Positions 1 through 64,000 of a stretch of 64,000 bases of DNA are shown one piece after another. The translations under genes were made by a program, and so were the position numbers. Each line of letters begins with the position of its first letter. The stretch's first letter is position 1. Below the pieces are notes generated by a model. That model did no database searches. It was not told where the DNA came from and saw only the letters and a list, made by a program, of their open reading frames with translations. Source of the stretch: a virus. Its lineage: Duplodnaviria; Caudoviricetes. Location: IMG/VR virus record IMGVR_UViG_3300011774_000001, positions 1 to 64,000 of that record. One strand, written 5' to 3'.

Positions 1-917
1 CTGGCAAGCTGCTGGACGTGCTGGAACAGCGCTACTGCTACGGCATCCCGCTGACCGCACCGATCTCGGTTCCGGCTCCTGTTGGCTCCACCAAGCCAGC
101 TCAGAACCTGGAAGCTCTGATCTCCGCTCAGCGTCGCCGTTGCTCGAACGCTGCGATCACCACTCTGATCAACCACGCTGGTCTGCTCGCAGACTACATG
201 GCTGGCAAGCGCCGTAAGGGCACCATGCCACAGCTGGGTTCGATCGGCCGCCTGGTCGTGCATCCGTTCTACGAGAAGCGCGTTATCGACGCCGCCGCTG
301 CCGTGCAAACCCTGCGCGACAACGACAAAGCGCTCGACATCGCTGCGCTGCTCACCAACACCATCAAGGATCTGGCAGCCGACATGCTGATCCAGTCGGC
401 CTACCCGGCCGCGCTGGAAGCTTCGCTGACTGGTTCCAAGTCGGTGAAACTGCTGGTTGGTACCGACATCAAAATCGGTCAGCACCTGCAGGTTCAAGGT
501 GATCTGCGTACCTTCGGCCCGATGTTCAGCAACATGACCGTCGTGACCACTCTGAACAAGAAGATGGACAACCGCGTCTTCCTGACGCTGACCCGCGACA
601 GCGAGTCGAATGTCCCAGACGTTCTTCAGTTCGGCTGGCACGCCTTCATGCCTGAGCTGGTCTCCGTTGTTCAGGTGACCCGTAACGGTAACACCCGTCA
701 GGAAGCAACCGTGCAGTCGCGTTACCTGCACATCTGCAACCTGCCAATCCTGGCCGAGATCGAAGTGAAGAACCTCTCCGAGGCGCTTTACAACAAATCG
801 GCTATCCGTGTCGACCTCACCCAGGAGTCGGATTTTCCCACCACTCCTGGCACAGGTACTGACCCGGACGCAGGTACTGATACCAGCGGCGGTACTGGTG
901 CAGGCACCGGTGGTTAA
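1..917 (+). CDS. Major capsid protein, C-terminal part (phiKZ gp120-like); 5' end lies outside the window
   Basis: Open frame runs from the window edge; very strong C-ending codon bias typical of a highly expressed gene; C-terminal motif VQSRYLHICNLPIL resembles phiKZ-like MCPs; lies upstream of a gp123-like RNAP subunit as in phiKZ. Confidence 0.8.
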   Translation, partial: GKLLDVLEQRYCYGIPLTAPISVPAPVGSTKPAQNLEALISAQRRRCSNAAITTLINHAGLLADYMAGKRRKGTMPQLGSIGRLVVHPFYEKRVIDAAAAVQTLRDNDKALDIAALLTNTIKDLAADMLIQSAYPAALEASLTGSKSVKLLVGTDIKIGQHLQVQGDLRTFGPMFSNMTVVTTLNKKMDNRVFLTLTRDSESNVPDVLQFGWHAFMPELVSVVQVTRNGNTRQEATVQSRYLHICNLPILAEIEVKNLSEALYNKSAIRVDLTQESDFPTTPGTGTDPDAGTDTSGGTGAGTGG

Positions 918-946
918 TCCGTAAGGGTTGACTGTAGCATCATAGG

Positions 947-982
947 GGCAGGCCTTCGGGCCTGCCTTTATGCCCTTATGCC
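947..982 (+). terminator. Hairpin GGCAGGCC-TTCG-GGCCTGCC followed by two TATGCC motifs
   Basis: Perfect 8-bp stem with UUCG tetraloop 30 nt after the capsid stop codon. Confidence 0.8.
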
Positions 983-990
983 GCCGACAC

Positions 991-1030
991 GCTTGAACCA
1001 AATCTCAAACCTAAATTATCCATTTGAATG
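991..1030 (+). promoter_or_regulatory. Phage promoter-like motif (variant of the 31185/34170 motif)
   Basis: AATCTCAAACCTAAATTATCCATTTGAAT aligns without gaps to AATCTCGAACCTATAATACCCACGTGAAT at 34180. Confidence 0.55.
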
Positions 1031-1181
1031 TAGTTGCAATAGCGGCCCTGTTGTGATTATGTTTGAACGGTATGCGTATCCCCCAACGCCATAGCCTGAC
1101 CCGCTCGCCGGGAGTAAGAAATGGAAGTTGGTTCGAAAGACCAGCTCTACCGATATCATCCGTCGGCACCGGAGCAGTTTA

Positions 1182-2327
1182 ATGACACTTACAATCAGTG
1201 TCCCGGACAGGATTATCGAAGAGATTCCAATTGCAGAAATGGAGTGGTTCGGCGAACAGGATATTCTGTTTGATCACATGCCCACCATGGAAACCACGGT
1301 GACCTGCATGAACTACACACACAGAGATGTGTGGGTGGCTGAGCGCTCGGGTGCGGTGAGTAAGACCATGCCCAAGAGTAACTCGGGATCAAACTGCTTC
1401 TGCATTAAGATCTCTCGAAGACGTGCATCTTCTACCCAGACAGAGTTTGAGCTGTATGACATGGTGGAAGACGGGACTGGAAAAATAAAGACGGGCAGCG
1501 GCTTGTCTGCGATGGCGCGTTCATACACGCTGTCGAACAACCGAATGCACGGAATGCATACGTGTCATGAAGTAATCTTCACCATCCCCATGCAAAAGAT
1601 TCAATCGCATGGTGGTTCAATTTATCATCCTGAGACCGATATGGTTCTGGCGCTGAGCCGAGACCACGCCGTGCATCCAGGCTCGCCACAATCGAGACTG
1701 CGATACATGCATCGTTCTAGAGAGGATGATCTTCTACCACACTCGTTAGATTCGGAGGAACTCAAGGACCTGAAATCTGCGTTAGGCATGAGACGGGGTT
1801 CTGACATGGCGAGAGTCATGATCGGGATAATTGATAACGAACGTAAGTTTGGAGATAAGTACGTCAACCTACTAGGGTTGCCACACCTGGTGAAAGCAAA
1901 CGCCAGTGAGCGGCTTCGAGATGGGGTGTATGTGGTGAGGGATGAGAAGGTCAATGAGGCCGGTCGTTCTTCAAAGGCAACGATCACGCACTATTCATTC
2001 GAGGACGTTGAAACATCTGGCATTAAGCTATTTAACTCCAGCAAAGACGCCCTTACCTATGGCGATCCTGAGAAAGCAGCGGAACGACAAGCTGAAGAAC
2101 TCAAGGCTCAAAATCTGGTTCTGAAGCAACAGCTCGATCAGCAGCAGACCCAGAGCAAGCTAACCATAACCCATGTCAATGACAAGATTGACCAGCAGTC
2201 CTTGAACCGTAAGGACTATTATGAGGAACGATCCCATAGGCGGAAAGACTCCTCTGAGGATATGAAGTATTTCTACGCTGGCATCGCAGGGTTATTAGGT
2301 TTGGTCGCTTTATTCCTTAAGAAGTAA
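1182..2327 (+). CDS. Conserved hypothetical protein with C-terminal coiled coil and membrane anchor (phiKZ gp122-like position)
   Basis: GGAG RBS before ATG 1182; C-terminal hydrophobic YFYAGIAGLLGLVALFLKK; synteny between MCP and RNAP subunit. Confidence 0.7.
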   Translation: MTLTISVPDRIIEEIPIAEMEWFGEQDILFDHMPTMETTVTCMNYTHRDVWVAERSGAVSKTMPKSNSGSNCFCIKISRRRASSTQTEFELYDMVEDGTGKIKTGSGLSAMARSYTLSNNRMHGMHTCHEVIFTIPMQKIQSHGGSIYHPETDMVLALSRDHAVHPGSPQSRLRYMHRSREDDLLPHSLDSEELKDLKSALGMRRGSDMARVMIGIIDNERKFGDKYVNLLGLPHLVKANASERLRDGVYVVRDEKVNEAGRSSKATITHYSFEDVETSGIKLFNSSKDALTYGDPEKAAERQAEELKAQNLVLKQQLDQQQTQSKLTITHVNDKIDQQSLNRKDYYEERSHRRKDSSEDMKYFYAGIAGLLGLVALFLKK

Positions 2328-2345
2328 CACAGGGGAGTTGTCTGG

Positions 2346-3965
2346 ATGAACGCACAAATGTTGGCAATCGTGGCTGCAGAAACGCCGCCAATCAATCCCG
2401 ATATTGCCAATGGCATTGCAACCGTTCAGGTCAAGACGGCTGAGTCGTACATTGACCGAGACTTGCGTGCCTGCTCGGAGCAGTTACCGGAAGGTATCAG
2501 CTACGACGGTTATCGCCGCCTGTTACCGATGGAGGAGTACAAAATCCTTCATCAAAAGAAAGAAAAGAACTACGTCGAACTCTCCCGCACGAGCATGTAT
2601 CTGATTGATACACTGTTCAGCTTGCACGGCAAGCCGTTGGAGAATCGACCCATGTACATGCCATTTGTGGGCGACGCTGGCATTATGTGGATCAGGGGTA
2701 CGCCGTATGTGGTGAACCCGGTCATCGGTGACGTGGCAGTGAGTGTCACGCGTGGTGGTCTGTTCGCATGGCTGGGCCTGACTAAGGTTCAGTTCTACCG
2801 GATGAACTATCACTTCTTCGCCGATGGCAAGAACCAGGGTGCGTCCGTGGCGCACTCTAACCTGTATCACCGTAGTACCAAGTCGAAAGCTACCAAGGTT
2901 GGCAAGAACAGCCTGCGCTCGACGCTTGTGCACTACATGCTTTGCCGGATGGGTCTTACCGAGCTGCTCATCAAGCATTTCAAGTGCTCTGATGTTCGTA
3001 TCGGTGACAAAGACCTCATCAACCACGATCACCTCGATCCTGATGAATGGCTGATCTGTTCCAGTGGCGGTCAAGGCGGTCACCTGCGTCGTCCTGCGGA
3101 CTATGTCCCTAGCCGACTGGCCATTGCGATTCCTCGCAATTCCGTGACTGCCGATCAGATTGATGCGATCTGCGGCATCTTCTACGTGGTTGACACTTAT
3201 CCTGATCAAGCAACGCCTCAGTATGTGGACAATCCACACATGTGGCAGCGCCTGATGGGTCGCATCATCTTCGGTGACACCATGAACGAAGGTGAGCGGA
3301 TGATCCTGTTGCGCGAGCACTTGATCTCCATCGACGGGTACGTGAACTATCAGTCGCGTCGTACGCTGCACCAGGGTGGGATCATGGTGGAAAACATCCA
3401 TGACTTCTTTGCCTGGGTGGTACGAGAGTTGCCAGTGCTGATCGCCAGTGCGCCTACGGAAGTGGCCTCGCTGTACGGTAAGCGTCTGATGACTGTGCGG
3501 TACCTGCTTAAAGACATTAGCCGGTCCATCTACCTGCTCATGTTCCGTTTGCGCGCTCAGTTCAACAAACGAGGGCGCCTGAGTGAGAAAGAGATTCGCG
3601 ATGCCATGCGTAAAGGCCTGCTGCGAGACCGCATCACCGTGGTCAACGTAGGGCATGCCGAGGTGTCGACTGTTTCCTCACCGGGTGACAACAAGATCTT
3701 CAAGATCACCAGTACGGCTGTGCTTCAGGAAAACACCGACAGTCCCAAAGGCAAGGGCGGTGGTGGTAGCCTGAATGATCCAAGTAAGTTCATCCACGTT
3801 TCGGTTATTGAGTTCTGCTCCTATTGCGCCATGCGTAAGAACGAGCCGACTGGCCGTGGTAACTTGGGTACTCATGCGATCACCAACGAACGTGGTGACC
3901 TGATTCGCAATCCAAAGTACATCAACCTCATGGAACATACGCAGCATCTTCTGACGCGCATGTAA
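2346..3965 (+). CDS. Non-virion RNA polymerase beta-like subunit, N-terminal part (phiKZ gp123-like)
   Basis: 539 aa; YMPFVGDAGIMWIRGTPY resembles the RpoB N-terminal IPLMT..GTFIING.E motif; position after MCP matches phiKZ-like phages. Confidence 0.8.
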   Translation: MNAQMLAIVAAETPPINPDIANGIATVQVKTAESYIDRDLRACSEQLPEGISYDGYRRLLPMEEYKILHQKKEKNYVELSRTSMYLIDTLFSLHGKPLENRPMYMPFVGDAGIMWIRGTPYVVNPVIGDVAVSVTRGGLFAWLGLTKVQFYRMNYHFFADGKNQGASVAHSNLYHRSTKSKATKVGKNSLRSTLVHYMLCRMGLTELLIKHFKCSDVRIGDKDLINHDHLDPDEWLICSSGGQGGHLRRPADYVPSRLAIAIPRNSVTADQIDAICGIFYVVDTYPDQATPQYVDNPHMWQRLMGRIIFGDTMNEGERMILLREHLISIDGYVNYQSRRTLHQGGIMVENIHDFFAWVVRELPVLIASAPTEVASLYGKRLMTVRYLLKDISRSIYLLMFRLRAQFNKRGRLSEKEIRDAMRKGLLRDRITVVNVGHAEVSTVSSPGDNKIFKITSTAVLQENTDSPKGKGGGGSLNDPSKFIHVSVIEFCSYCAMRKNEPTGRGNLGTHAITNERGDLIRNPKYINLMEHTQHLLTRM

Positions 3966-3992
3966 CCAGACTTCAGTTAAAAGGACACAACC

Positions 3993-6341
3993 ATGCAATA
4001 CCAAGGTGGCGGTCTGCCATTTCCCGCTGACAGCCTGATCAATGGTAACTGGATTCCTGACCCGATGAACGCACAATTACCGGTTCCCCAAAAGCCGGTG
4101 TTTGTACAGTACCCACAGATGCAGTGGGTGTTGGCGATGACTGCAGGTTTGCTGGTTAGCAGCTTGCAGAACAACTGCCAAGGCGGGCCAGTATCGGCAT
4201 TTGCCTACAACCTGTTCTCCAGCAACGGTTACCAGAACCAATTCTGGCTGACCATCGTCGACGATGCCACAGACTTCGCGCTGCAGGCATTGAACGCAAA
4301 CCCAAACAGCAACGCTCAACAAGTGGTGCAGAATGCGATCTCGTTCTACGCGGGTTACGCAGCTGCAGCCTGTGTGCCTAAGTGGCCAGCGTTGCAGCAG
4401 TACCTGAGCCCTGATCAAATCGCCCGCTGCAATCAGGTGATCAATCAGTTCAATGCCATCAGCGGTAATCAAGGTGGCGGCAATCAGGTTCAGCAGAACA
4501 CTGCGAACTACGCAACCAGCAACAACGTCGGCGGTGGGATCATGACTCCCAACGCCAACAGCTTCACCTACAACGCCCTGCATCTTGAAGAGCGTTCCAA
4601 GTACGGCGGACGTGCCAAGGCGATTCCAGATGCCCGTCGTCCAAAGAACGAACCCGACAACGAACTGAAGGATCTCGGCGTGACTGAAGTCGATAACATC
4701 GGCAAGCAGCAGCCTGATCAGGCGCAGCTGAGCCAACCCGCAGCACAGGCCGCACCCGCTCCCATCGCAATGGTCCGTAAGCGTCCTCGGCCAACGCCGA
4801 TTGCCGCAGCAGCCATCACGATGGTGGACAACGCGGGTCAGCCGATCGAGCCGGAGAAGACTGAGCAAGTAGTTATTCAGCCAACTCAGGCACCAATCGA
4901 TCCAGCACCGCGTGCAGCTCAGCAGGAATACCTGCCGCTGAACAGCGACATTCCTTCTCTGGACGTGTTGGGTGTTTCCGACAACGAGTGGGGCGACATC
5001 CCAGACTTCGGCGCTCCTCGTGCAACTGGTGGCGCTGCAGCGGTGGTGGTTGACGATACTCCGCCAGACGACTACGCAGTACACACCAGCGGCCGCTTCC
5101 TGATTCGTCCGAAGCATGCCGACGTGGTTCTGCCACTCACGCTGGAAGACGCTCACCTGGAAGAAGAAGAAGACCTGGAAATCATTCAGATCTCTTCCCT
5201 GCCACAAGAAGGCGACTTCTCCGCGCTGGAGCTGGAAGACGGCAACGTGGCTGTTGTGGTTTCTCACGACGACACTGGCCGTACCTGGACTGTGGGTCAA
5301 CCGCACAACCACCCGTACAGCCCACTCACTCACATCCGCTACCTCGTGCAGGTCTCCGACGATCTCAAGTACGAGGCATTCATGCCGCGAGATCCTGCCG
5401 TGGAATACGAAGACCTGGAATTCGATGCAACCAAGCGCATGCAAGCGCGCCAGCTGCGTCTGTCCGACAAGAGCATTCTGGCCGACCTGTCGGTCATCAC
5501 CGAGATCGTTCCAGCCGGCGCTCCGTACACCATCATCGGTGCCACGGAAGAACTGACCAAAGCGGCTCAAGATGCAGACCAAAGCAAAGTGCTGGAAGTG
5601 GTCGAGCGTTTCCAAGGCAAGCTGACGTACTTCGAAGGCGTGCTGGAAGAAACCCCGCTGCACAAAGCACTGTATCGGGTGGATACCTTCTTCGATCAGG
5701 TCAAAGCGCGCAATGCGGTCGCTGTCACTTACGCCAGCGATGCAGTGGCATTCGTCGCCTACGGCCTGGGCACCAAAGTTAAAGAACTCAACAGCGCTCA
5801 GCAAAAGCAACGCCTGCCGAAGCTGTTGATGTTTGTGCGTGATCTGGAAAACGTGTGTCCTCGTGCATTCGTGTACTTGAACGACATGTTGACCCGTGAA
5901 ACCAATCAGGTCCTCCAGTTCAACCTGGGCCTGACCGAATATCGCGTAAGCGATTTCGCCCATGATTACTTCGACTTGACCACCATGATCGAGGAGGAGA
6001 AGGGTGAGTTGGCTGTCGAGAAACTCGGCGAAGCCATGAATGACGTAGCGCTTGGCCTGGAGGTCTCCTTCATGGGGATCGACCTGATCGTGAAGCAAAC
6101 CTACGCGGTGGTTGGACTGCCCGTGGGCCTGGCAAGCTTCAAGTTGGAGACGGCATCTGGGGAGATGTACGTGATCAACTCCACTTGGGGTCCAGAGCTG
6201 AACGCTTTGCTGGATGAGGCAAAGAAAGATGGCGAACGACCAAAGAACATCAAGACTTACCTGAGCGGCCGCGACGGTGATGTGTTTGAGGTTCGTGAGT
6301 CCATCTGGGACGACGGCTTCAAGATGCTCGTCAAGCAGTAA
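3993..6341 (+). CDS. Large hypothetical protein with Q/N-rich N-terminus and Pro/Ala-rich linker
   Basis: AAGGA RBS; 782-aa ORF with phage-typical codon bias. Confidence 0.8.
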   Translation: MQYQGGGLPFPADSLINGNWIPDPMNAQLPVPQKPVFVQYPQMQWVLAMTAGLLVSSLQNNCQGGPVSAFAYNLFSSNGYQNQFWLTIVDDATDFALQALNANPNSNAQQVVQNAISFYAGYAAAACVPKWPALQQYLSPDQIARCNQVINQFNAISGNQGGGNQVQQNTANYATSNNVGGGIMTPNANSFTYNALHLEERSKYGGRAKAIPDARRPKNEPDNELKDLGVTEVDNIGKQQPDQAQLSQPAAQAAPAPIAMVRKRPRPTPIAAAAITMVDNAGQPIEPEKTEQVVIQPTQAPIDPAPRAAQQEYLPLNSDIPSLDVLGVSDNEWGDIPDFGAPRATGGAAAVVVDDTPPDDYAVHTSGRFLIRPKHADVVLPLTLEDAHLEEEEDLEIIQISSLPQEGDFSALELEDGNVAVVVSHDDTGRTWTVGQPHNHPYSPLTHIRYLVQVSDDLKYEAFMPRDPAVEYEDLEFDATKRMQARQLRLSDKSILADLSVITEIVPAGAPYTIIGATEELTKAAQDADQSKVLEVVERFQGKLTYFEGVLEETPLHKALYRVDTFFDQVKARNAVAVTYASDAVAFVAYGLGTKVKELNSAQQKQRLPKLLMFVRDLENVCPRAFVYLNDMLTRETNQVLQFNLGLTEYRVSDFAHDYFDLTTMIEEEKGELAVEKLGEAMNDVALGLEVSFMGIDLIVKQTYAVVGLPVGLASFKLETASGEMYVINSTWGPELNALLDEAKKDGERPKNIKTYLSGRDGDVFEVRESIWDDGFKMLVKQ

Positions 6342-6411
6342 CAACCAACCCAACCATTCCCATTAACCTGACAACCCCGGTACAACCCATTTACGAAAGT
6401 GCTGCATAAGC

Positions 6412-6468
6412 GCATAGACTCCAGGCCCACCGGGGGCCTGGAGTCACTTATGCCCTCTATTTTTTTTT
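6412..6468. terminator. Bidirectional hairpin (GACTCCAGGCCC/GGGCCTGGAGTC) flanked by GCATA and TATGCC, plus a downstream T-tract
   Basis: 12-bp stem between convergent genes. Confidence 0.85.
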
Positions 6469-6471
6469 GTT

Positions 6472-9198
6472 TCAAACAGTGTCAGTGTTCTCAGAGTCGT
6501 CTGGCTTTTCTTCCTCTTCCTCTGATTCCTCGCCTCCAGTGTCGTCACCGAAGTCGAAGTCACCACCATCACCGTCGCCGTCATCATCACCCATGTCGAA
6601 GTCACCGAAGTCATCATCGCCAGAGTCGTAGTCGCTGCTACCACCACCACTGGTTTCAGAACCTTCACCGGCCTCAGTACCTTCCACCCGTTGTGCGTCC
6701 AGACGCTCCTTTAGAGTCGCCATCTGGTTCTCACTGATGAGCGCTGCCGAGTACAGCTGCAGACCCATGCCCTGGATGATCTTGACGAGGCGCCCTGCGT
6801 TCACGATACCGTTCATGACCAGCATACTGCCTGGATCTTCGTTGGTGTCGTTCTTGAACAGGTCGGTAACTTCTGGCAAGATCGAGTTGTTGCGGCAGTA
6901 ATCCAGCACCAGCGTAGACTTCACAGATGCTTTCAGTACAGCCACCCACTCGTTGGAACTTTCACCCGTCACGTTGGCCTGCATCAGATCGTCAGGCACA
7001 ATGTTGTCCAAGACTTTCTCAATGCCAGACACGTACTCGTCCAGATCCGACATGCGGTTTGCCATGCCCGTGTCAGGACGTGGTAGGGTGCAGGTATAGA
7101 TAGCAAAGAACGACTGGATGAAATAGTCCTCACCCAACTTGGCTACCACTTCCTGGTTCATGTTCTTGACATGCTCACCCACTGCTTTGCGCAGACGATC
7201 CATGTAACCCTTGTGGTTCAAGGTCAACTTGATCAATGTTTCACGCACGAGCAGGTTGGTACGGTCTTGCAGCGCAATGGCACGCTTGAGCGACAGTTCG
7301 TTCGAGGTAGCCATCTTGGAGCTGAACTCGATCTGAGTCGACAGGTCCACAATCTCTGGTGCGAGACCAAAGCCCATGGTTTGCCGTTTGCGCAGATCTT
7401 CATCCAGTTCAAGGTTGACTTCCTTGTACTCAACAGGACGCGAGTCCACCGAGATCTTGGTGCCGGGATAAGTGTCACCACCTTCCACGTTCACAGCCAG
7501 CCCCGAGTTCTGAGCCACTTCTACCATACGGCGAGGGTTGGAGCTTGCCCACGGAATGGAGTTAGCACGCTGACGCGCGTACTCGTGCATCGCCATTTCC
7601 TTGGTACGCGACTTGTTAGGGTCGTCCTCGTCGATGGTGATGTTCAGGGTACGGTGGTCGATCGAGTTGCGGATGTGCGTCTCAACGTTCATGAACATGG
7701 TCAGTGCACGGATAGAGGACAGAATCTTGTTGTCTTCCATCAGCGAACGGCCAGTACCGTTGTCGTTGTAGTCGTACGTCCAGTAGATCACCATGTCGGC
7801 GGGGACGTAGACGATACGGGTTTGCTTACCCGCCAACGCACGTTCGAACATCAGGTCGTAAGCCATCTCCACACGGGACACGGTCACGTTACCCACAGTG
7901 CCATGCAACAGACGGTTCTCGATGTCACGCAGAGCCAGCTCACGGAACGCCTGAACAGCCTGCATTGTCATCATCTGCTGACTGAAGCCGTCCTCCATGT
8001 TCATCTGGTCTGCCATGTTATTCAGCATACCAGAGATGGCATTACGGTTATTGAACACCCCAGCCGAGATGTTGCGCATGTAATCGCTGCGCGCTTGACG
8101 ACTAATGAATGCGCCAAATTCATCGATCAGGAACAGGTGGCCCACAGGCTTGCTGGGATTACCTGGACGCACAACAGGCATGCACGCCTCAGTAGGGGCT
8201 GCCTTCCACAGAGGAGGGCCCACAGCTTCACGGGTGGCTTCTTCCTGACGGACCATCATGACGATGTCTTCAGGTTTCAGATCCGGGCTGTGATACATCT
8301 GTTCAATGTTACCGAACATCGAGTTACCACCGACGCTCTCGATGGCCATCTTGTTGTGCTGGCCTTTGATCGACGAGACGATATCTTCCAGCTTGAGCAT
8401 CTGTGGGTTGTCGTAGATCTCTGGCATAACAAAGCCAGGGAACTTACTGAAGTCCCACTTCTTGCCGTTGCTCAGAGAATCGCCCGCCATCTTCAGCGGG
8501 TCCAGCTTCTCTGCCATGCCGTGAGACTTGGTCATCTCGCTCAGCATACTTTCAAGCGTCATGCGTGGATCTGGTTTGGCTGCTTTAGCCGCCGGACCAT
8601 TGGCCATGAAACCGCGAGGCTTGGAGATCTCGTCGTACATGCCTTTCTTGCGGAACGATTCCAAGCTGATCTTGTGGCGACCCCGACCATTGATCAAGTC
8701 GTCCAAGGAGTTCTCTGGGATGACGACAGTAACATCGGCCCCTTCCGTGAACAGTGCCTTACGCAGTTTTTCCTGCAAAAGGGACTTAATCTTATAGTTG
8801 TTCTCCACTTCCTCAAGGATCTTGAGCATCTCCTGCGTCATTTCTGCCGGCAGGATGTTTGGCTCAACGGCATGCTTGAGGGTGATCTGGGTAATGTCCT
8901 TCGGCGACAAGATCAAAGACAACAGAACCTGAATGCAGAGTTCGATCTCTGGCAACATGGTCATGTGGTTTTTGTAGTCGTCGATGTTGGTAGACATCAC
9001 ATCGGCGGTTTCTTGCAGGTAACCGAAGTTACCCAGATAAGGACTATCGGTACGTTCCGGGGCGGTGCCGCTTTGGTCGCGAATCATCTTCGACAAAACG
9101 GTGTCATTGCCTACGCCAGCGCGCGTATGTGGCATGCGGGTATTTGGCGTCCCCGTCCTGATGACGGTCTGGGCTGAGACTCGACCATTGCTATTCAT
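6472..9198 (-). CDS. Portal protein (phiKZ gp129-like)
   Basis: ~908 aa from ATG with GAAGGA RBS; motifs LPEIELCIQVLLSLILSP, GHLFLIDEFG, DYNDNGTGRSLME; acidic tail; divergent from a gp128-like gene as in phiKZ-like phages. Confidence 0.7.
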   Translation of the reverse strand: MNSNGRVSAQTVIRTGTPNTRMPHTRAGVGNDTVLSKMIRDQSGTAPERTDSPYLGNFGYLQETADVMSTNIDDYKNHMTMLPEIELCIQVLLSLILSPKDITQITLKHAVEPNILPAEMTQEMLKILEEVENNYKIKSLLQEKLRKALFTEGADVTVVIPENSLDDLINGRGRHKISLESFRKKGMYDEISKPRGFMANGPAAKAAKPDPRMTLESMLSEMTKSHGMAEKLDPLKMAGDSLSNGKKWDFSKFPGFVMPEIYDNPQMLKLEDIVSSIKGQHNKMAIESVGGNSMFGNIEQMYHSPDLKPEDIVMMVRQEEATREAVGPPLWKAAPTEACMPVVRPGNPSKPVGHLFLIDEFGAFISRQARSDYMRNISAGVFNNRNAISGMLNNMADQMNMEDGFSQQMMTMQAVQAFRELALRDIENRLLHGTVGNVTVSRVEMAYDLMFERALAGKQTRIVYVPADMVIYWTYDYNDNGTGRSLMEDNKILSSIRALTMFMNVETHIRNSIDHRTLNITIDEDDPNKSRTKEMAMHEYARQRANSIPWASSNPRRMVEVAQNSGLAVNVEGGDTYPGTKISVDSRPVEYKEVNLELDEDLRKRQTMGFGLAPEIVDLSTQIEFSSKMATSNELSLKRAIALQDRTNLLVRETLIKLTLNHKGYMDRLRKAVGEHVKNMNQEVVAKLGEDYFIQSFFAIYTCTLPRPDTGMANRMSDLDEYVSGIEKVLDNIVPDDLMQANVTGESSNEWVAVLKASVKSTLVLDYCRNNSILPEVTDLFKNDTNEDPGSMLVMNGIVNAGRLVKIIQGMGLQLYSAALISENQMATLKERLDAQRVEGTEAGEGSETSGGGSSDYDSGDDDFGDFDMGDDDGDGDGGDFDFGDDTGGEESEEEEEKPDDSENTDTV

Positions 9199-9243
9199 CG
9201 TACGTCCTTCTATTACAGGTGTCACAATTTTGGGGTGCTGGCC

Positions 9244-11529
9244 ATGGCCAACGACTATTATCAAATCTACCGCGATGACATTAAGCGGATGGCCCGCACG
9301 ATGGTCATTCGTCATGACATCAGCGCTCAGGCAACAAACCGCTACCTCGCCACTTACGGGATAACCGCGGGTGAGGACAGGAGGGGTTGGCGATACTACA
9401 TGAATATCGCCGGACTATATCATTCTACCAATGAAATGATGCAGGTCCTAAGTCTTGATACCAACGAAATCATTGACTTTACTCGTGAGAACATGGAGAT
9501 CCACCGCAAGACAAAGCGGGGATACGCTTACGGAACACGCTACTACAAAGCGTTGGTGGCCCAGTGGTCTCGTCAGGAACGTTTGATCAAGGGCATTGTC
9601 AACCCGGTGGACATTGATGTTGCAATCAATGCTCGTGAAAATGAGATCCTCTGGATCGACCCTGAGTTGATGGACGACAACGAGGATAACCTACAGCTAC
9701 TCATCCAAGGACAGATCGATGCGGTCATGGATCGCTGGCATGTGGAGATGTATTCGCTCACAGAGAGCCTGTACGACTGCGCACGCTACGTGAACCTCTA
9801 TGCCCACCTGCCTGCCTTCATTGAGTTCGCTCGTTGGAAGAACAGCCGTACAGAACGGGCGCACGGTTTCTTCATTCGTCAGTTCCTGGCCTGCAATGGG
9901 CGACTGGATCAGTTCTTCGATGCCATGACGTTGGAGCAGCGGTTGTTCTTCTACCGCAACCTGCCGTACCTGCACCGTTACCCTGGCTGGCAGGACAGCT
10001 TTGACTGGCTGAAAGAAGAGGTGATGGAGAAACGCCTGTTCCCATTGGCCGACTACACCCTCATCCAGAACGTTGAGAACATGCCGAACGACGTGTCCCC
10101 CTCGGTGGAACTGATCCGTCAGGAAACCACCAAGGACTACGCAGGTATTGCTCCAACCAAGGCCAGTGTTCGTGACGTGTTGGTCAAGCAACAACGACTG
10201 GCGTTGCGCAACACAGAGTTCTTGGAAGACAATGAGATTGAAACCACTGATCTCATGGAGAGCGCTCGTGTAAGCACCATGCAGACCAAGGTGCTGGAAT
10301 CTGACGTGCTGGACATGTCCGACTCTCAGCTCTTCAAGCTTGAAGACTTCCTTATTAACCACTGGGCGTATCTGGCGATCACTGATCGCTATTCAGCGGT
10401 TGTTAAGGTTGAGCACCCCCGCACTGGTGAGGAGATGACCCTGTCCTCTCTGGACGCGTTCATCCTGTTCCTGTACGTCTACAACAAGTCGGTGCTGCAA
10501 GAGCTGCCGATCGTGCCAGACATCCACGTGTCCTGCGTACTCAAAGACCCTGTGCCTTCCCCTGAGGAAATGTTCGAGGTCTGCTGCCTGGGTAAACACG
10601 CTTCGATCAACCATGCTCGTGCTCTGTGGGACATGGTGCCTGAGTTCACGTCCTACATCTCTACTGAATCGTTCTACAACGCAGTTAACGCTGTGTATAA
10701 CGCTGCAGTGGATCAGCATAACCTGGCCGCCTTCCAAGGGCACTTCCAGACCCGTGCTGAAGTAGAGTCCATGGGACTTTACATGTTCCAGGACTTTGGT
10801 GTCAGCTTGGCCAACCTTACGCCGTACGACGATTGGCTGAATGTACGTGGCCTGTCGACGATTCGTGAGCTGAACCAGACGGAGTTGGAAGGTCTGTGGT
10901 CTGCCCTGCTGCAAACTGCTACGGGTATGGACCTCAACATCTCCCTCTCGCTCAATGACATCCATCGGGCAATGATTGGGATCATGCAGCGTCTGTCGTC
11001 TTATTCGGTTCACTACGTGCGCCTGATGAACGATGCACCCCTGCGTCCCATTGATCTCAAGTGGATTCGTATCGGTGACTCTGAAGGTAAGAGTGAGGGT
11101 GGTCATGAGTTCGACATCCTCAAGCTGAAGGAGATACACAGCAAAGGTAGCAACCAAGGCACCTCGATCCAGAACAACCTGGACAACATGCGTGTTCAAG
11201 AATGGGAGACCCAGCTGATGGGTGAGTCCATGATGATCTGGGGTCTGGCCTTTGAACAGCAAACCGAGAAACACGGTGAGTCGTTCCTTGAGCTGCCACG
11301 CATCCGCATGTTTGAACCTGTGCTGCGTGAAGTCACTGACCTTGCAGGCCTGAAGTTCTCAACCGACATTATCCTCACGCCGTTGGACCCGTCCGATGAG
11401 CACATGGGTGAAGTCATTGCAGTGCGCGATTTGTCTGGCCTGAACTACCCGAACCATCAGTCTGAACTGACGCCGGTGAGTTCTGTTATCACCCAGATCA
11501 ACCTCAGGGGGCTTGAGTACCCTGAGTAA
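9244..11529 (+). CDS. Virion structural protein (phiKZ gp128-like)
   Basis: 761-aa ORF; WRYYMNIAGLYH and C-terminal MQRLSSYSVHY motifs recalled from this jumbo-phage family. Confidence 0.7.
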   Translation: MANDYYQIYRDDIKRMARTMVIRHDISAQATNRYLATYGITAGEDRRGWRYYMNIAGLYHSTNEMMQVLSLDTNEIIDFTRENMEIHRKTKRGYAYGTRYYKALVAQWSRQERLIKGIVNPVDIDVAINARENEILWIDPELMDDNEDNLQLLIQGQIDAVMDRWHVEMYSLTESLYDCARYVNLYAHLPAFIEFARWKNSRTERAHGFFIRQFLACNGRLDQFFDAMTLEQRLFFYRNLPYLHRYPGWQDSFDWLKEEVMEKRLFPLADYTLIQNVENMPNDVSPSVELIRQETTKDYAGIAPTKASVRDVLVKQQRLALRNTEFLEDNEIETTDLMESARVSTMQTKVLESDVLDMSDSQLFKLEDFLINHWAYLAITDRYSAVVKVEHPRTGEEMTLSSLDAFILFLYVYNKSVLQELPIVPDIHVSCVLKDPVPSPEEMFEVCCLGKHASINHARALWDMVPEFTSYISTESFYNAVNAVYNAAVDQHNLAAFQGHFQTRAEVESMGLYMFQDFGVSLANLTPYDDWLNVRGLSTIRELNQTELEGLWSALLQTATGMDLNISLSLNDIHRAMIGIMQRLSSYSVHYVRLMNDAPLRPIDLKWIRIGDSEGKSEGGHEFDILKLKEIHSKGSNQGTSIQNNLDNMRVQEWETQLMGESMMIWGLAFEQQTEKHGESFLELPRIRMFEPVLREVTDLAGLKFSTDIILTPLDPSDEHMGEVIAVRDLSGLNYPNHQSELTPVSSVITQINLRGLEYPE

Positions 11530-11546
11530 GGTGACTCCCCTCTAAG

Positions 11547-11576
11547 AGACGGGCTTACCGGCCCGTCTATTTTTTT
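11547..11576 (+). terminator. Classical intrinsic terminator
   Basis: AGACGGGC-TTACCG-GCCCGTCT followed by ATTTTTTT. Confidence 0.8.
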
Positions 11577-11594
11577 GTCAAATGGAAGAACATC

Positions 11595-12815
11595 ATGAGC
11601 GAGTTTTATGCTGCTCGGGCGGTCAGGCTACCCCCAAAGGACAGTGTACTGTTCTTGTTCAACTACGTCTCTGGCCTGAACATCAACTCGTACGAGGCTG
11701 ATGTGTCCAAACCCTTGGGTAAGGATGCGCAAGGCCGTACTGTTGTCCTAATCAAAGGACGCGGGGTGATAGGGCCTAATGGCGATGGTGGTTACATTAA
11801 CCAAGCCGAGTTTGCCTACCGTCGTACCAATCTGGCGGCCATTGGCCTGCCCACAGATGGCAGTTTCTTTGATGTGATTGGTTCTCGCCCTACCTTTGAA
11901 AACATGGTGGCAGAGCTGACTCGTCGTACTCAGTTCGGGTGCACGGTGGAAGACTTCATTCCCATCGAGTATCGGTCTGATCAAACCACTGGTTACGTTC
12001 TCAAGGCAGATCCCAACAGTCTGCGCTTTGAAGGGTCGGTGAACATCGGTAACCCACGTCGTGCCAACATCGATGAGTTCATCCCTGCTGACATCGGCGA
12101 AGTGTCCTTCGAGCAATACGACGGCATCTTCGACCTGAATCTGCAACGGATCGACATCAACTTCGATGTGACCGAGTACCCAGATCAGATTGATCGACTG
12201 GTGCAGGGCTACAAGATCCGTACCACCGATCTGGTGTTGTTCAACTTGTTGCTGGTTCAAGCTGACTACAGCGGTTTGCCACTGACCAACAACACGACAC
12301 CGAACGACCTGCTCAACGTGTATCAGGCTGAAGTGACCTACCACGGTCCTCTGCGTCAGGATGCCGATGACCACCACGTCTTCTCCAGTCGTGACCAGGT
12401 GATCGAGTTGACGCCGTCCAAGACCTATGCACCTCGTGCCATGGGCGTGCTTAAGCTGTACTACTCCAACGATGTTCCAAGCAGCCCAGTCATGGCCAGC
12501 CAGAACGTCTATGCATTGAACCTGTTCTCAACGCCAGCCTCTGGTAGTGCTCAGGCAGCCTTCTGGGCTCAGTGCAAGGTAGGTAAGCTGTTGGATCAGA
12601 ACGGCACAGCAGGGGTTATCGCTACGGCGTTCCAGGCCGCATTTGGGATAACATATGACCCCATCCTCAAGCAGGCCTTGAAGGTGACCTACAATGGCCC
12701 TGCAAGACCTTTCGATCAGGTGCCTGTTGGCAAGACGACCTGCAACGTCTGTGAGCTTTCTGTTGTAGACAGCCCACTTGACTTTATCTACGGCCCAGGC
12801 AAGGTGTACTACTGA
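11595..12815 (+). CDS. Putative baseplate/tail structural protein (phiKZ gp130-like family)
   Basis: F.YRR.NL and LKADPNSLRFEG motifs typical of phiKZ gp130-135-type proteins. Confidence 0.6.
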   Translation: MSEFYAARAVRLPPKDSVLFLFNYVSGLNINSYEADVSKPLGKDAQGRTVVLIKGRGVIGPNGDGGYINQAEFAYRRTNLAAIGLPTDGSFFDVIGSRPTFENMVAELTRRTQFGCTVEDFIPIEYRSDQTTGYVLKADPNSLRFEGSVNIGNPRRANIDEFIPADIGEVSFEQYDGIFDLNLQRIDINFDVTEYPDQIDRLVQGYKIRTTDLVLFNLLLVQADYSGLPLTNNTTPNDLLNVYQAEVTYHGPLRQDADDHHVFSSRDQVIELTPSKTYAPRAMGVLKLYYSNDVPSSPVMASQNVYALNLFSTPASGSAQAAFWAQCKVGKLLDQNGTAGVIATAFQAAFGITYDPILKQALKVTYNGPARPFDQVPVGKTTCNVCELSVVDSPLDFIYGPGKVYY

Positions 12816-13381
12816 TGAGCACAATCATTGACCTTCTTGCCGTGTCGCAGGAAGAAGCCATCATGCGGCAATTGTCGCAGCGAATGAATGTGGACTACGA
12901 GATCATCCATCCCAAGTTCTTCACATTCACTTACAACCCTTTGAACGATACCCAGGTCGCTGTTCAGATCCGGGCGCGTGCTCAAACTGTCAATGGTGAG
13001 AAATCCCCGTGGCAGGATGAACGTACGGTTCAGTTCCATCGGGCTAAACTGCGCGGTCTGGCTAACCAACGAGTGTTGAATGTCAACTGGGTTTCCGGTA
13101 TGGCAATCGAGCACATCCTGCGCGCCCTCAAGCTGACCCACAGTTTCAACGTCACGGCGTCTGAAATTGAGTTCCAGCAAACCGATGGCACATGGATCAA
13201 GTTGGCCGAGTCGTACCGTCCAGTGGTCAAGACATTGACTTGCCGTTTTGCTCAGGCCCAAGCCCGCTTTGTACCCACCGGTAGCGAGTTCACTATCTCG
13301 TTGTCCGACACGGTGCGCAATGACTTGGGCGAATACCTGCGCATTATTGCTGCGGGTACCGTAACGGGGGCACTGCAATGA
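12815..13381 (+). CDS. Putative tail/baseplate protein
   Basis: TGATG coupling to upstream gene; V.FHRAKL motif similar to the upstream paralogue. Confidence 0.6.
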   Translation: MSTIIDLLAVSQEEAIMRQLSQRMNVDYEIIHPKFFTFTYNPLNDTQVAVQIRARAQTVNGEKSPWQDERTVQFHRAKLRGLANQRVLNVNWVSGMAIEHILRALKLTHSFNVTASEIEFQQTDGTWIKLAESYRPVVKTLTCRFAQAQARFVPTGSEFTISLSDTVRNDLGEYLRIIAAGTVTGALQ

Positions 13382-13884
13382 CCAAGCCCATTTCTCGTGA
13401 TGAGTTGCGGGGCATCTCGTTCCTGCAATTGATTTGCCTGTACGTCAACCGTGCAGGTGATCTGGCCATTGAACCCAAGCAAATCAAACTCGACAGCGTG
13501 ACACGCTTAGAGGGTGGCAATGTTCGGGTCAAGATCAGTCCAGAGCGCATTACCGGTTGGACCAATGGACCCATCGAAGTGATCATCCCGCCGGTTGAGG
13601 TGGACAAGGTCTACGACGAGACAGTCATTGATTGGCAGGACATCCAAGGCAAGACGCTGGAAGAAGTCCTCAAGATTGCAGCCCTTCCTCCGCCGTTGCC
13701 AACCCGTGTCGAGGTCGAGGAATACGACATGCTCTATCCAGGGGCAGAGCTTAAGCTCAAGTATCGTCTGACCTACACCAATGCTTTCTTTGTGGGGGAA
13801 ACCATCGTGCGCATTTCAGGTGCGCCGAACAACCTGGATTCCCTTGCGGTTCTCAACACACTTTTCATCAGGGCTGAGCAATGA
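13378..13884 (+). CDS. Hypothetical structural protein
   Basis: ATGA overlaps on both sides within the operon. Confidence 0.65.
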   Translation: MTKPISRDELRGISFLQLICLYVNRAGDLAIEPKQIKLDSVTRLEGGNVRVKISPERITGWTNGPIEVIIPPVEVDKVYDETVIDWQDIQGKTLEEVLKIAALPPPLPTRVEVEEYDMLYPGAELKLKYRLTYTNAFFVGETIVRISGAPNNLDSLAVLNTLFIRAEQ

Positions 13885-14735
13885 AAACTACAGTAACAAC
13901 TATCTACGGTGCCTTCTTGCAGGCTTGCCAGTTCTTCAAGCAGAAGTTCGTCCTGGTGCCCAACACCACGTTGAACGAGAAGTTTGGCTTCATGGCAGGC
14001 ATTGCACCTGCTGATACCGAGATGCCCACCGTGCAATGGGTGGCTATCGGTAAGTGGGGTCACCGTAACGCCCAAGGCGCTGATGGTCAACCCTATACGG
14101 CGGCCAACCAGCACTTGCCAAGCGATGCGGGGCTGTACTCGCAGATCCCTTGGATCGTACGCCCACTGAGCCAGGGCCTGACTGCCAACGAGCGTAAGCA
14201 GTACGCTGGTCGTGTTGTCAAAGACGTCAATGGCGTACCGCATGAGTTGTGGTACCTGCGCGCTGTTGACCTGTCCACTGCCACCCCAGCCATGACCATC
14301 AATATCAAGGTCGACGGCAAGGTTCAGTCCAAACCGTTCGTACCAGACGCGGCCAACCTCAGCCCAACCCCACCGGTTATTCAGACGGGTGAAGTGCTGA
14401 CCGCCTCCGGTGAATACCTGGCGGTGAAGTCGGTTATCGACATCATCATCACGGCACCAGAGATCGAAGCGATCATCGAAGGCTGCCGCATCCTGTTCGA
14501 TAGCGAAGCCTACGCCATCATCTCCGAGATCGCTCTGGTGTCCGGCGTGCAGCGTCAGAACACGGGTCGTGGTGCAGGTAACAACAACATCCAGTATGTG
14601 GAAGCGATCGCCGCTCAGATCTGCGGTATCCTGACCACCTACTACTCGCTGCCAGCGGCCAACAGTCAGATCCGTGAAACCATGACACTGGGTACCAGTG
14701 ACCCAATGCTGCTGAACACCGGCTTGGCCGGCTAA
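13881..14735 (+). CDS. Virion structural protein (phiKZ gp139-like)
   Basis: PNTTLNEKF, AIGKWGH, YAIISEIALVSG motifs; directly upstream of RuvC. Confidence 0.7.
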   Translation: MKTTVTTIYGAFLQACQFFKQKFVLVPNTTLNEKFGFMAGIAPADTEMPTVQWVAIGKWGHRNAQGADGQPYTAANQHLPSDAGLYSQIPWIVRPLSQGLTANERKQYAGRVVKDVNGVPHELWYLRAVDLSTATPAMTINIKVDGKVQSKPFVPDAANLSPTPPVIQTGEVLTASGEYLAVKSVIDIIITAPEIEAIIEGCRILFDSEAYAIISEIALVSGVQRQNTGRGAGNNNIQYVEAIAAQICGILTTYYSLPAANSQIRETMTLGTSDPMLLNTGLAG

Positions 14736-14747
14736 GGGGCATAAGCC

Positions 14748-15335
14748 ATGGACGTCAGACACGATCGAGATTGTGTTCGTGTCATGGGCATTGACCCAGG
14801 GTCTCGTACCCTGGGCATCGCTATTACCACGTGCTTTCCTTATCAACAGGAATGGACGATGGATCAAGCATGGACACTGAACACAGAGCTGGCATTAAGA
14901 CTCAGGCGTTTCCGTGCTGATCGGGTGGGCGACCATCAGGTTAGAGTGGAGGCAATTGAGGAAGAGGTGTTTGAGGCACTCTGCGAATTCCATCCCGATG
15001 TAGTGATCATGGAGACACCGTACTTAGGGCGGCTGGCACAGCCGTTCTTTGTACTTACGCAGGTGATGGTGGCCATTGGCCGAGCAGTTGAGCGGTACTC
15101 TGCAGCCATGTACCTACAGAAGATTGATCCTTCTACTGCAAAGAAGGCAATTGGAGTCCCTGGTAACTCGTCTGACAAGTCTTTGGTGCGCAAAGCGGTG
15201 TTGGGGTTGAAGAACCTTGATAACGTCTCTGACAAGCCTCTGGAGGACTTAGACGAGCACAGCATCGATGCCATCGCGGTTGCACACTACTACTGTGTCA
15301 CTGAACTCGGGTTGGAGTTTAAGAAGCCATGTTAA
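14748..15335 (+). CDS. ruvC: RuvC-like Holliday junction resolvase
   Basis: Catalytic motifs GIDPG, VIMETPY, DEHSIDAIAVA. Confidence 0.9.
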   Translation: MDVRHDRDCVRVMGIDPGSRTLGIAITTCFPYQQEWTMDQAWTLNTELALRLRRFRADRVGDHQVRVEAIEEEVFEALCEFHPDVVIMETPYLGRLAQPFFVLTQVMVAIGRAVERYSAAMYLQKIDPSTAKKAIGVPGNSSDKSLVRKAVLGLKNLDNVSDKPLEDLDEHSIDAIAVAHYYCVTELGLEFKKPC

Positions 15336-15850
15336 ACGCACTCAAGGGTTACATACTCGGGGCGCTTGGCTTGCTATTGGTTAGCTTGGTTGGGGTGAAT
15401 CTATACGGCTCTTACAAAGTCTGGAATCGCCTCGACGAAGTGGCCAACATGCGAGTTGAGGTTGCGAGTGAAAAGGTGGTGACTGATCTGGTTAACAAAC
15501 AAGATGAGGCCATCAAAAACATCAACAAGGCTGGTGAAGATTCCACCGCTAGACTACAGGAAATTCTCAAAGATGCGCAAGATGAGAATACTGAGCGGAG
15601 CCAGCCGGCTGCGCCCGCCCATGTCACTCAAGTGGCCGTTGCTCCGCCAGCCCCAGTGGTTGCTAAAGCTCCGGCACCTCCTGCAACTCAAGCGAAAGCT
15701 GAAGCTCTCCCTAAGGGTCCTTCTGCTACCACCACTCGCACTCTTGATGAGTTGTGGGACAACTACTGCACCACCTTCCCAACCGAAAGCAGTTGTGATC
15801 GACAAACGGCTACAACGGGGCCAGTGCGTCCCAGTACCGCCACCCGATAA
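15329..15850 (+). CDS. Putative inner-membrane spanin (Rz-like)
   Basis: N-terminal TM helix, coiled-coil periplasmic part, Pro/Ala linker, two C-terminal Cys; overlaps a lipoprotein gene in the +1 frame. Confidence 0.65.
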   Translation: MLNALKGYILGALGLLLVSLVGVNLYGSYKVWNRLDEVANMRVEVASEKVVTDLVNKQDEAIKNINKAGEDSTARLQEILKDAQDENTERSQPAAPAHVTQVAVAPPAPVVAKAPAPPATQAKAEALPKGPSATTTRTLDELWDNYCTTFPTESSCDRQTATTGPVRPSTATR

Positions 15851-16004
15851 AGCGGCTTCTGCTGGGCGTAGTGATCAGGAGATGGTTCCTATCCTGGGTC
15901 AGGTAATCGTCAAACAAAACGGAGTCATTGCCAAGTGTATCGAGCAGATCGACACAGGTAATGCCTACATCGAAAGAATCAACGAGGAGCTGAAGAAGAA
16001 ATGA
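15621..16004 (+). CDS. Putative outer-membrane spanin lipoprotein (Rz1-like); start codon uncertain
   Basis: Basic then hydrophobic segment ending LALLMS-C (Cys at 15753); Pro-rich CVPVPPP; overlapped architecture with the upstream gene. Confidence 0.6.
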   Translation: MSLKWPLLRQPQWLLKLRHLLQLKRKLKLSLRVLLLPPLALLMSCGTTTAPPSQPKAVVIDKRLQRGQCVPVPPPDKAASAGRSDQEMVPILGQVIVKQNGVIAKCIEQIDTGNAYIERINEELKKK

Positions 16005-16435
16005 ACCTCTTTACCGCGACTACGCTGAATGAGAACGCACCCATCGGCACCCAGTCGTGGTACCCGATGGTTCCGCTGATTCAGCTGAGCTTTGCCCAAG
16101 GCACAGTGTTTGATCCAACCATGACGTGCAAGGAATTCCTCGCCATGATCATGAGCCTGGATACTTCGCTGCGCTCTCAGATTCTGAACATGGATATCCC
16201 TGAAGTGTCTGAACAAGTTGAAACGGCTAAGCGCGATGGTCACAAGTCGTTGCTGGTGGGTGTGTGTGTTACGCTGGTCTTTGCCAGTGTGTTGATCGTG
16301 GGTCTCTACGTGATGGCTACCAGTCACACAGGCGGCACACCAGACGCAGGCGTTCTGGAGAAGTTCACCAACTTCATCCTGGAAATCCTGAAGATGCTGG
16401 TGTCTATGTTGGGCGGTCCTGCACCGGCGACATAA
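16001..16435 (+). CDS. Small membrane protein, holin candidate
   Basis: ATGA overlap with the o-spanin gene; one strong TM (LLVGVCVTLVFASVLIVGLYV) plus an amphipathic C-terminal helix. Confidence 0.5.
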   Translation: MNLFTATTLNENAPIGTQSWYPMVPLIQLSFAQGTVFDPTMTCKEFLAMIMSLDTSLRSQILNMDIPEVSEQVETAKRDGHKSLLVGVCVTLVFASVLIVGLYVMATSHTGGTPDAGVLEKFTNFILEILKMLVSMLGGPAPAT

Positions 16436-16471
16436 AGCACTGCCCGCCCCACTGGGGCGGGCAGCTATGCC
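16431..16471. terminator. Bidirectional hairpin with CATA / TATGCC flanks
   Basis: CTGCCCGCCCC-ACT-GGGGCGGGCAG between convergent genes. Confidence 0.85.
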
Positions 16472-16472
16472 G

Positions 16473-17741
16473 TCATTCGAAAACGTCGCACTTGATCTCA
16501 AGGATCGATGGGCTGGCAGGGCGCAGGCGGTCACGGTTGGAACGAATGGCATCCACCGCATTAGCATTGCGCCAGCGGATGTCATGCATGCGCATGTGAT
16601 CGTGTGGGCCCTCAGGAGCCAGCAGTGTCCACTTAGGCCACTGATCCAATTGCAGGTAGTTCATGATCCGACCATCGTGGTGCACAACCGGTGCCTTAAC
16701 TGCCTCGTGGTGGAAGAACGCACAAGGGTGACCACCCACTTCCAGAGGAATGCGATTGGTGTAGATGTCTGGCTTACCGACTACCACAATGAACGACTGA
16801 CTGATCGTCAACAGTTCACGGATAAAGTCACGCTGCCGTGTCTCTACTACACTGATCACAGTAGGGGCATCTTTCTTGTTGCTGACCACAGAACGGATCT
16901 GCGACAAGTCCATGTACTTCTCAGCCGTCAGGAACCGCTCCAGGTACGGGTAACGCAGCAGGTTGATCTCAAAGAGACCATCGCCAGTTGCACGGAACAC
17001 ATCACCCATGGGGATCAGGTGGCCGAGGAGCACCAACATAGCAGAATGCTGACTCCAGTCGACGCCAGGGACGCTGACATAAACTGGACCGTCCAGTGAG
17101 TCTCCTGCAGCAGGTAGGCCTCCAAGCATCGATTCAACCATTGGGACAACTTTACATCCTCCAAGCTTGCTGAAGCTGATGAGTCCCAAGCTATTGATAT
17201 TCGATACCTGAACAGTTCGACCACCCTGCATCACGTAGAGACCACGGCTGGAACTGTAAGTACGGTGTAGGAATCCTGCCACACTGGCCAGGCAGTTGGC
17301 TTCAACCATCCCGCCATCCATGTCTTTCTTGGTGACAAGCAGGTCTGTTTTGGCAGCAGTGACAATGTCCATGGAAGGACCACCACCCGGTACAACCATC
17401 TCCACCTGAAACTTTGCGTGGATGGCATCCGAGTAGACAGCCTGCACAGACGTGATGTCTTTGAACTCTTTGGTGGGCAGGGCCAGATTGTCCAGCGCTA
17501 CAAACCACTCAGCTACCGTCATGCGTTGTTCAAAGCGATTGACGAAGGGCAGAGCATCCATGAAGAAGTCGAACAGGAAGAACTTATCCTTGTCCGTGTC
17601 GTGGGTGAGGACCATGCGGGTTTGTCCCAACACCTGTCCTACGGAGTGCACCTCAACAGCGAGGGCGGTAGCCAGATCTTGTTCGACCCAGCGCATGCCA
17701 TTTTGGTTAACCTTGGCAAAGATTTTCTGTGGAGTATACAT
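16473..17741 (-). CDS. Putative virion structural protein
   Basis: 422-aa ORF divergent from the tail-fibre genes; LASVAGFLHRT...GGRT motif recalled from jumbo-phage structural proteins. Confidence 0.6.
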   Translation of the reverse strand: MYTPQKIFAKVNQNGMRWVEQDLATALAVEVHSVGQVLGQTRMVLTHDTDKDKFFLFDFFMDALPFVNRFEQRMTVAEWFVALDNLALPTKEFKDITSVQAVYSDAIHAKFQVEMVVPGGGPSMDIVTAAKTDLLVTKKDMDGGMVEANCLASVAGFLHRTYSSSRGLYVMQGGRTVQVSNINSLGLISFSKLGGCKVVPMVESMLGGLPAAGDSLDGPVYVSVPGVDWSQHSAMLVLLGHLIPMGDVFRATGDGLFEINLLRYPYLERFLTAEKYMDLSQIRSVVSNKKDAPTVISVVETRQRDFIRELLTISQSFIVVVGKPDIYTNRIPLEVGGHPCAFFHHEAVKAPVVHHDGRIMNYLQLDQWPKWTLLAPEGPHDHMRMHDIRWRNANAVDAIRSNRDRLRPASPSILEIKCDVFE

Positions 17742-17839
17742 AGGGCCGCCTCTCGGCTGAAGAAGTATGTTATGGACGATGACCGGCTATAAAATAGCCG
17801 CCCTATAAACCCCGGAGACGGATTCGGAGTACCCGAGAC

Positions 17840-20041
17840 ATGTCAATTGATCTCAACACCGTCAGTCTCCCCTTCGACCGTTGGGGCACTGCTGCATCCA
17901 ACAAGCGAGTGGGGGAGCGACAAACTCTAACCAGCGTTGCCTGGACAGAGTTCAACATCCTGATCCCGAAGTATGCCCCGTATTACTCGGAGAGCATTGC
18001 CAACGATGGGATCATCCACATTCCAAGCGGTCGCCGTCTGGTTCGTGGTAAGGACTGGATCGAGGGATGGTACTTCCAATCCGCCTCTGGCGAGATCGGT
18101 CTGGACATCCACTGCTGCATCTACTTCTACGACCCAACCCTCGCAGGCGAATGCGAGATCGAGTCCTATCAAGCTATGGGTGGTGAGTGGCAGATCAATG
18201 GCCAGTTGCTTACTCAGATCTTGGCGCAGAAGCTGCTCAACCCTCTGCGTTACTACTGGGAACAGATCGCCGAATTGCCGGAGATCTTCAACCCACTGGA
18301 CCACGACCAGGACATCGAAGACTTCACCAAGCTGGGCAGCCTGATCGACGTACTGCGCGAAATCGCTGTCGCCATCGGCAAAGACGATCCGGCTATCCTG
18401 GCTCACATTGCCAACAAGAACAACCCGCACGGCACCAACAAGACTCACGTTGGTCTGCCGTTGGTTGAGAACTGGCGCCCTGCGCTGGTGACTGACTTGG
18501 TGGTAGGTTCGTTGACGTATGAAGCGTACATGAACCCGCCGATGACCTATCAGCTGATTCAGCGTACCGCGATTCCTGCGATCAACGCTCACGCTGCGCG
18601 GGTGGATAACCCACACAACACGCGTGCCGACCAAACCGGTGCTTACTTCAAGGCAGAAGTGGATGCCCTGCTGGAATCGTTGGCGCGTGGCCTGATCCAC
18701 AACCTTTACGCTTATCGCCTGGAAGGCAAGAGCGTAGCAGATATCGTGGCCATGGCGCGGGGTGACTCTGCTGGTAGTCTGGATGAACTGCGTGCCGCTA
18801 TCGCTGCTGCCAACGCTTCTGCGAATGCTCACGCCCAGCGCACTGACAACCCGCACAACACTCGGGCTGACAAGACTGGCGCCTACTTCACTACTGAAGT
18901 GGATGCATTGCTTGATGCACTGGCTGCTGGCACCCTGCATAACCTCTACGCGTTCCGTTTGGAAGGTAAGAGCGTTAACGACATTATCACGGCATCCATT
19001 GCCGGGGTAGTGGATCGCATGGATGAGATCAAGCAGGATGTGCTGGACACCCTGACCGCCACGTTGAACAACTACAAGGCTGTCGACACCACCAAGTTTG
19101 CCGGTAAAACGGAAGACCAGTGGGTGGACATCATTGATGGCAAGATCGTTGATGCGGTTAACCATTGGAACATCTGGCCACCGGGTGACGTGATCGGTAG
19201 TGAGACCGAGGCGAGCGTTATCCTCATTGCGGAAATGTCCGACTCTGAAGATTCTGGTGGTACTGACGCATCGCACCGTGGCAGCTTCGGCTTCCGCGTT
19301 CTGATGGGCGGTCCTAACACCACCTCGCCAACCAACTATGCCGACATCTTTGTGTCGCAGAGCACAGGCCAAGCGTGGGGCATCGCCTCTGCCGCATTGC
19401 CGACCGGTGTCTCGTTCTTCTTGGAGAACAAGTTCGGTGACGACGGTTCGCTGTGGGATGGCACCAAGCGTCTCTACATGCGCGCCCCTGCAGGCTTCGG
19501 TGCGGTAGACGTTACTGCATTCTCCATGACCGGTATTACGGTTCCGGGTGAGCAGGACATCTGGAAGCAGTCGACCTGGAACGGTTTAGGTACGCCGCTG
19601 GCCACTGTGAACATCGCATTGGTTACCAATGGCACCAAGGAAATGTCGGACGCCGTTCAAGGCAACGTCAACACCTTGACCACTGCAGTTACCAACCTCG
19701 GTACGCTGGCCCAGAACAATGCTACGAAGATTCTGGCACTGGAGAACAGCAACAAGGTTCGTTACTCGCAGAACCGCAGCATCCCAGCGGGTAACAAAGT
19801 GACCATCGACATGCAGACATTGGTGACCGACCCTGCTGACATCGCCAAGTACGACTATCTGGGTGCCCGTGTCACCGTGTTGCTCCTGGACGCTGTCACT
19901 GGCTCCGATACCAAGGACTCGTACATCGACTCTGCGCAAACTGTGGTCAAGGCTATCCGTGGCAGCCGCTATCTGGATCTGTGGAACTACGATACGGTTG
20001 CGGCTACGGTTGCGGTACGGATCGAGCTGCCATTGCTCTAA
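17840..20041 (+). CDS. Tail fibre protein (phiKZ gp145/146-like N-terminus) with NPH repeats
   Basis: N-terminal PFD..G...SN...GE and PKYAPYY motifs; H..N..NPH.T repeats; 80-aa internal duplication. Confidence 0.8.
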   Translation: MSIDLNTVSLPFDRWGTAASNKRVGERQTLTSVAWTEFNILIPKYAPYYSESIANDGIIHIPSGRRLVRGKDWIEGWYFQSASGEIGLDIHCCIYFYDPTLAGECEIESYQAMGGEWQINGQLLTQILAQKLLNPLRYYWEQIAELPEIFNPLDHDQDIEDFTKLGSLIDVLREIAVAIGKDDPAILAHIANKNNPHGTNKTHVGLPLVENWRPALVTDLVVGSLTYEAYMNPPMTYQLIQRTAIPAINAHAARVDNPHNTRADQTGAYFKAEVDALLESLARGLIHNLYAYRLEGKSVADIVAMARGDSAGSLDELRAAIAAANASANAHAQRTDNPHNTRADKTGAYFTTEVDALLDALAAGTLHNLYAFRLEGKSVNDIITASIAGVVDRMDEIKQDVLDTLTATLNNYKAVDTTKFAGKTEDQWVDIIDGKIVDAVNHWNIWPPGDVIGSETEASVILIAEMSDSEDSGGTDASHRGSFGFRVLMGGPNTTSPTNYADIFVSQSTGQAWGIASAALPTGVSFFLENKFGDDGSLWDGTKRLYMRAPAGFGAVDVTAFSMTGITVPGEQDIWKQSTWNGLGTPLATVNIALVTNGTKEMSDAVQGNVNTLTTAVTNLGTLAQNNATKILALENSNKVRYSQNRSIPAGNKVTIDMQTLVTDPADIAKYDYLGARVTVLLLDAVTGSDTKDSYIDSAQTVVKAIRGSRYLDLWNYDTVAATVAVRIELPLL

Positions 20042-20100
20042 CCTTCAATGGACGCCCCTCTCGTAGGGGCTAGTCCGCGTTCGATTCAGGAGCATTCTTT

Positions 20101-21564
20101 ATGTCCCTTCGCCCGTTTAAGTTCGAGGTTGATAACACGGGTGTCAACCCGAACAACCTCGTACCTGCAGAGGCGCACACCCTGCAAGCGACAGGTAAGC
20201 GCTTCATTGTGACCGATCATGGTCCGTTCTATACGGGCTCTCTGATCCTGACCGACTTGGCAACCGGTCAGACATTGGCACCCCGCACCCAGTACACCGC
20301 GATTCAGCTGGAAGAAGATGCAACCGTTGAATCCGGTAAGGAAGTCTGCTCGATCATCATCATTGATGACCCGAAGGTTTCCAACCGTGTGGCTGTAACC
20401 TATCAAGCCTACGGCGGCTGGATGAGTTACTCGGTGACCGCCATCATCGAAATGATCGAAGCTTTGGATCTGGACAACCGTGAGATCCACTGGGCCGACA
20501 TTGTGGGCAAGCCCGATCGTTATCCACCGGCACCTCACCAACACCCGCTGTCCGACATCTACGGTTGGCACAAACTGTTCCCATCGCTCAATGCTATCCG
20601 TGAGGCTATCCTCGCTGGTGACCAGGCGGTGTTCGACCAGATCCGTGCATCGTTTGCGGCAGAGATTGCCAGGCTGGATGCCAAAGATGCTGACTTGCTG
20701 AACAAGCTGAACAAGCACGTCAGTGACTTCGCTAACCCACACCAGGTGACCATCCACCAAATCGACGGCCTGTCTTCCAGCGAGATCTATGCGCTGCTGG
20801 CCTTGAAGTTGGACAAGACTGGTACCGCGGTCAACTCGCTGAAACTGGAAGGGCGTACGTTCCTCCAGACTCGCGATGAGATTGTGAACTCCATTCAGAA
20901 CCCTGAACTGGATAACGGTCTGTTCAACAAGCCAAACCTGGGTGAGAACTGGAACACCAGTGACACCTCGTTGGTGTTGACCCGTGATGGCTGGAAGAAC
21001 TTCAAGGCGCATGAAACGGCCTTTGGTCGCAACATCACTCAGTTGGGCGGCTACACCACTGCCGAGACATTGTCTCTGCTGGCACAGCGTCTGCCGATCG
21101 GTGGTACTGCGGTGAACGCCAATGGCTTGGAAGGTCGCTCCTTTGCAGGGACTCGTGCAGAGATCGTAGGTTCCATCCAGAACCCTGAGTTGACCCGCGG
21201 TTACTTCAACAAGAACAACCTCGGTGAAAACTGGAACCCTGCCAACAACAAACTGGTACTGACCGCAACGGGTTGGCGCGAGTTTGCCACCATGGCAGGC
21301 GAGAACGGTCTGGACGGCGGTTCCCTGATCTGGTCGGGCGGCATGCGTTGGGCTCAGGTTCAAACGGCCTACGCAGACAACACCCGCTACAAGCCAGGCA
21401 CTGCGGTGATCTTCGTGTACACCAACTACAATGTTTGGGGTACGGGTAACGGTACGGCTTCGACCTCCGTAGACACTTACGGCATCATGGTCAAGATTGC
21501 TCCGGGTCAATGGATCTTGGTAGCGACTTCTGGCCCAGCCACTAACCAGGCCAACACTCTGTAA
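20101..21564 (+). CDS. Tail fibre protein 2 (same N-terminal family)
   Basis: D.TG.NPNNLV..E.H, GPFY, W.DI.GKP..YPP.PH.H...DIYG, NPHQVT motifs; 94-aa internal duplication. Confidence 0.8.
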   Translation: MSLRPFKFEVDNTGVNPNNLVPAEAHTLQATGKRFIVTDHGPFYTGSLILTDLATGQTLAPRTQYTAIQLEEDATVESGKEVCSIIIIDDPKVSNRVAVTYQAYGGWMSYSVTAIIEMIEALDLDNREIHWADIVGKPDRYPPAPHQHPLSDIYGWHKLFPSLNAIREAILAGDQAVFDQIRASFAAEIARLDAKDADLLNKLNKHVSDFANPHQVTIHQIDGLSSSEIYALLALKLDKTGTAVNSLKLEGRTFLQTRDEIVNSIQNPELDNGLFNKPNLGENWNTSDTSLVLTRDGWKNFKAHETAFGRNITQLGGYTTAETLSLLAQRLPIGGTAVNANGLEGRSFAGTRAEIVGSIQNPELTRGYFNKNNLGENWNPANNKLVLTATGWREFATMAGENGLDGGSLIWSGGMRWAQVQTAYADNTRYKPGTAVIFVYTNYNVWGTGNGTASTSVDTYGIMVKIAPGQWILVATSGPATNQANTL

Positions 21565-21573
21565 GGAGGCATC

Positions 21574-22146
21574 ATGGACATTGCTACATTGACCGGTGCC
21601 TTTGCACAAGCGCCGAGTATTGTGGGTGGTAAGGTCAAGGTTTGGTTGATCTTCAACCGAGCCAATGGCGTGTACTGGGGTTTCGCCCAATACGACGACG
21701 ACCATGCGTTTGATGAAGACTACTTCGTCTTGGTTGAAGCGGAGATGGATGCCACCTATGAAGGCGTGGTTGGGACTTATCCCGATTACAAGATCATGGC
21801 CAAGGCAGACATGCCTCAGGAAATCGACGAGGCAATGCTCAATGCAATGACCTCTGCGAATATCGAAGCCCGCTACCCCGTGACCAAGCAGATCAACAAT
21901 CTGTCGGCCGTGGTTCTGCTGCTTGCCCAAACGGCGGGCCTGCAAGACAACGAGCTGGTCATGGCGCTGCAGGAACAGGTGGATGAAATCGCCGACATCT
22001 TGCGCAACAACTCTCTGCGTAAGCAGGGCTACGCGGGTAACGATGCGTTCAAGTACGTCACTACCGACGAACGTGCACGCGCCGAGAACTCCAAGTACGA
22101 AGGTGGTCTGCATGAACTCATGGGCCCAAGAACGGTTGTATCCTGA
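21574..22146 (+). CDS. Putative tail-fibre assembly/accessory protein
   Basis: Strong TAAGGAGG RBS; directly follows the fibre gene; helical C-terminus (IEARYPVTKQINNL). Confidence 0.55.
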   Translation: MDIATLTGAFAQAPSIVGGKVKVWLIFNRANGVYWGFAQYDDDHAFDEDYFVLVEAEMDATYEGVVGTYPDYKIMAKADMPQEIDEAMLNAMTSANIEARYPVTKQINNLSAVVLLLAQTAGLQDNELVMALQEQVDEIADILRNNSLRKQGYAGNDAFKYVTTDERARAENSKYEGGLHELMGPRTVVS

Positions 22147-22618
22147 CCTTCTAAGTCCAGCCACCTGTCAGGAGATGCTGGAGCGGTGTAAAGCCCTCCA
22201 GCCTTTCCATTGGGTAAAGGTAGATCGAGCTGTGGGTAAGCAGGGGTATGCCGGGGCTTGGTCCCGGTATGCCTATGCCACGCAAGATTCAATGCCTCCT
22301 GAAATGGCAGAATGGATCTGGGCACAAGCACCCAGTAATCCTGGCTGGGAGTTGGGACGTTTTACCGTAAACCGGTATCGCGTCGGGGAATACATTGGTC
22401 TGCATAAAGACCGTGGCACCCACGATCTGAATTTGATTATCCCATTGCAAAGCGGGGCTGACGGCGTCTGTATTGAAGACGTTGTGTATCCTGACATAGC
22501 TGGCAGTGGACGACTCCATATCTACAACGGCAAACCTCATTGCGTCCCACCTGTCAGTCAGGAGCGGTACGTGGTGATTTACCTGTACAAAGAGGTAGGT
22601 ATCCATGATCAAGGATAA
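22112..22618 (+). CDS. 2OG-Fe(II) dioxygenase (AlkB/prolyl-hydroxylase-like fold)
   Basis: VNRY..GEYIGLHKD (HxD), distal H in PHCVPPV, 2OG-binding R in ERYVVIY; start placed at ATG 22112 by alignment with the paralogue at 23275. Confidence 0.85.
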   Translation: MNSWAQERLYPDLLSPATCQEMLERCKALQPFHWVKVDRAVGKQGYAGAWSRYAYATQDSMPPEMAEWIWAQAPSNPGWELGRFTVNRYRVGEYIGLHKDRGTHDLNLIIPLQSGADGVCIEDVVYPDIAGSGRLHIYNGKPHCVPPVSQERYVVIYLYKEVGIHDQG

Positions 22619-23270
22619 TTTGGGCCCAGACATTCAACGTTTGGCCCCGCTCACCGACGAGCAGCTCAAAGGCCTGATTGCCTACGCTGACTCGCACACG
22701 ATGTTCCCAGGCAATTTCCCGCACATGGGTATCCATGGTCGTGACAATGTCTCGGTCTATCTGCAACACTCGATGTACAAGCAGCCGGTGCGTGATCGCA
22801 AAGCCCTGCGTGAGTTCATGCCGAGCCTGCATGAGCAAGCCATCCTGGAATACTTCTTGGAGTACCCGGCCAAGCGTGGTTTCCTGGACCTGCAGACGTA
22901 TTGGATCGGTAAGCGTCCTTCCATGCGGATCGCTGCGTGGTGTCTGTCCGAGACGGCTACCTTCCAGAGCTGCCGCAACATCACCAACCCATCGTTCTCT
23001 CTGAAAGATACCATCCCAGTTGGTGATCTGGTGTCTGACGGTGAGCGCACTGAATTGGTGACGCTGGAGAATGCCGAGTATTGGGCCAACCGTGACGACA
23101 TCATTCGTCAGAACGCACCTGTTGAACACAACTTCAAACAGGGCGAAGGTTTCCTGCTCAGCCTGAACAACGCACACGCTGTGCAAATCCAGCCAACCAC
23201 CCAGCGTTGGTTCTGCCTGGGGCTCATGATGAGTCCCGAAGACATCCACGCTCCCAAGACTTGGATCTAA
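22605..23270 (+). CDS. Divergent double-stranded beta-helix (cupin/2OG-oxygenase-like) protein
   Basis: FKQGEGFLL...HAV...QRW pattern matches the C-terminal half of the fold; no HxD; GAGG RBS. Confidence 0.55.
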   Translation: MIKDNLGPDIQRLAPLTDEQLKGLIAYADSHTMFPGNFPHMGIHGRDNVSVYLQHSMYKQPVRDRKALREFMPSLHEQAILEYFLEYPAKRGFLDLQTYWIGKRPSMRIAAWCLSETATFQSCRNITNPSFSLKDTIPVGDLVSDGERTELVTLENAEYWANRDDIIRQNAPVEHNFKQGEGFLLSLNNAHAVQIQPTTQRWFCLGLMMSPEDIHAPKTWI

Positions 23271-23274
23271 GCTC

Positions 23275-23784
23275 ATGGACTTTGACAAGACATTGGGGTT
23301 TCAGTCGATCCCAGGATTGATTGATCCAGTCACCTGCGAAGTGCTCAAAGAAGCCCTCGAACGCCTGCCTGCCCAATACTGGGCATTGCGTGATGTACTG
23401 GCTCCCGGTCGTGGTTACTCAGGCGAGTCCTGTCGATACCACTGGGCAGGCCCTGGGACGCTCCCTAAAGAGCTTTATCAGTCTTTGGTGGACATTGCCC
23501 CTAAGCACCCTGATCTCGACCTGTACGAGGCTTGTGTGAACCGCTATGAGCCAGGTGATTACATCGGTCGTCATCGAGATCGTGATGGCAGCATTCTGAA
23601 CATCACGATTCCTTTGCAGGCTGAAGGCGATGGGTTGGCACTCGATGAGGCCTTCTGCCCTGATGTCGTTGGTCAAGGTAACCTGCTTTACAAGTCTGGC
23701 CCTGCACACTCTGTACCGCCTGCCAAACACAGGCGCTTTGTTCTGATCTTTCTTTACACGGAGAAGCCTCATGCTCACCGTTAA
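23275..23784 (+). CDS. 2OG-Fe(II) dioxygenase, paralogue of 22112..22618
   Basis: VNRYEPGDYIGRHRD, AHSVPP, RRFVLIF. Confidence 0.85.
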   Translation: MDFDKTLGFQSIPGLIDPVTCEVLKEALERLPAQYWALRDVLAPGRGYSGESCRYHWAGPGTLPKELYQSLVDIAPKHPDLDLYEACVNRYEPGDYIGRHRDRDGSILNITIPLQAEGDGLALDEAFCPDVVGQGNLLYKSGPAHSVPPAKHRRFVLIFLYTEKPHAHR

Positions 23785-24466
23785 CCGCCTTGGCAACAGC
23801 TGGGCTGCCGCTACTGATCCGAAGTCCGGTGAGTTGGTTCTGATTCATCTGGACAGTCTGCGTCAGGAAACGACCGACCCACTTGACCCGTCCGCTGTGA
23901 TCTCCACCTTCAGCTATCTTCGTCGTGCTCAGCCGATGGATGGCGAGGTGGTCAAGCCTACCGCCGACGACCTCAAGAAAGCAAAACACTTCCCTAACGA
24001 GGTGGTTCTGCTGATGGGTCTCGCCGATGGTGAAAACCCTGCACGCTTGTTCGATCAAGTGGTGTACGTGTTGTTCGCCGTGCTCTTCGAAACACATCCT
24101 CCGATGACCTACGAAGAGTATCAACTGTACCTCAAGCAAACCCCTCGTTACGGTCGCACCTACATGGCGCAGCCAAACACCGCCAGTCCTACCGGTCGCT
24201 TTGCTGCGTGGAACATTTTGTTCACTCGCACTTACGGCCTGAACGACAAGGGCATCTTCACCAAACTGTCGGCCAAGGCTAAGTACCGCTTTGGCTACAT
24301 GGGTGGTAATGAGGTGTTCCCTGGCTCGATCTACAACTTCCCACAAGGCTTCATTCTGGAGCGTGATGTGGAAGGTCATGACTTTATCGAGATCATGTCC
24401 AACCTCCTTACCGCTGCCAGTCAGAGCGAAGACGTGGCCAAGGTTGAGCCGTACTGGGTCCAGTAA
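23771..24466 (+). CDS. Hypothetical protein, last gene of the fibre/oxygenase operon
   Basis: GGAG RBS; overlaps upstream stop; followed by a terminator hairpin. Confidence 0.75.
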   Translation: MLTVNRLGNSWAAATDPKSGELVLIHLDSLRQETTDPLDPSAVISTFSYLRRAQPMDGEVVKPTADDLKKAKHFPNEVVLLMGLADGENPARLFDQVVYVLFAVLFETHPPMTYEEYQLYLKQTPRYGRTYMAQPNTASPTGRFAAWNILFTRTYGLNDKGIFTKLSAKAKYRFGYMGGNEVFPGSIYNFPQGFILERDVEGHDFIEIMSNLLTAASQSEDVAKVEPYWVQ

Positions 24467-24473
24467 ACGCTGC

Positions 24474-24506
24474 CCCGCCTTCCCTACGGGGAGGGCGGGC
24501 GTATGC
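24474..24506 (+). terminator. Hairpin followed by TATGC
   Basis: CCCGCCTTCCC-TAC-GGGGAGGGCGGG then CGTATGC. Confidence 0.75.
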
Positions 24507-24535
24507 TATGATTCTCAATCCACAGGAGCAGTCCA

Positions 24536-27500
24536 ATGGCCGCTTACAACGTCTGGTTCGATAAAGAACCTGGCCGCTACACCAGTCCCCAGACCATTGG
24601 CTGGACTGTGTCTGATCAGGTTGACTTCTTCGCCATCTCCCAGGGCGATACCCCTGCCGCGATCTCGGAATACATTGCCTATGACACCCTAACGCCACCT
24701 AACCCGTTTATTGCAGTGACACAGGACGGTACAGGTAATGTTGTTTATGACGGGGGCTTCCCCAAGTTCATGAACGCCTCCTCTCCACCTTCCGGGATCA
24801 ACGCATCGATCACCATGGAGTTCAAGGCAACCAACGATGGTTCGTCCACCACGGGAAATGCCTACTACTACAACGCCTTCAGCGACCTGGCCGTCACCAT
24901 TGCTGCAGGCGACCGGCTGGTGTATGACATGTTGCAAGACAGTGCCAACGCCCGCGTGGGTATTGACGCCGTTACGACCAACAGTGCTCAGACCGACCCC
25001 AATCACTATTCGATGCGAGACTGGGGGCAGCCGATCAGTGTGCTACATGACCAGAATGGATTGAGTGTTCACCCGGCCAGTGATCTGGGTAACCGCGCCG
25101 TTAACCAGTGGTACCACCGCGAGTTCGACCTGTCCGCCTGTGCAGGCTATACGTTCGTTAAATGGTCCATGGCCTACGAGGGTGAAATCCCAGGTACGTT
25201 TGCCACTCGTTTCCGCGATGTCTACATCTTGGACAGCACTGGCAAGATCAAGGCGATTCTGTTTAAGGACACCATGCGTCTGCCCGGTAACTCCTCCACT
25301 GAGGTTGGTGCCTCGGGTTACACCAACCTGTCCAAGACGCTGTACGATCCGCGCTCGCAGTTGGCAGGTTCTTACAAGTACCTGTTCAACGCAATTCACT
25401 TCTGCTCCAATGCAAAAAAGAACGCTGCAGGTAATAAGAAGATTCTGATCCTGGGTGACCACACCAATGCGTCTTCGACCTATGCGGTGAAGAGCACCGC
25501 CGCCAGTGGTTTCATGACCAGCATGACCAACCTGTGCGCAGCCCTGGGCTACACACCCACGTTCAAGGACTTGAGCGATTATGGTGGTGCCCAGCTGAAC
25601 CCGACGCTGGCAGAGCTGGAACAATACAGTCTGGTGTTGATGTTCTCCACCCAATATAACCAGCAGAACGCTCCACTCATTACATCCGCAGCGGTGGATG
25701 CGTTTGTGGCTTACCGGTCAGCTGGTAGTGGCATCATTCTGATCACCGACCACGGTAGTTCCGTAATCACGGACATCGGTCAGGTTAACTTGGAGGTGGC
25801 TACTTCTGCCGGCTTCTATGGCACCTGTAACCGGATCGCCACTCGCTTTGGTGCTTGGTTCACAGGCAACTTTGACCGCACGCCGGTGAACGTAGGGTTT
25901 CTGCGCAGCACCTACGGGGAGCATCCGTTGTGGGCTGGGATGACCAATGATGAGAGCATCATTGCCGGGGGTTCTGAGTCCAAGGTGATGATCACCCCGT
26001 TCACCAAGTACACCAAGCTGAGTCTACCCCCCGCTATCAGTCTGCAAACCCCGCAGCGCAAAGTGGTGCAGGTAACGGCTAAGCTCAAAAACGGTGAGGC
26101 TGAAACCTTCCGTGTGGTGTTCATCTATGGTGACGGTTCTCTGATCAAGTGGGTTGACAGCAATCGCAATGAAGTAACGGCGGTTGACACCAAGTACGCT
26201 TGGAGCTTCTTGGTTGATCTGGCCCTCGATACCGTTGGGTTGGGTACATTGACGGGTTCCATCTACCACAACACTGTCAAGATCGGTGAGATTGTTTCAA
26301 CAGATGCTGGTGGTCCAGTGGTGACGTTCTACGCAGGGTCCTTGGCAGGTCACCGTTTCTTGAATGGAGATGTGTTGAAGGCTGCATTGGAAAACCCGAT
26401 CAGTGCCTCTGCTTCGATCACCGTTAGCCGAATCAACCTTGAACAACTCAAGGGACGTTCGCTGCCTGAGATCGCGCAGATGATCTCCCACAAGTACGGT
26501 GCAGGTACGGTCGCTGGCGATGCTGCCAAATTCCCGCAGCGGGCAATCATTGCCGCCGGTCGAGGGATCAAGTCGATCCTGCCCAAAGGTGCTTCGATTG
26601 ATGGGTATGGGTTGGTATTGGACTGGAATGATGCGGCGAGAAACATCCGCCTGATCAAAGAGTTCGCTAAGGGGAACTTCCCACTGGCACCTCTGAACGT
26701 TCTGCTGTATGAAGACCAGACCAAGGCCAACGTGGCCATGGCCAACTTCACCCCACCAACGCCCAAGCAGATCTTCGACACCTGGGGACGGTTCTCGAAT
26801 CAGGAATGGTACGAGCCAGGAGTTGTGCCTCCAGCGTCTTCTGAGGCGTCTGGCTGGACATGGGATGCCGCTTCCAATAGTGCCAAGTCTACGGTCAACT
26901 CTGCAAGCACAATTGGCTTTGTGTCCAAGGAGAAGGTAGAGGAGTACACCCACGACGTAACCCTCTCGTCTTCCAATGCGGATGATGATTGTGTCTGTGT
27001 GGTGATCGCTGCCACCAAGACAGGGAACCTGGTAGAGCATCTGTGTGTGGTGTTCTCGCCGGGTGGGTTTGGTTCTGCTCCAGTGACCCTGCAGTACAAC
27101 TTGGCGACTACAGGTGCTAAGGTACTGGTGTCTCGCAGTGTAATTGCGTTCGGTACACCTAACAGTGGACTGACGCCGTGGAGCGGTCGCAGTATTCGGG
27201 CTAACATCAGTCGTCGGGGATCGAGCATCAGTGTTTCCTACACGAACTGGAACGATCCGTTGGGTCCTTTGGTGGATACCTTCACGTTTGACATGGCCTC
27301 TGATCCGGTCTTGACAAACCTGTTAGGCCCACAGTCGTACGGCTACGCAGCGATGTCTCAGCCTGACGTGACCTTCCAAGGCATTACGTTCTTGGGTGGT
27401 GTACTGCTCAACACCCTGTCTGTGGCGTCTACAGGCGCAGTGTATCGTTGGAATGGATCGGCTTGGGCCCCACTGCCTAACACTAAGCTGAAAGACATCT

Positions 27501-28027
27501 ACGGCACCCAACGTAAGTTGGTGTCCTACTTGACCACGCAAGAGTTTTACGTGGATAAGAATGGTGTCGTAACCAAGCTGACAGACCCTGCTCCAATGTT
27601 GTTGTCCCCTCTGGTGAACTCAGCCTTCAAGAACCCAGTGACCAACGCGGTGATGTCGCCACAGTACAAGGTCTACTCGGCCAATTACGGCTGGCAATCG
27701 CTCCCTGCCAACTTGACGATGTATTACTACGCAGACCTCTACTTCCCAGCGGGCGACTACTGGTTTGTGGGTGCTGCGGATGATCAGCTGAACGTTGAGA
27801 TTGACGGGGTGTTCTACAAGAACCTCGGTGGTGGTTACGCTGAAGGGTCTGCGCCTAGTGCATTTAAGGTGACGCTGACAGCGGGCGTACACAAGTTGAA
27901 ACTGACTAACGTGAACGTCCCAGCCAATACTCCTGGGTATTGGTACATGTTGATCCTCAATGCTGCAGGCGCTATCTTCCACGAACCTACTCCAGGCACT
28001 TGGAAAACACTCGACTCGATCGGGTAA
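24536..28027 (+). CDS. Large multidomain tail fibre/adhesin (GATase-like, lectin-like and C-terminal PA14-like domains)
   Basis: 1163 aa; AGGAG RBS; LEQYSLVLM...GSGIILITDHG; NADDDCVCVV; YFPAGDYWFVGAADD...IDG...GVHKLKL. Confidence 0.7.
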   Translation: MAAYNVWFDKEPGRYTSPQTIGWTVSDQVDFFAISQGDTPAAISEYIAYDTLTPPNPFIAVTQDGTGNVVYDGGFPKFMNASSPPSGINASITMEFKATNDGSSTTGNAYYYNAFSDLAVTIAAGDRLVYDMLQDSANARVGIDAVTTNSAQTDPNHYSMRDWGQPISVLHDQNGLSVHPASDLGNRAVNQWYHREFDLSACAGYTFVKWSMAYEGEIPGTFATRFRDVYILDSTGKIKAILFKDTMRLPGNSSTEVGASGYTNLSKTLYDPRSQLAGSYKYLFNAIHFCSNAKKNAAGNKKILILGDHTNASSTYAVKSTAASGFMTSMTNLCAALGYTPTFKDLSDYGGAQLNPTLAELEQYSLVLMFSTQYNQQNAPLITSAAVDAFVAYRSAGSGIILITDHGSSVITDIGQVNLEVATSAGFYGTCNRIATRFGAWFTGNFDRTPVNVGFLRSTYGEHPLWAGMTNDESIIAGGSESKVMITPFTKYTKLSLPPAISLQTPQRKVVQVTAKLKNGEAETFRVVFIYGDGSLIKWVDSNRNEVTAVDTKYAWSFLVDLALDTVGLGTLTGSIYHNTVKIGEIVSTDAGGPVVTFYAGSLAGHRFLNGDVLKAALENPISASASITVSRINLEQLKGRSLPEIAQMISHKYGAGTVAGDAAKFPQRAIIAAGRGIKSILPKGASIDGYGLVLDWNDAARNIRLIKEFAKGNFPLAPLNVLLYEDQTKANVAMANFTPPTPKQIFDTWGRFSNQEWYEPGVVPPASSEASGWTWDAASNSAKSTVNSASTIGFVSKEKVEEYTHDVTLSSSNADDDCVCVVIAATKTGNLVEHLCVVFSPGGFGSAPVTLQYNLATTGAKVLVSRSVIAFGTPNSGLTPWSGRSIRANISRRGSSISVSYTNWNDPLGPLVDTFTFDMASDPVLTNLLGPQSYGYAAMSQPDVTFQGITFLGGVLLNTLSVASTGAVYRWNGSAWAPLPNTKLKDIYGTQRKLVSYLTTQEFYVDKNGVVTKLTDPAPMLLSPLVNSAFKNPVTNAVMSPQYKVYSANYGWQSLPANLTMYYYADLYFPAGDYWFVGAADDQLNVEIDGVFYKNLGGGYAEGSAPSAFKVTLTAGVHKLKLTNVNVPANTPGYWYMLILNAAGAIFHEPTPGTWKTLDSIG

Positions 28028-28029
28028 CA

Positions 28030-28077
28030 GCATAGACCCCCTGCCCGCAATGGGCAGGGGGCTTGTGCCTTTATGCC
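28030..28077. terminator. Bidirectional hairpin with GCATA / TATGCC flanks
   Basis: CCCCCTGCCC-GCAAT-GGGCAGGGGG between convergent genes. Confidence 0.85.
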
Positions 28078-28796
28078 GCGACTTCCAACACGTTACCAGT
28101 CTTCAAACCTTCAGCCTGCATGGCATTGAGTTTGACCAGACATTCAGCACGGGTGATGACTTTGTCTTTGTTGACATCCAACCCCGAGTTCTGACGGTAG
28201 GTGGTAGGTCGAGTTGCCTCGTCCCACAGCACGTAGCTGTCAGGCTGCCCCACACCCTTGGGCCAGAGGATCGCCATGTACAGGTCACCCAGGTTCTTCA
28301 GGCGCCCTGTGTAGGGCATGAAGTATTTGAGGACGTAGTCGAGCTGCTCTTCAGCCGTCATCTTCGCCAGACGGGCGCAGGCTTCGATACCGGCTGCTTT
28401 CTTCTGGGCATCCGACATCTTGGCAATCTGTGCAGGGGTGTTGAAGTACATGATCGCTGTGGCGGGCATGAACTGAATCAGGCCAGTGGCACCGGAACCT
28501 GCTTTGTTGACAACCGAGGGGGAGAAGGTGCGGCCCGACTCCCAGGCGATGCAGGTCAACAGGTCAGACAGACCCGTAGCAGCCGGCATGTTCAATGCGG
28601 CAACAATGTTACGGCACTTGGCGAGGAAAGGGGCAGATACTTTAGCGCCCCATGCGATTTGCATTGTTGACTCCTTTGCGCTTAACGCAGCTTCAAGGGC
28701 AGTACGGGAACCATTCCCCCACTTACCGTCTACATCGAGTTTATAAAAGCCCTCGTCCTTGAGCACTTGTTGCAGTTTGCGAATAACGGTGGTCAT
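28071..28796 (-). CDS. Endolysin: N-terminal peptidoglycan-binding domain plus SLT-like lytic transglycosylase
   Basis: LQQVL...GFY...VDGKWGNGS (PG-binding 1); catalytic WES...GATGLIQFMP; GGAG RBS. Confidence 0.88.
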   Translation of the reverse strand: MTTVIRKLQQVLKDEGFYKLDVDGKWGNGSRTALEAALSAKESTMQIAWGAKVSAPFLAKCRNIVAALNMPAATGLSDLLTCIAWESGRTFSPSVVNKAGSGATGLIQFMPATAIMYFNTPAQIAKMSDAQKKAAGIEACARLAKMTAEEQLDYVLKYFMPYTGRLKNLGDLYMAILWPKGVGQPDSYVLWDEATRPTTYRQNSGLDVNKDKVITRAECLVKLNAMQAEGLKTGNVLEVAA

Positions 28797-28855
28797 GAGA
28801 TTCTCCTTCTCCCTTCAAAGGATAGTTCTAGACTATGGAAACCTAGGAGCATCAC

Positions 28856-29338
28856 ATGAAAAACGACCTCACTATCTTCCACGATGCCTCGGGTAACCCT
28901 ACTCAGGTCCTGATGTCGTGGGTGGAATATCAGAAGCTTTTATCCGGCAAACCCAAACTGGACGGAGAAGCACTGCAACTTAACTCCAACGAGATTCGCC
29001 TACCGGGTGCCGGTAACTTTGCGGTCAACGTGGACGAGTTGGTGCACCTGCTAAAGAACAATGGGGTGTCCATCATTCCCATTTGTGCCAGGGCCAAGAA
29101 GTTGACCGAGTTCGAGGAGCACGAGAAGGCTTCTCTGGAATACATTATCCGCTCTGTTCTCCTCGGGCCAGAATCACCCTACCACAACACCATGCAATGT
29201 ACGACTTTGGTCGTAGAAGCTTTGGTACACAGTGGCCGATTCGAGCGATGCAAGGATAAGGGTCCACGCTATTTCGATGGACGACCTTTCGTTGAAACCT
29301 ATTACCGCGCAGTTATGTGCTTAAAAATTAAAGACTAG
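28856..29338 (+). CDS. Hypothetical protein with Phd/YefM-like N-terminal segment
   Basis: AGGAG RBS; IFHDASGNPTQVLMSWVEYQKL. Confidence 0.7.
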   Translation: MKNDLTIFHDASGNPTQVLMSWVEYQKLLSGKPKLDGEALQLNSNEIRLPGAGNFAVNVDELVHLLKNNGVSIIPICARAKKLTEFEEHEKASLEYIIRSVLLGPESPYHNTMQCTTLVVEALVHSGRFERCKDKGPRYFDGRPFVETYYRAVMCLKIKD

Positions 29339-29342
29339 GGAG

Positions 29343-29651
29343 ATGGCAATGAGTAACATGTTCTGGTGGGCAGCTGGTGGTTTGGTTCTGGCTATGTTGT
29401 TGTTGTTCTGGGCTGTTCTGTTGATTCAGTTGTCAGCACGGGTTACTTACATTCCAGGTTCTGGTGGTGAATACGCCGTCAGTGGTGTGACGAATCAAGA
29501 CTTCACTTTTTCAGGCACGGCCGATGTGCGTGACTGCCACGATCATAAGGGAGCTGAGTGGGCCATCCGGGCTTGGACCTTTCGTCGTGGGGGTAAGGTC
29601 AACACGATCGCTCACATCCCAACCAAAGTGACGATCTACAGACGTAAGTAA
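29343..29651 (+). CDS. Small single-pass membrane protein
   Basis: N-terminal TM helix followed by a small soluble domain. Confidence 0.7.
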   Translation: MAMSNMFWWAAGGLVLAMLLLFWAVLLIQLSARVTYIPGSGGEYAVSGVTNQDFTFSGTADVRDCHDHKGAEWAIRAWTFRRGGKVNTIAHIPTKVTIYRRK

Positions 29652-29761
29652 CAAAGGCTCAGCTGTATGTATTGAGGAACACGACGTTAAAACCATTGGC
29701 GTGGATCAGTCGACACCTCGCAACATCTCCTACTACAGCAGTACCTATCGAGACAACCATC

Positions 29762-31117
29762 ATGCAAAAGATTGCAGCGTTCGTAAGCAAGACCAACTTG
29801 GATTGGCTGATCCCAATCAATGAGTTGAAGACACTGGACACGGGTATTTGCGATATCCTCAACTTCCAGCGTATGACACAAAACGACGAGTTTGCAGGTG
29901 ACATCCTGTACGCTTGGTCTGAAGGTATCGCGGAGAACCGTAAGCACTGCGTAGCGCCGCTGGTGCACGTACTGGTTAGCGAGCGTCTGTCGCATGCCGC
30001 CCTCAGCAGCCGTGATGCAGACAGTGCTCTGCCAGCGGTGTTCACCATGCAGAGTACACCTCGCAGCATGGACTGGGTCATTGTACTGCATCTGTTTGCG
30101 TACAAGCGCCCACAAGAATTCGCATTCACCGAGAGCCGTGGTCTGCTCAAGCTGAATCAAGAAAACCCCGTGTACAAACACTGGGCCACCGAGCGGGTAT
30201 CGTACGAATGGTTGGGCGACACCGCTACCCCGAACTACTGCTACGGTCTGTTCCCAAACATGCCGCGCCCTGCGCCGCTGGGTTCCAACAAAGACCTCAC
30301 TGTTGAAGTTGCACGCAGTGGTATGGTCTGCCGTGAGTTCATGGCTGACTGGGTGTTCTACTACACCAAAACAACTGACTCGCCAGATGAGACAACTTCG
30401 GTCGAGAGCGTGATTGCTCAGGTGCAAGAAGTAGAAGCCCGCATCCAGGCCATCGGTGGTAATGAGCGTCTGTTTAAGGTCATGCCCACCGATGACTATT
30501 CCTTGGCGGAACATGTGGTCGCATCCACAGGGCGTAACTTGTTCGACGCCATTCGTGCCGCCAAGGACAACAACCTGATCGTGTTCTTCACCCAGGTTGG
30601 CGACCTGCGCTACTTGTCCGATATCAGCGGCAATCTGGTTGACCTCTCCACCGCTACCGGCAAACACATTGCCGACCTGTGTGATGGTTCCGGGTATCGG
30701 ACCACTGGCGACGGCATTGACACCTACCCTGGTACCAAGGTGCACATCACCCGCGTTCATCCAGTGGGTTCATCTTTGCGTGAAGAGGCCGGTGCACTGA
30801 AGAGCGCTGTTGACCATTACCGTAATCAGGTGGATGGTTCCAACACCGAAGTGACCGGCATGTGGAAAGGGGCTCAGGTTACCTACCACTTCCCACCGTA
30901 CAAACTGAGCGTTTCCGAAAAGCTCGGTGAACACCTGACTGCTGCCGCTGAACAGAATGGAATGGCTCTGATGTTCTATCGGGATAATCCTGGCATGTTC
31001 CAGTTCATTCTCGTCACAGACATTAATGGCTGTGAAATCAGTTCCAGTTCCGGCATCGGTCTGGAGATCGCTCAAGCCTTCGGTGGCGTCTGCGGTCAAC
31101 CTGTTCGTAAGTCGTAA
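29762..31117 (+). CDS. Hypothetical protein (start 29672 or 29762)
   Basis: Long ORF with phage-like codon use, followed by a terminator. Confidence 0.75.
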   Translation: MQKIAAFVSKTNLDWLIPINELKTLDTGICDILNFQRMTQNDEFAGDILYAWSEGIAENRKHCVAPLVHVLVSERLSHAALSSRDADSALPAVFTMQSTPRSMDWVIVLHLFAYKRPQEFAFTESRGLLKLNQENPVYKHWATERVSYEWLGDTATPNYCYGLFPNMPRPAPLGSNKDLTVEVARSGMVCREFMADWVFYYTKTTDSPDETTSVESVIAQVQEVEARIQAIGGNERLFKVMPTDDYSLAEHVVASTGRNLFDAIRAAKDNNLIVFFTQVGDLRYLSDISGNLVDLSTATGKHIADLCDGSGYRTTGDGIDTYPGTKVHITRVHPVGSSLREEAGALKSAVDHYRNQVDGSNTEVTGMWKGAQVTYHFPPYKLSVSEKLGEHLTAAAEQNGMALMFYRDNPGMFQFILVTDINGCEISSSSGIGLEIAQAFGGVCGQPVRKS

Positions 31118-31135
31118 GTAATACCACGCCAATGG

Positions 31136-31173
31136 CACTCCCTAGCCCTTTTCGGGGCTAGGGAGTGTATGCC
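31136..31173 (+). terminator. Hairpin with UUCG-containing loop followed by TATGCC
   Basis: CACTCCCTAGCCC...GGGCTAGGGAGTG then TATGCC. Confidence 0.85.
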
Positions 31174-31184
31174 GCCAATATGTC

Positions 31185-31240
31185 GATTTAACTGAATTTG
31201 GAACCTATATTACCCACATGAAGGTAGTATAAAAACCTTC
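31185..31240 (+). promoter_or_regulatory. Early (virion RNAP-type) promoter with TATATTAC core
   Basis: TATATTAC at 31206-31213 equals the phiKZ early promoter consensus; the ~40-bp context recurs at 34170. Confidence 0.75.
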
Positions 31241-31268
31241 TTCTTTATTCACAGAAAGGAGTCTAGTT

Positions 31269-31412
31269 ATGTTGAAACATATCGCTGTACCCGCCATAGT
31301 CTTGGCGATCGCTGTGGGCGTCTGCACCTTGTTCGCAAGTCTTGAGTCGGGTCGTCAAAACGCCTCGCCTTATGCCACACCACAAGCTGCGATTGCTGCC
31401 AATTTCAAATAA
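31269..31412 (+). CDS. 47-aa membrane peptide (not in ORF track)
   Basis: AAGGAG RBS; MLKHIAVPAIVLAIAVGVCTLFASLESGRQNASPYATPQAAIAANFK; first gene after the early promoter. Confidence 0.7.
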   Translation: MLKHIAVPAIVLAIAVGVCTLFASLESGRQNASPYATPQAAIAANFK

Positions 31413-31421
31413 GGAAGTTTC

Positions 31422-31745
31422 ATGTTTAACAGTGATGTTGATGTAGCAGTGCTGGCAGGTATGGTTTACCTGCTGGTACTGATTATGTTTTATTACAAGA
31501 TCAAACGCATCTTTGCCAAGATCTTAGCCAGGAAGGTTTCTCAAACAGAGGGAGGTAATTTGAATATCGTGGCATGGAATGAAACGCACAACAGGACCGA
31601 GTACCTGAGTGTGGACACTTGCATACCACTGGAAAAATCCCAAGCCGTCATTCGAGCTGTACGGATGTGGGGCATCGTAAGAAGAAAAACCATCATCGAG
31701 ATCAAGGATGTCAACGCATCCAAAATCTTGTTTAGAACGTACTAA
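31422..31745 (+). CDS. Small single-pass membrane protein
   Basis: TAAGGA RBS; N-terminal TM helix. Confidence 0.75.
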   Translation: MFNSDVDVAVLAGMVYLLVLIMFYYKIKRIFAKILARKVSQTEGGNLNIVAWNETHNRTEYLSVDTCIPLEKSQAVIRAVRMWGIVRRKTIIEIKDVNASKILFRTY

Positions 31746-31755
31746 GGAGTAATGC

Positions 31756-32538
31756 ATGAAATACTTCTCTGCCGCCCTGTTGATTATCATGGGGGTGGTT
31801 GGTTTGATCACTGCTTATGGTCAGGCCGCCAACCACGTGATCCCTCAGGGCCTCTCAGCCTTCACCTATCCGCTGGGTTGGGTGGTGTTCGGTTTCATCA
31901 GTCTGTCTTACTGGCGACTGATGAAAGGAAAGGACGACATCATTGCCGCCAAGGACAAGCACATCCGTCAGTTGGGCGAGATGATGCAAAGTCACATGAC
32001 GGACAACGAGAACCTGCAGCGCAACAATAGCCACCTGCAGAGTAAGCTGAACTCTCTGCAGACCAGCCTCGATCTGGTGGAACGGTCCAACAACAACAAC
32101 CTGTTGATCGTTCGCCGTCTTAACCGCATTCTGGCCGACAACAACATCGACACCACGGCTGCCAACATTCCGCCGGCATCTGAAGGTGGCGAACTGCGCA
32201 GCTCTCGCGTGGCCCGTGAGAACCCAACTCCCCCGCCTCGTCTGGCAGACAACCTGCGTCCAGAAGTTGTACGCAGCGGTCGTTCCAGCATGGCGAGCCC
32301 TCACCAAAGTGCAGCACCTGTCAGTCACGACGATGGCCCAGGTTTCGGCACAGGCCTGTTGGTGGGTCACATGTTGTTCAGTGACAGTAGTTCGCCTCGC
32401 AGCGAACCTACCCCAAGTCGCTGTGATCCAACTCCGAGTTATTCGGAACCTACCCGCAGCGATCCATCGCCCAGCTACGACCCTCCATCCTCGACCTCCG
32501 ATTACGGTGGTGGCGGTGGTGGCGGCGGTTGCGACTGA
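31756..32538 (+). CDS. Two-TM protein with coiled coil and Ser/Pro/Gly-rich C-terminal tail
   Basis: TAAGGAG RBS; ends GGGGGGGGCD. Confidence 0.75.
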   Translation: MKYFSAALLIIMGVVGLITAYGQAANHVIPQGLSAFTYPLGWVVFGFISLSYWRLMKGKDDIIAAKDKHIRQLGEMMQSHMTDNENLQRNNSHLQSKLNSLQTSLDLVERSNNNNLLIVRRLNRILADNNIDTTAANIPPASEGGELRSSRVARENPTPPPRLADNLRPEVVRSGRSSMASPHQSAAPVSHDDGPGFGTGLLVGHMLFSDSSSPRSEPTPSRCDPTPSYSEPTRSDPSPSYDPPSSTSDYGGGGGGGGCD

Positions 32539-32605
32539 TACACCTCTCTGGGTCCCTGGGATTTCCCAGGGGCCTTATGCCCCCATGTCCTAAGGAGGAC
32601 CAACC

Positions 32606-33349
32606 ATGGCCATGCCTGGTGATGTACGTTCCATCCGTGAAGCCGATGTTTGCCCTTGCCAGTATGATGAATGCTCGGCCAGTGCAAGTCAGGAGTATTG
32701 CACCGAAGTTGATTCAATGGGTGCAGAGTGGCTGCCGCTGTGCGACGACCACATAGAGCAGTTCAAAGAAGATGTGGCCAATGCCAATGCGCTTGAGGAT
32801 AACGAGTGTGAGTGGTGCCATGCCACTGATGTGCACACAGCCCCTTTCCGTGACTGGCAGGAAGGCTCTCAGGGTCCTCTGTACGAGGTTTGTGACAAAT
32901 GTCGCGGCAAGTCCATTGACGAAGCCAATGAGTTGGCTAACAACGAGCCTGAGGAGCCTGAGGAAGGTGAGGAGCAGTTCGCTACCATGCCAGAACTCAG
33001 TGACGACGATATCGGACAGATGTTCAGTAAGCCGATTGATGTCGGGTATGAAGTGGATCACATCTTTGATCGATTGACCCTGCACGACCATTCCGGTACC
33101 ACCGACCTGAATGGCACTCAGTTTAACCTGAACGGCCCACTACTGCATGACGGCCAGTTGGGTTTCTCTGCGCACTATCAAGACGGCGTTCAGTTCGCAC
33201 TCTGTCTGGACCTGCAGTACGACATCCTGTTCTGGCGAGCACATTTCCCTCGTGAGTTCTACTTTGTCCACCTGCAAGAACGTGTCCTCGTCATTCGTCA
33301 ACGCATTGCCGCCCTTGGCTACTGCGTCAAAACCATCGAAGAACTTTAA
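32606..33349 (+). CDS. Cys-rich putative zinc-binding protein
   Basis: CxxxxC, CxxH, CEWC, CDKC; TAAGGAGG RBS. Confidence 0.75.
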   Translation: MAMPGDVRSIREADVCPCQYDECSASASQEYCTEVDSMGAEWLPLCDDHIEQFKEDVANANALEDNECEWCHATDVHTAPFRDWQEGSQGPLYEVCDKCRGKSIDEANELANNEPEEPEEGEEQFATMPELSDDDIGQMFSKPIDVGYEVDHIFDRLTLHDHSGTTDLNGTQFNLNGPLLHDGQLGFSAHYQDGVQFALCLDLQYDILFWRAHFPREFYFVHLQERVLVIRQRIAALGYCVKTIEEL

Positions 33350-33360
33350 GGAACATCACC

Positions 33361-34176
33361 ATGCAGTCTCTCGTAACCAAAGATCCATTGTTCACACTCA
33401 TGTTGTTGTGCGACGTGCTGAAGGTCGAAGCCAACGACCACACTACCTGTTACAACACTGTGGGGCAACACCTGACCAAGCTTATCAAAGGCGGTCTGGA
33501 AATGGACGACGACACCTTCAAGCGTCTGTCCAATGGCAACACCCTGTTCGAAATAGACTTCTGGCCGCAACGTGCAGAGGGTGGTTGTTCTCTGGTGGGT
33601 GATGACTTCGAAGCCCTGCTGGATCAAGCCATTGCCATTGCCCGTCCCTGGGCGCTGGACCCAGATGAGTTGGCGGCCATTGATGAGGATGGCGATCACA
33701 TGTCTGGAGATGAGGAGAACAACTCTACCACCAACTTCCTCAGAATGGTGGCGGGTTCTAAGTGCGCCGTTGGTTGTTCCCTGAATGCCCATCGTTTGGA
33801 TTCGATTGGTGAGCCCGGCAAACCAATGCGTCCACAGACTGTTCTCGACGCATTGCAGTGGAAGATCGACAATGGCGACGACGAAGTTGAGGATGCTCTG
33901 GAAAATGGCGAATATGCGGCCATGATCGAAGAGGACGTCATGGTAGAGGCGTATGCCTACACCAGCACCCCAGTCGGTTCCTATGACATCTTCCACCTCA
34001 ACTGGCAACCCTGCCTGCGGCAGATGCGTCAGATCGTTGAATCAGCCAATATCGATCCGTTGATCCAAGGCCTGAACCTGCACACTGATAAGGTGGCAGC
34101 AGAGCTGCGTCAACAAGGTGTGGAAAACATGTCCGAATTGTGGACCCACGCCGAAAACAAAGATGGGGCGATTTAA
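33361..34176 (+). CDS. Acidic hypothetical protein
   Basis: TAAGGA RBS; 271-aa ORF. Confidence 0.75.
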   Translation: MQSLVTKDPLFTLMLLCDVLKVEANDHTTCYNTVGQHLTKLIKGGLEMDDDTFKRLSNGNTLFEIDFWPQRAEGGCSLVGDDFEALLDQAIAIARPWALDPDELAAIDEDGDHMSGDEENNSTTNFLRMVAGSKCAVGCSLNAHRLDSIGEPGKPMRPQTVLDALQWKIDNGDDEVEDALENGEYAAMIEEDVMVEAYAYTSTPVGSYDIFHLNWQPCLRQMRQIVESANIDPLIQGLNLHTDKVAAELRQQGVENMSELWTHAENKDGAI

Positions 34177-34234
34177 ACGAATCTCGAACCTATAATACCC
34201 ACGTGAATAGAGTCAATAAAAGACTTCTGTTCAC
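34170..34234 (+). promoter_or_regulatory. Early promoter (TATAATAC variant) with 5' leader hairpin
   Basis: GATTTAAACGAATCTCGAACCTATAATACCCACGTGAA, similar to 31185; followed by GTGAATAGAGTC-AATAAAA-GACTTCTGTTCAC. Confidence 0.7.
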
Positions 34235-34263
34235 ATCAATCCCCATGTTCTAAGGAGAACAAA

Positions 34264-34599
34264 ATGGAAACTTATTTCATCGTTTCTGGTGTTATCACCA
34301 ATGCGGTTGTTATCGCCGCCGCCGTGTTGTGGATCGTCTACTGGGTGATCCTGCGTAAGGGTGTGGATGTACGAGAGGTAGGCGTTATGAACGCCGAAGT
34401 GAAGGAAGGCGATGACTGGGTTGAGGTGGTTGAAGAGGGTGGGGTAGTTAAGCACTACATCCTGACCTTCACAGCCATCCGTCGCCGTTACTACTCCATC
34501 TGGTCCATGCGCCGTCAGATCTGGAAGTCTGTAAAGCGCATGCATCCAAACGTCCGAGCTGTTAGCGTGGAAGGCTTCGCTTACGGCTTCGACGATTAG
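34264..34599 (+). CDS. Single-pass membrane protein, paralogue of 35187..35498
   Basis: TM plus C-terminal IWKSVKR...V.AV...G..Y.F. Confidence 0.75.
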   Translation: METYFIVSGVITNAVVIAAAVLWIVYWVILRKGVDVREVGVMNAEVKEGDDWVEVVEEGGVVKHYILTFTAIRRRYYSIWSMRRQIWKSVKRMHPNVRAVSVEGFAYGFDD

Positions 34600-34623
34600 T
34601 CACCACGATCTAAGGAGATCACA

Positions 34624-35121
34624 ATGAAGGTTCGCATTAGTGTGGTAGAAGGTTCGATGGCCAATTTCGAATCTCGCTTCCCGTTGGAAGCATCCCTCAT
34701 CTATCAGGGGGATGATGCGGCATTCGCACCCATTGCTGCAATGTACGGTCAGTTCGAATCCTACGCCCTGCGTGTGGAGAAGATGTTCGACGCTCTGATC
34801 CAATTGGGTGGGGAGGGCATGATCAGCTACATGCTGAACATGGGTCAGCGCCTGTCGGCTGATCTGGGGCTGGGTTTGGGTTACCGGGACGAGCCGTGGA
34901 TTAATCTAGTGCCTGTCTACACCCACGGCCTGAAGACCCCGTTCTCCATTCACCATGGCATGAACAACCTCTCGGCCAGCGCTGTCCACTTCACCGACTG
35001 GGCTTTCCAGATGGCGATGGACACTGGCGAATCGGGTAAGTTGGATTTCGAACATCAACAGTTCGATGAGTTTATCCAATCCCTGCGTGATGAACTCTTC
35101 CGCCTAACCGAAGGCAAATAA
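34624..35121 (+). CDS. Hypothetical protein
   Basis: TAAGGAG RBS. Confidence 0.75.
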   Translation: MKVRISVVEGSMANFESRFPLEASLIYQGDDAAFAPIAAMYGQFESYALRVEKMFDALIQLGGEGMISYMLNMGQRLSADLGLGLGYRDEPWINLVPVYTHGLKTPFSIHHGMNNLSASAVHFTDWAFQMAMDTGESGKLDFEHQQFDEFIQSLRDELFRLTEGK

Positions 35122-35186
35122 CCCGCAACACTCCAGCCCCTCAGTGGGGTTGGAGACTATTCCCAAGTCCTAAGGAGGACACTGTA

Positions 35187-35498
35187 ATGACCGCTATCAT
35201 CGTTATCGCTGTACTGGCTGCAATCGTACTGGCTGTTGTTGTAGCACGCCGTATGCGCCACCATGGCTTCACCCTGCAAGAGGTATCCATCTATCAAGAA
35301 GCTGCCTCTCAAAAGGCTGACAACTTCGTAGAGATCACTGTTGCTGGCTGCCGGTTGCGCAAGCCACTGGCTGTAGAGGTTGAACTGGAACGCCGGTTCA
35401 ACCCAGAGAAACTGCGTGAAGCCATCTGGCGGAGCGTTAAGCGTTACGACGATCGTGTGAGCGCTGTGCGCTTCCAAGGTCACACCTACTCGTTCTAA
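35187..35498 (+). CDS. Single-pass membrane protein, paralogue of 34264..34599
   Basis: TM plus IWRSVKR...VSAV..QG..YSF. Confidence 0.75.
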   Translation: MTAIIVIAVLAAIVLAVVVARRMRHHGFTLQEVSIYQEAASQKADNFVEITVAGCRLRKPLAVEVELERRFNPEKLREAIWRSVKRYDDRVSAVRFQGHTYSF

Positions 35499-35558
35499 TC
35501 ACAGAACACACCCCCACTCGGGTGAGTGGGGGCTTATGCCGTCTATAGGAGATTCACA

Positions 35559-35828
35559 ATGGCTGCTGTAAAAGTAATCGTAAACCGCGTCAACATGCTG
35601 GTAATGCCAGAGTTCCGTCAAGTCCTCAAAGAGTGGGAAGACTTCAGCAAGTCGGGTGACCGTCTGGTTGGTCTGGTCCGCACCAAATGGGACGGTGATT
35701 ACAACCTGGAAGAAGTCATGACTGCATCGCGTTTCTCTATCCCCGGTCTGCAAGACGCAAAACGGGACCTCATGGCGACCATCGCCGAATACGACAAGGT
35801 AAACAACAATGAACATGCAATTGCTTGA
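35559..35828 (+). CDS. Hypothetical protein
   Basis: AGGAG RBS before ATG 35559. Confidence 0.7.
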   Translation: MAAVKVIVNRVNMLVMPEFRQVLKEWEDFSKSGDRLVGLVRTKWDGDYNLEEVMTASRFSIPGLQDAKRDLMATIAEYDKVNNNEHAIA

Positions 35829-35991
35829 GTTGAACAGTATGATCCTTTCCATCGGTGAACAACTGCGCCTAGTCTCCAAGAGTCTGGCGCAGGCTGACGG
35901 TCATCAGGTTGAACTGCTGACCACTCAACGGGACACCCTGCTGAATGAATATACTGCCCTGTGCAGCAAAGCTGCTACCCTGATCGCTTAA
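35809..35991 (+). CDS. Small helical hypothetical protein
   Basis: AAGGT RBS; overlaps upstream gene. Confidence 0.6.
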   Translation: MNMQLLELNSMILSIGEQLRLVSKSLAQADGHQVELLTTQRDTLLNEYTALCSKAATLIA

Positions 35992-36038
35992 GTCTATACT
36001 TAAGTGCATTGGGGGCAGTGCTTTTAAGTATAGACTTA
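35989..36038. repeat. 15-bp perfect AT-rich inverted repeat
   Basis: TAAGTCTATACTTAA ... TTAAGTATAGACTTA with a 20-nt self-complementary spacer. Confidence 0.9.
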
Positions 36039-36064
36039 TCTTCCCCAGATCCTAAGGAGGATCA

Positions 36065-36388
36065 ATGAAGGTCTTTAAGACTTCCCGCACATCGCCTGCT
36101 GTAGACATGCGCAAGAACTACGCTGACCCAATGTTTAAGGAGATGGACTTGATTGAGTATGACATCACTCGTGAAACTCATCAGGTGCGTTTCTTTGAAA
36201 TGCTCGAAGCCCTCACCTTACCTGTGTATGGAAAAGGCTTAGACAAGGTTGGCCGCATGGTCCTGTTCCTGTACGACCACCGCGGTAAGGTGATCATCTA
36301 CCAGAACGGACAGACGCTCTCATCCATCTACGACAACGAACAAACACAAGCTGCAGTATCCACCATCTTGGATAACATGCGCAAATAA
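36065..36388 (+). CDS. Hypothetical protein
   Basis: TAAGGAGG RBS. Confidence 0.75.
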   Translation: MKVFKTSRTSPAVDMRKNYADPMFKEMDLIEYDITRETHQVRFFEMLEALTLPVYGKGLDKVGRMVLFLYDHRGKVIIYQNGQTLSSIYDNEQTQAAVSTILDNMRK

Positions 36389-36389
36389 C

Positions 36390-36423
36390 GGCATAGCCTC
36401 CCTCCCCTTGCGGGGAGGGAGGC
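36390..36423. terminator. Hairpin at convergent junction preceded by GGCATA
   Basis: GCCTCCCTCCCC-TTGC-GGGGAGGGAGGC. Confidence 0.85.
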
Positions 36424-36433
36424 CAATCGCCTG

Positions 36434-36571
36434 CTACTTATTTTTTTGCTTCACGCGCTCGCTGATCTTAGCCAGCTGGATGTTGGTCACGATCTCACGA
36501 ATCGCTTGACGACCTTGGCACACTTGTTGATTGGACATGACCGGTACGCGCTCTGCTACTGCTGCTTGCAT
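36434..36571 (-). CDS. 45-aa basic peptide
   Basis: AAGGA RBS just after the SMI1 stop; MQAAVAERVPVMSNQQVCQGRQAIREIVTNIQLAKISERVKQKNK. Confidence 0.6.
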   Translation of the reverse strand: MQAAVAERVPVMSNQQVCQGRQAIREIVTNIQLAKISERVKQKNK

Positions 36572-36581
36572 GCTGAGTCCT

Positions 36582-37055
36582 TTACTTGATCTTGGAGAAC
36601 ACCATGGAGATAAATTCCTCCAAGGATTTGGCGATGATTTGCCGTTTGGGTTTGCCGGTACGAAACAGGATGATTTGACCGCGACGCCCACCGGCTGAAG
36701 GGGCTTGGTCAATGCAGTAGTAATCTGCACCGTTGATCTTGGCAAACGGAATCCAACCAGGGTTCCACCAGCTGTCTTGTACACCGCTGTCTGGCTGAGC
36801 CTTCTTGTCATCCGTCTTGCCGTCTGTGTAGGTCTCGTTGAAACCTGCCCAGGTAGCCAGCACTTTCTGATGAGGCAGGAAAGTAATCTTGCCCGTCTCA
36901 GTCTTGATTGCCATGCCGTTGGATTGCTCCAGCACAGCGCGCAGGTCCTTAGGCATTTCAATCTTGGCCTTCTTCTCGTTCTCATCGGCCTTGGCCTTGT
37001 CGAGTTCTGGACCTTTCTTTACGCCCTTAGGCAGGGATGACAGGTTAGCGGCCAT
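36582..37055 (-). CDS. SMI1/KNR4 (SUKH superfamily) protein
   Basis: E...IEMPKDLRAVL..SNG; WWNPGWIPFA..NGADYYCID.AP...GRRGQII; IAKSLEEFI. Confidence 0.85.
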   Translation of the reverse strand: MAANLSSLPKGVKKGPELDKAKADENEKKAKIEMPKDLRAVLEQSNGMAIKTETGKITFLPHQKVLATWAGFNETYTDGKTDDKKAQPDSGVQDSWWNPGWIPFAKINGADYYCIDQAPSAGGRRGQIILFRTGKPKRQIIAKSLEEFISMVFSKIK

Positions 37056-37458
37056 TCTTCGGCTCCTGGGTAATTTGCTCTATATAGTTCAACCAGTTGC
37101 CTAGGAACTCGCGAGCACGCGCATGATTGGTCAAAGGCTTGCCAGTCTGGCGACCAGACTCGAATGCCAGACGAGACAACTCACGAATCCCCTGATACGC
37201 CATCTCTTTACGGCGCAGGTTTTCCCAATCCAGTCGCTGGTCGATACCATGCAGATGCGAGCGGATGTGGAAGGTGATCATGTTGGCACGATGACCGCCC
37301 ACAGGCTCTGGCAGTTCCACACTGGCTAACTTCTCCAGCTCTTGGCCAGCCAAGTGATCGGCGTAGATCTCCTCGTGCATCTGTTCGTGAATGTCCACAG
37401 CCCGCTGCTCTTCAGGAGTCAGTGGCTTTTGTTCACTCTGGTATTTGAAGTCAGACAT
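37045..37458 (-). CDS. Hypothetical protein
   Basis: TGATG coupling with upstream gene. Confidence 0.65.
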   Translation of the reverse strand: MSDFKYQSEQKPLTPEEQRAVDIHEQMHEEIYADHLAGQELEKLASVELPEPVGGHRANMITFHIRSHLHGIDQRLDWENLRRKEMAYQGIRELSRLAFESGRQTGKPLTNHARAREFLGNWLNYIEQITQEPKNGR

Positions 37459-37661
37459 CAGTCCAGGGTTATGCGCAGATGGTCGCATGTGAAACTCCGT
37501 AACTTGGCCGGGAACTCTTTCAAGCTCTCGTATCGTCTACGGGCTTGTTGTTGAGAACACAGATAAATGAAATCGCGTCGTTGTTGGGCGTTAAAAGATG
37601 AAGGCCCGTGCAGCATCGAGTAGTTCAGGGGTTTTAGAATCCCACCTACTTTGTTACTCAT
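37458..37661 (-). CDS. Small hypothetical protein
   Basis: Overlaps both neighbours in the coupled operon. Confidence 0.55.
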   Translation of the reverse strand: MSNKVGGILKPLNYSMLHGPSSFNAQQRRDFIYLCSQQQARRRYESLKEFPAKLRSFTCDHLRITLD

Positions 37662-38208
37662 CATCTCCAGCATCGGAGTCGGTAGCGTCAGTTGCATTGA
37701 GTGACTCCATTAACATGCGATCGATGGGGTCCATGGGACCGTACTCGGTAGGAGGCACCATCAAGAAATCAATGTCACTCGATGGTGTGGGTTCGGAGTG
37801 ATCAACGGTGCCCGTAGGAACTATCCGGCCCAAGTAGGGAACACCATCCTTAACGACATCAATGCGAGAGACTGGGTCAGGCATGAAATCACAGTTGCCC
37901 ATGCTCAGTGAATCGATACCGCCATCACTTGGCTCGATAATCTTGGTCGGGTAGAAGTGTTCTACGAACTCAAACTCCCGGTGACGCAGTTTAATCCATT
38001 CCAGCTGGGACCTGAAGTTAATGTCCTGGTCAAAGCCAGATATCGCAGCAGACACCATGAAGCTAACTGCCGAGATGTAAGAAGGGGGTTGATAGAGGGC
38101 GGTATCGTCCACACCCTCCTCAACAAGGCTCTGGGCCAACTTATCCAGCTGTTCCTGCTCGCGCTTACGATCTGCCTGACGCTGCAGGCGCTTTCTACGG
38201 TTGGCCAT
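37654..38208 (-). CDS. Hypothetical protein, basic N-terminus and acidic C-terminus
   Basis: AAGGT RBS; 184 aa. Confidence 0.7.
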   Translation of the reverse strand: MANRRKRLQRQADRKREQEQLDKLAQSLVEEGVDDTALYQPPSYISAVSFMVSAAISGFDQDINFRSQLEWIKLRHREFEFVEHFYPTKIIEPSDGGIDSLSMGNCDFMPDPVSRIDVVKDGVPYLGRIVPTGTVDHSEPTPSSDIDFLMVPPTEYGPMDPIDRMLMESLNATDATDSDAGDDE

Positions 38209-38222
38209 TTGCTTACCTTGAA

Positions 38223-38918
38223 TTAACGTGGTTTCCTGAATGATTGCTTGGATCTGTTGCGAATCACACTGCCCCGCATTTTCTTGGTGCGGTTCTGTCG
38301 CTTGCGATTGCGCAGGATGTCCAGCTTGACCATCTGAAGCAGGGTGTCGCAGATAAGGTCGTGAGCCAGCGCTTGACGCTCTGGGGACATCGCCACAACG
38401 TGTTGCTGCATCGTGCCAATGTCGAGCACGATATCGCCGGGCAATGGACCATGGGGACGATCAAGGCCTTCACCACCGTGCCAGTGTTCTGGAACCTTGA
38501 TACCGCGTAGGGGTTCTGGGATTTCGATAACCGATGGCCTTAGACCATCCCATGTTTCGGGACTGGATGTGAGGGCGAGGTATCGCGCCTCATCTTCTGG
38601 ATTATGCCAACCTACAATGTTGTCCCACACCCCGAAGGTCAGCACATCCACTTCCGGTTGACCAGTACCACTGACCAACCCAACTTCGGAAAGTACAGCG
38701 ACGTTCTGACCATTGTGCTGGGCCATGTCTACCGTGAACTGTTTACCATCAGGTAAGTTGATAGGTGTCTGCAGGAGTTCGGCTAAGCCTTCTGGAGGTT
38801 GGTAAAGATATCTGGCGATACCTTTGGGTTCTTCTGGCACAACGACCTCTTTGACAGGGTCACCCACCCTCTTGATCTCCAGAGCTTCCACATCGCACAA
38901 CTTTTTACCCTTTTCCAT
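38223..38918 (-). CDS. Hypothetical protein with very basic C-terminal tail
   Basis: 231-aa ORF coupled to upstream gene. Confidence 0.7.
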   Translation of the reverse strand: MEKGKKLCDVEALEIKRVGDPVKEVVVPEEPKGIARYLYQPPEGLAELLQTPINLPDGKQFTVDMAQHNGQNVAVLSEVGLVSGTGQPEVDVLTFGVWDNIVGWHNPEDEARYLALTSSPETWDGLRPSVIEIPEPLRGIKVPEHWHGGEGLDRPHGPLPGDIVLDIGTMQQHVVAMSPERQALAHDLICDTLLQMVKLDILRNRKRQNRTKKMRGSVIRNRSKQSFRKPR

Positions 38919-39369
38919 TATTCACATCCCGAATAGCTTGTTGAAGCGGTGAGAGGACTTGCCGGCGAGGACCTCGATAGTCAATGTGACCAATCGTACC
39001 CACATTGACGTAAGTCAATGGTCTGTCTAGGAAACGGTCTTGAACCACATCCACAGACCAGTCTCCGCCAATAGTCCGATACATGAACGGCTCGCCATCA
39101 CAGTAGTAGCCGAGGGTAAAGCCAGCATTCCATTGGGCTTTGGCATCACGCATTTCAACTACGCGATCCTTGTACGGGTCTGCCAACGGTCCTGCAAACA
39201 TCGGCTCATTGCTGAAGTTGGTGCGCCCGGTGTAGTAGAGGATGCGTTCGTTGGGGTCAGGCTCGATGACAAGACGAGCCGAGATACCCTTCCACTGGCC
39301 GATTACCCGCTCCACCAACCTACCATCCTCGTCAATAGCGGTGACCTTTGGTTTATCGCACCTGTTCAT
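38905..39369 (-). CDS. Hypothetical protein carrying an EF-Tu-like [10 protein letters not shown] motif
   Basis: ATGA coupling; motif at aa 121-130. Confidence 0.75.
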   Translation of the reverse strand: [154 protein letters not shown]

Positions 39370-39584
39370 TTTGGTACCTTGAATGTGATAACGTAGCCTG
39401 GGTCATGGGGGCGAGTAACCACCATGGTTCTTGTCAGGTAGGGACCACCTGTGGGTATGCCAATGGACAGGTAGTGGGCTTCACGAGCCTTGTACCATGC
39501 ATCCAGGGCCTCTGGTTTGGTCATCTCACCCTTCTCGTAGAGGCGATGCCAGCGGCTCTTCTTGAACTTTACAAAGGTACCCAT
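39366..39584 (-). CDS. Small hypothetical protein
   Basis: GGAAGG RBS; coupled to both neighbours. Confidence 0.6.
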   Translation of the reverse strand: MGTFVKFKKSRWHRLYEKGEMTKPEALDAWYKAREAHYLSIGIPTGGPYLTRTMVVTRPHDPGYVITFKVPK

Positions 39585-40528
39585 CGGCCTTCCACCTTGT
39601 AAGAGAATGAAGGTTCGCCGGCTCTAACCTTAACCTGCACGCGGCTTGGACCGACAACCTTAATGATTTCCCGATCAAAGAGGCATTCCAATTGACCCTC
39701 AGTTACGAGGGGGTGATTGCCATGTTCCTTAACCACCTCATTCCATGCAGTGATTGCTGCAAACTTCAGCTCTTCAGGAGTCATGGGTACCTTGATCGAT
39801 GGGATGTTGATTTCGGACGATGGAACGAAGCGGCGGAAGTGATGGCCGTCACGCTCCTTAATGCCTGGCAATTTGATAATCCAGTCACCGTTGTTGCGTT
39901 TGAACTCGAATTGCGGTTCGCCATAACGGTCATCCTTGAAGTCCACACGAGACTCCACACCTTCCGGCGCACGGTCCAACCAGTCGCGTTCATAGCGGGC
40001 TTGGATACGGGCCTTGCTTGGCCGCATCTCGTGAGCAAAGTGCATCAGAGTAAGGTTCCATGCATACCATGCCAACTTGTCCCACTCGTCGATGAAGTTG
40101 GGCTTATGGCTGCTGGCAATGAAGGTGTCGCGGTAGAAGTCACCGATCCCTGGTTTACGGGCGGCAGCTATCCCGCCATCACTGACGAACGTCCATTCTT
40201 CTGTGATGGGCATCAGACGCTTACCGTCGGCCATCCGCATGGAGCCGTCTTCGTAGTATTGTCCAGCTTCTGGGTGTGGGTTGTCCTTGCCGTACTGAAC
40301 AAACTCACTGATGTCGAAAGACTCGTCATCCTTGGGATAGTTCTGCAACGAACGAATCATCTCCCACGTCAGGCGATTGGCCTTTATGCCAAGGATGCTC
40401 TCGTAGAAGTATTGAGGGTTAACCTTACATTCTTCGAGGATCAGTTCCTTCTGTTCCTGCGTCAGCGACTGCGAGAAGGGGTCCAGCATCTTCACGTTCT
40501 TGTTGACAAGTTCCATCACATTCTCCAA
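39569..40528 (-). CDS. Hypothetical protein with terminase-N-terminus-like segment
   Basis: LDPFSQSLTQEQKELILEECKVNPQYFYESILGI near the N-terminus; no ATPase motifs. Confidence 0.7.
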   Translation of the reverse strand: MENVMELVNKNVKMLDPFSQSLTQEQKELILEECKVNPQYFYESILGIKANRLTWEMIRSLQNYPKDDESFDISEFVQYGKDNPHPEAGQYYEDGSMRMADGKRLMPITEEWTFVSDGGIAAARKPGIGDFYRDTFIASSHKPNFIDEWDKLAWYAWNLTLMHFAHEMRPSKARIQARYERDWLDRAPEGVESRVDFKDDRYGEPQFEFKRNNGDWIIKLPGIKERDGHHFRRFVPSSEINIPSIKVPMTPEELKFAAITAWNEVVKEHGNHPLVTEGQLECLFDREIIKVVGPSRVQVKVRAGEPSFSYKVEGRWVPL

Positions 40529-40568
40529 ATTCTAGCATAAAGGCCCACCCCGAAGGATGGGCGAATGA

Positions 40569-40706
40569 TTACGCAGTTAAAACGCCGGGCTGTGGTCGTT
40601 TGCTATCAATCAGCTTTTGAGCTGCTTCAAGGTCACGCCAGAAGTTACCGTCACGTTCGCGTACGCGCCGTACCCTTTCTGAGAAGGAGTTAGGCCGCTT
40701 ACTCAC
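40569..40706 (-). CDS. 45-aa peptide (not in ORF track)
   Basis: GTGA overlap with upstream stop; VSKRPNSFSERVRRVRERDGNFWRDLEAAQKLIDSKRPQPGVLTA; followed by a hairpin. Confidence 0.55.
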   Translation of the reverse strand: MSKRPNSFSERVRRVRERDGNFWRDLEAAQKLIDSKRPQPGVLTA

Positions 40707-41533
40707 TTCTGCTCTTCCTGCTGCTGCTGTTCGGAAGCACGCTTGGCTTCGTCTTCAGCAGCCTGCTCTTCGGCAGACTTGGTAGGAGCTGGAGCGGGTT
40801 GTTCAGCCGGTGGTTGTTCACCAGTCTGAGCCAGACCGTTGTCGGCAGTCTTCACAGGTTCCTGTTGCTCCGGGTTTGGAGTTTCAGCCTGTGTGTCAAC
40901 TGCAGGCACGGCGCCGTCCAGGACGGTTTTCTCGTCAGCCAGTTTCATGTCATTCGGGGCAGCACCGATCTGTGCTTCGACAGGCGCGCCCACTTGAACC
41001 ACGGCCGAATCAGCTTGACCTTCCAGTGGGGCAGCAACGCTACCTGCTTCGGAAATGGTCAGGCCGTTGTCGTGTTCAGGCTTGGCGACATCTTCACCAC
41101 GCTGTTCAGCCAGCGAGGAGTAGCCAGGTTGCAGAACGTTGTCCTCAACCTGTTCCACTTCGTCAGGGTTGGCACCAGTCGGATGACTGCCCGGCTCCCA
41201 GCGACCGACCACCTGGCTTTCGTGGAACACCTGAGCAGCGCGGGGTTCTTTGCTGCCATCGGATACCACAGCGGCCAACAGGTTCAGACGCGGGTGGGTG
41301 TTCTGAGCCAGCTGGTTGAAGCGGCGTACGAATACGGCGGCTTCCAGATGCTCACGTTTGACTTCAGCGGCGGAGATAACCTCACCGATGATGACGCCCA
41401 CTTTACGCTTGACACCTTCCAGAGAAGGCTCGGCCGTGTCGGTGGAGCGGTTCGGCTCAGTGGCCTGGGCTTTGCGTTGGGCATCGGCAGTTTGTTGAGC
41501 CTGCTGGGCCTGACGCTGTTTTTTCTTCGACAT
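40703..41533 (-). CDS. Largely disordered acidic Ala/Gln/Glu-rich protein
   Basis: GGAG RBS before MSKKKQR; strong codon bias. Confidence 0.75.
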   Translation of the reverse strand: MSKKKQRQAQQAQQTADAQRKAQATEPNRSTDTAEPSLEGVKRKVGVIIGEVISAAEVKREHLEAAVFVRRFNQLAQNTHPRLNLLAAVVSDGSKEPRAAQVFHESQVVGRWEPGSHPTGANPDEVEQVEDNVLQPGYSSLAEQRGEDVAKPEHDNGLTISEAGSVAAPLEGQADSAVVQVGAPVEAQIGAAPNDMKLADEKTVLDGAVPAVDTQAETPNPEQQEPVKTADNGLAQTGEQPPAEQPAPAPTKSAEEQAAEDEAKRASEQQQQEEQK

Positions 41534-41586
41534 GTGATTTCTCCATGTTTCCGTTGAAAGTGGGGTGGGGTCCCCACATAAGAATG

Positions 41587-41946
41587 TCAACCACCCGGTC
41601 GGCTGAGTTGCTCATTGATCGCCCGCGCGTTGGCCCGACCCGCTTCACGATAGATGTGATCGATAACCTGCTGAACCTTCTGCTGACCGCGCTGCAACTC
41701 AGGGGTCATTGGATACAGGTTCTCGGCCTTGGTGCGGCGCAGCTTGTAGGACTGGAACATCGCAGGACCCTGGCCGTAGGACTGCAGGTTGCTGCAAACC
41801 ATGATGCTCAGGGTGTGGCTGCGGTTGGTCCCAACATAGCGAACACGCTTATCGGCGATCATATTCTGATCAGCATCGAAGTAGCACAGTTGCAGGTGGT
41901 CAGTCGGCACAATGGTGCCGAACACATTGATTCCGTGAAAAGCCAT
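41587..41946 (-). CDS. Hypothetical protein
   Basis: TGATG coupling with SbcC stop. Confidence 0.7.
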   Translation of the reverse strand: MAFHGINVFGTIVPTDHLQLCYFDADQNMIADKRVRYVGTNRSHTLSIMVCSNLQSYGQGPAMFQSYKLRRTKAENLYPMTPELQRGQQKVQQVIDHIYREAGRANARAINEQLSRPGG

Positions 41947-44453
41947 CAGCTGATCTCCACATGAATGTTCGCATCGACTGGACGCGTGATATTTCTGTCA
42001 TCCAATACCACGAACTCGGCTTGGTTGAATGAACCGTAGACCGACGAATAATGACTGACCATGAACAACTGACTGAAGCGACCTTGCTCCATCAGTGCCT
42101 GAATGTAACTCACCAGACGCTCACGGTGCTCATCGTCAAAGTCCTTACCGAACTCATCCGCCAGCAGTGGGTAATCGTGCAGCCCCGACAGCTCCATCAC
42201 CACCAACTTGAACACCCAGTCAATCATGGAGACTTGACCGGTTGACCCATCGGCTACATCGCCATCTGGGTTGGGTTCGTTGTTGACAATGATCGGCAAC
42301 TTTACATTGAGGGTGGCACCTTCTTCCAGCACAGCATCCAATTCCATCGGATACGTCCAGACCATCTCAATGTGTTCGTTGATCATGCCGCAGAAGTGAC
42401 GGATGAAGTCTTTGGTGATCTCAGCCACAATGCCGTGAGTAGGCGACAGGGCTTTGGCCAACAGCTTGTACGCATTGTACTTGCTCTCAACATCAATCAG
42501 CTCTTCACGAGTGTTCTCGTAGCGGGCTTGCAGGTCACGATAGCGCTGAGTGGTTTGATGTAGGACACCCAGACGCGTCATCACCTTGCCACGGACTTTA
42601 TCCAGATGCTCATCACGCAACGCATCTTCGACCTGAGTACGCAGTTGAGTGAACTGTTCACAGGCTGCAAACATCTCACCGAGCAACCCATCCAGTTTCT
42701 CCAGATGTTGGTACTCTTCAGACAGCTCAGCAATCTCAACGATGGCTTTGTTAATCGCTTCGTACTTGTCGTGCAGCTCACCTTCCAACAGGTCAGCACG
42801 CTGCAACAGGAACTTAGGATCACCGCTGTTCTTGATCAGCTCCAGACGCGATTTGAGATCGTTTAGTTCGGCCGTAATACGTTGGGCGTAAGCCGTATCC
42901 AAAAGTCGTCTGATGGTGTCTGCGAGCGCCACAGGGATCATGGCAGGGTTAGTCTTGACGTAACCTCGATCAGAGACCAGGTTCCAGAACTGCTCCAGCA
43001 CTTTACTGCTACTGCGGATGTTGGCCAACTCACCCAACTTACGGCTGTAGCCATCAAATTCATCGATGTGAACTTGCAGCTCTTCCATCTGACGAGTGGC
43101 TTCTTCCACCTTGCTGCGACGAGTAGCCAGCCCAGTCTCAGTATCGCGTACCAGATCAGCAGGCCAACCCGGCTTGAAGGTGAACTGACATTTAGGGCAG
43201 TCGGTGTCCGGTGTGTGGGTGGCATGTTCCAGTGTGGCCTCCATCTTGGAGATGAGGTTGTTCTGTTCAATGCACCACTGGCTCAGACGCTGGTGACGCT
43301 CTACCCGTTCGTTGTGCTGACCCCGTGTGTAGAGATTGTTCTCATTAGACGGGATTTGTACACACAGTTCAGCCAGTTGCTGCTGGATACCCTGAGCAAC
43401 CGTCAGCAGACCTTCTGGAGAGCTTTCTCCGCACTCATACAGCGCGCCTTGAGCCAAGATACCACTCAGCTCTTCTTCGATCTGAGAGATGCGTGTAGTG
43501 AGCTGTGAGGGGTCATCCAGAGATTCCCGTCCTACGTGCTTGATCAGCGATTGGATACCTTCCAGTGCTTTCTCATGGGTGTCGCATTCGCCCCGAGTCT
43601 GTAGCATGCGGTTACGCAGTTGGGTGATCTCTTGATCGACCTGTTCCTTAGTCTTGCCCCCGTACTGACCGCCCCGACGAATCACCGTCTCTGCCACAAT
43701 GGTTTGTGAGCGCTGATGGATGGTCTGGTAGGCTGTCTGCATGCGTTTAACCAACACGCTAGAGTCAGCTACCGACATACGGCCATTGAGGGCCTGATTG
43801 AGTTCCAGGCCCAATTGCTTGAGTTCTGTGACCTCGCTGTCGGTGTCCTTGTAGTCGTCCTCCAGAGAACGAATCTCATCGGCCATGTTGTGGGTGTTTT
43901 CCATGAGGTACTTCATGGTGCCTTGCAGGTCACGCGCTTTAACACGGAACTCTTCGAACAAACCCAACACGAAATCAAAGTCGGTGCCGGAGATACGCAT
44001 CATCCATTCACGACGTTTGGCAGGCGACATCTTAGACAGACGCACTTGACCTGTAAGGATGTCTGCGATCTCAGGGGTCAACCCCACGTACTTCTCAACC
44101 AACTCTTTCTGAGTGGCCTGAGTGTTGCCGTCGTTGAGTTGAACACCACTCATGGTAAAGGAGTGATGACCCGCTTTAACCTTATAGACGCTGACCAAAT
44201 GGAACGGTTGATCATTGTGGTCGAAGAAGTATTCGACACCGCCACCTGGATGGAATCGACTGCCGTTAGGTACAAGCCACAGGATCAATCGCAGCAAAGA
44301 ACTTTTACCCGCCCCGTTACTGCCCAGGATCACTTGTTCTTGTGAATGAGGGCTCCACTCAAAGCGTTGAATCTTGGCAAGGTCAAACGACTTATAGCCG
44401 GTGACAATCATTTTGGTAAGACGCATGGTCGGGCTTTCCGTATTCGTAGGCAT
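41946..44453 (-). CDS. sbcC: SbcC/Rad50-like SMC ATPase (phiKZ gp165-like)
   Basis: Walker A GSNGAGKS, long coiled coils, zinc hook CPKC, signature STGQ, Walker B LLADE, H-loop VSH. Confidence 0.92.
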   Translation of the reverse strand: MPTNTESPTMRLTKMIVTGYKSFDLAKIQRFEWSPHSQEQVILGSNGAGKSSLLRLILWLVPNGSRFHPGGGVEYFFDHNDQPFHLVSVYKVKAGHHSFTMSGVQLNDGNTQATQKELVEKYVGLTPEIADILTGQVRLSKMSPAKRREWMMRISGTDFDFVLGLFEEFRVKARDLQGTMKYLMENTHNMADEIRSLEDDYKDTDSEVTELKQLGLELNQALNGRMSVADSSVLVKRMQTAYQTIHQRSQTIVAETVIRRGGQYGGKTKEQVDQEITQLRNRMLQTRGECDTHEKALEGIQSLIKHVGRESLDDPSQLTTRISQIEEELSGILAQGALYECGESSPEGLLTVAQGIQQQLAELCVQIPSNENNLYTRGQHNERVERHQRLSQWCIEQNNLISKMEATLEHATHTPDTDCPKCQFTFKPGWPADLVRDTETGLATRRSKVEEATRQMEELQVHIDEFDGYSRKLGELANIRSSSKVLEQFWNLVSDRGYVKTNPAMIPVALADTIRRLLDTAYAQRITAELNDLKSRLELIKNSGDPKFLLQRADLLEGELHDKYEAINKAIVEIAELSEEYQHLEKLDGLLGEMFAACEQFTQLRTQVEDALRDEHLDKVRGKVMTRLGVLHQTTQRYRDLQARYENTREELIDVESKYNAYKLLAKALSPTHGIVAEITKDFIRHFCGMINEHIEMVWTYPMELDAVLEEGATLNVKLPIIVNNEPNPDGDVADGSTGQVSMIDWVFKLVVMELSGLHDYPLLADEFGKDFDDEHRERLVSYIQALMEQGRFSQLFMVSHYSSVYGSFNQAEFVVLDDRNITRPVDANIHVEIS

Positions 44454-44492
44454 TCGCTAATAGAGTGCCACCAACCTGTTAGGAGATACTCC

Positions 44493-45362
44493 GTGGAAGA
44501 CTCTAAGTATCGGCTGTGGTCGCTGGGCATTGCAGCCGAAGCCAAAGTTGACTGCTACAACTGGGATCTGGAGATCTCTGCCATTGAACGCACCCAGTTC
44601 AGCGATGGCGCTCAGACCAACCGGGGTGAACACATTGAGACCGATGGCGTGGACGGTGCAGGTATCCAGTATGCCACCAAAGAGATTGTCTCTGGCACCA
44701 TGAACGCCACTTGGATGAGTCGCGAGGCCAACCGCCTGACCTGCCCTAACGTGGAGGCTGGTGAGGAGCTATTGATCTGGCAATACGAGGACACCGGTAA
44801 ACTCTACTGGGAACCGCGTAACACCAACAAAGTGTCCCGTAAACTGGAAACCAGAACAGAGGCCTTTGCAGCTGATCCGACTGGCAGCGAGAACACTAAG
44901 CGAACCGAAGACAACAGTTACATTTTTGAAGTCTCGGCGCACAAGAAGATCATCACCATCTCAACCTCTGACAAGAACGATGAGTTGGCCAAGTTCAAGT
45001 TCCAGCTCAACGGCGGTGAAGGCTTTGCTTCCTTGCAAGACAGTGAGGGCCAAGAGATTACAATGGTTCCCACTGAGAACCGCATCTCGGTAATCAACGC
45101 AGAAGACGTGGAGATTCATTTGCAGGGCAAGAACCTGACAGTCAATGTCCCAGCCGATGAAGCCCACAACATCCAAGGTGCGTTGAACATCATCGTTAAC
45201 GGTGCAGCTTACGTTAAGGCGCAGACGGCCACGATTGAATCGTCGCTGAACAAATTGATCGGTAACACCGAGATTGACGGTAACTTGCTGGTTACTGGCG
45301 AAAGCGTGCTCACCGGTGGTGCCAGCTCCCCTAACCCAATTACCGCCCCCAACATCAAATGA
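44493..45362 (+). CDS. Baseplate central spike (phiKZ gp164-like)
   Basis: AGGAG plus GTG start; NRLTCPNV..GE OB-fold motif and beta-helix-type C-terminus; divergent from SbcC as in phiKZ. Confidence 0.75.
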   Translation: MEDSKYRLWSLGIAAEAKVDCYNWDLEISAIERTQFSDGAQTNRGEHIETDGVDGAGIQYATKEIVSGTMNATWMSREANRLTCPNVEAGEELLIWQYEDTGKLYWEPRNTNKVSRKLETRTEAFAADPTGSENTKRTEDNSYIFEVSAHKKIITISTSDKNDELAKFKFQLNGGEGFASLQDSEGQEITMVPTENRISVINAEDVEIHLQGKNLTVNVPADEAHNIQGALNIIVNGAAYVKAQTATIESSLNKLIGNTEIDGNLLVTGESVLTGGASSPNPITAPNIK

Positions 45363-45363
45363 C

Positions 45364-45408
45364 GGCATAGCCTCCCTCTCCCCGCAGGGAGAGGGAGTGC
45401 GCTTATGC
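45364..45408. terminator. Bidirectional hairpin with GGCATA / TATGC flanks
   Basis: CTCCCTCTCCC-CGCA-GGGAGAGGGAG. Confidence 0.85.
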
Positions 45409-46107
45409 GCCGATGGACTTCAGTTGACGAGACAGCTTGCCCGATGCGTTGAACAGGTGGAACAGTTCTTTGATGCAGATCTTGGTCCAGTTCTCGTACG
45501 GACGCTCTTCACCGCGCAGCAGCTGCAACAGTGGGAGGGGTGGGTGCATGATCTGATTCGGTTCGTTCGAGGTGATCTTGCTACCGGCAGGCAGCAGTGC
45601 AACGAATACGGCAGCGAAATGGATCTGGCCGATGGCGTTGGAGTTGTCGTTGATCCAGCCGATGTGTTTGTACACGGGTTGGATAACGTTGCCGTCTTTG
45701 TCGGTGATGGTGATTTCTTCGCTGCCTTCACGTTCCTGGCTGGCGATCAGCGAACCGGTGAAGTCGGTGGAGCTGTACTTGTCTTCGCGATAGTCGGTCT
45801 TCTTGTCGACATGACCACCGGTGCCGATGGAGAAGTCGCCGTGCAGCAGTTCTTCGCCCACCGTCTTGGCACGCTGGTACAGACTGACGTCGTCTGCCAC
45901 GAGGTTGGTCTCGCCCTCGATGACGTGAATGTTGTACGCAATCGCTTGAGCATCGGTAGCGGCCGCCTTGAGTTCAGCACGGTCACCCCAGATGATCTCG
46001 CCACGGATGGCTTCAGCAAAGCGGTTCAACGAGAGGGAGTTACTGAAACCTTCCGGCAGGATCTGGTCGATGACTTTGCGGGGTACAGCCAATACTACTT
46101 CACCCAT
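45403..46107 (-). CDS. NUDIX-family phosphoesterase (YmaB/COG4112-like)
   Basis: YQR...GE..LHG..SIGTGGHV, REGSEE, GWIND.SN.IGQIHF; AAGGA RBS before MGEVV. Confidence 0.8.
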   Translation of the reverse strand: MGEVVLAVPRKVIDQILPEGFSNSLSLNRFAEAIRGEIIWGDRAELKAAATDAQAIAYNIHVIEGETNLVADDVSLYQRAKTVGEELLHGDFSIGTGGHVDKKTDYREDKYSSTDFTGSLIASQEREGSEEITITDKDGNVIQPVYKHIGWINDNSNAIGQIHFAAVFVALLPAGSKITSNEPNQIMHPPLPLLQLLRGEERPYENWTKICIKELFHLFNASGKLSRQLKSIGA

Positions 46108-46165
46108 GGGGATAGTCCTTTTGATGGATTGAGGGAATTGCACAAACTATCCAACTGGCCTGTAG

Positions 46166-46194
46166 CGCATAAAGCCCTCCCCGAAGGGAGGGCC
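46166..46194 (-). terminator. Hairpin (UUCG loop on minus strand) followed by TTTATGC
   Basis: GCCCTCCC-CGAA-GGGAGGGC preceded on + by GCATAAA. Confidence 0.8.
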
Positions 46195-46198
46195 TCAT

Positions 46199-46813
46199 TT
46201 ACACCGAGATACCGCCCGCAATGATCAGTTGCTCATACCGCTTGTTGATCTCTGTCAGTGTATTGACCTGTCGCTGCAGGTCTTCCACTTTGGAGAAGAA
46301 CGTCTTGCGATGCTCCACCGCTGCCTGACGATTCTGTTCAAACATAGCTGCTTGTTCAGGTGTCAGGTTACCCGTGATTGGAGCGGTGAACATCTGCACC
46401 TGAATGTCGGTCAACCCCGTCAACGCCGTGAACAGGTTCTTGACCTCTTCGACGGTGTAGGTAAGGTCCAACGAGTCAGGCAGTACACCGACCTCCAACC
46501 CCATTACCAAACGACTGAACCCGGAGGTAACAGTGGTGGGTGCTTTGGTAATGTAGGTGGTGGGTACGATCAGCTGGCCATGGTCGTCCGAAGACAGCGT
46601 CACCAGCGAGGTGGCATTGACCCGATCGGTGTCGTACTTCTCGCGTGTCAGTCCACGAGGCTTGTAGTAGGCCTCAAAGATATCCACGCCATCGGTCAGC
46701 ACCTTCTGGAAGCCATCGATGGAGATACAGGTGTAGCTGGCGTCAGCCGCCAGTGCAGTGGCCCAGGGTTCAGCCAGTTCCCATGGACCACGGGCCCACA
46801 TGATTGGAGTCAT
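46199..46813 (-). CDS. Conserved hypothetical/virion protein
   Basis: GAGGA RBS; VPTTYI and VGVLPD motifs; C-terminal coiled coil. Confidence 0.7.
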   Translation of the reverse strand: MTPIMWARGPWELAEPWATALAADASYTCISIDGFQKVLTDGVDIFEAYYKPRGLTREKYDTDRVNATSLVTLSSDDHGQLIVPTTYITKAPTTVTSGFSRLVMGLEVGVLPDSLDLTYTVEEVKNLFTALTGLTDIQVQMFTAPITGNLTPEQAAMFEQNRQAAVEHRKTFFSKVEDLQRQVNTLTEINKRYEQLIIAGGISV

Positions 46814-46824
46814 GAGACGATTCC

Positions 46825-48192
46825 TCAGTCAGTAACAGGTACCATCTCGGCACCTTGAGTAACCTGATACAGCTCCAGCACCGAAGCACGGGAGGTTACG
46901 ATCAAGCTGGTGCGTTCAAAGGTAGCCGTCACGTACAGAACGCCGTCACGGATCAAGCGCATGTAGCCGCGTGGCACTGCAGAGATAGCCGACATGGTTT
47001 CAGCGATTTGCAACATCTTGCTCAACACCATTGCGAACTTCATGGTGCTGTCGCTCATACGCTTGAAGTCCAGTGAATCTGTACCCACAGCGATGAAGTC
47101 CTTGAAGCGATCCGCGATTTGGTTTACACCGTCACGGTTGCGAGGACCACCGATCACACACAGTTGCGCCGACTTGTAAGACGTCTGCATGGTGTTGAGG
47201 TTCTCTTCGATGTAGGTGTCAGTGTAGCCCGCCCCACGAATGAACTTCTTGGCAAAGACCATACGGGCTTTGTCGTTGTTGATCGGAGAGTACACACCGC
47301 TGTTGACCGCATCGTCTGGCAGAGCAATGTGGTTGAAGGTCGCCGTGAAGATGAACTCGGTACTACCGAAGATGTCCGGGAACAGCTTCTCCCATTCGGT
47401 GGCAACGTATTGGGTGTTCTCCAGAATCCATTTGGCCAACGCATCACGGATGGCATCGATGTTGCGACCCGCCTCACCGTAGATCACCACCGTCCATGGC
47501 ACAGGGATCTTGCGTTGGGCGTTGGAAGGGTCTACCCATTCGAACTCGGTTGGCTCGATGATGGTGGGAGGCTTATCGCCCGCCACAACGTTGGCCGCTT
47601 GGAACTGGCCCACCAGCGTCATTTCTTCGCTGACGATCTTCTGCACATTGGTTGCGCTGTCGAAGAAGCGATCAATGTTGTCGATAGGGGCCACGACCTT
47701 GATGGTGTACAGGTCGTATTCGTTGCGGAAGTTCTGGTCGCTGAACCAGATCTGCACCTGGAACGGACTGGTGGTGCTGGTGCCTTCAAAGATGATCGAA
47801 GACGGTAACCACAGCGTGCCGTCAGACACCATGGTGTTGACCGTGACGTTCTGGACAATGCCTTGCCATTGCGAGAGGATGAACTCTTTGACCGGCAGTT
47901 CCTGGTCGTCGAAGTCACCTTCAGTGGCGCGGTTGTACAGCGTCTCCATGATGTCGAGCACCAGAGAGGAAACGCTTGGGGGTACATCGGCGTAGACGGA
48001 TTCTACTGCCGAGATCTCCTGCAACGAGGAGAAGGTTACGAGCAAACTCGAAGGACGGGAGGTGTCCTTGAAGATGCCCCGGTCAGTGGCAAAGGTTTCA
48101 CCATAGGTAGACAACTCACCCAGGCGATTGACCTCGTCTTTGTTGTTGTTGCTGATGGTCGGAAAGGCGCCAAATGCCTTTAAACGATACAT
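46825..48192 (-). CDS. Virion structural protein (phiKZ gp157-like)
   Basis: MYRLKAF...LGELSTY, W..LFPDIF..TEF motifs; AGGAG RBS. Confidence 0.7.
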   Translation of the reverse strand: MYRLKAFGAFPTISNNNKDEVNRLGELSTYGETFATDRGIFKDTSRPSSLLVTFSSLQEISAVESVYADVPPSVSSLVLDIMETLYNRATEGDFDDQELPVKEFILSQWQGIVQNVTVNTMVSDGTLWLPSSIIFEGTSTTSPFQVQIWFSDQNFRNEYDLYTIKVVAPIDNIDRFFDSATNVQKIVSEEMTLVGQFQAANVVAGDKPPTIIEPTEFEWVDPSNAQRKIPVPWTVVIYGEAGRNIDAIRDALAKWILENTQYVATEWEKLFPDIFGSTEFIFTATFNHIALPDDAVNSGVYSPINNDKARMVFAKKFIRGAGYTDTYIEENLNTMQTSYKSAQLCVIGGPRNRDGVNQIADRFKDFIAVGTDSLDFKRMSDSTMKFAMVLSKMLQIAETMSAISAVPRGYMRLIRDGVLYVTATFERTSLIVTSRASVLELYQVTQGAEMVPVTD

Positions 48193-48223
48193 GGTCGCTC
48201 CTGAAGTTTAACAGCACTACCGT

Positions 48224-48688
48224 ATGATAGCCTTGTTGGATGAGTACCCGAAAATGACAGCACTAGCCCAAGCGATTTTCCGCTTACTGCTGCCTCTTAT
48301 CCGGGAATGGTGGAAGAAAAAGAACTGGTCGGCTCATAGCATCAAGAACCTGAAAGAGATTCACTACCTCTTTCTGTGTTGCATGATTCAGTTTGCCATG
48401 CTCTTGGTAGCTGTGGACCACGGCCTTGGTTTATACATCGCGTATTCTGACATGGTTCATGATACTGCGGTGGAGTCCAGCCGGGTGGAGCACACTAAGT
48501 CTGAGAATCAGAGATTGATTACGCAGAACTTAACTTTGACGGATCAAGTAGACGCTGCAAATCGACTCATCCGTCAGCTTATCGAAAACAATCCAAGTCT
48601 TGCTCCCAAGAAGACAGTAACCAACAATCCATCAGTCCCGCTGAGTGACAAGCTTAACGGTCTGAAAAAGAAATACGGTGACCCGTGA
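48224..48688 (+). CDS. Membrane protein with amphipathic N-terminus, one TM and coiled coil (holin candidate)
   Basis: Hydrophobicity pattern; GTGA overlap with next gene. Confidence 0.55.
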   Translation: MIALLDEYPKMTALAQAIFRLLLPLIREWWKKKNWSAHSIKNLKEIHYLFLCCMIQFAMLLVAVDHGLGLYIAYSDMVHDTAVESSRVEHTKSENQRLITQNLTLTDQVDAANRLIRQLIENNPSLAPKKTVTNNPSVPLSDKLNGLKKKYGDP

Positions 48689-49146
48689 TGCTTAAGAAAA
48701 TCGCAAGTTGGATCGGGATCTTTCTCCTGCTCCTAATTCTGGGCGCGGTTTTTGTACTGGCCAACAAGGTGAATAGCCTGGCTGCTCAGTTGGGCACCGC
48801 ACCCGCCGCCAGTACCAAAGCCCCAGCTACTTCACTCACCATTGGCGAGTGTTCTGGTTCGGGGTTTTGCCTGCGCTTTAAACACGAATCAGAGTTAGCA
48901 CTGCCTACGGCTACGGCCACCGGCTGTGCACCTTACAAGCTCCCCGAGATGCCTGCCTTGCCTAACGTCAAGGAACTGGACATCACCTCTGGTACCCCGC
49001 CAGAACAAGCGAGTGAGACTCTACTCAAATATGTCGAGAAAGTGTTGGATGCAGACAAGGCTAACCAAGCGTTGCTACTCAAGCACTATCAAGACTATCT
49101 GGCCGGTTGCTCGGAAGCGGGCAAGCCTTCGACTCCTACCAACTAG
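48685..49146 (+). CDS. Membrane-anchored periplasmic protein with four Cys
   Basis: N-terminal TM (IASWIGIFLLLLILGAVFVLA). Confidence 0.65.
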   Translation: MMLKKIASWIGIFLLLLILGAVFVLANKVNSLAAQLGTAPAASTKAPATSLTIGECSGSGFCLRFKHESELALPTATATGCAPYKLPEMPALPNVKELDITSGTPPEQASETLLKYVEKVLDADKANQALLLKHYQDYLAGCSEAGKPSTPTN

Positions 49147-49179
49147 CGGTATCTGGTAGCCGAGTATAAGGACAGTCCC

Positions 49180-50835
49180 ATGAGCGATCTTCCATTTGAC
49201 GTTGAAGTACCCAAAGCAGTAGCAGCCAAGCCAGCACCCGCGAAGGCCAAGGCTAAGCCTGTTGTTGAAGTAGAGGTGCCAGTCAACGAGTTTGCTGCGT
49301 TCTACATTGCAGAGAGCACGATGCCTGAGCGCGGCTACTTTGGCGTTGGGGTACATGGGTATGTAGTCACCCAGGTGAAGGCCAAACGAGGCTACGGCCT
49401 CAAGAAGTACGTGCCAACACCGAAAGGCTACAAGGACGATGGGAAGATGGAGTTGCAGGTCATCCGCGAGGTGATCGACATCCGTGCCCCATTGTCCAAA
49501 CCCGAACACACCACAGCTGTAGCCAATTGCATTTTGCAAGGCTGCGTGCTGGCGCTCGAATACGTGGCGCAGTTAGAAGAAACACCCAAGACAGTTTGCT
49601 TGTTGGTCCCGCGCAAGAACCTTGCACTGTTCATGACCAAAGGCTATCCCAAGGCTATCGCCGATGGGTATGTGGATGGTAAGGGTAATCCCCTGACCTT
49701 CAAGGAAGTCTTGGACGCCTTTGTGCGTGTCTCTGAAGTCCTCACCTCAAAAGGGTGTAAGGTCTCTGTTGAGTACGTGTCCCTCGAACAACCCCGAGGA
49801 CTGCCAGTCGCCAAGGCCAATGCCAACGACGCTGTGCTGTCCTCACAGAAATCCAAAGGCGCAGAGAGCGAAGCCCATTGTATCGTATCTCCGCCTGAAG
49901 GCTACTGGAACCACGAACACGGTCGCCACCCTTTGCTGGGTAAGTCTCGTCTCGTGTTCAAGATGTCTGGACGGGAAGTGGTCAAACAAGACCATGTGTA
50001 CCTGATGGACTTCGAGAAGGCCAGTAAAAAGAAAGAACACCTGCATAAGCTGGAAATCGAAGTTGGACAACTGTTGCCTTCTGCCTCGTATTGCGTGGCC
50101 AAGATCAACTCCCTAGATCCAATCATCCAGCGAATCCAAGAGCAGCACACGAACTATCTGGATACGAAAGTAGAACGGATGGCTGTACTGTTCCTGGATG
50201 CTGTCTTCAAGCCAGGTGCACACTCTGTCATGGAAAAGGTGGGTGCAGATTATCTGCACTCGACAACCTTTGTGACTGACTTGACGGATAGTTACGGGGC
50301 GATGTACACCCACGAACTCAATCCAGCTCGTCAGGCACACCGTGCATGGGATGTGTACTTAGACATGGAATCGTTGGTGCTTAACTTCCTGGCTCACCGG
50401 GAGAAGCTACTGGCGGACGAGAAGACAGCATGTCACGTTAAGAGTGGCTGTACGGAGTTCCATGCAACACCTGGAATCTTCATGGCCACCAACGTAACCC
50501 AACACTTCATCACCGTCACGGAAGACAACAAGGGCAAGCCTGTCTTTAAGGCATCGAAGCGGGTGGAAACACCCAACACCAGCTTACTCGTCCCGGCAGC
50601 ATATTGGGACGATACAGATGAACAGGTTAAAGAAGCAAAGATTAATCTGTCTATCGGCATCGACATGCCTAAACGTAACGCGATTGCCGCGATGGCATCC
50701 GAGCAGTTCGAAGCATTCGTTCTGACCCATCAGGACACTGCCTTCACGGTTAGGCACTTCGTCGTTGTCACAAACGGGGATGAATACGGTATTTGGGCGT
50801 CGCCCTTTGCCAATCGAACCTTTGTCAAAAAATAG
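49180..50835 (+). CDS. RNase H-fold protein (phiKZ gp155-like), catalytic residues apparently lost
   Basis: G.GVHGY after the first strand, YW...HPLL, GIDMPKRNA and YGIWASP motifs; synteny with RecA. Confidence 0.65.
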   Translation: MSDLPFDVEVPKAVAAKPAPAKAKAKPVVEVEVPVNEFAAFYIAESTMPERGYFGVGVHGYVVTQVKAKRGYGLKKYVPTPKGYKDDGKMELQVIREVIDIRAPLSKPEHTTAVANCILQGCVLALEYVAQLEETPKTVCLLVPRKNLALFMTKGYPKAIADGYVDGKGNPLTFKEVLDAFVRVSEVLTSKGCKVSVEYVSLEQPRGLPVAKANANDAVLSSQKSKGAESEAHCIVSPPEGYWNHEHGRHPLLGKSRLVFKMSGREVVKQDHVYLMDFEKASKKKEHLHKLEIEVGQLLPSASYCVAKINSLDPIIQRIQEQHTNYLDTKVERMAVLFLDAVFKPGAHSVMEKVGADYLHSTTFVTDLTDSYGAMYTHELNPARQAHRAWDVYLDMESLVLNFLAHREKLLADEKTACHVKSGCTEFHATPGIFMATNVTQHFITVTEDNKGKPVFKASKRVETPNTSLLVPAAYWDDTDEQVKEAKINLSIGIDMPKRNAIAAMASEQFEAFVLTHQDTAFTVRHFVVVTNGDEYGIWASPFANRTFVKK

Positions 50836-50846
50836 CAGGTAATCCA

Positions 50847-51203
50847 ATGAACACAGAAAGCCTCTGGAGTAAATTTTTAGGACAAGTGGTTCCACAAGGT
50901 GTGAAAAGGAAGTTGGTACTGGTGACGGTATTCGTTGAGTTGGAAAAGGAGCGGGGCATTGACCAGCCACGCCTCTCCGATCTGAATGCGCAAATGCATT
51001 TGGTAGAGGACGAGGACATCCTGAACCGACTGGCCGATTTGGCTAAGGTCCTGTTCCTTGGCCGACATTGTCCAGTCGACAAGGATTCGATCACGGAGAA
51101 TTGCTCCAAGGTCATGAGCTGGTTACCTCAGTGGTTGAAGTACGGCGAGCGTGAAAAGATGTTCCACGACTTGGCTGAACTCAACGTCAGTCACATTCGT
51201 TGA
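50847..51203 (+). CDS. Hypothetical protein
   Basis: AGGT RBS; followed by a terminator. Confidence 0.7.
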   Translation: MNTESLWSKFLGQVVPQGVKRKLVLVTVFVELEKERGIDQPRLSDLNAQMHLVEDEDILNRLADLAKVLFLGRHCPVDKDSITENCSKVMSWLPQWLKYGEREKMFHDLAELNVSHIR

Positions 51204-51205
51204 CA

Positions 51206-51244
51206 GCATACTCCCCGTCCCCTAGGGGACGGGGAGCTTATGCC
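51206..51244. terminator. Bidirectional hairpin with GCATA / TATGCC flanks
   Basis: CTCCCCGTCCCC-TA-GGGGACGGGGAG. Confidence 0.85.
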
Positions 51245-51245
51245 A

Positions 51246-52469
51246 TTACCAACCGCCAGGACTTGCGTCTTGGGTCGTACCGCCTTGATTGGTCCACGCT
51301 TTGACAATGTCTTCAGTCGTGGCTTCAACCACAGTCACCTTGGTGGCGTCTGCATGCACAGAAGCTGCCAAGAAGTCAAGGTTGCTCACCGGATACAGAC
51401 GAGAGCCGATGCGGATAGCACCCACTTGTTCGCCGTCCCAATCACGTTCTTCACCACCGAGCAGTGGATCGGCTTCCAGCACCTCGAAGATCCACGACAG
51501 TTCCTTGATGTCAAGGTCCTGAGTAGGTTGCCACTTGAGGTGATCGTAGATGAAGCTGTACGGAATGCGCACGCCACCCAATACCAGTTCAGGCACACCC
51601 ACAGAAACCATCGACTCGGTCTTCATGGATACCTTGCGCGATTCAGCCAGAGGCTTCTTCAGCTCGTTCACCTGATGGTTGCAGGCTACGACCAACTCAC
51701 GCACCAGAATACCGATCTGACCGTACAGGTCGATGGCCTGAGACAGGTTGGCACAGATACCCGACAGGATGGTTGCAGTGTTGGCAGACAGCTTGACGTT
51801 GCCTTCGTCAGTACCGTCTTCCAGCTTCTCGATCACGCGATCGATCTTGCCTGCAATCTCCTGAGTCATCTTGACGATGCGCTGAGGATTGGTTTCCAGG
51901 TAACGAGTCGCCAGAGCGTTGGCGTTATCCCAGGTCGGTTTGATCTGCGACAGGTTCGAGTAGGCCGTATCCATCTGAACCTGATCCACTCGACCGGTAG
52001 GGTCAACGAACTTGGCCAGTGCAATACGAGTGCCCTCGATGTCTTGCTCTTTGAAGTTCTTGAGGTCAGTGACAGTTGCCGAACTGGCCAGAGTATCGGG
52101 GGAGGCAATGCGCAGGCTCAGCCAGATGCTGAACGGTTTGAGCACTTCTTCCTCGATGTTCTCAACCTTCACCAGTGCGTCGAACAACGACTCGGTGTAG
52201 GACATCAGAGGGCCCTTGAGGCCACGTGGGACGGTCAGTTTGGTGGTAGAGACATCAGAGAAGCGGCTACCGGCCAAATCCTTCACAACCACGTTGTAGG
52301 CAACCAGAGGGATCTTCACCTCAGGACGGATCTTGCCACGTGCCCAGTCGCCCATGGCACCTGCAATACCTTTCACCTTGGCAGTCACCGAGGAGGCAAC
52401 GCTGCCGACCATGCCGTGGGTCATCGCCTCGGTCATGATCATTTGATGTTTGAGTGCAATCTCGTTCAT
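51246..52469 (-). CDS. Putative virion/head protein (phiKZ gp153-like position)
   Basis: GAGGA RBS; VPRGLKG...Y motif; divergent from RecA. Confidence 0.6.
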   Translation of the reverse strand: MNEIALKHQMIMTEAMTHGMVGSVASSVTAKVKGIAGAMGDWARGKIRPEVKIPLVAYNVVVKDLAGSRFSDVSTTKLTVPRGLKGPLMSYTESLFDALVKVENIEEEVLKPFSIWLSLRIASPDTLASSATVTDLKNFKEQDIEGTRIALAKFVDPTGRVDQVQMDTAYSNLSQIKPTWDNANALATRYLETNPQRIVKMTQEIAGKIDRVIEKLEDGTDEGNVKLSANTATILSGICANLSQAIDLYGQIGILVRELVVACNHQVNELKKPLAESRKVSMKTESMVSVGVPELVLGGVRIPYSFIYDHLKWQPTQDLDIKELSWIFEVLEADPLLGGEERDWDGEQVGAIRIGSRLYPVSNLDFLAASVHADATKVTVVEATTEDIVKAWTNQGGTTQDASPGGW

Positions 52470-52576
52470 TTCTTTTCCTCGGTTTTGGGAGTGGTCATAA
52501 CGGAGATGACCCCAATCTGATTGTTCAAAGCCCACACACGGATCTGGGCGGCAAGACGCGCTTTAACTTCACCCAT
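52466..52576 (-). CDS. 36-aa peptide (not in ORF track)
   Basis: TAAGGAG RBS; MGEVKARLAAQIRVWALNNQIGVISVMTTPKTEEKK; ATGA overlap with next gene. Confidence 0.65.
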   Translation of the reverse strand: MGEVKARLAAQIRVWALNNQIGVISVMTTPKTEEKK

Positions 52577-52675
52577 GATGGGCTCCTTAGTTCGGTGGCT
52601 ATAGTATTCCTTAAGTTCCCACGAGTTAGGGAAACCTATTGATTAGGATATTCCGTCAACTCTGGGGAAACTTCA

Positions 52676-54145
52676 ATGGCGCGTCGTGGAAACTTTGTAT
52701 CGTCACCTGTGGTGATGCCGATTCTCAACACCGGACGATTTTGGGACGTCATCACCGGCAACCTTGTAAAGGGTAAGCATGGTGACACCATCTGCGTCGG
52801 TGGTCTTGCGTATCAAACCGGTATCGCAGGTCCGGGTAACACCTTCAAATCCCTCTTCATGTGGGACATGTTGCTGGCTATCCTGAACAACTACATCTGC
52901 AGTCAGGGCAACATGTACGACACCGAGCTGTCGCAACAGCGCAGCCGTCCGCGTAATCTGTCGAAGATGTATGCTCGCCTGAAAGAAATCGTTGACATCA
53001 TCTTTGACGAGAAGATGAACGAGTCGGGCCAGCTGCAAATGACCAACGCCGCTCAATACTTGGGCGACCAGTGGTACAACCTGTTCGCTGAGTCCATGGA
53101 CGACAAGTTCGCCAAGGGCAAAAAAGAAATCGGCAAGAAGAATCCAGAATACTTCTTGGAAACACCGTTCATGAACCCGGACAATACGCCGATGTTCGCG
53201 ATGGTGCCTGACGTCTACGGTGTGGACTCCTTCTCCAACTTCCTCACGTCGTCCGTAGAGAAGCTGCAGAACGAACACGACATCGGTGACGGTGGTCGTA
53301 ACATGGAAGTGTTCCGTGGCGGCATGGCTAAAACGCAGATGATGATGGAACTGCCCGTCAAGACTGCGCGTGGTGGTGGTTACATCCTGCTCTCTGCCCA
53401 CTTGGGTAAAGAGTTCGCCATGGACCCACGTACTCCACCGGCCAAACAGCTCGCTTTCATGAAGCAAGGTGTGAAGTTCAAGAACGTACCTGAGAAGTTT
53501 ACGTTCCTGGTCAACAACTGCTGGTTGTCCATGTCGGCTTCGTCGTACTGGAACAGCTCCAGTGACCGCACCCCAGCTTATCCTCGCAACAGCGACGACA
53601 AGATCGTGGGTGACACCGACCTCATGACCGTGCTGATTGCCAACCTGCGTGGTAAGTCGGGTGGTTCTGGTACGCCGTTTGAAGTGGTGGTACGTCAGTC
53701 TGAAGGTGTGATGCACAGCCTGACCGAACTCGATTTCTGCAAAAAGTATGGTCGCTTCGGTTTGGATGCCAACGTGCAGAACTATTTCTTGCACCTGCGT
53801 CCTGATGTCAAGCTGTCCCGCACGACTGTGGACAAGAAGTTCCGTGAAGACCCGCTGCTGGCTCGCGCCATGTTCATCACCTTCGAGATGTGCTACGCGC
53901 GTTACCTGCACCAGGACTGGCCGGAAGAGTACCGCAACGTCACTCCAGAAGAGTTGTACAACGGCTTGAAGGAGAAAGGTTACGACTGGGACGTTCTGCT
54001 GAACACCGTACCTAACTGGGACTTCGTGGACTACGAGAAGGTTGCACCTAAACCTCGTCTGACCACGTGGGATCTGCTGAACATGTACCACGGTACCTAC
54101 CATCCTTTCTGGATGAAGGACAAACCAAAGGCGGCTACCAAGTAA
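52676..54145 (+). CDS. uvsX: UvsX/RecA-like recombinase (phiKZ gp152-like)
   Basis: Walker A GPGNTFKS, YDTE, Walker B YGVDS, LRGKSGGSG. Confidence 0.88.
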   Translation: MARRGNFVSSPVVMPILNTGRFWDVITGNLVKGKHGDTICVGGLAYQTGIAGPGNTFKSLFMWDMLLAILNNYICSQGNMYDTELSQQRSRPRNLSKMYARLKEIVDIIFDEKMNESGQLQMTNAAQYLGDQWYNLFAESMDDKFAKGKKEIGKKNPEYFLETPFMNPDNTPMFAMVPDVYGVDSFSNFLTSSVEKLQNEHDIGDGGRNMEVFRGGMAKTQMMMELPVKTARGGGYILLSAHLGKEFAMDPRTPPAKQLAFMKQGVKFKNVPEKFTFLVNNCWLSMSASSYWNSSSDRTPAYPRNSDDKIVGDTDLMTVLIANLRGKSGGSGTPFEVVVRQSEGVMHSLTELDFCKKYGRFGLDANVQNYFLHLRPDVKLSRTTVDKKFREDPLLARAMFITFEMCYARYLHQDWPEEYRNVTPEELYNGLKEKGYDWDVLLNTVPNWDFVDYEKVAPKPRLTTWDLLNMYHGTYHPFWMKDKPKAATK

Positions 54146-54188
54146 GCCGAGTTATAGGGGGCAGCCTTCGGGCTGCTCTCAAGGATTA

Positions 54189-54539
54189 TTGCCGATGAAA
54201 ACTCTTCGAGATAATATTTATGATGTCCTCTCGGAGCACTGCCCCAAAACTGCGCGCCAGTGGCGCCAGAGCTATGTTCCGATCGTGGCCTTTGCCAGCC
54301 CTGAGCAAGAACTCAAGGGTTTGGTTTCCTATTTCTTCCAGGCGTTCTCTAGTCTGCAAGGCGACTTCACACACGAACTGAACTGCGTCGTCGGCAACAG
54401 CTGCAATCAAACATTGTGGCTGCAGGACTTTCGTTCGGTGTTAGCGCCAAGCTTTGTGCAGAACGCGCGGTACATTTTCTCTCCACCACCCAAGCTCAAT
54501 GAGAGTGTTCATTGGCTGGCTCAGTTGTTGGAGGGGTAA
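54189..54539 (+). CDS. Hypothetical protein
   Basis: AAGGA RBS; fills the gap between RecA and the RNAP subunit. Confidence 0.65.
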   Translation: MPMKTLRDNIYDVLSEHCPKTARQWRQSYVPIVAFASPEQELKGLVSYFFQAFSSLQGDFTHELNCVVGNSCNQTLWLQDFRSVLAPSFVQNARYIFSPPPKLNESVHWLAQLLEG

Positions 54540-54557
54540 CAACTTAAGGGGTGCCCC

Positions 54558-55238
54558 GTGGCCGGTAACCGTAAAGCAGCAGAGAAGATCGTACTGGCCG
54601 ACCTGGCTCTCTACGACAAGTCCCCTAAGAAGGATAACGTCGCCAACTATGCAGCCTACTTCGCGTCGATGAACGATGCCCAGTTTGATGCATGGGTTGA
54701 TCGCATTGATAAACAGGAAGAGTACATCTACTTCAAGGTGCCTAACTTCCAAGGCAAGGATCTAACCTTCGAAGAGATTCTGGAGATTGGTGACCGTGTA
54801 GGTTACAAGTTCTTCGAGCGCATCTGGATCACCGACCGGGCAACCGGCATCACCATGTTGTCTCCGCACGAATACATGATCATCGTGCAACCACTGCGGA
54901 GACAGTCTCAGTCGCTGATGGGCAAAATGTCCACGGCGGAAGATAACAGCCACATCGATACTTTGACCGACCAGCCAACCGGCGAGTCAAAGACCAGTAG
55001 CCTCTCGTTCGTAGAGACTCAGGTGGTTAGTAACCAGGGCATCCGTAAGCCCCTGGAAGAATTGCTCCGTGTCCGTGGGGGTAACCTCAAGGCCTTGGCT
55101 CGATTCGAACAGCAGTTCCTTGAATACGGGGAGGGGTCACTAGATGCGCCCGGTATGGAACAAGGTAAAGTTAAGTCTGTCCAGAACGCGGCGATCTATC
55201 TACGTGCCATGCACTTGGATAACAACTTCGATAAGTAA
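54558..55238 (+). CDS. Virion RNA polymerase beta-like subunit, C-terminal part (phiKZ gp149-like)
   Basis: LTDQPTGESKTSSLSFVETQV...LEELLRVRGG corresponds to RpoB C-terminal TQQPLGG...GEMEV...LQEMLTVKSD. Confidence 0.85.
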   Translation: MAGNRKAAEKIVLADLALYDKSPKKDNVANYAAYFASMNDAQFDAWVDRIDKQEEYIYFKVPNFQGKDLTFEEILEIGDRVGYKFFERIWITDRATGITMLSPHEYMIIVQPLRRQSQSLMGKMSTAEDNSHIDTLTDQPTGESKTSSLSFVETQVVSNQGIRKPLEELLRVRGGNLKALARFEQQFLEYGEGSLDAPGMEQGKVKSVQNAAIYLRAMHLDNNFDK

Positions 55239-55249
55239 ACGGTGAAATC

Positions 55250-55843
55250 ATGGATCGTCAACAAGCCGCAGTCCATTACGTTGAACAGGCAGAGATCGCT
55301 CTGCGTACAACGCTTGAATGGTGCAAGACCGCCTATGGACAGCAGGCAGCAGACCAGTTGTCCCGCATCTTCTCTGACAATCTGTTCGGTCAGAACTTCG
55401 CAGCCTACAACGAGCCTGGTGAGGTGCTGTCTTTCTGGGGTGCGATCAGTCGTCGCCCTGTTACTGACAAGTCGTATGGTGGCGAGTTTGTCATCATGCT
55501 GCACACCCAGTTCAGCTACTTCGTGGAACCTGCAGTGATTTCCGAATCCCAATCGGCCATCGCTGTTACCAACCTGACACCGCTGGGTCACCACCTGGTT
55601 TCGACCATTGCCCGCGCGCAACCACTGCTCAAATACCCTGCCGACCAGTTCCATGACGAGTTGGCAGGCTTTGAAGCTTTCATGAAGGATGTACCGACGC
55701 CTGCTCAGGTGATCTCCATCCTGTCCTACTTCCCTTGGATGGCTCCGTTCTATCTGCTGATGTTCTCTCAACCAGAAACGCTCAAAGCCATTCTGGTTGG
55801 GTATCAGTCGACCACGCCAGCCGCTAACGCTACGGGTGCATAA
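55250..55843 (+). CDS. Conserved hypothetical protein
   Basis: 197-aa ORF; TAATG coupling downstream. Confidence 0.7.
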   Translation: MDRQQAAVHYVEQAEIALRTTLEWCKTAYGQQAADQLSRIFSDNLFGQNFAAYNEPGEVLSFWGAISRRPVTDKSYGGEFVIMLHTQFSYFVEPAVISESQSAIAVTNLTPLGHHLVSTIARAQPLLKYPADQFHDELAGFEAFMKDVPTPAQVISILSYFPWMAPFYLLMFSQPETLKAILVGYQSTTPAANATGA

Positions 55844-56643
55844 TGCGCGGCACTATCTTGATTGAGTTGGACGCTCTGCTGGACACTCGATTGGGTGCGA
55901 TGCGGATATTCAACGAGTCCCTTTGGGCCCACACCTGGAATGACCCTGCTTACTACAACCGGCTGGTGGATGACTTTGAGCATTTTGGTCAAGGCACTAC
56001 GCTGATGTGGGAAGCAATCTACAACCAGCGTGGCACCCTGCGCGACGAGAAGGGCGACTTGAAAGTGCTCAGGGCTTCGGTCATGTCTGTCATGGTCGGA
56101 AAGATGGGCATGCATTTGAGGCAGCTCTACTCCAAGCGTACCACCGAACCCAACTTCAAAGGGTGTGACGTGAAGGTTAACGTCTGGCCTTACGAGTTGG
56201 ATGAGATTGACAAGGAAGAGATCGTTCTCGCACTGGAGCAAATGATGCTCCCTGACGAGAGCGGTGCTCAGGTCGAGATCATTGATACCCAGATCAGCTG
56301 CGTCAGCATTCCGCACAGCGAACTGACTCTGGATATGATTCGTGAAGAGTACACCAAGGTGGTGATGTACAACTTCCGCGAGTGGTGGGACATTCAAGCC
56401 AAGTGCATTTACGATGCAGTGCGTGGCGCGTCCCTAACCGAGTTCATCGTTCCAGAACTCATCCGGTTGAAGAACTCCCAGAAGATCGACAAGAAAACAT
56501 TCGTCGACGATACAGGGGCACCCTTCAACCCATTCGAAGAAACCAAGCGCACGCTGGCCGTTTCAATGAACTTGAGTTTCTGGAGCCCGCTGTATTTCTC
56601 CGTCCCCAATCCGCAAGAACTTATTCGCGGTCTAAAGGCATAA
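55843..56643 (+). CDS. Conserved protein with HAD-like N-terminal strand (phiKZ gp147-like)
   Basis: ILIELDALLDTRLG; VNVWPY.L. Confidence 0.65.
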   Translation: MRGTILIELDALLDTRLGAMRIFNESLWAHTWNDPAYYNRLVDDFEHFGQGTTLMWEAIYNQRGTLRDEKGDLKVLRASVMSVMVGKMGMHLRQLYSKRTTEPNFKGCDVKVNVWPYELDEIDKEEIVLALEQMMLPDESGAQVEIIDTQISCVSIPHSELTLDMIREEYTKVVMYNFREWWDIQAKCIYDAVRGASLTEFIVPELIRLKNSQKIDKKTFVDDTGAPFNPFEETKRTLAVSMNLSFWSPLYFSVPNPQELIRGLKA

Positions 56644-56677
56644 GCCCTCCCCCTCCCTACGGGGAGGGGGAGTATGC
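56637..56677. terminator. Bidirectional hairpin with GGCATA / TATGC flanks
   Basis: CTCCCCCTCCC-TACG-GGGAGGGGGAG. Confidence 0.85.
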
Positions 56678-57190
56678 TCACGACGGATCGTGTTCAATGA
56701 GATTGCCTTTCTCACGAGAGAAACGTCCTGCCATGTCGGAGTACGTTATTGTGTGACTCCCTGTCTCCAGCTCGCCTGGGACAACCTCGATATCTGGCAG
56801 CTCACTATCCAGTGGGATGGCTGCACGTTGCACCGGAGGACCATCGACACGCATGACGCTGCTACTACCAGAACGATTGGCCAGCTCCAACAATGCCTGT
56901 GCAACGATCTGGTCTTTCTTGGCATTGTTGTCGTCGGTCTTCTGACGCATGATACCAAGTTCTTGGTTGTCGAAATCCTTCATGGTATCGAGCAGCATCT
57001 TGACGCCGTCTTTATCGGTGGGAACTTTACCACCCGGTGCCAAGGCAACCATCATCTTTATTCGAACGCCTTGTGTCATTTCCAAGCGTTCTTCATGACT
57101 GGCCGGCAAGACTTCAGGAACAATCGGAGTAACGTTCTCGTACTCTGTTCCGTTCTCAACGACCCCCAAGTCTTTCAATGCTTGATCCAT
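56678..57190 (-). CDS. Hypothetical protein
   Basis: GAGGG RBS before MDQALK. Confidence 0.7.
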   Translation of the reverse strand: MDQALKDLGVVENGTEYENVTPIVPEVLPASHEERLEMTQGVRIKMMVALAPGGKVPTDKDGVKMLLDTMKDFDNQELGIMRQKTDDNNAKKDQIVAQALLELANRSGSSSVMRVDGPPVQRAAIPLDSELPDIEVVPGELETGSHTITYSDMAGRFSREKGNLIEHDPS

Positions 57191-57212
57191 TGTAATGCCC
57201 TCTAATAACTCT

Positions 57213-57241
57213 TTCTCAAACCTAAAACATCTAACTGAATA
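57213..57241 (+). promoter_or_regulatory. Possible phage promoter (weak variant of the early motif)
   Basis: TCTCAAACCTAAAACATCTAACTGAAT aligns with TCTCAAACCTAAATTATCCATTTGAAT at 1003; AT-rich divergent gap. Confidence 0.45.
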
Positions 57242-57339
57242 TCCACCTATAAGGTTTTGGTTATTCACAATGGATGATGTCTGTGAGGTGTAACATGCTC
57301 GCACAATTGTCTAGCTTTCCAGTCGATGGACGCAAATCC

Positions 57340-57846
57340 ATGTTTAAGAAACTCTTGAGCTGGATCGGCTTTGGACAGGAGGACGCTCCTGCTCCAGACG
57401 AACGATTGGACAAGATGAATGCTATGCTTGTACAGATGGACAGACTTCGACGTCTAATCGCGCAGGGCACTTGGAAAGGTCGCAGGGGAACCTGGCGCAC
57501 TTCCAAGTTTGAGAGTGTTCATCAGAACATTTTCTATCTCATCAACACCGTACGGAGTACCACAGATGCAGTCTTATCAAAATCTCCACCTCCCCGCGAA
57601 GCAACTCTGTCTCGGCGATTCGTGGACAACTTGTATCCCGTAACACTTGATGGCTATCTAACCGACGAGCAGGGTTACACCTGTGCGCCGGAAACGATCA
57701 TGCGAGAGCTGATTAAGGCCATCGAAGATTTGGTCAACAACATTCGCATGTACGACCAAACGGATTCAACACGCTTCGATTATTATCTGCGGCAGTGTTC
57801 GAATCTATTTGGCGAGTTGGAGATCATAACAAAAACATACCTCTAA
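57340..57846 (+). CDS. Hypothetical protein
   Basis: GGA RBS before MFKKLL. Confidence 0.7.
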   Translation: MFKKLLSWIGFGQEDAPAPDERLDKMNAMLVQMDRLRRLIAQGTWKGRRGTWRTSKFESVHQNIFYLINTVRSTTDAVLSKSPPPREATLSRRFVDNLYPVTLDGYLTDEQGYTCAPETIMRELIKAIEDLVNNIRMYDQTDSTRFDYYLRQCSNLFGELEIITKTYL

Positions 57847-57875
57847 CTCAGCCAAGGTTACGAAGGACTTTTTGG

Positions 57876-58568
57876 ATGAGTGCTAAAGGTAATGACATCT
57901 ACACGATGTTGGCTACCCCTGACAAACGGATTCGAGAAGCCCACGGCATTCTGTCGCGGATGTATCGTCTCATTTTGTGGGAGTTGCAGATTACCCCCTA
58001 CAAATGGAACCTCCTACTGACCAACTATTTGGACAAGTTGACGAGAGATCTCGACCTGTCCCAAGATCGGGTAACCAATGAGCGCAATAACCTGCGCAAA
58101 GGGTTGTCTGATCCTGACATGACCTTTGAGATGTTGACAAGGGGATTGTCGGTGTTGGCTCCACGAGGAATGACGTTTAAGGTGGAGTTGGACTACGACA
58201 ACGATGTCATGGTGGAATCTAGCGTTGACATGCTAGCACCTGACACGGGCGATTTGGGTAAGTTGTCGGGGCTGTACCAAGACCTGTGCGCGCTCATGGG
58301 TAAGGACGTCAATCATCTGGATGAGGAGATTGAAGCCTACCTATGTAACGCATTAGTGAGGGAAGAAGTAAAAGGGCGTAAGAAGGGCAATGACAAGGGC
58401 AACCTGCGTCGTGAGTTGCCTGGTACAGCAATGACATGGGATGTGTTCAAGAAGGGCTTAAGGGTCTTGGCACCGAACATGACGCGCGTAAGTGTATCGC
58501 TCCAGTGGACTCGCAATCGGGTTACCACGCATACACTGCGCATTGCTACACCGAAGAAAGCTGGGTAG
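57876..58568 (+). CDS. Hypothetical protein made of two tandem homologous domains
   Basis: AAGGA RBS; repeat N.R.NLR..L....MT.....GL.VLAP. Confidence 0.75.
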   Translation: MSAKGNDIYTMLATPDKRIREAHGILSRMYRLILWELQITPYKWNLLLTNYLDKLTRDLDLSQDRVTNERNNLRKGLSDPDMTFEMLTRGLSVLAPRGMTFKVELDYDNDVMVESSVDMLAPDTGDLGKLSGLYQDLCALMGKDVNHLDEEIEAYLCNALVREEVKGRKKGNDKGNLRRELPGTAMTWDVFKKGLRVLAPNMTRVSVSLQWTRNRVTTHTLRIATPKKAG

Positions 58569-58571
58569 TCA

Positions 58572-58620
58572 GCTCCCCCTCCCTTCGGGGAGGGGGATTA
58601 TGCCCCACGTTTATTTTTTT
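58572..58620 (+). terminator. Hairpin with UUCG loop, TATGCC and a distal T-tract
   Basis: TCCCCCTCCC-TTCG-GGGAGGGGGA. Confidence 0.85.
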
Positions 58621-58658
58621 GTTCAATTCTATGAATCTTTTCTAACGAGTCCGATGCC

Positions 58659-59669
58659 ATGCGTACCACTCTTGCACCTACCACGTTGAGCATCGGCTCG
58701 ACTGACGATGTATTAGTCAAAAGTTCTTCTGAGGTTACCAGTACCACGGACAACACCTCCGTAAAGGACATGCTGGTAGGTTTAAAGGACGAAACAGTTG
58801 ATGCCCTGCGTAAGACACCCAAACTGGCTTCGCAGCTCACCAAGCTCGTTGTAGACGCCAAGACGGGTAGGCTCAATGCAACCAATGCATTGTCCCGCCT
58901 GAACAGTGTGTTCGGCAACAAAGGTGGGATCATCGACAAGCTGTCCACCAAAACAGTTTCTGTAATGTCCGACACGTTGGGTATGGACCCCAAACTTGCC
59001 AAACGTGTCATGACAACAGTCAAGGATGTAGCTGGCGGTAAGACCAGTCTCCTTGGCTACTCGGCCAATGTGACTTCCTCCCAAGGGTTGGTCAACACGA
59101 TCCAGCGTCTCTTGGGTGACAAGGACATCATTGGCTACGTTGACTTGGATGCTGAGGCGTCCCTGCTGTCAGGTTTGCTCAAAGAAGCAGTCAAGGCAGG
59201 TATTCCTCAATCCGTCGACATCCTCCTCAAGGAGGCCACCAGTCCTGAGACGAAAAGACGGGTCATCAGTGAAAACGTCTACGCAATTGTGTTCAGCGGA
59301 AACCTGACCACTGTAGAGAAGTTAACCACGCACATGACCCCTGAACAGATCAGGGCACAATACCCACACTTTGCCAGGGACTTCTTGGCGCAATTCGCAC
59401 TGACTCCAGCTGACACTGTGGATAAGTACGCGGAGATCAAACAACGCATCATTACACTGTTTACGAGGGTAGACGCTAACTGGGACAAGTCCTTGCGAGA
59501 CGAGGTATGGATTGCCTCGCTAGCGCCTTTCACCAAAGCCTCTGAAGACGCTACCACGATCTTCAATACGTCCCCACCGTATCGGGCTGCGCTGGTGCTG
59601 GCCAAGAACTATCCTTCCTACGAGATCAAGTCCTGGATCAAAAAGCACTACCCGTACTTCCCCGCTTAG
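58659..59669 (+). CDS. Hypothetical, possibly virion, protein
   Basis: 336-aa ORF. Confidence 0.7.
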   Translation: MRTTLAPTTLSIGSTDDVLVKSSSEVTSTTDNTSVKDMLVGLKDETVDALRKTPKLASQLTKLVVDAKTGRLNATNALSRLNSVFGNKGGIIDKLSTKTVSVMSDTLGMDPKLAKRVMTTVKDVAGGKTSLLGYSANVTSSQGLVNTIQRLLGDKDIIGYVDLDAEASLLSGLLKEAVKAGIPQSVDILLKEATSPETKRRVISENVYAIVFSGNLTTVEKLTTHMTPEQIRAQYPHFARDFLAQFALTPADTVDKYAEIKQRIITLFTRVDANWDKSLRDEVWIASLAPFTKASEDATTIFNTSPPYRAALVLAKNYPSYEIKSWIKKHYPYFPA

Positions 59670-59685
59670 ATGAAGGCGCACCACC

Positions 59686-60264
59686 ATGGAAGAGAAAATC
59701 CTGATTGTGCCAATCAGAAAGTTTGACATGTACAGCGTGTCTTACAACAAGGACTTTACCGCAGCATTGGGTAAACCACATTGGCTGACCAACGAGAACT
59801 ACGTCTACTACTTGGGTGAGAAGTATTCCAATGAGTGGGTTGTGGTTCCACGGGGATACGCTACCGACGGCGCAACAGTACCACCTGCCTTCCAAAGCAT
59901 CCTGCAAGTGTTTGGCAAGCACGGCTCCGCAGTCATTCTCCATGACTGGCTGTGCGAATACGGATACGTTTGGCATCGCAGCCTGATCTCTGGAGAGGTC
60001 ACCAAGCGCATGCTGACGCGTGAGGAAATCGATGCCATCTTCGTGGAAGCGTTGGGTGTCATTGAAATGGACCCCGGCACCATCCATTGGGTGAAGATGG
60101 GGTTTGCTGCTCACCGTATCGTTACCCGTCCTCCAGTCCCCAACCTGGATGCAGCCAAACAACGATTGGAGCTTAACTATGCTCAAGCGAAGGGCTGGCA
60201 CCCTTTCGACGGCAGTTTGCTCTGGGACGTAGTTGATCACCCCCCTCTCTGGGCAATCGCATAA
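59686..60264 (+). CDS. DUF1353 family protein
   Basis: VP.GY.TDGATVP, AVILHDWLC, REEIDAIF.EAL. Confidence 0.85.
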   Translation: MEEKILIVPIRKFDMYSVSYNKDFTAALGKPHWLTNENYVYYLGEKYSNEWVVVPRGYATDGATVPPAFQSILQVFGKHGSAVILHDWLCEYGYVWHRSLISGEVTKRMLTREEIDAIFVEALGVIEMDPGTIHWVKMGFAAHRIVTRPPVPNLDAAKQRLELNYAQAKGWHPFDGSLLWDVVDHPPLWAIA

Positions 60265-60304
60265 AAGGCTAGCCCCCTGCCCTTGCGGGCAGGGGGACTA
60301 TGCC
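60259..60304. terminator. Bidirectional hairpin with GCATA / TATGCC flanks
   Basis: CCCCCTGCCC-TTGC-GGGCAGGGGG. Confidence 0.85.
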
Positions 60305-60305
60305 G

Positions 60306-62438
60306 TCAGTTGTTTGCAACCGTACCCTTGGTGAAGATGTTGAGCATCCTGGAAGGAAGCCATCCACCCACCTTGTTCTGGAATGCAGACGTTGTCGTCC
60401 ACGACTCGTAACTGGAGATCATCTTGGTCATGGCAATCTTGAGTTTCTGCGTGGTGTAGATTTGCTCTTGCAGAGTCAGACCACCAAATACCGCCATCAT
60501 TTCCGAATACTTGTTCGAGTCATCCCACGTGGTTGGGTCTGTCAGCGTGGCCGCTCCTTGGAAGAAACGGTTCTCACCGACCACTGCGCCCGTAGCACCG
60601 TCAGCCATCTTGCCCACAGTCTGCTTCACACCGCTCCAGAAGCCCGCCTCAGTCGAGATTGGCATGGTGACGATGCTAGACAGGTCTACGATCGAAAACG
60701 TCACTGTGACGCCCAGAGGATCGCCATCAGCGTTACGACCCATGGTTCCCACACCGGTACTGATAGACAGATCGCGGATCATGCCCAGTTTGATCGTGTG
60801 ACGCGAACGCGAGTAGGCTTCACAGATGAACGGGGCAGTGTACGACTGTTTACCCGTGGCCAGTGGGAGAACGCCTGCCAGCAACATCGAGACCGGAATC
60901 CAGATGTTCTTGAAGCGACTGATAGGATCACCTGACCAGCTACGCAGCTCGATGGTGTACGACGGAGCAGGGAGCGATGCAGCAGCGCTCTGCCAGGTCT
61001 GAGGGATGTCCACGAAGGCGTTACCCATCAGCGCTGTCAGGTTGGACACACCAATCATGTCCAGACCACCTGCCATCATCCCCTTAACAGCGCCCGCCAC
61101 CTCATCCACGATACCAATACCGGTTTGGAATTGGGCAGCGTTGAACATGATGGAACGTGCACGAGCCGTTACGCCGTTAGCGTTCTGAGCAATCTCAGAT
61201 TCACCCACGGTGTTACTGAACGAGGTGGTGGTAGGTCCAGTGGAGTCTACGCGGAAGGTAACGAACTCAGAACCGTCGTTAGCCGAAGCCCGTTCGTGTT
61301 CTGCCATGGCTTCAAAGAAGCCCCACTTGGCCATGGTGCTGTTATCGGCCATCTTCTTGCCGGTGGAGTCAACTTGAATGTTGGTTTCATTCTCCACCTT
61401 AAAGGCGTTGACCTGTCGTTCGAGAGCCTCTGTGGAAAGGTTCTCAAACTGGTTACCCGTGGCATTGAGATAACGACTCACGTAATCTCGAATGTTACCC
61501 ACGTTGGTGTCGGTCAGCGCAGACAGATACGCCGAGTTGGTCCAGCTTCTGAAGGCATCGACGAACGCCCCCTTGGAAGACGCCTGGATGGCAAGGTCGT
61601 TGACTGCCTCCTGGAACTTCTGAGAGAGTCTGTTGTAACGGTTGGCCACACCGAACAAGTCAATACCACCGTCCTTACGGAAGATGTCAGGGAGCTGTTC
61701 GTTGTAATACTTGATCTCAGCCAAACGCGCTTGCGCTTCTTCTTTGGTCTCATCACGGCCACCGACACGGGGAATGATACCCATGTTAACGGCAATGGAG
61801 TTGGCAATGTTGTTTGCCGCAGACCAGTAGTTGTGCATGGTCGGGTCGAGGTAGTAGTACCGCGATACCGAGGAGCCCAGCAGAAAGCTGATAGCCTTAC
61901 CTGCAAACATGACCGGAGCGTAAGCAAAGCCCACAACCCAACCCAATGCCTGACCCATGCGGTAGAACACACCAGGACCTTTACCGGTACGGGCAATGAC
62001 CGACGCTTCTGGATCGTAGAAGGTAAAGAAGAACGACAACAGGCTGTTGAACTTGGGCACACCGAAACGCATGGTGATGTATTCACCGGTGTCGTCGTAC
62101 ATGTCCGAGTAGGCTCGCCCTAGGCCTCTCGAAGCGGTCGCCCCTGCTCGAACGTCATCCGCCTGATCGTTGGCCGCAATGAGCGGCTTGATAATCGGGT
62201 TGTCGATCGAGTAACTGTAAAGCGTGTTCAAGCCGGCCACAGTCATGTCGGCATAAACAGTGAATTGTGGAGGTGGGTTGATACAGCGTGCACCACCCAA
62301 TGTGGTATCGGCGAACTTGATGCGTGCTCCCGATTCCAAACGCGCGCGACGATCTGTACTCGCACGGCCCGCTCGGGCGATCAGAAAGCTGGAGCGCACC
62401 CAGCTGTCGTTGCGAATACCCGCAAGAGCTGTTGCCAT
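60306..62438 (-). CDS. Baseplate/tail structural protein (phiKZ gp182-like)
   Basis: KFADTTLGG...INPPPQFT.YAD, GLGRAYS, MRFGVPKFNSL, YYYL.PTMH.YW; downstream of the gp181-like gene. Confidence 0.7.
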   Translation of the reverse strand: MATALAGIRNDSWVRSSFLIARAGRASTDRRARLESGARIKFADTTLGGARCINPPPQFTVYADMTVAGLNTLYSYSIDNPIIKPLIAANDQADDVRAGATASRGLGRAYSDMYDDTGEYITMRFGVPKFNSLLSFFFTFYDPEASVIARTGKGPGVFYRMGQALGWVVGFAYAPVMFAGKAISFLLGSSVSRYYYLDPTMHNYWSAANNIANSIAVNMGIIPRVGGRDETKEEAQARLAEIKYYNEQLPDIFRKDGGIDLFGVANRYNRLSQKFQEAVNDLAIQASSKGAFVDAFRSWTNSAYLSALTDTNVGNIRDYVSRYLNATGNQFENLSTEALERQVNAFKVENETNIQVDSTGKKMADNSTMAKWGFFEAMAEHERASANDGSEFVTFRVDSTGPTTTSFSNTVGESEIAQNANGVTARARSIMFNAAQFQTGIGIVDEVAGAVKGMMAGGLDMIGVSNLTALMGNAFVDIPQTWQSAAASLPAPSYTIELRSWSGDPISRFKNIWIPVSMLLAGVLPLATGKQSYTAPFICEAYSRSRHTIKLGMIRDLSISTGVGTMGRNADGDPLGVTVTFSIVDLSSIVTMPISTEAGFWSGVKQTVGKMADGATGAVVGENRFFQGAATLTDPTTWDDSNKYSEMMAVFGGLTLQEQIYTTQKLKIAMTKMISSYESWTTTSAFQNKVGGWLPSRMLNIFTKGTVANN

Positions 62439-62466
62439 GGTTGAGTCCTTTTGTTAAAGGGGTGAG

Positions 62467-62505
62467 GTCATAAAGTAAGCAGGGCGCCCCCGAAGGGGCA
62501 CCCTA
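62467..62505 (-). terminator. Hairpin (UUCG on minus strand) followed by TTTATGAC
   Basis: AGGGCGCCCC-CGAA-GGGGCACCCT. Confidence 0.7.
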
Positions 62506-62508
62506 CTC

Positions 62509-64000
62509 TCACGTCACCTGAGGCGCTTTGACACTCATTGGACCGCCAGACCCTGTGGTTGGACCACGTTGTTGCTGGGTCATCTGCTGAGCGATGATCT
62601 GGAGCAGCTGAACCTGCTGTTGTTGCATTTGCAGGGACTTGTTCCCGATATCGACCAACTTATCAATGCCAGCACCGGAAGTGTTAGCCGCCGATGTGCT
62701 TTGTGCAGACGCTTGAGCCGCCTTCTGTTGTGCCTGTTGCATGGCCTCGCTCGGAGATGGAGCACCGGTGTCTACTACTGGAGCAGAAGCACCGCCCGAA
62801 CCAGACGATGGACCAGACCCACCACCCGAAGAAGTAGTGGTCAGAGAAGCCTTAAGGGCCTCAGGAGGAGCGCCAGGACCTGCCGCAATATCTGCGCCGC
62901 CCGAGTTCGCATCACGTGCAAGACTTGCCACGGATGGTTTCGGTTGTTCCCCGGTAGGACCTGTCGTTGGAGCCACGTTGCCTTGTGCGTTTGCATCTGG
63001 GTTTGGACTGTTGTCCTTGCCAGCCTCGGCCACCTGTTGCTGTGGACCGTCTTTGGACATGACTTCAGTACCTTGCCCTGCACGCAGTACGCTGTCGTCA
63101 ACCTTCTCACCTTTGGACTTCAAGTAGGAGTACATCAGGGCGCCGTACTTGTTACGGTTACCCACCTGCTTGCTGGCCATGAGATCGATGATCTGGCGGA
63201 ACGTACGTGGTTTGGTCTTGTCGCCACCGACCCAGAAGATCGGTTTGTTGTAGCTCGCCTCTTTCGGCATGACATCGGCGCCGTAACGATCGAGGTTCTT
63301 GAGAGCAGTCTTGTAACCACCAGCACCCAAGAAGTGAGCCATGTACGCATCGACGTCAGTCAGAGGTCTGTTGAGCGCGCTCTTGATCTCTTTCATGTTG
63401 TCTTGCATGTACATCACGGTCATCAGGGCGTTAGCCCGTGGATCGTTCGGATCAGTACCCGGCAGGATACCAAACTTCTTCCCGTGCTTGGCGATCATCG
63501 TTTTCCACGTACCCGAGATGAACTGCCCAAGACCGGTTGCAGAACCACCCATCGCGGATTTGACAGAGGAGTCAAACGCAGACTCACTGGCGAACAAGCC
63601 CGCCAATACACCTGGGTCAATACCCGTCATCTTCGCAACAGCTGCAATCAGTTCCTTGTGCGCCTCAAAGCCCTTACGAGCTGTCGGCATTGGCAGATCG
63701 TTGACGTTACCAGACGACCCACCATTCGGGTCAAACGTCACACCTACCCCGCCACCATTCTGGGCGTTGTATTCCCCGGCTTTACCACCGACACCTTGGT
63801 TGTACAGGTCCGTCTTGTTCTGGTTGTAGGTGTCCGACAAATTCCCGCCAGGAGTTTTCTCCCCCGACTTGAACATGTTGGTGAACCAGTTCCCCGAATC
63901 GCTGGACGGTGTGGCACCCTTATCGCCACCTACGCCAAAGAAGTTCTTGACGCTGTCCATTGCACCGGAGAAGAAGTCTTTGGTCTTAGACAACAGACCG
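62509..64000 (-). CDS. Tail-associated lytic transglycosylase, C-terminal part (phiKZ gp181-like); 5' end outside the window
   Basis: SLT motifs ES.F...SATGLGQFI..TW..M and YMAHFLG.GG; frame open to the window edge. Confidence 0.85.
   Translation of the reverse strand, partial: GLLSKTKDFFSGAMDSVKNFFGVGGDKGATPSSDSGNWFTNMFKSGEKTPGGNLSDTYNQNKTDLYNQGVGGKAGEYNAQNGGGVGVTFDPNGGSSGNVNDLPMPTARKGFEAHKELIAAVAKMTGIDPGVLAGLFASESAFDSSVKSAMGGSATGLGQFISGTWKTMIAKHGKKFGILPGTDPNDPRANALMTVMYMQDNMKEIKSALNRPLTDVDAYMAHFLGAGGYKTALKNLDRYGADVMPKEASYNKPIFWVGGDKTKPRTFRQIIDLMASKQVGNRNKYGALMYSYLKSKGEKVDDSVLRAGQGTEVMSKDGPQQQVAEAGKDNSPNPDANAQGNVAPTTGPTGEQPKPSVASLARDANSGGADIAAGPGAPPEALKASLTTTSSGGGSGPSSGSGGASAPVVDTGAPSPSEAMQQAQQKAAQASAQSTSAANTSGAGIDKLVDIGNKSLQMQQQQVQLLQIIAQQMTQQQRGPTTGSGGPMSVKAPQVT

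Follow-up and report, generated by a model that had tools for sequence, protein, structure and literature searches.

A fibre-linked cassette with predicted 2-oxoglutarate oxygenases in a phiKZ-like phage: a candidate fibre-tip modification module

The stretch of DNA analysed here (the window) covers the initial 64 kb of a virus genome of 231 kb, which has a GC content of 54% and phiKZ-type tail genes. Directly behind one of its tail-fibre genes lies a cassette that probably represents a virus-encoded, protein-directed Fe(II)/2-oxoglutarate (2OG) oxygenase embedded in a widespread and unstudied module. On balance, we lean towards the view that the cassette is an accessory modifier of the fibre tip, probably hydroxylating a tip asparagine, and that it acts beside a fibre-assembly helper. 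This view is based on the conservation of the catalytic residues of the oxygenases, on the recurrence of the same gene order behind unrelated fibres, and on a single asparagine that is invariant in the tips of these fibres.

Organization of the cassette

The cassette consists of five open reading frames, g1 to g5, located on the (+) strand immediately 3' of the fibre gene at 20101-21564. The coordinates of these five reading frames, originally predicted behind a tail fibre, were borne out. The junctions from the fibre gene through g1, g2, g3 and g4 to g5 were +9, -35, -14, +4 and -14 nt (gaps positive, overlaps negative), in agreement with the three overlaps and the 4-nt gap reported initially; the first gap had been given as 10 nt and is in fact 9 nt. 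Comparison with a sister phage (84-92% protein identity) gave dN/dS values of 0.10-0.15 for each of g1 to g5, indicating that all five are real genes under purifying selection. The features of the region are as follows.

17840..20041, (+): phiKZ gp131-type tail-fibre protein of 733 aa, in the slot of phiKZ gp131 (context; phrog_13857 tail protein, E 2.8e-45; phrog_2163, E 1.8e-55)
20101..21564, (+): gp133/gp134-type fibre of 487 aa, the proposed substrate (phrog_2163, E 2e-76); the only fibre of this type in the assembly and the single tip-model match genome-wide
21301..21564, (+): C-terminal tip domain of about 85 aa with the beta-hairpin motif G-T-G-N-G-T (alignments of 26 and 36 tips)
21448..21450, (+): codon of Asn450, which is invariant among the tips (N in 36/36) and is the candidate modification site
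21574..22146, (+): g1, gp136-type protein with a beta N-domain and long helices, probably a fibre-assembly chaperone (phrog_13209, E 3e-34)
22112..22618, (+): g2, intact 2OG-Fe(II) oxygenase (predicted) of the phiKZ gp137 family, in the ancestral slot (H98/D100/H143/R152; phrog_2297, E 2e-15)
22605..23270, (+): g3, triad-less paralogue of the phiKZ gp138 family, carrying an insertion of about 48 aa specific to its clade (HHalign versus the gp137 family, 90%)
23275..23784, (+): g4, second intact gp137-family oxygenase (predicted), found only in the clade of this phage (H100/D102/H145/R154; AF2 pLDDT 95)
23771..24466, (+): g5, 231-aa protein of this clade, of uncertain membership in the cassette (homologues 3' of the last gp137-type gene in L007, L011, L037 and L092)
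24469..24506, (+): GC-rich hairpin lacking a T-run, followed by TATG (RNAfold, -30.7 kcal/mol; not called by the terminator scan)
24536..28027, (+): 1163-aa virion/fibre-like protein (context; phrog_11065, E 4e-130; phrog_33406 tail fibre, E 1e-20)

The expectation that no recognizable terminator occurs before position 24474 held within the cassette, where the sole terminator-like match was at chance level (5 found versus 8.7 expected in the region); the hairpin at the 3' end is strong and was not called by the scan. The TATG that follows this hairpin may be a phiKZ-type late start motif. The large fibre gene predicted 3' of the cassette was found in the form of the 1163-aa protein. No match to the cassette-type tip was detected in this protein with the tip model, and its candidacy as a second bearer of such a tip was rejected.

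Two oxygenases and a triad-less paralogue

The products of g2 and g4 had been described as clear paralogues with a complete HxD...H triad and the 2OG-binding arginine. This was confirmed by 37% identity over 151 aa (E 9e-37) and by the location of the residues in both proteins (H98-D100-H143-R152 and H100-D102-H145-R154, respectively). Within the gp137 family, 41 of 43 members retain the HxD/E...H triad, and all 43 possess a basic residue for the C5 carboxylate of 2OG. The AF2 model of g4 (pLDDT 95) adopts a double-stranded beta-helix (Foldseek E 4e-8), and its nearest folds by VIA were PPHD (Z 15.9), PHD and vCPH (Z 15.3), and ALKBH6 (Z 14.9). The top four VIA matches are protein prolyl hydroxylases of the PHD/P4H type; ALKBH6 lies within 1 Z of the best match and the fold therefore fixes the superfamily, not the substrate. 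Judged by sequence and model, g2 and g4 belong to the Fe(II)/2OG oxygenase superfamily, and the corresponding activity is predicted for both. Family profiles gave sub-threshold scores: the Pfam 2OG-FeII_Oxy_2 match of g2 (E 2e-4) was below the cut-off, PF13532 scored 22.2 and 17.8 bits against a gathering score of 31.2, and PF13640 scored 13.8 and 15.2 bits against a cut-off of 27. In Pfam, no match to PF05118 (AspH) or JmjC (FIH) was obtained at E up to 1.

The category of PHROG 2297, and the label 'DNA endonuclease' that gp137 receives through it, would imply an AlkB- or TET-like action on nucleic acid, which appears very improbable. The label, the weak 2OG-FeII_Oxy_2 matches and the Z score of ALKBH6 are compatible with such an action, as is a distant solo member of the family (L021) encoded among ligase and NAD-salvage genes, far from fibres. 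However, the last strand lacks the second arginine of the R-x5-R motif of AlkB (the +6 position is Leu in 39/43 gp137-family members), the family is acidic (median pI 5.8), and the context is almost always a fibre. An AlkB-type enzyme, the outcome that would have counted against the original prediction, was thus favoured neither by this motif nor by PF13532. The identity of gp137 as a DNA endonuclease was rejected, since no nuclease motif or fold was detected and the 2OG oxygenase fold contradicts it. The label is thereby corrected for dozens of therapy-relevant Pseudomonas phages.

The product of g3, which lies between the two oxygenase genes, is homologous to the gp137 family from end to end (HHalign probability 90%, E 1.6e-6). 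Its Atlas model matched 2OG oxygenases with a TM of ~0.6; the nearest was a viral PF05118 cluster (TM 0.61/0.67), and other 2OG families matched about as well. The model of the PhiPA3 protein gp157 gave a TM of 0.64 to g4. In the gp138 family, the distal His alone is kept from the triad, HxD is lost, and Trp replaces the arginine in most of the 31 members; Y52 and H191 are the only invariant residues. Because the iron triad and the 2OG arginine are missing throughout the family, g3 is, on sequence grounds, a pseudo-enzyme rather than a third enzyme. The original prediction was correct in assigning to g3 the same fold in degenerate form; a cassette of three active enzymes was rejected.

Apart from this phage, a second gp137 copy was seen only in L007, L011 and L037, all members of its clade. 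Most of the gp137-family tree lacks resolution, so neither the origin of the duplication nor the placement of triad-less relics can be assigned. The second copy is old and maintained. Two enzymes for one fibre may mean that there are two sites to modify, that the reaction runs in two steps, or that g5 is linked to a second target. The g5 protein had no match in Pfam, PHROG or phage records; its homologues (E 6e-9) occupy the same position, 3' of the last gp137-type gene, in the four loci listed above. An assignment of g5 to HSDR_N_2 was not adopted, the Atlas having returned unnamed clusters only, with a lead based on 41% of members.

The gp136-type protein encoded by g1 was modelled as a beta N-domain followed by a helical C-domain (pTM 0.43). 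A fold search with this weak model gave no significant match (best Z 6.3, to unrelated helices), and comparison with Tfa proteins gave no significant sequence match (Tfa rows only at E 0.3-0.6). Profiles of g1 and of the tips retrieved nothing credible among PDB sequences, and Pfam and PHROG scans of the tips and g1 returned nothing. Genes of the gp136 and gp137 types were each found in 72 phage records, with an identical host breakdown, and the gp136-type gene was directly behind the fibre at all loci examined. This position, together with the transposon data considered below, points to a probable role as fibre-assembly chaperone.

Association with an asparagine hairpin at the fibre tip

A profile search led to 48 representatives and motif scans to about 60 loci. 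These loci are often near-duplicates, and the counts given below overstate independence, the independent cases being nearer ten lineages than forty. The order fibre-gp136-gp137-gp138 was found at nearly all loci of close gp137 members. Carriers comprised phiKZ-like phages, T4-like Otagovirus, a plasmid-type prophage, a P2-like prophage and marine phages. In the T4-like Otagoviruses, the trio lies between the fibre in the gp12 slot and a neck gene; in the P2-like prophage, it lies between the gpH fibre and the sheath gene, which is the slot of the P2 fibre chaperone (gpG/Tfa). The fibre shafts are unrelated between carriers, and the common part is a small C-terminal tip domain. The proposed link to fibres rather than to DNA metabolism was supported by the position of these homologues behind fibres, seen in four or more types of phage unrelated to each other, and by the co-occurring tip domain.

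In an alignment of 36 tips, one Asn and the last Trp were the only invariant residues, and identity to the tip of this phage was 16-29% (sister phage excepted). The Asn (Asn450 in this phage) is at the apex of a predicted hairpin, preceded by G/S/A and followed by G/A/S, and is retained even where its neighbours switch to Ser, Ala, Asn or Tyr. A Pro was present near the Asn in only 6/36 tips, indicating that Pro is not the shared target of the hairpin; a conserved Pro in the tip was accordingly rejected as target, and a Pro at another place may serve as one. Asn-Gly is the commonest type I' beta-turn, and the invariant Asn may therefore be structural. This is the main weak point of a modification at the Asn, and no tips lacking the cassette were found with which to compare. 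The predicted complex of g4, Fe and the tip scored 0.19 versus a mark of 0.32 and counts neither way. A search for tips with a degenerate DNA pattern returned low-complexity noise only.

The Asn hairpin was detected at the fibre C-terminus in 41/42 cassette loci with a visible fibre end, one of them via G-N-Y; the 41 include four loci (L076, L079, L093 and L094) that were reached via the enzyme once the tip model already existed. A fixed Asn pattern, scored in a C-terminal window independently of the tip model, was present at 40/42 cassette loci versus 17% of other ORFs. In this test, phiKZ-type loci could score through any of up to three upstream paralogues, because gp135 lacks the hairpin, which is present in gp133 and gp134. 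In the reverse direction, 12 loci were fetched with the tip, all close relatives of known ones; 11 of them had the cassette, and the remaining one stops at the tip. Ten phiKZ relatives that share the fibre base and have no cassette gave no tip match (0/10), as compared to 4/4 cassette-bearing control records.

The original prediction had asked whether the cassette always accompanies this fibre tip. The association was seen in both directions, and exceptions were found. At L046, the tip has its hairpin deleted. At L054 and L061, the enzyme precedes gp136, gp138 is absent and the tip lacks Asn-Gly. At L060, gp138-gp137 lies between other fibre genes and the fibres have no Asn hairpin. The solo member at L021 is the fifth case. 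The enzymes at L054, L061, L060 and L021 are intact. In addition, two triad-less relics, preserved as whole ORFs, lie behind a gp38-type adhesin, without tip, gp136 or gp138.

The same observations bear on a role at the host surface, originally envisaged as an alternative to action on the fibre. From inside the cell, the enzymes would modify lipid A/LPS, pilin or flagellin, block superinfection or re-adsorption of progeny, and travel with a receptor-matched fibre. We regard this as improbable. A receptor-matched exclusion gene would be expected to co-transfer with the fibre and to be dispensable in single infections. Enzymes of the 2OG class such as LpxO hydroxylate lipid A. However, the analysis produced nothing in support of such modification: no match to the LpxO or AspH families was found, the sequences show neither an evident signal peptide nor an evident membrane anchor, triad loss tracks fibre-tip replacement, and one Asn is kept in spite of very different hosts and very variable tips.

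Proposed function and comparison with known systems

The reading that we favour is that of a mobile tip-maturation module, [Asn-hairpin fibre]-[gp136 helper]-[gp137 oxygenase]-[gp138 inactive paralogue]. In the infected cell, while particles are being assembled, the gp136-type protein would aid folding or trimerization of the fibre, and the gp138-type pseudo-enzyme may bind the tip or partner the enzyme. The gp137-type enzyme would oxidize one of the residues in the hairpin of the tip; beta-hydroxylation of the invariant Asn is the most likely reaction, as suggested by co-conservation. The modification would be accessory under laboratory conditions and may serve to tune receptor binding or stability; in this phage, a second enzyme copy is maintained beside the first. 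A broader claim, namely that the enzyme and pseudo-enzyme pair oxidizes the apex Asn in many unrelated tailed phages, the model jumbo phage phiKZ included, and that the modified receptor-binding loop switches host range or stability, is conceivable and more doubtful. Hydroxy-Asn would possibly be metal-binding or a handle for further chemistry.

Published phiKZ data bear on the essential character of each component. In transposon sequencing, whose counts cover the central 80% of each gene, no insertions were recovered in gp133-gp136 and gp138-gp140; gp137 had 577 reads at two sites (bioRxiv 10.1101/2025.11.23.690004, Table S2). With this thin coverage, gp137 looks dispensable on PAO1. The gene behind gp136 tolerates insertion, and gp136 is therefore probably truly needed. 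gp138 may be needed, or insertions in it may be polar on gp139-gp140, a type of polarity of which the authors of the study warn (bioRxiv 10.1101/2025.11.23.690004). The cryo-EM atlas of phiKZ describes a fibre base of three gp131 with gp133, gp134 and gp135, the distal part not being resolved, and nowhere mentions gp136 or gp137 (PMC13250141). In 201phi2-1, gp221-223, with gp221 as the g1 counterpart, carry no virion mass-spectrometry note and the flanking fibres have one, which is consistent with assembly factors.

These data could also be read as those of a module that is mainly a folding and assembly machine, gp136 and gp138 being chaperones, Asn-Gly being structural, and gp137 being a co-chaperone or oxidizing another residue or partner. 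We consider this rather unlikely. The contrast between gp136 and gp138, without insertions, and gp137, with some, is in its favour, as are the persistence of triad-less relics as whole ORFs behind gp38-type adhesins and the pairing of enzyme with tips lacking Asn-Gly at L054 and L061. However, a pure chaperone needs no triad, which is kept in 41/43 members, both copies in this phage being under purifying selection; the Asn is kept though its neighbours vary; and the gp138 result may be due to polarity on gp139/gp140.

Under tip modification, the module offers an enzyme together with a partner and one candidate residue. It is present in phiKZ, for which data from virion proteomics, a cryo-EM atlas and pooled transposon experiments are available. 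Fibres that are transferred or expressed in isolation from the genes downstream of them may not be authentic. To our knowledge, and as far as our searches reach, it is not established that phages have their receptor-binding fibres modified by enzymes. The literature covered, which leaves out most subscription journals, contained no work on gp136-138 or on hydroxylation of fibres.

Among characterized enzymes, g4 resembles the PHD/P4H hydroxylases (Pseudomonas PPHD 4iw3, PBCV-1 vCPH 5c5t, Dictyostelium PHD 6t8m) in its minimal double-stranded beta-helix, HxD...H motif and single 2OG arginine, and vCPH is likewise virus-encoded. g4 differs from them by an identity of only 10-17%, by the lack of a conserved Pro in the proposed target, and by the almost constant presence of a triad-less partner together with a chaperone-like gene. 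If Asn oxidation is true, the enzyme would belong to a PHD-like family for which no action on Asn is known. The known Asn hydroxylases are FIH (JmjC) and AspH (PF05118), which perform the chemistry proposed here; the gp137 family matches neither Pfam family.

Bacterial operons in which co-encoded 2OG hydroxylases are predicted to act on tail-collar proteins have been described (Iyer et al., 2010; PMC2938197). These beta-hydroxylase, sulfotransferase and tail-collar/collagen operons likewise associate a 2OG oxygenase with a tail-fibre-like protein as proposed target. They differ in being bacterial, in encoding enzymes of the AspH-like and PhyH families along with sulfotransferases, and in being known from prediction only. 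They are a precedent for the present proposal, and our searches retrieved no test of it. The g1 family resembles the Tfa chaperones (P2 gpG, lambda and Mu Tfa) in its slot and in its beta N-domain and helical C-domain, without significant match in sequence or fold.

The closest relative of the cassette is the uncharacterized gp136-gp137-gp138 module of phiKZ (PHROG 13209, 2297 and 14616), which comprises the same three families in the same order and place, behind gp133-135-type fibres; all three were found here, in order, behind an Asn-hairpin fibre. The set is thus neither special to this phage nor rare among phiKZ-like phages, since phiKZ gp136-138 and about 70 relatives have the same core. 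This phage has a single fibre paralogue where phiKZ has three, carries gp137 in two copies, and differs further in the 48-aa insertion in g3 and in the additional gene g5.

Features in and around the window cassette

The gp138-type gene of the window (g3), which lacks the HxD...H iron triad, carries an insertion, and a lytic enzyme gene is convergent with the fibre operon.

Window about 22960-23130, + strand: insertion of about 48 aa in g3, common only to this clade (L007 and L011)
Window 28071-28796, - strand: peptidoglycan-binding and SLT-type lytic enzyme, 241 aa

The trio and the fibre tip in other loci

A complete gp136-gp137-gp138-type trio occupies the fibre-chaperone slot of a P2-like prophage in a bacterial chromosome (L079:3393-6010), and the gpH protein of this prophage ends in a tip bearing the Asn hairpin, the β-hairpin with an invariant Asn. 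In two variant loci (L054:8-2827 and L061:1-2707), the fibre gene is followed by a distant intact oxygenase gene and then by a gp136-type gene, without gp138; their tip has a long Ser/Thr/Gly loop and lacks Asn-Gly. The entire hairpin is missing from a tip adjoining an intact cassette (L046:1856-2191), reflecting either a real deletion or an assembly error. In three-paralogue fibres, the last paralogue, which is phiKZ gp135 (L001:12057-13448) or its equivalent, retains the tip scaffold without the Asn hairpin. Heterotrimers would thus bear two hairpins.

Further gp137-family genes

The gp137 of phage D6 (L003:9788-10420) is annotated as 100 aa; the open frame is longer and the match starts near the N-terminus, so the start was probably miscalled. 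A distant gp137-like gene (L021:7724-8200) stands alone amid DNA ligase and NAD-salvage genes, with no fibre linkage. Downstream of the distant family member P0043, the contig carries a gene that faintly matches asparagine synthase and another for a solute-binding protein.

Other gene sets behind the fibre

In two loci (L081:494-2917 and L092:3068-6190), the genes behind a phiKZ-type fibre encode a glycine-rich adhesin resembling T-even gp38 and then a gp137 relic that has lost the triad; in L092, a homologue of g5, the 231-aa protein of the window, comes next. Behind the gp133-type fibre, radical-SAM gene sets replace the cassette in Ralstonia phage RSL2 (L085:10255-14639) and phiEaH2 (L090:8329-13547), suggesting that fibre-tailoring cassettes are interchangeable among phiKZ relatives.

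Follow-up and report, generated by a model that had tools for sequence, protein, structure and literature searches.

Complementary arms flank the Shine-Dalgarno core TAAGGA at several ribosome-binding sites of a giant-phage genome, which raises the question of whether these sites share a conserved RNA element and what such an element might do. To our knowledge, little work has addressed how phiKZ-like phages control translation; their own polymerases transcribe the phage DNA inside a vesicle or nucleus, and the messages must compete for host ribosomes. A sequence-only reading of the window, a stretch of 64,000 nucleotides, had proposed that six early-island ribosome-binding sites present TAAGGA as the invariant loop of a covarying mini-hairpin, five of them behind a C-rich box. 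Our analysis of this DNA and its relatives indicates that most of these sites carry a real and undescribed element of the translation region, with a putative role, because compensating mutations maintain the pairing of its hairpin in relatives that include a cultured phage.

A box-plus-hairpin tag confined to two islands

The six TAAGGA strings lie exactly where that reading had placed them, and the string is abundant in the window (n = 32, versus 15.6 ± 3.9 after shuffling; 0 of 100 shuffles reach 32). Across the 231-kb genome of this uncultured phiKZ-like giant phage, whose nearest cultured relative infects Pseudomonas, flanks of at least 4 complementary bp surround 9 of 107 TAAGGA sites where about 0.4 would be expected by chance (107/256), and all nine fall in two islands. 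The covariance model that had been proposed as a check (R1) was built and used to scan the genome, returning exactly 11 strong copies in the 231 kb (29–37.5 bits), with the next non-seed match far below them at 13.1 bits. Strong copies are confined to the same two accessory islands, island A in the window (32.6–36.1 kb) and island B (100.6–106.4 kb), which bears out the earlier impression that the structure is absent from ribosome-binding sites of structural genes.

The copies share the consensus, 5′ to 3′, TNNCCA-N-GWYC-TWRGGA-GRWC, in which a single spacer base separates the U-N-N-C-C-A box from a 4-bp stem (G-W-Y-C / G-R-W-C) with a U-W-R-G-G-A loop. This tag of 22–24 bases, a short C-rich box and a tiny hairpin, is longer than first reported, and similarity between copies ends at once beyond 22 nt. 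The box seen before five copies is confirmed in a corrected form, T-N-N-C-C-A, always 1 nt from the stem (11 of 11 copies). Every copy lies on the plus strand in coding orientation directly 5′ of a start codon, the AUG following the stem by 1–7 nt. Calling the loop invariant is only roughly right; TTAGGA and TAGGGA occur in the phage's own genome, and the relative L088 has a 5-nt loop, TAGGA. Five of the six original sites are copies of the element (Table 1). The sixth, at 31740, is a weak look-alike that we reject as a family member: it lacks the box, adopts a different structure with no stable hairpin, and scores 21.7 bits despite being an R1 seed. It is separated from the upstream gene by 10 nt.

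Nearly all separately translated genes of both islands begin with the tag. In island A, it precedes five of the six genes with an upstream gap of at least 24 nt, the sixth having a degenerate form that R1 did not recover, and tightly coupled genes do not carry it. Island proteins gave no confident Pfam match. Both islands are positioned 3′ of phiKZ-style early-promoter motifs, and the motif of this genome fits the AT-rich, conserved phiKZ-type early motif (PMC7598289). The genes that the element marks form a defined subset, accessory and probably early, in a distribution that resembles a regulon.

Table 1. Positions of the element and neighboring features in island A (window coordinates)
Feature	Position	Strand	Sequence features	R1 (bits)	Fold (kcal/mol)	Context
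Early-promoter-like motif	31202..31222	+	AACCTATATTACCCACATGAA			Start of island A
Look-alike	31740..31751	+	TAC-TAAGGA-GTA, no box	21.7 (model row 31730-31753)	−0.9	Inside upstream ORF; TAA is its stop codon
PhiKZ-type terminator-like hairpin	32553..32579	+	CCCTGGG/CCCAGGG then TTATG			Abuts A2 box
Copy A2	32578..32601	+	Box CCCCCA, stem GTCC/GGAC, loop TAAGGA	29.3	−5.7	Start codon 32606; 247-aa ORFan, phrog_15864
Second early-promoter-like motif	34187..34207	+	AACCTATAATACCCACGTGAA			About 33 nt 5′ of A3; kept in G001 and L088
Copy A3	34238..34261	+	Box TCCCCA, stem (T)GTTC/GAAC(A)	36.4	−4.9	Start codon 34264; 111 aa, N-terminal TM
Copy A4	34598..34621	+	Box TCACCA, stem GATC/GATC	30.8		Start codon 34624; 165 aa; whole cassette missing in G001
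Hairpin	35131..35155	+	CTCCAGCCCC/GGGGTTGGAG			Between A4 and A5; from sequence
Copy A5	35158..35181	+	Box TTCCCA, stem GTCC/GGAC	37.0	−6.4	Start codon 35187; 103 aa, N-terminal TM; paralogous to the A3 gene (E 1e-9)
Degenerate hairpin relative	35542..35552	+	TCT-ATAGG-AGA			Before 89-aa gene, start 35559; read by eye
Long imperfect hairpin	35990..36037	+				Immediately 5′ of A6; kept in G001
Copy A6	36040..36063	+	Box TCCCCA, stem GATCC/GGATC (5 bp plus U-A)	30.0	−7.7	Start codon 36065; 107 aa; another gene in its place in G001
Terminator-like hairpin	36389..36433	.				Closes island A, between convergent genes; G001 homology restarts here

Compensatory changes maintain the stem

Covariation was assessed in 34 copies drawn from 8 contigs, an alignment with 29 distinct rows. 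At pairs 10-23, 11-22 and 12-21, both sides have changed in 2, 5 and 9 sequences, respectively, counts that overstate the independent events because the copies are partly paralogous; unpaired cases number 1, 0 and 0. Compensatory changes thus occur at three of the four pairs capable of varying. Overall, 90% of cells are paired. Shuffling gives 77%, with none of 500 shuffles attaining the observed value, and sliding the partners gives no more than 71%.

The proposal that stem sequence varies while pairing is kept also holds at orthologous sites. The stem of copy B2 is GATC/GATC here and GTTC/GAAC in the relative G001; that of B4 is GTCC/GGAC here and GATCC/GGATC in G003; and A2, a GTCC stem in this phage, has GTTC/GAAC in G001 and (A)GCTC/GAGT(T) in L088, the last with a G·U pair, as in RNA-type pairing. 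L088 bears GTCC/GGAC at its homologue of the A4 gene, in place of GATC, and again, around a TAGGA loop, at its positional counterpart of A3. Seven stem types are found overall, some of them in pPa_SNUABM_DT01, a cultured Pseudomonas aeruginosa phage that carries the further stems CATGC/GCATG and GGAC/GTCC. Judged by these substitutions, selection keeps the stem paired.

A strong Shine-Dalgarno sequence half within a predicted hairpin

As the minimum free energy structure (−4.4 to −7.9 kcal/mol), RNAfold predicts an AAGG tetraloop closed by a stem of 5–6 bp, and hairpin probability is at least 0.78 for 7 of 11 copies in 160-nt context, where A3 has a pairing probability of 0.99; none of the copies has a significant single-sequence folding z-score. 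The longest Shine-Dalgarno sequence of the genome, UAAGGAGG, consists of the 3′ arm and the AAGG loop, and half of it lies within the stem. The hairpin does sit at the Shine-Dalgarno, as had been supposed, but the Shine-Dalgarno is half-buried rather than simply presented, because RNAfold closes the U-A pair. Complementarity of at least 7 nt to the 16S tail is found for 16 genes, 9 of which are copies of the element, and amounts to 4–5 nt in most genes; by this measure the copies carry exceptionally strong Shine-Dalgarno sequences.

The best reading, which we hold with moderate confidence, is that the element works at the RNA level, as a module or operator for translation initiation in the 5′ leaders of individual cistrons, because the family is sharply bounded, its pairing covaries, the hairpin is the minimum free energy fold, the Shine-Dalgarno sequences are strong and placement is cistron-specific. 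The 5′ arm would act as an internal mimic of the anti-Shine-Dalgarno, and a 30S subunit would load only once the weak hairpin opens, so that island cistrons would all share a standard initiation site that is insulated from its context and can be gated. An 8-bp Shine-Dalgarno:anti-Shine-Dalgarno duplex easily opens a 5-bp hairpin of about −6 kcal/mol, and the effect in cis alone could therefore be small.

Less surely, a single trans-acting factor common to all copies, encoded by the phage or by its host, may read the box plus hairpin and time the translation or decay of the tagged messages together. In L088 the box degenerates while the hairpin persists, which weakens this part of the explanation. 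Searches for a phage RNA-binding protein gave no match to CsrA (PF02599), RegA or RegB (PF10715), and no mirror sRNA was found. Compensated pairing, coding-strand placement before starts and a defined subset of accessory genes fit the translational operator regulon put forward by the sequence-only reading; the regulon-like distribution stands, whereas neither the host Rsm/Csr link nor the phage protein offered as its controller is supported. A broader reading is possible but rather doubtful: a post-transcriptional regulon of nucleus-forming jumbo phages, in which one phage-encoded or hijacked host factor recognizes the UNNCCA box plus the Shine-Dalgarno hairpin and jointly switches early accessory proteins.

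Alternative explanations

Homology with relatives breaks at the element, and on this evidence it bounds gene cassettes. Homology to G001 stops at 34602 and restarts at 35157, the 165-aa gene being missing there, and ends again at 36061 to restart at 36388, with a replaced gene between; these breaks fall at the element and terminator. An intergenic hairpin homologous to one in island B (103029-103145) sits in L088 inside a region otherwise syntenic with island A. The 22 nt and the terminator-type hairpins might therefore serve mainly as short homology for the gain, loss and swap of ORFan cassettes, as in the PeSL regulatory cassettes that set a precedent in T4-type phages (PMC2839356). As the main role we find this unlikely: recombination needs identity, not pairing, and the arms change with complementarity kept, once via G·U; the unit has no sigma-70 promoter (sigma-70-type sites occur at no copy, with 2 in 5.6 kb against 3.8 expected); and the junction left by the deletion in G001 cannot be read simply as a hybrid of the copies on either side. 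Cassette exchange at these boundaries can nevertheless hold alongside a translational role.

It is quite unlikely that the element is instead an RNA processing or stability signal, with an endoribonuclease cutting at or near the box or GGAG, or the hairpin protecting the 5′ end of processed monocistronic units. A stable hairpin does lie a few bases 5′ of 5 of the 11 copies, and some of these, including that at 32553..32579, match the phiKZ terminator motif of a hairpin plus TTAT (PMC10914365); under such processing the upstream hairpins would be the 3′ ends of monocistronic units. Four copies, however, come directly after the upstream stop codon with no hairpin between. Restriction to probable early messages recalls the targets of T4 RegB, which cuts early Shine-Dalgarno sequences and prefers unpaired GGAG with an A-rich tail (GGAGRAYARAA), structure being protective (PMC3014915). 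Here the GGAG is partly paired and followed by GAC or ATC, and a RegB homologue is absent.

The Rsm/Csr consensus, from RsmE-hcnA and SELEX, is (A/U)CANGGANG(U/A), with a C-G pair closing an ANGGAN loop. Recognition by RsmA/E centers on ANGGA or AGGA in hairpin loops (PMC7911923), the AAGGAGG core includes ANGGA in or adjoining a loop overlapping the Shine-Dalgarno, and Pseudomonas is the host of the nearest cultured relative; host RsmA/CsrA might thus bind the hairpin GGA and repress, or be titrated by, the island messages. We judge this very unlikely. The GGA is shifted by one from the Rsm consensus because the covarying C-G pair closes UAAGGA; the AAGG loop holds its two Gs, whereas the predicted fold pairs its A; with the U-A pair open, the GGA occupies loop positions 4–6. 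In the alternative, Rsm-consensus register, the next stem pair gives no support. A second GGA does not recur consistently close to the start codons in the window's five copies, the conserved CCA box has no known part in Rsm binding, and the phage encodes no CsrA.

A DNA-level signal, whether a phage RNA polymerase promoter, possibly an extruded hairpin as for the N4 virion polymerase, or a site for a DNA-binding protein, is highly improbable. Re-initiation after the terminator-like hairpins that precede several copies would make sense, in G001 and G002 the box follows AACCTA, the opening six bases of the early-promoter consensus here, and the three island promoters contain TACCCAC or TACCAAC, resembling the box. 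Yet the early consensus AACCTAnAnTAnCnAnnTGA has 16 plus-strand sites with at most 2 mismatches, and no copy comes within 6 of 21 mismatches of it, so the element is rejected as a phiKZ-type early (virion polymerase) promoter; pPa_SNUABM_DT01 has a different promoter-like motif before three genes, found also before the G002 copies, with the same box-plus-hairpin; the palindrome center is asymmetric and is the Shine-Dalgarno itself; a G·U pair is tolerated; and orientation to the coding strand and spacing to the AUG are strict. A general RNA export signal, also suggested earlier, is unlikely because 13 of the 16 early-promoter units lack the element.

Significance and comparison with known systems

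About a dozen early accessory genes receive, through the element, the strongest ribosome-binding sites of the genome; it offers a handle on the ranking and timing of early proteins and on how new ORFan cassettes enter an expression-ready slot. If the regulon reading were true, fast-evolving early proteins, many of them small membrane proteins, would go on and off together, and new cassettes would join merely by landing behind the tag. The question is bench-testable now because related copies occur in the cultured phage pPa_SNUABM_DT01, and the element may serve as a portable, context-insulated ribosome-binding-site part.

Hairpins that occlude the Shine-Dalgarno include translational-coupling structures and fourU-type RNA thermometers. 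In these, as here, pyrimidines pair with the AGGA of the Shine-Dalgarno in a small meltable hairpin; they are single-gene devices, whereas the element has about a dozen copies per genome, a conserved flanking box and a single phage lineage. Rsm/Csr hairpins (RsmE-hcnA, RsmZ/CsrB loops) are likewise short, with GGA in or at the loop and overlapping the Shine-Dalgarno, but differ in GGA register, whereas each cistron with the element has a single site, and a further conserved box lies 5′ of the hairpin. Rfam holds no matching family, the sole sub-threshold chance hit falling at the 36393 terminator.

T4 RegB/S1 targets and RegA operators resemble the element in marking early messages at the ribosome-binding site for shared post-transcriptional control (PMC3014915), but RegB sites are unstructured GGAG with an A-rich tail, and this phage is without a RegB or RegA homologue. 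The PeSLs of T4-type phages combine sigma-70 early promoters with terminator stem-loops and act at the DNA or transcription level (Arbiol et al., 2010, PMC2839356; PMC4122927). Like the element, they are repeated regulatory units of hyperplastic, ORFan-rich early regions that bound indels and replacements between close relatives, here against G001; the element differs in having no sigma-70 promoter and in being a ribosome-binding-site hairpin with covarying pairing.

Similar in placement are the start-associated sequences (SAS/ESAS) of Cluster K mycobacteriophages, GGGATAGGAGCCC with up to 2 deviations (Pope et al., 2011, PMC3203893). Like the element, they are short, asymmetric and conserved throughout a group of phages, contain a Shine-Dalgarno core, and stand in one orientation a few bp before the start codons of 11–19 non-structural genes that belong to unrelated families; both are suspected of a role in translation initiation. 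Placement of the SAS type, 3–7 bp before non-structural start codons in one orientation, describes the element too, as an analogy only. The element is not itself a Cluster K SAS: its consensus is not GGGATAGGAGCCC, and its phage is phiKZ-like, of another group and host. The outer bases of the SAS are self-complementary (GGG...CCC), with no covarying stem reported, and its authors state that pairing at the RNA level is not supported by the inverted repeats of the ESAS (PMC3203893), whereas in the element the pairing itself is conserved and a 5′ CCA box is added.

A box-plus-hairpin element in two gene islands

All six TAAGGA strings that the sequence-only reading had described as hairpin loops at ribosome binding sites (31740, 32587, 34246, 34607, 35167 and 36048) are present. 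The hexamer is enriched twofold in the window (32 occurrences against 15.6 in shuffles; 0/100 shuffles reach 32), and stem complementarity around it is, as supposed, commoner than chance: 9 of 107 sites in the genome have at least 4 bp, against ~0.4 expected. All nine are confined, genome-wide, to island A (32.6-36.1 kb) and island B, where they lie at 100.6-105.4 kb. By fuzzy search, the repeat unit is longer than first reported and reads T[TC]CCCA (the box), 1 base, G[TA][CT]C, T[AT][AG]GGA, G[GA][AT]C; the flanks directly beyond it share no sequence similarity between copies. Two extra copies carry TTAGGA and TAGGGA, so the loop proposed as invariant is near-invariant but varies within this genome.

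A covariance model of the element (R1), built on 34 copies, recovered 11 copies in the genome, every one of them + strand and scoring 29-37.5 bits; beyond these and the 31740 seed site, scores stay at about 13 bits or below. The 31740 site itself scored just 21.7 bits despite its seed membership. Because it lacks the box, lies inside an upstream ORF whose stop codon is its TAA, and does not fold into the element's hairpin, five of the six proposed sites are true members. A broader search, for hairpins of whatever kind over the Shine-Dalgarno (SD) sequences of 285 called genes, gave 40 hits where shuffles gave 19 ± 4; this was too much noise, and most hits were unrelated to the element. One site in island B looks, by its sequence, like a copy minus its 5' arm, and a boxless hairpin over an SD lies outside the islands (see table).

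Coordinates of the element variants and associated features
Feature	Position	Strand	Details
Element copy	104207	+	TTAGGA loop
Element copy	106338	+	TAGGGA loop
Element-like site	106738-106752		TAAGGAGGAC; ACCCGA replaces 5' arm; upstream of 169-aa gene
Hairpin without box	162630-162646		GCCT-AAGG-AGGC over TAAGGAGG SD; before 137-aa gene
AACCTAnAnTAnCnAnnTGA sites, window	1008, 31202, 34187, 57219	+	31202 and 34187 at island heads
AACCTAnAnTAnCnAnnTGA sites, rest of genome	78945, 80312, 100588, 128502, 132555, 144549, 148435, 163722, 173622, 183740, 188782, 225531	+	100588 at island head
Sixth gapped gene, island A	35559		degenerate TCT-ATAGG-AGA
Hairpins upstream of copies	32553-32579, 35511-35539		fit phiKZ terminator motif
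Gap in G001 homology	34602-35157		gene A4 (165 aa) absent from G001
G001 homology lost, regained	36061, 36388		inside element; at terminator
Island B intergenic hairpin	103029-103145		homologue in L088
A3/A5 paralogues	34264-34599, 35187-35498		29% identity, E 1e-9
260-aa protein	31756-32538		
1163-aa virion protein	24536-28027		

Compensatory changes preserve the hairpin

RNAfold predicts one fold common to all true copies, a 5-6-bp stem with an AAGG tetraloop (-4.4 to -7.9 kcal/mol), whose stem includes a U-A pair closing what had been read as the loop. In 160-nt context, hairpin probability is at least 0.78 for 7 of 11 copies and 0.42-0.54 for the others. Because single-sequence folding z-scores are unremarkable, as expected at ~30 nt, the case rests on covariation. 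In the 34-copy alignment, double-sided changes occur in 2, 5 and 9 distinct sequences at pairs 10-23, 11-22 and 12-21, with 1, 0 and 0 unpaired cells, respectively; the inner C-G and U-A pairs are constant, and conservation does not extend to the outer 9-24 pair. None of 500 shuffles matched the covariation score, and pairing reaches 90% in the true register against at most 71% with slid partners. Compensatory changes at three pairs thus confirm the earlier claim that pairing is kept while the stem sequence changes: the pairing is under selection. A box-loop pseudoknot was ruled out on geometry, by inspection, because no linker remains 3' of the loop pairing.

The window makes up the first 64 kb of a single virus contig of 230,984 bp, which encodes a multisubunit RNAP beta-like protein and a 1163-aa virion protein with 30-52% identity to phiKZ-like Pseudomonas jumbo phages; by the match to this protein, the nearest cultured phage is pPa_SNUABM_DT01. 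A search of the phage collection for a near-identical record of the window found none. Relatives carrying the element came from an IMG/VR pattern scan and follow-up searches. G001 (231.7 kb), a close relative with 72-89% DNA identity over aligned island blocks, has 10 copies in the same two islands; G003, a 140-kb fragment, has 5; G002 (250 kb) has 2, adjoining a repeated ...ACATGATAGCGGTGAACC motif, and its fragment G004 has 1. L088, a 49-kb contig syntenic with island A, has 5 copies, 3 with a TAGGA loop, and pPa_SNUABM_DT01 (265.5 kb, P. aeruginosa culture) has 5, before PA10_00289, PA10_00303 and PA10_00304 and at 43180 and 121366. An R1 search of phiKZ and PhiPA3 found no copies, the first 50 kb of phiKZ hold no hairpin family and only a weak generic excess (5/58 against 1.75), and a metagenome scan found no additional lineage with several copies.

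Orthologous copies differ in both arms. B2 reads GATC/GATC here and GTTC/GAAC in G001; B4, GTCC/GGAC here and GATCC/GGATC in G003; A4, GATC/GATC here and GTCC/GGAC in L088; and A2, GTCC/GGAC here, GTTC/GAAC in G001 and (A)GCTC/GAGT(T), with a G.U pair, in L088. The stems of pPa_SNUABM_DT01 include CATGC/GCATG and GGAC/GTCC, and pairing holds in every one of the seven known stem types. Because the stem is still present in L088, where the loop may drop one base and the box is degenerate, the stem plus SD appears to be the most durable part of the element.

Similar motifs occur in other contigs. In L001, L008, L009 and ~14 other IMG/VR contigs (1-3.5 kb), CCCATGTGC-TAAGGA-GCAC, then GAGGGAAA(A/G)GATG, combines the same box, the same loop and a paired stem inside a long ORF without a Pfam match; these contigs are possibly RNA viruses, and the likeness may be coincidence. 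Soil metagenome contigs L108, L109, L114, L118 and L121 hold a single copy, AGCCCA-C-GTCC-TAAGGA-GGAC-acccgcATG, with a partial duplicate, CCCACGTCCTG, upstream.

The element is island-specific and marks gapped genes

Allowing 2 mismatches, the genome has 16 + strand matches to the 20-nt motif AACCTAnAnTAnCnAnnTGA, often with TTnAA...TTTCA upstream, and no - strand match. Judged by its sequence, the motif is likely the virion-RNAP early-promoter consensus, in keeping with jumbo-phage early promoters as published: AT-rich motifs around -10 that are strongly conserved and particular to each phage (PMC7598289). Three sites stand at the heads of the two islands and read TACC(C/A)AC; most others have TATC. 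Because the other 13 units lack the element, it is island-specific, does not mark early genes in general and is distinct from the early promoter itself, and the suggested role as an export signal is unlikely for a general signal of that kind. A sigma-70 promoter scan at the element copies found none. Another promoter-like motif, ACGATACATGATAGCGGTGA, is repeated upstream of three genes in pPa_SNUABM_DT01 and also lies upstream of the G002 copies; the box-plus-hairpin element is nonetheless the same in both phages.

Within island A, the element precedes five of the six genes with an upstream gap of at least 24 nt, the sixth having a degenerate version, and genes coupled within 11 nt have none. 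Five of 11 copies lie directly downstream of stable hairpins, two of which, in the window, fit the phiKZ terminator motif of a hairpin plus TTAT (PMC10914365). At many places in the genome, including these two window sites and the gaps ahead of 24536 and 31269, a GC-rich hairpin with (T)TATGC after it stands 3' of a gene; these hairpins fit the same terminator motif, also hold the T-ATG late-promoter core (PMC7598289) and may be combined terminator/promoter units.

Homology to G001 is interrupted at A4 and lost again inside an element, to be regained at a terminator with a different gene between. Further, a stretch of L088 that is otherwise syntenic with island A contains an intergenic hairpin whose homologue lies in island B. 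These breakpoints and this hairpin show that the element and terminators frame exchangeable cassettes.

The tagged genes are ORFans, 5 of 11 with a hydrophobic N-terminal segment. Against the phage collection, the A2 and B4 proteins gave weak partial matches in one search and none in another, and 20 island proteins compared with Pfam and PHROG yielded no informative match (weak sub-threshold matches, one unknown-function PHROG). The A3 and A5 paralogues each have an N-terminal transmembrane helix; the L088 gene in the same position likewise has a hydrophobic N-terminal stretch, with only faint similarity (E 0.012). The 260-aa protein has a hydrophobic N-terminus, a weak sub-threshold Pfam match to the 8xMP octameric membrane protein family, and a P/S-rich tail with eight glycines in a row at its end.

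Against what we take to be the 16S 3' tail, at least 7 nt of complementarity is found in 16 of 285 mechanically called genes, 9 of them carrying the element; 4-5 nt is typical. The element's SD strength is thus established, as are its position and distribution. Because the loop is part of this maximal SD, its near-invariance is largely accounted for, and what is left to explain is the CCA box together with the 5' arm that pairs with the SD.

A proposed RNA-level module for translation initiation

The best-supported reading is that the element is an RNA-level translation-initiation module, a small autonomous hairpin whose internal anti-SD mimic would keep a very strong SD half-paired. Such a hairpin would gate or standardise 30S loading for cassettes whatever their origin; more tentatively, one common factor might recognise box plus hairpin. 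This trans-factor part is weakened because L088 boxes are degenerate and there is no candidate factor. The proposed phage RNA-binding protein did not emerge: the genome was searched for phage-encoded CsrA, RegB and RegA and has none, and the island proteins show no informative domain. A search of non-coding DNA for a mirror sRNA carrying anti-box/anti-SD words returned only reverse complements of copies or other RBSs.

Binding of the hairpin by Rsm/Csr proteins, also suggested earlier, is possible but unsupported, since in the covarying register GGA takes up loop positions 4-6, not the middle of an ANGGAN loop, each cistron has a single site, and no phage CsrA is present; shifting the register to obtain an Rsm-type ANGGAN loop fails at the following pair, which would set C with A. 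RNA-processing, recombination and DNA-level readings are further rivals; three features place the structure in RNA, not DNA: one stem contains G.U, all copies are oriented with the coding strand, and their position relative to the AUG is fixed.

Relation to known systems

No Rfam family matches the element, and our literature searches turned up no account of anything of this kind in jumbo phages. In framing exchangeable cassettes, the element and terminators resemble the PeSLs, regulatory cassettes of T4-type phages (PMC2839356). The closest described counterpart is the start-associated sequence (SAS) of Cluster K mycobacteriophages, likewise an SD-containing repeat before non-structural genes (PMC3203893); SAS has another sequence and no demonstrated pairing, whereas the element described here has a covarying stem.

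Follow-up and report, generated by a model that had tools for sequence, protein, structure and literature searches.

Why should a small protein of a large phage carry the opening stretch of bacterial elongation factor Tu (EF-Tu), broken off within the P-loop, and what could such a stretch be for? The window analysed here comprises 64,000 nucleotides of a viral record of 230,984 bp (IMG/VR record IMGVR_UViG_3300011774_000001), and the gene that raises the question, hereafter the motif gene, encodes a protein of 154 amino acids. The initial annotation of this locus described the EF-Tu peptide as embedded in an unrelated protein that is not a GTPase, interpreted it as a decoy for EF-Tu-directed defences of the Lit or Doc type, and proposed to look for the motif in orthologues and in other non-GTPase phage proteins. 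As a whole, that interpretation is partly supported. In this study, we propose a different architecture: judged by its sequence, the conserved core of the protein looks like two disabled strand-loop-helix modules, the first resembling elongation factor G (EF-G) and the second EF-Tu. The features discussed below are collected in Table 1.

Table 1. Position of the motif gene, its modules and two genes of its surroundings in the window (stop codon included for the motif gene; res, residues of the 154-aa protein).
Feature	Position	Strand	Evidence
Motif gene, 154-aa protein	38905..39369	-	ORF list; ten relatives; dN/dS
EF-G-like module, res 28-58 (strand GIS, P-loop replaced by EPDPN, ERILYYTGR, conserved stretch)	39196..39288	-	Profile, hhalign, column identity
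Variable linker, res 59-117	39019..39195	-	Alignments; pN 0.36-0.42
EF-Tu-like module, res 118-131 (strand beta-1 and first half of the P-loop, no GK[ST])	38977..39018	-	Profile, alignment, pN/pS
Conserved C-terminal tail, res 132-154 (with G-P-R), predicted helix 141-150	38908..38976	-	Column identity, AF2
Upstream 72-aa ORF	39366..39584	-	ATGA overlap with the motif gene; homology to an orthologue N-terminus
SUKH-1/SMI1-KNR4 immunity-type protein	36582..37055	-	Pfam E 7e-17

The peptide quoted in the initial annotation is the C-terminal part of the 154-aa protein, and the ORF translation bears out its central statement: V121 to D130, encoded exactly by nt 38980-39009, agree with EF-Tu at nine of ten residues, and the GKT is absent. 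D130 is followed by YRGPRR, and the Walker-A Lys-Thr/Ser is missing; the protein shows the core N-V-G-T-I-G-H-x-D with one of the residues H/W/Y behind it, here Tyr, and RGP where GK[ST] could follow. The record of 230,984 bp carries this motif once. Given the genome's own amino-acid composition, a 9/10 match to the EF-Tu decapeptide would turn up by chance 3e-6 times over all six frames of the window. When the family profile was compared with the PDB, almost solely EF-Tu chains were retrieved, aligned over EF-Tu residues 6-23 (best E 8e-4); hhalign of the family against an alignment of EF-Tu N-termini built from fetched loci gave a P of 2e-8, and Smith-Waterman scores against EF-Tu (z 10-14) were reached by none of 2000 shuffles. 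The block reproduces, in the same order, residues ~6-22 of bacterial EF-Tu (tuf; PF00009), i.e., the N-terminal arm, strand beta-1 and the first half of G1/P-loop, and some orthologues are identical to EF-Tu at 12/14 residues. Unlike EF-Tu, the phage protein lacks GK[ST], the G2-G5 motifs and domains II and III, carries the piece near its C-terminus, and has Tyr in place of His22 (Trp or His in relatives). The EF-Tu likeness does not extend further downstream: the L..AI..V helix that the initial annotation saw behind the motif belongs to a tail without similarity to helix alpha-1 of EF-Tu (z about -1).

The remainder of the protein is indeed no GTPase, as there is no GTP_EFTU match, but it cannot be called unrelated, since it contains a second block that is EF-G-like. 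The peptide ERILYYTGR (nt 39223-39249) is identical at nine of nine positions to a bacterial EF-G (L148); by chance, such a match would occur 2e-10 times in a single protein as long as this one and 2e-7 times per window. Column identity reaches 0.81 over residues 28-58, compared to 0.42-0.45 in the variable parts. Once the EF-Tu motif is taken out, the family profile still finds EF-G in the PDB: 25 of 35 matches, the top ones included, are EF-G over residues 9-39, with E-values of 0.05-0.9 that are marginal singly, so that the case lies in the agreement of several tests. Among 9,854 open frames of a local set, EF-G also supplies the two highest-ranking matches of this motif-less profile outside the family, and the alignment of the profile with EF-G includes the preceding strand (GIS vs GIA/GIS) at nearly equal spacing. 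Pairwise scores against the EF-G N-terminus give z values of 6-7.7, and hhalign aligns residues 39-57 with EF-G 22-40 (P 3e-5). A single-sequence phmmer search with residues 25-75 against the PDB did not detect EF-G, the signal being too weak, and profiles and pairwise tests are needed to see it.

The corresponding part of EF-G (fusA; TIGR00484) spans residues ~9-40, from beta-1 through the P-loop and alpha-1 to the start of switch I. Both EF-G and the phage block show G-I-S, then 10-13 residues and then ERILYYTGR, with a one-residue gap in the alignment. The EF-G sequence AHIDAGKTT is replaced by RLV-x-EPDPN (RLVIEPDPN in the window protein), the rest of EF-G is missing, and the phage block drifts in distant superfamily members. 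In EF-G, the ERILYYTGR-type segment begins four residues past the Walker-A Lys, a position that is occupied by helix alpha-1 in P-loop NTPases; AF2 model 1 draws residues 44-49 of the phage protein as a strand at low confidence. Among viral contigs, the pattern [ES]R[IF]LYYTG occurs at 20 places, of which 11 lie in complete EF-G genes carried by large phages and two in this family. Two small non-GTPase phage ORFs (L151, L165) carry ERILYYTG alone, one of them directly at the N-terminus; copies of the EF-G segment may also travel alone.

Because the Walker-A Lys/Thr is gone in both pieces, the 154-aa protein is incapable of GTP binding and hydrolysis of the G-domain type. Neither module contains GxxxxGK[ST]. 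Searches of Pfam (E up to 0.1) and PHROGs found no domain in the protein, and no match to PF00009 GTP_EFTU, including its G3 (DxxG) and G4 (NKxD) motifs, was found in the whole viral record of 230,984 bp, while the same model detects GTP_EFTU in 14 of 14 control genomes. The window phage has thus neither an EF-G nor an EF-Tu gene of its own, and homologues of EF-Ts and bL12 were not found in it either. We also considered whether the EF-Tu-like block could be the G3 element (DxPGHxDF) of one degenerate G domain; this was rejected, as the block agrees with the EF-Tu G1 stretch at ten of 12 positions and with the G3 stretch at only five of 12.

Word-indexed and exhaustive searches gave ten relatives that are 40-51% identical overall, on contigs of 3.8 to 232 kb, five of which measure 169-232 kb. 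A phmmer search against 1.84 billion cluster representatives returned four representatives of the family and one spurious repeat protein (P0012), whereas blastn and tblastn of the window gene against the phage collection gave no match. The motif proves to be conserved among orthologues, a check that the initial annotation had asked for: the alignment of all 11 sequences shows no substitution at V121, V123, G, T, I, G, H128, D130 or Y131, and the constraint acts at the protein level. Between the window and L002, the wobble base differs at seven of ten unchanged motif codons. Nei-Gojobori estimates for the EF-Tu block are 0.12-0.14 for pN and 0.62-0.98 for pS; across both blocks pN is 0.09-0.14, compared to 0.36-0.58 elsewhere in the protein, at a pS of 0.6-0.98, and dN/dS of the whole motif gene is 0.14-0.26. 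Purifying selection is focused on the two copied segments, and because wobble positions are nearly saturated it operates on protein, not DNA.

The linker is missing or far shorter in some orthologues (P0008-P0010 have none), and column identity rises again to 0.89 over residues 139-152 of the tail, which is partly resembled in P0014 (ILPEL..DWNNG). Helix 141-150 of the tail is the sole moderately confident element of the AF2 models, which were built from shallow alignments and have a pLDDT of 47 for the window protein (11 sequences) and 50 for a 95-aa orthologue (17 sequences); values this low would fit a protein that folds on a partner. At its 5' end, the ATG of the motif gene overlaps the stop of the 72-aa ORF (ATGA), and the two are translationally coupled. 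Over its first 40 residues, this ORF shares 60% identity with the beginning of the 203-aa orthologue in L002 (E 1e-14), and in P0004 and P0006 the part corresponding to the 72-aa ORF forms an N-terminal extension, i.e., the two genes are fused.

The window belongs to a jumbo phage that is distantly phiKZ-like, its proteins being no more than 37% identical to those of isolates, and the motif gene is a real accessory gene of this phage. It lies in a tight minus-strand run of small, fast-evolving genes and is overall among the least conserved of them. The order is SbcC-like (41946..44453), 295-aa, 319-aa, 72-aa and motif gene (38905..39369, downstream of the SbcC-like gene), 231-aa, 184-aa, 79-aa, 147-aa and SUKH-1, and it is kept in two related contigs, with L001 lacking a counterpart of the 231-aa gene. 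SUKH-1 closes the run as its best-conserved small gene (81-87% identity to L001 and L002); when the motif gene and seven neighbours were searched against Pfam and PHROGs, this gene (36582..37055) was the sole match. A G+C-rich hairpin of eight pairs (GCCCATCC/GGGTGGGC; 40543..40562, minus strand) separates the 295-aa gene from the 319-aa gene, where the tightly packed run starts. The weaker EF-Tu echoes that had been suspected in two neighbouring genes fare less well than the motif itself. In the 231-aa gene, VLDIGTMQQHV corresponds to VMDADTMQQYV in the orthologue and is not conserved. In the 184-aa gene, the residues R-I-x-x-x-G-x-x-D-H-S of RIVPTGTVDHS are conserved in two orthologues, yet their EF-Tu likeness, which amounts to four or five residues, is indistinguishable from chance. 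The 184-aa protein (37654..38208, minus strand) has a basic N-terminus, MANRRKR, that is invariant in two orthologues, and its central part is deleted in L001.

Both blocks recur together beyond the immediate family. The superfamily pattern reads NE[RK][IMV]L-x-Y-[TAV]-G, 4-70 residues, NVGTIGH-x-D-[YWH], and the window protein has the two blocks in this order. Further members are P0013 (L068), P0014 (L017/L066), P0016 (L096) and the bridging P0017 and P0018, all of them first found through the EF-Tu pattern alone; their contigs measure 116-244 kb, except for P0017 with a sole contig of 3.3 kb. Among 17 superfamily sequences, L44, Y46, G48 and V-G-T-I-G-H-x-D are invariant, while the EF-G-like block drifts (ERVLRYTG, VRMLAYTG, EKILFYVG). 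On the strength of this shared two-block core, some seemingly unrelated carriers of the peptide are a single fast-evolving lineage.

A looser relationship may exist with culturable phages. A small ORF with the EF-Tu motif lies 1.6-2.6 kb downstream of an SbcC/SMC-like gene not only in the window, but also in Erwinia phiEaH2 (L078), in a 245-kb contig (L072) and in Salmonella phage SPN3US. Like the window protein, SPN3US gp192 and the corresponding proteins of Erwinia jumbo phages (phiEaH2, Asesino, ChrisDB, Huxley and others) are small non-GTPase ORFs with the EF-Tu strand motif, yet they have no EF-G-like block and no likeness to the window protein beyond the motif, and a family profile with the motif masked did not find L019, L025, L077 or L078. 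They are possible positional orthologues of the window gene. SPN3US gp192 (L167:6001-6210, plus strand) reads KHINVGTIGRVAF, in which the strand is kept and the GH-x-D half is lost. To our knowledge, no function has been reported for gp192 and its counterparts, some of which are labelled 'putative elongation factor Tu' or 'putative GTPase' in GenBank.

How widespread and how phage-specific are such copies? The degenerate DNA pattern for VGTIGH[VIM]D occurs at 96 places in viral contigs, 53 with HGKT and 43 without, so that the predicted recurrence of the motif in non-GTPase phage proteins is found, and above chance. The 53 cases with HGKT are full EF-Tu of huge phages, host tuf at contig ends and short N-terminal fragments. 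Most of the 43 others have N before the motif and H/W/Y after it, although neither flank is demanded by the search pattern, and the copies are placed N-terminally, internally or at the very C-terminal end of their proteins. In two cases, L030:3053-3634 and L073:3546-5219 (both minus strand), an EF-Tu N-terminus of ~30-50 residues with an altered P-loop precedes a YbcO nuclease domain and a large-terminase domain, respectively. The stricter pattern NVGTIGH-x-D-[YW] without GKT gives 12 viral matches, eight of them on contigs larger than 100 kb, and five matches in 596 Gb of prokaryote genomes, namely two tuf variants and three short frames; a Firmicute-type NIGTIGH-x-D without GKT is found in about six families. 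EF-Tu-type copies are far commoner in phage proteins than chance allows. A search for longer fused forms gave none, a result of little weight. Genes for complete EF-G and EF-Tu do occur on viral contigs of 104-620 kb (L152, L153, L156, L158, L160, L163, L166; L007, L009, L049 and others), and EF-G also on a 20-kb viral contig (L164).

What the copied segments do is best approached from where they lie in the parent proteins. In folded EF-Tu, both strand beta-1 and the inner P-loop half are buried, in keeping with the topology of G domains. The phage segment therefore cannot imitate the native EF-Tu surface; a partner would have to see nascent, unfolded or open states, or else the two segments would have to pack on each other. 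We favour, at a probability of roughly 45%, a fragment-type mimic in which the copied segments are, as we infer, the working parts and would contact a host or phage partner. Such a partner would normally meet the N-terminal segments of EF-G and EF-Tu before these are buried, in nascent, unfolded or nucleotide-free factors, and the motif gene would belong to an operon for host takeover or counter-defence. As a general principle, pieces of a protein can compete in a dominant-negative manner (Savinov, Fernandez and Fields, 2022; PMC9245647). As in that study, the phage blocks would allow a short piece alone to compete for native contacts; those fragments were engineered, whereas the phage ones are natural, derive from two proteins, are fused and are kept by selection, and their inhibitory role is putative. 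EF-Tu makes up 6-10% of cell protein (PMC13581612), and abundant proteins are the least susceptible to titration by fragments (PMC9245647). EF-Tu itself is an unlikely target because of this abundance, and its titration is also unlikely because a phage without a factor of its own needs that of the host; the mimic would rather be aimed at a partner scarcer than EF-Tu. A weak lead may be the Thr of the equivalent peptide in yeast mitochondrial EF-Tu, which was reported as AMPylated in a proteome-wide study (PMC13459536). In an improbable extension of the favoured reading, the protein would be a two-headed mimic that imitates the N-terminus of each elongation GTPase in its nascent or unfolded state, and it would titrate a low-abundance factor acting on these segments. 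Candidates would be a SelO/YdiU-type or Fic-type nucleotidyl-transferase and a defence sensor guarding elongation factors. Against mimicry stand the drift of the EF-G block in the superfamily, which is more in line with a structural element than with an exact copy, the loss of GH-x-D in the positional counterpart SPN3US gp192, and the absence of a phage EF-Tu, EF-Ts or bL12 with which a copy could pair.

That same drift, which admits substitutions seen in no EF-G, is the opening for the main rival. Captured starts of fusA and tufA would here serve as nothing but the hydrophobic core of a newly formed small domain (strand-helix-strand-helix) whose job is unrelated to elongation factors; it could, e.g., bind a phosphate-bearing small molecule at the loops after both strands. 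The loops do carry conserved polar residues (PDPNE; GH-x-D-Y-x-G-x-R), tandem strand-loop-helix units could form a half-Rossmann-like unit, and the tail is conserved as much as the motif, yet is not EF-Tu-like. A plain core strand, however, would rarely keep ten consecutive invariant residues identical to EF-Tu, inward- and outward-facing alike; the core peptide recurs without a second block at N-terminal, middle and C-terminal positions of other phage proteins, and AF2 gives no confident fold. We regard this exaptation as possible but doubtful, and as less probable than the fragment-type mimic. Considerably less can be said for a direct attack on the host factors, in which freshly synthesised EF-Tu and EF-G would take up the phage strands where their N-terminal segments belong, so that factors with a dead P-loop would arise and host translation would be damped. 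Both pieces do stem from that stretch of the G domain which is synthesised earliest and buried latest, and fragments that inhibit folding are documented for other proteins (PMC9245647); but the dependence of this phage on host factors and the abundance that protects EF-Tu from titration weigh here too, and an intramolecular strand should outcompete one in trans, so that we rate this mechanism as distinctly unlikely.

The decoy function suggested by the initial annotation loses its footing once the known sites are mapped. Defence systems repeatedly involve EF-Tu, as their target or as a cofactor, and the motif gene lies among likely counter-defence genes, including SUKH-1. A related case is Gol, a segment of the T4 gp23 capsid protein, which binds EF-Tu and is linked to the Lit protease; like the phage block, it is a short phage peptide tied to EF-Tu, and in a defence context. 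Gol, however, binds EF-Tu and is not a copy of it, and Lit cuts EF-Tu at Gly59/Ile60, outside the segment copied in the window protein. Doc phosphorylates Thr382. The caspase of type IV Thoeris cuts after R45 and R59 and needs only an Arg at P1 (bioRxiv 10.1101/2024.10.24.620036), and Avs7 holds EF-Tu via domains II-III (PMC13581612). Since all known sites lie outside EF-Tu residues 9-22, a decoy for Lit, Doc, the Thoeris caspase or Avs7 is unsupported, it would leave the EF-G-like half unexplained, and we consider it very improbable. A role of the DNA or RNA itself, through homology to host tuf or fusA serving recombination, integration or antisense pairing, could be imagined, as tuf is highly conserved and many viral contigs in our scans end in or beside it; but synonymous sites in the motif are near saturation between orthologues while the amino acids are unchanged, and the motif is always in frame within an ORF, by which such a role is refuted in practice. 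The many IMG/VR contigs with host-type tuf at or near their end (L108, L114, L118, L120-L122, L126, L132, L133, L135, L136, L141, L143, L144) suggest prophage calls bordering tuf. Small M-x-KEKFERTKP... ORFs on contigs of 35-60 kb sit within co-directional gene runs, as seen from ORF positions only, and an attP-type origin of these ORFs is weakened. Finally, short motifs can recur by chance or convergence when very many windows are scanned. The expected numbers given above for the EF-Tu and EF-G matches, the presence of two independent matches to equivalent regions of sister factors in one protein, and the conservation of both in all relatives make a resemblance without any link to elongation factors hardly credible.

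Phages copy host proteins or imitate nucleic acids. A natural protein, kept by selection, that is composed of short dead pieces from two translation factors is not described in the literature we searched: no paper on such proteins was found in the literature on these peptides and on EF-Tu in phage defence, and elongation factors are not mentioned in the work on ribosome-targeting proteins of jumbo phages (PMC10914614). The present result corrects the GenBank label 'putative elongation factor Tu' on the small ORFs of the gp192 type. Many phage proteins carry the EF-Tu core, among them those of culturable Salmonella and Erwinia jumbo phages, which makes the fragment-type mimic testable at the bench. 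If the segments bind, the partner recognises a part of EF-Tu or EF-G that is hidden in the folded factors, and this would point to events on nascent or unfolded factors, or to a new modifying enzyme or immune sensor. Should the two-headed mimic prove true, the first 40 residues of EF-G and EF-Tu would be the focus of a hitherto hidden level of control or immunity.
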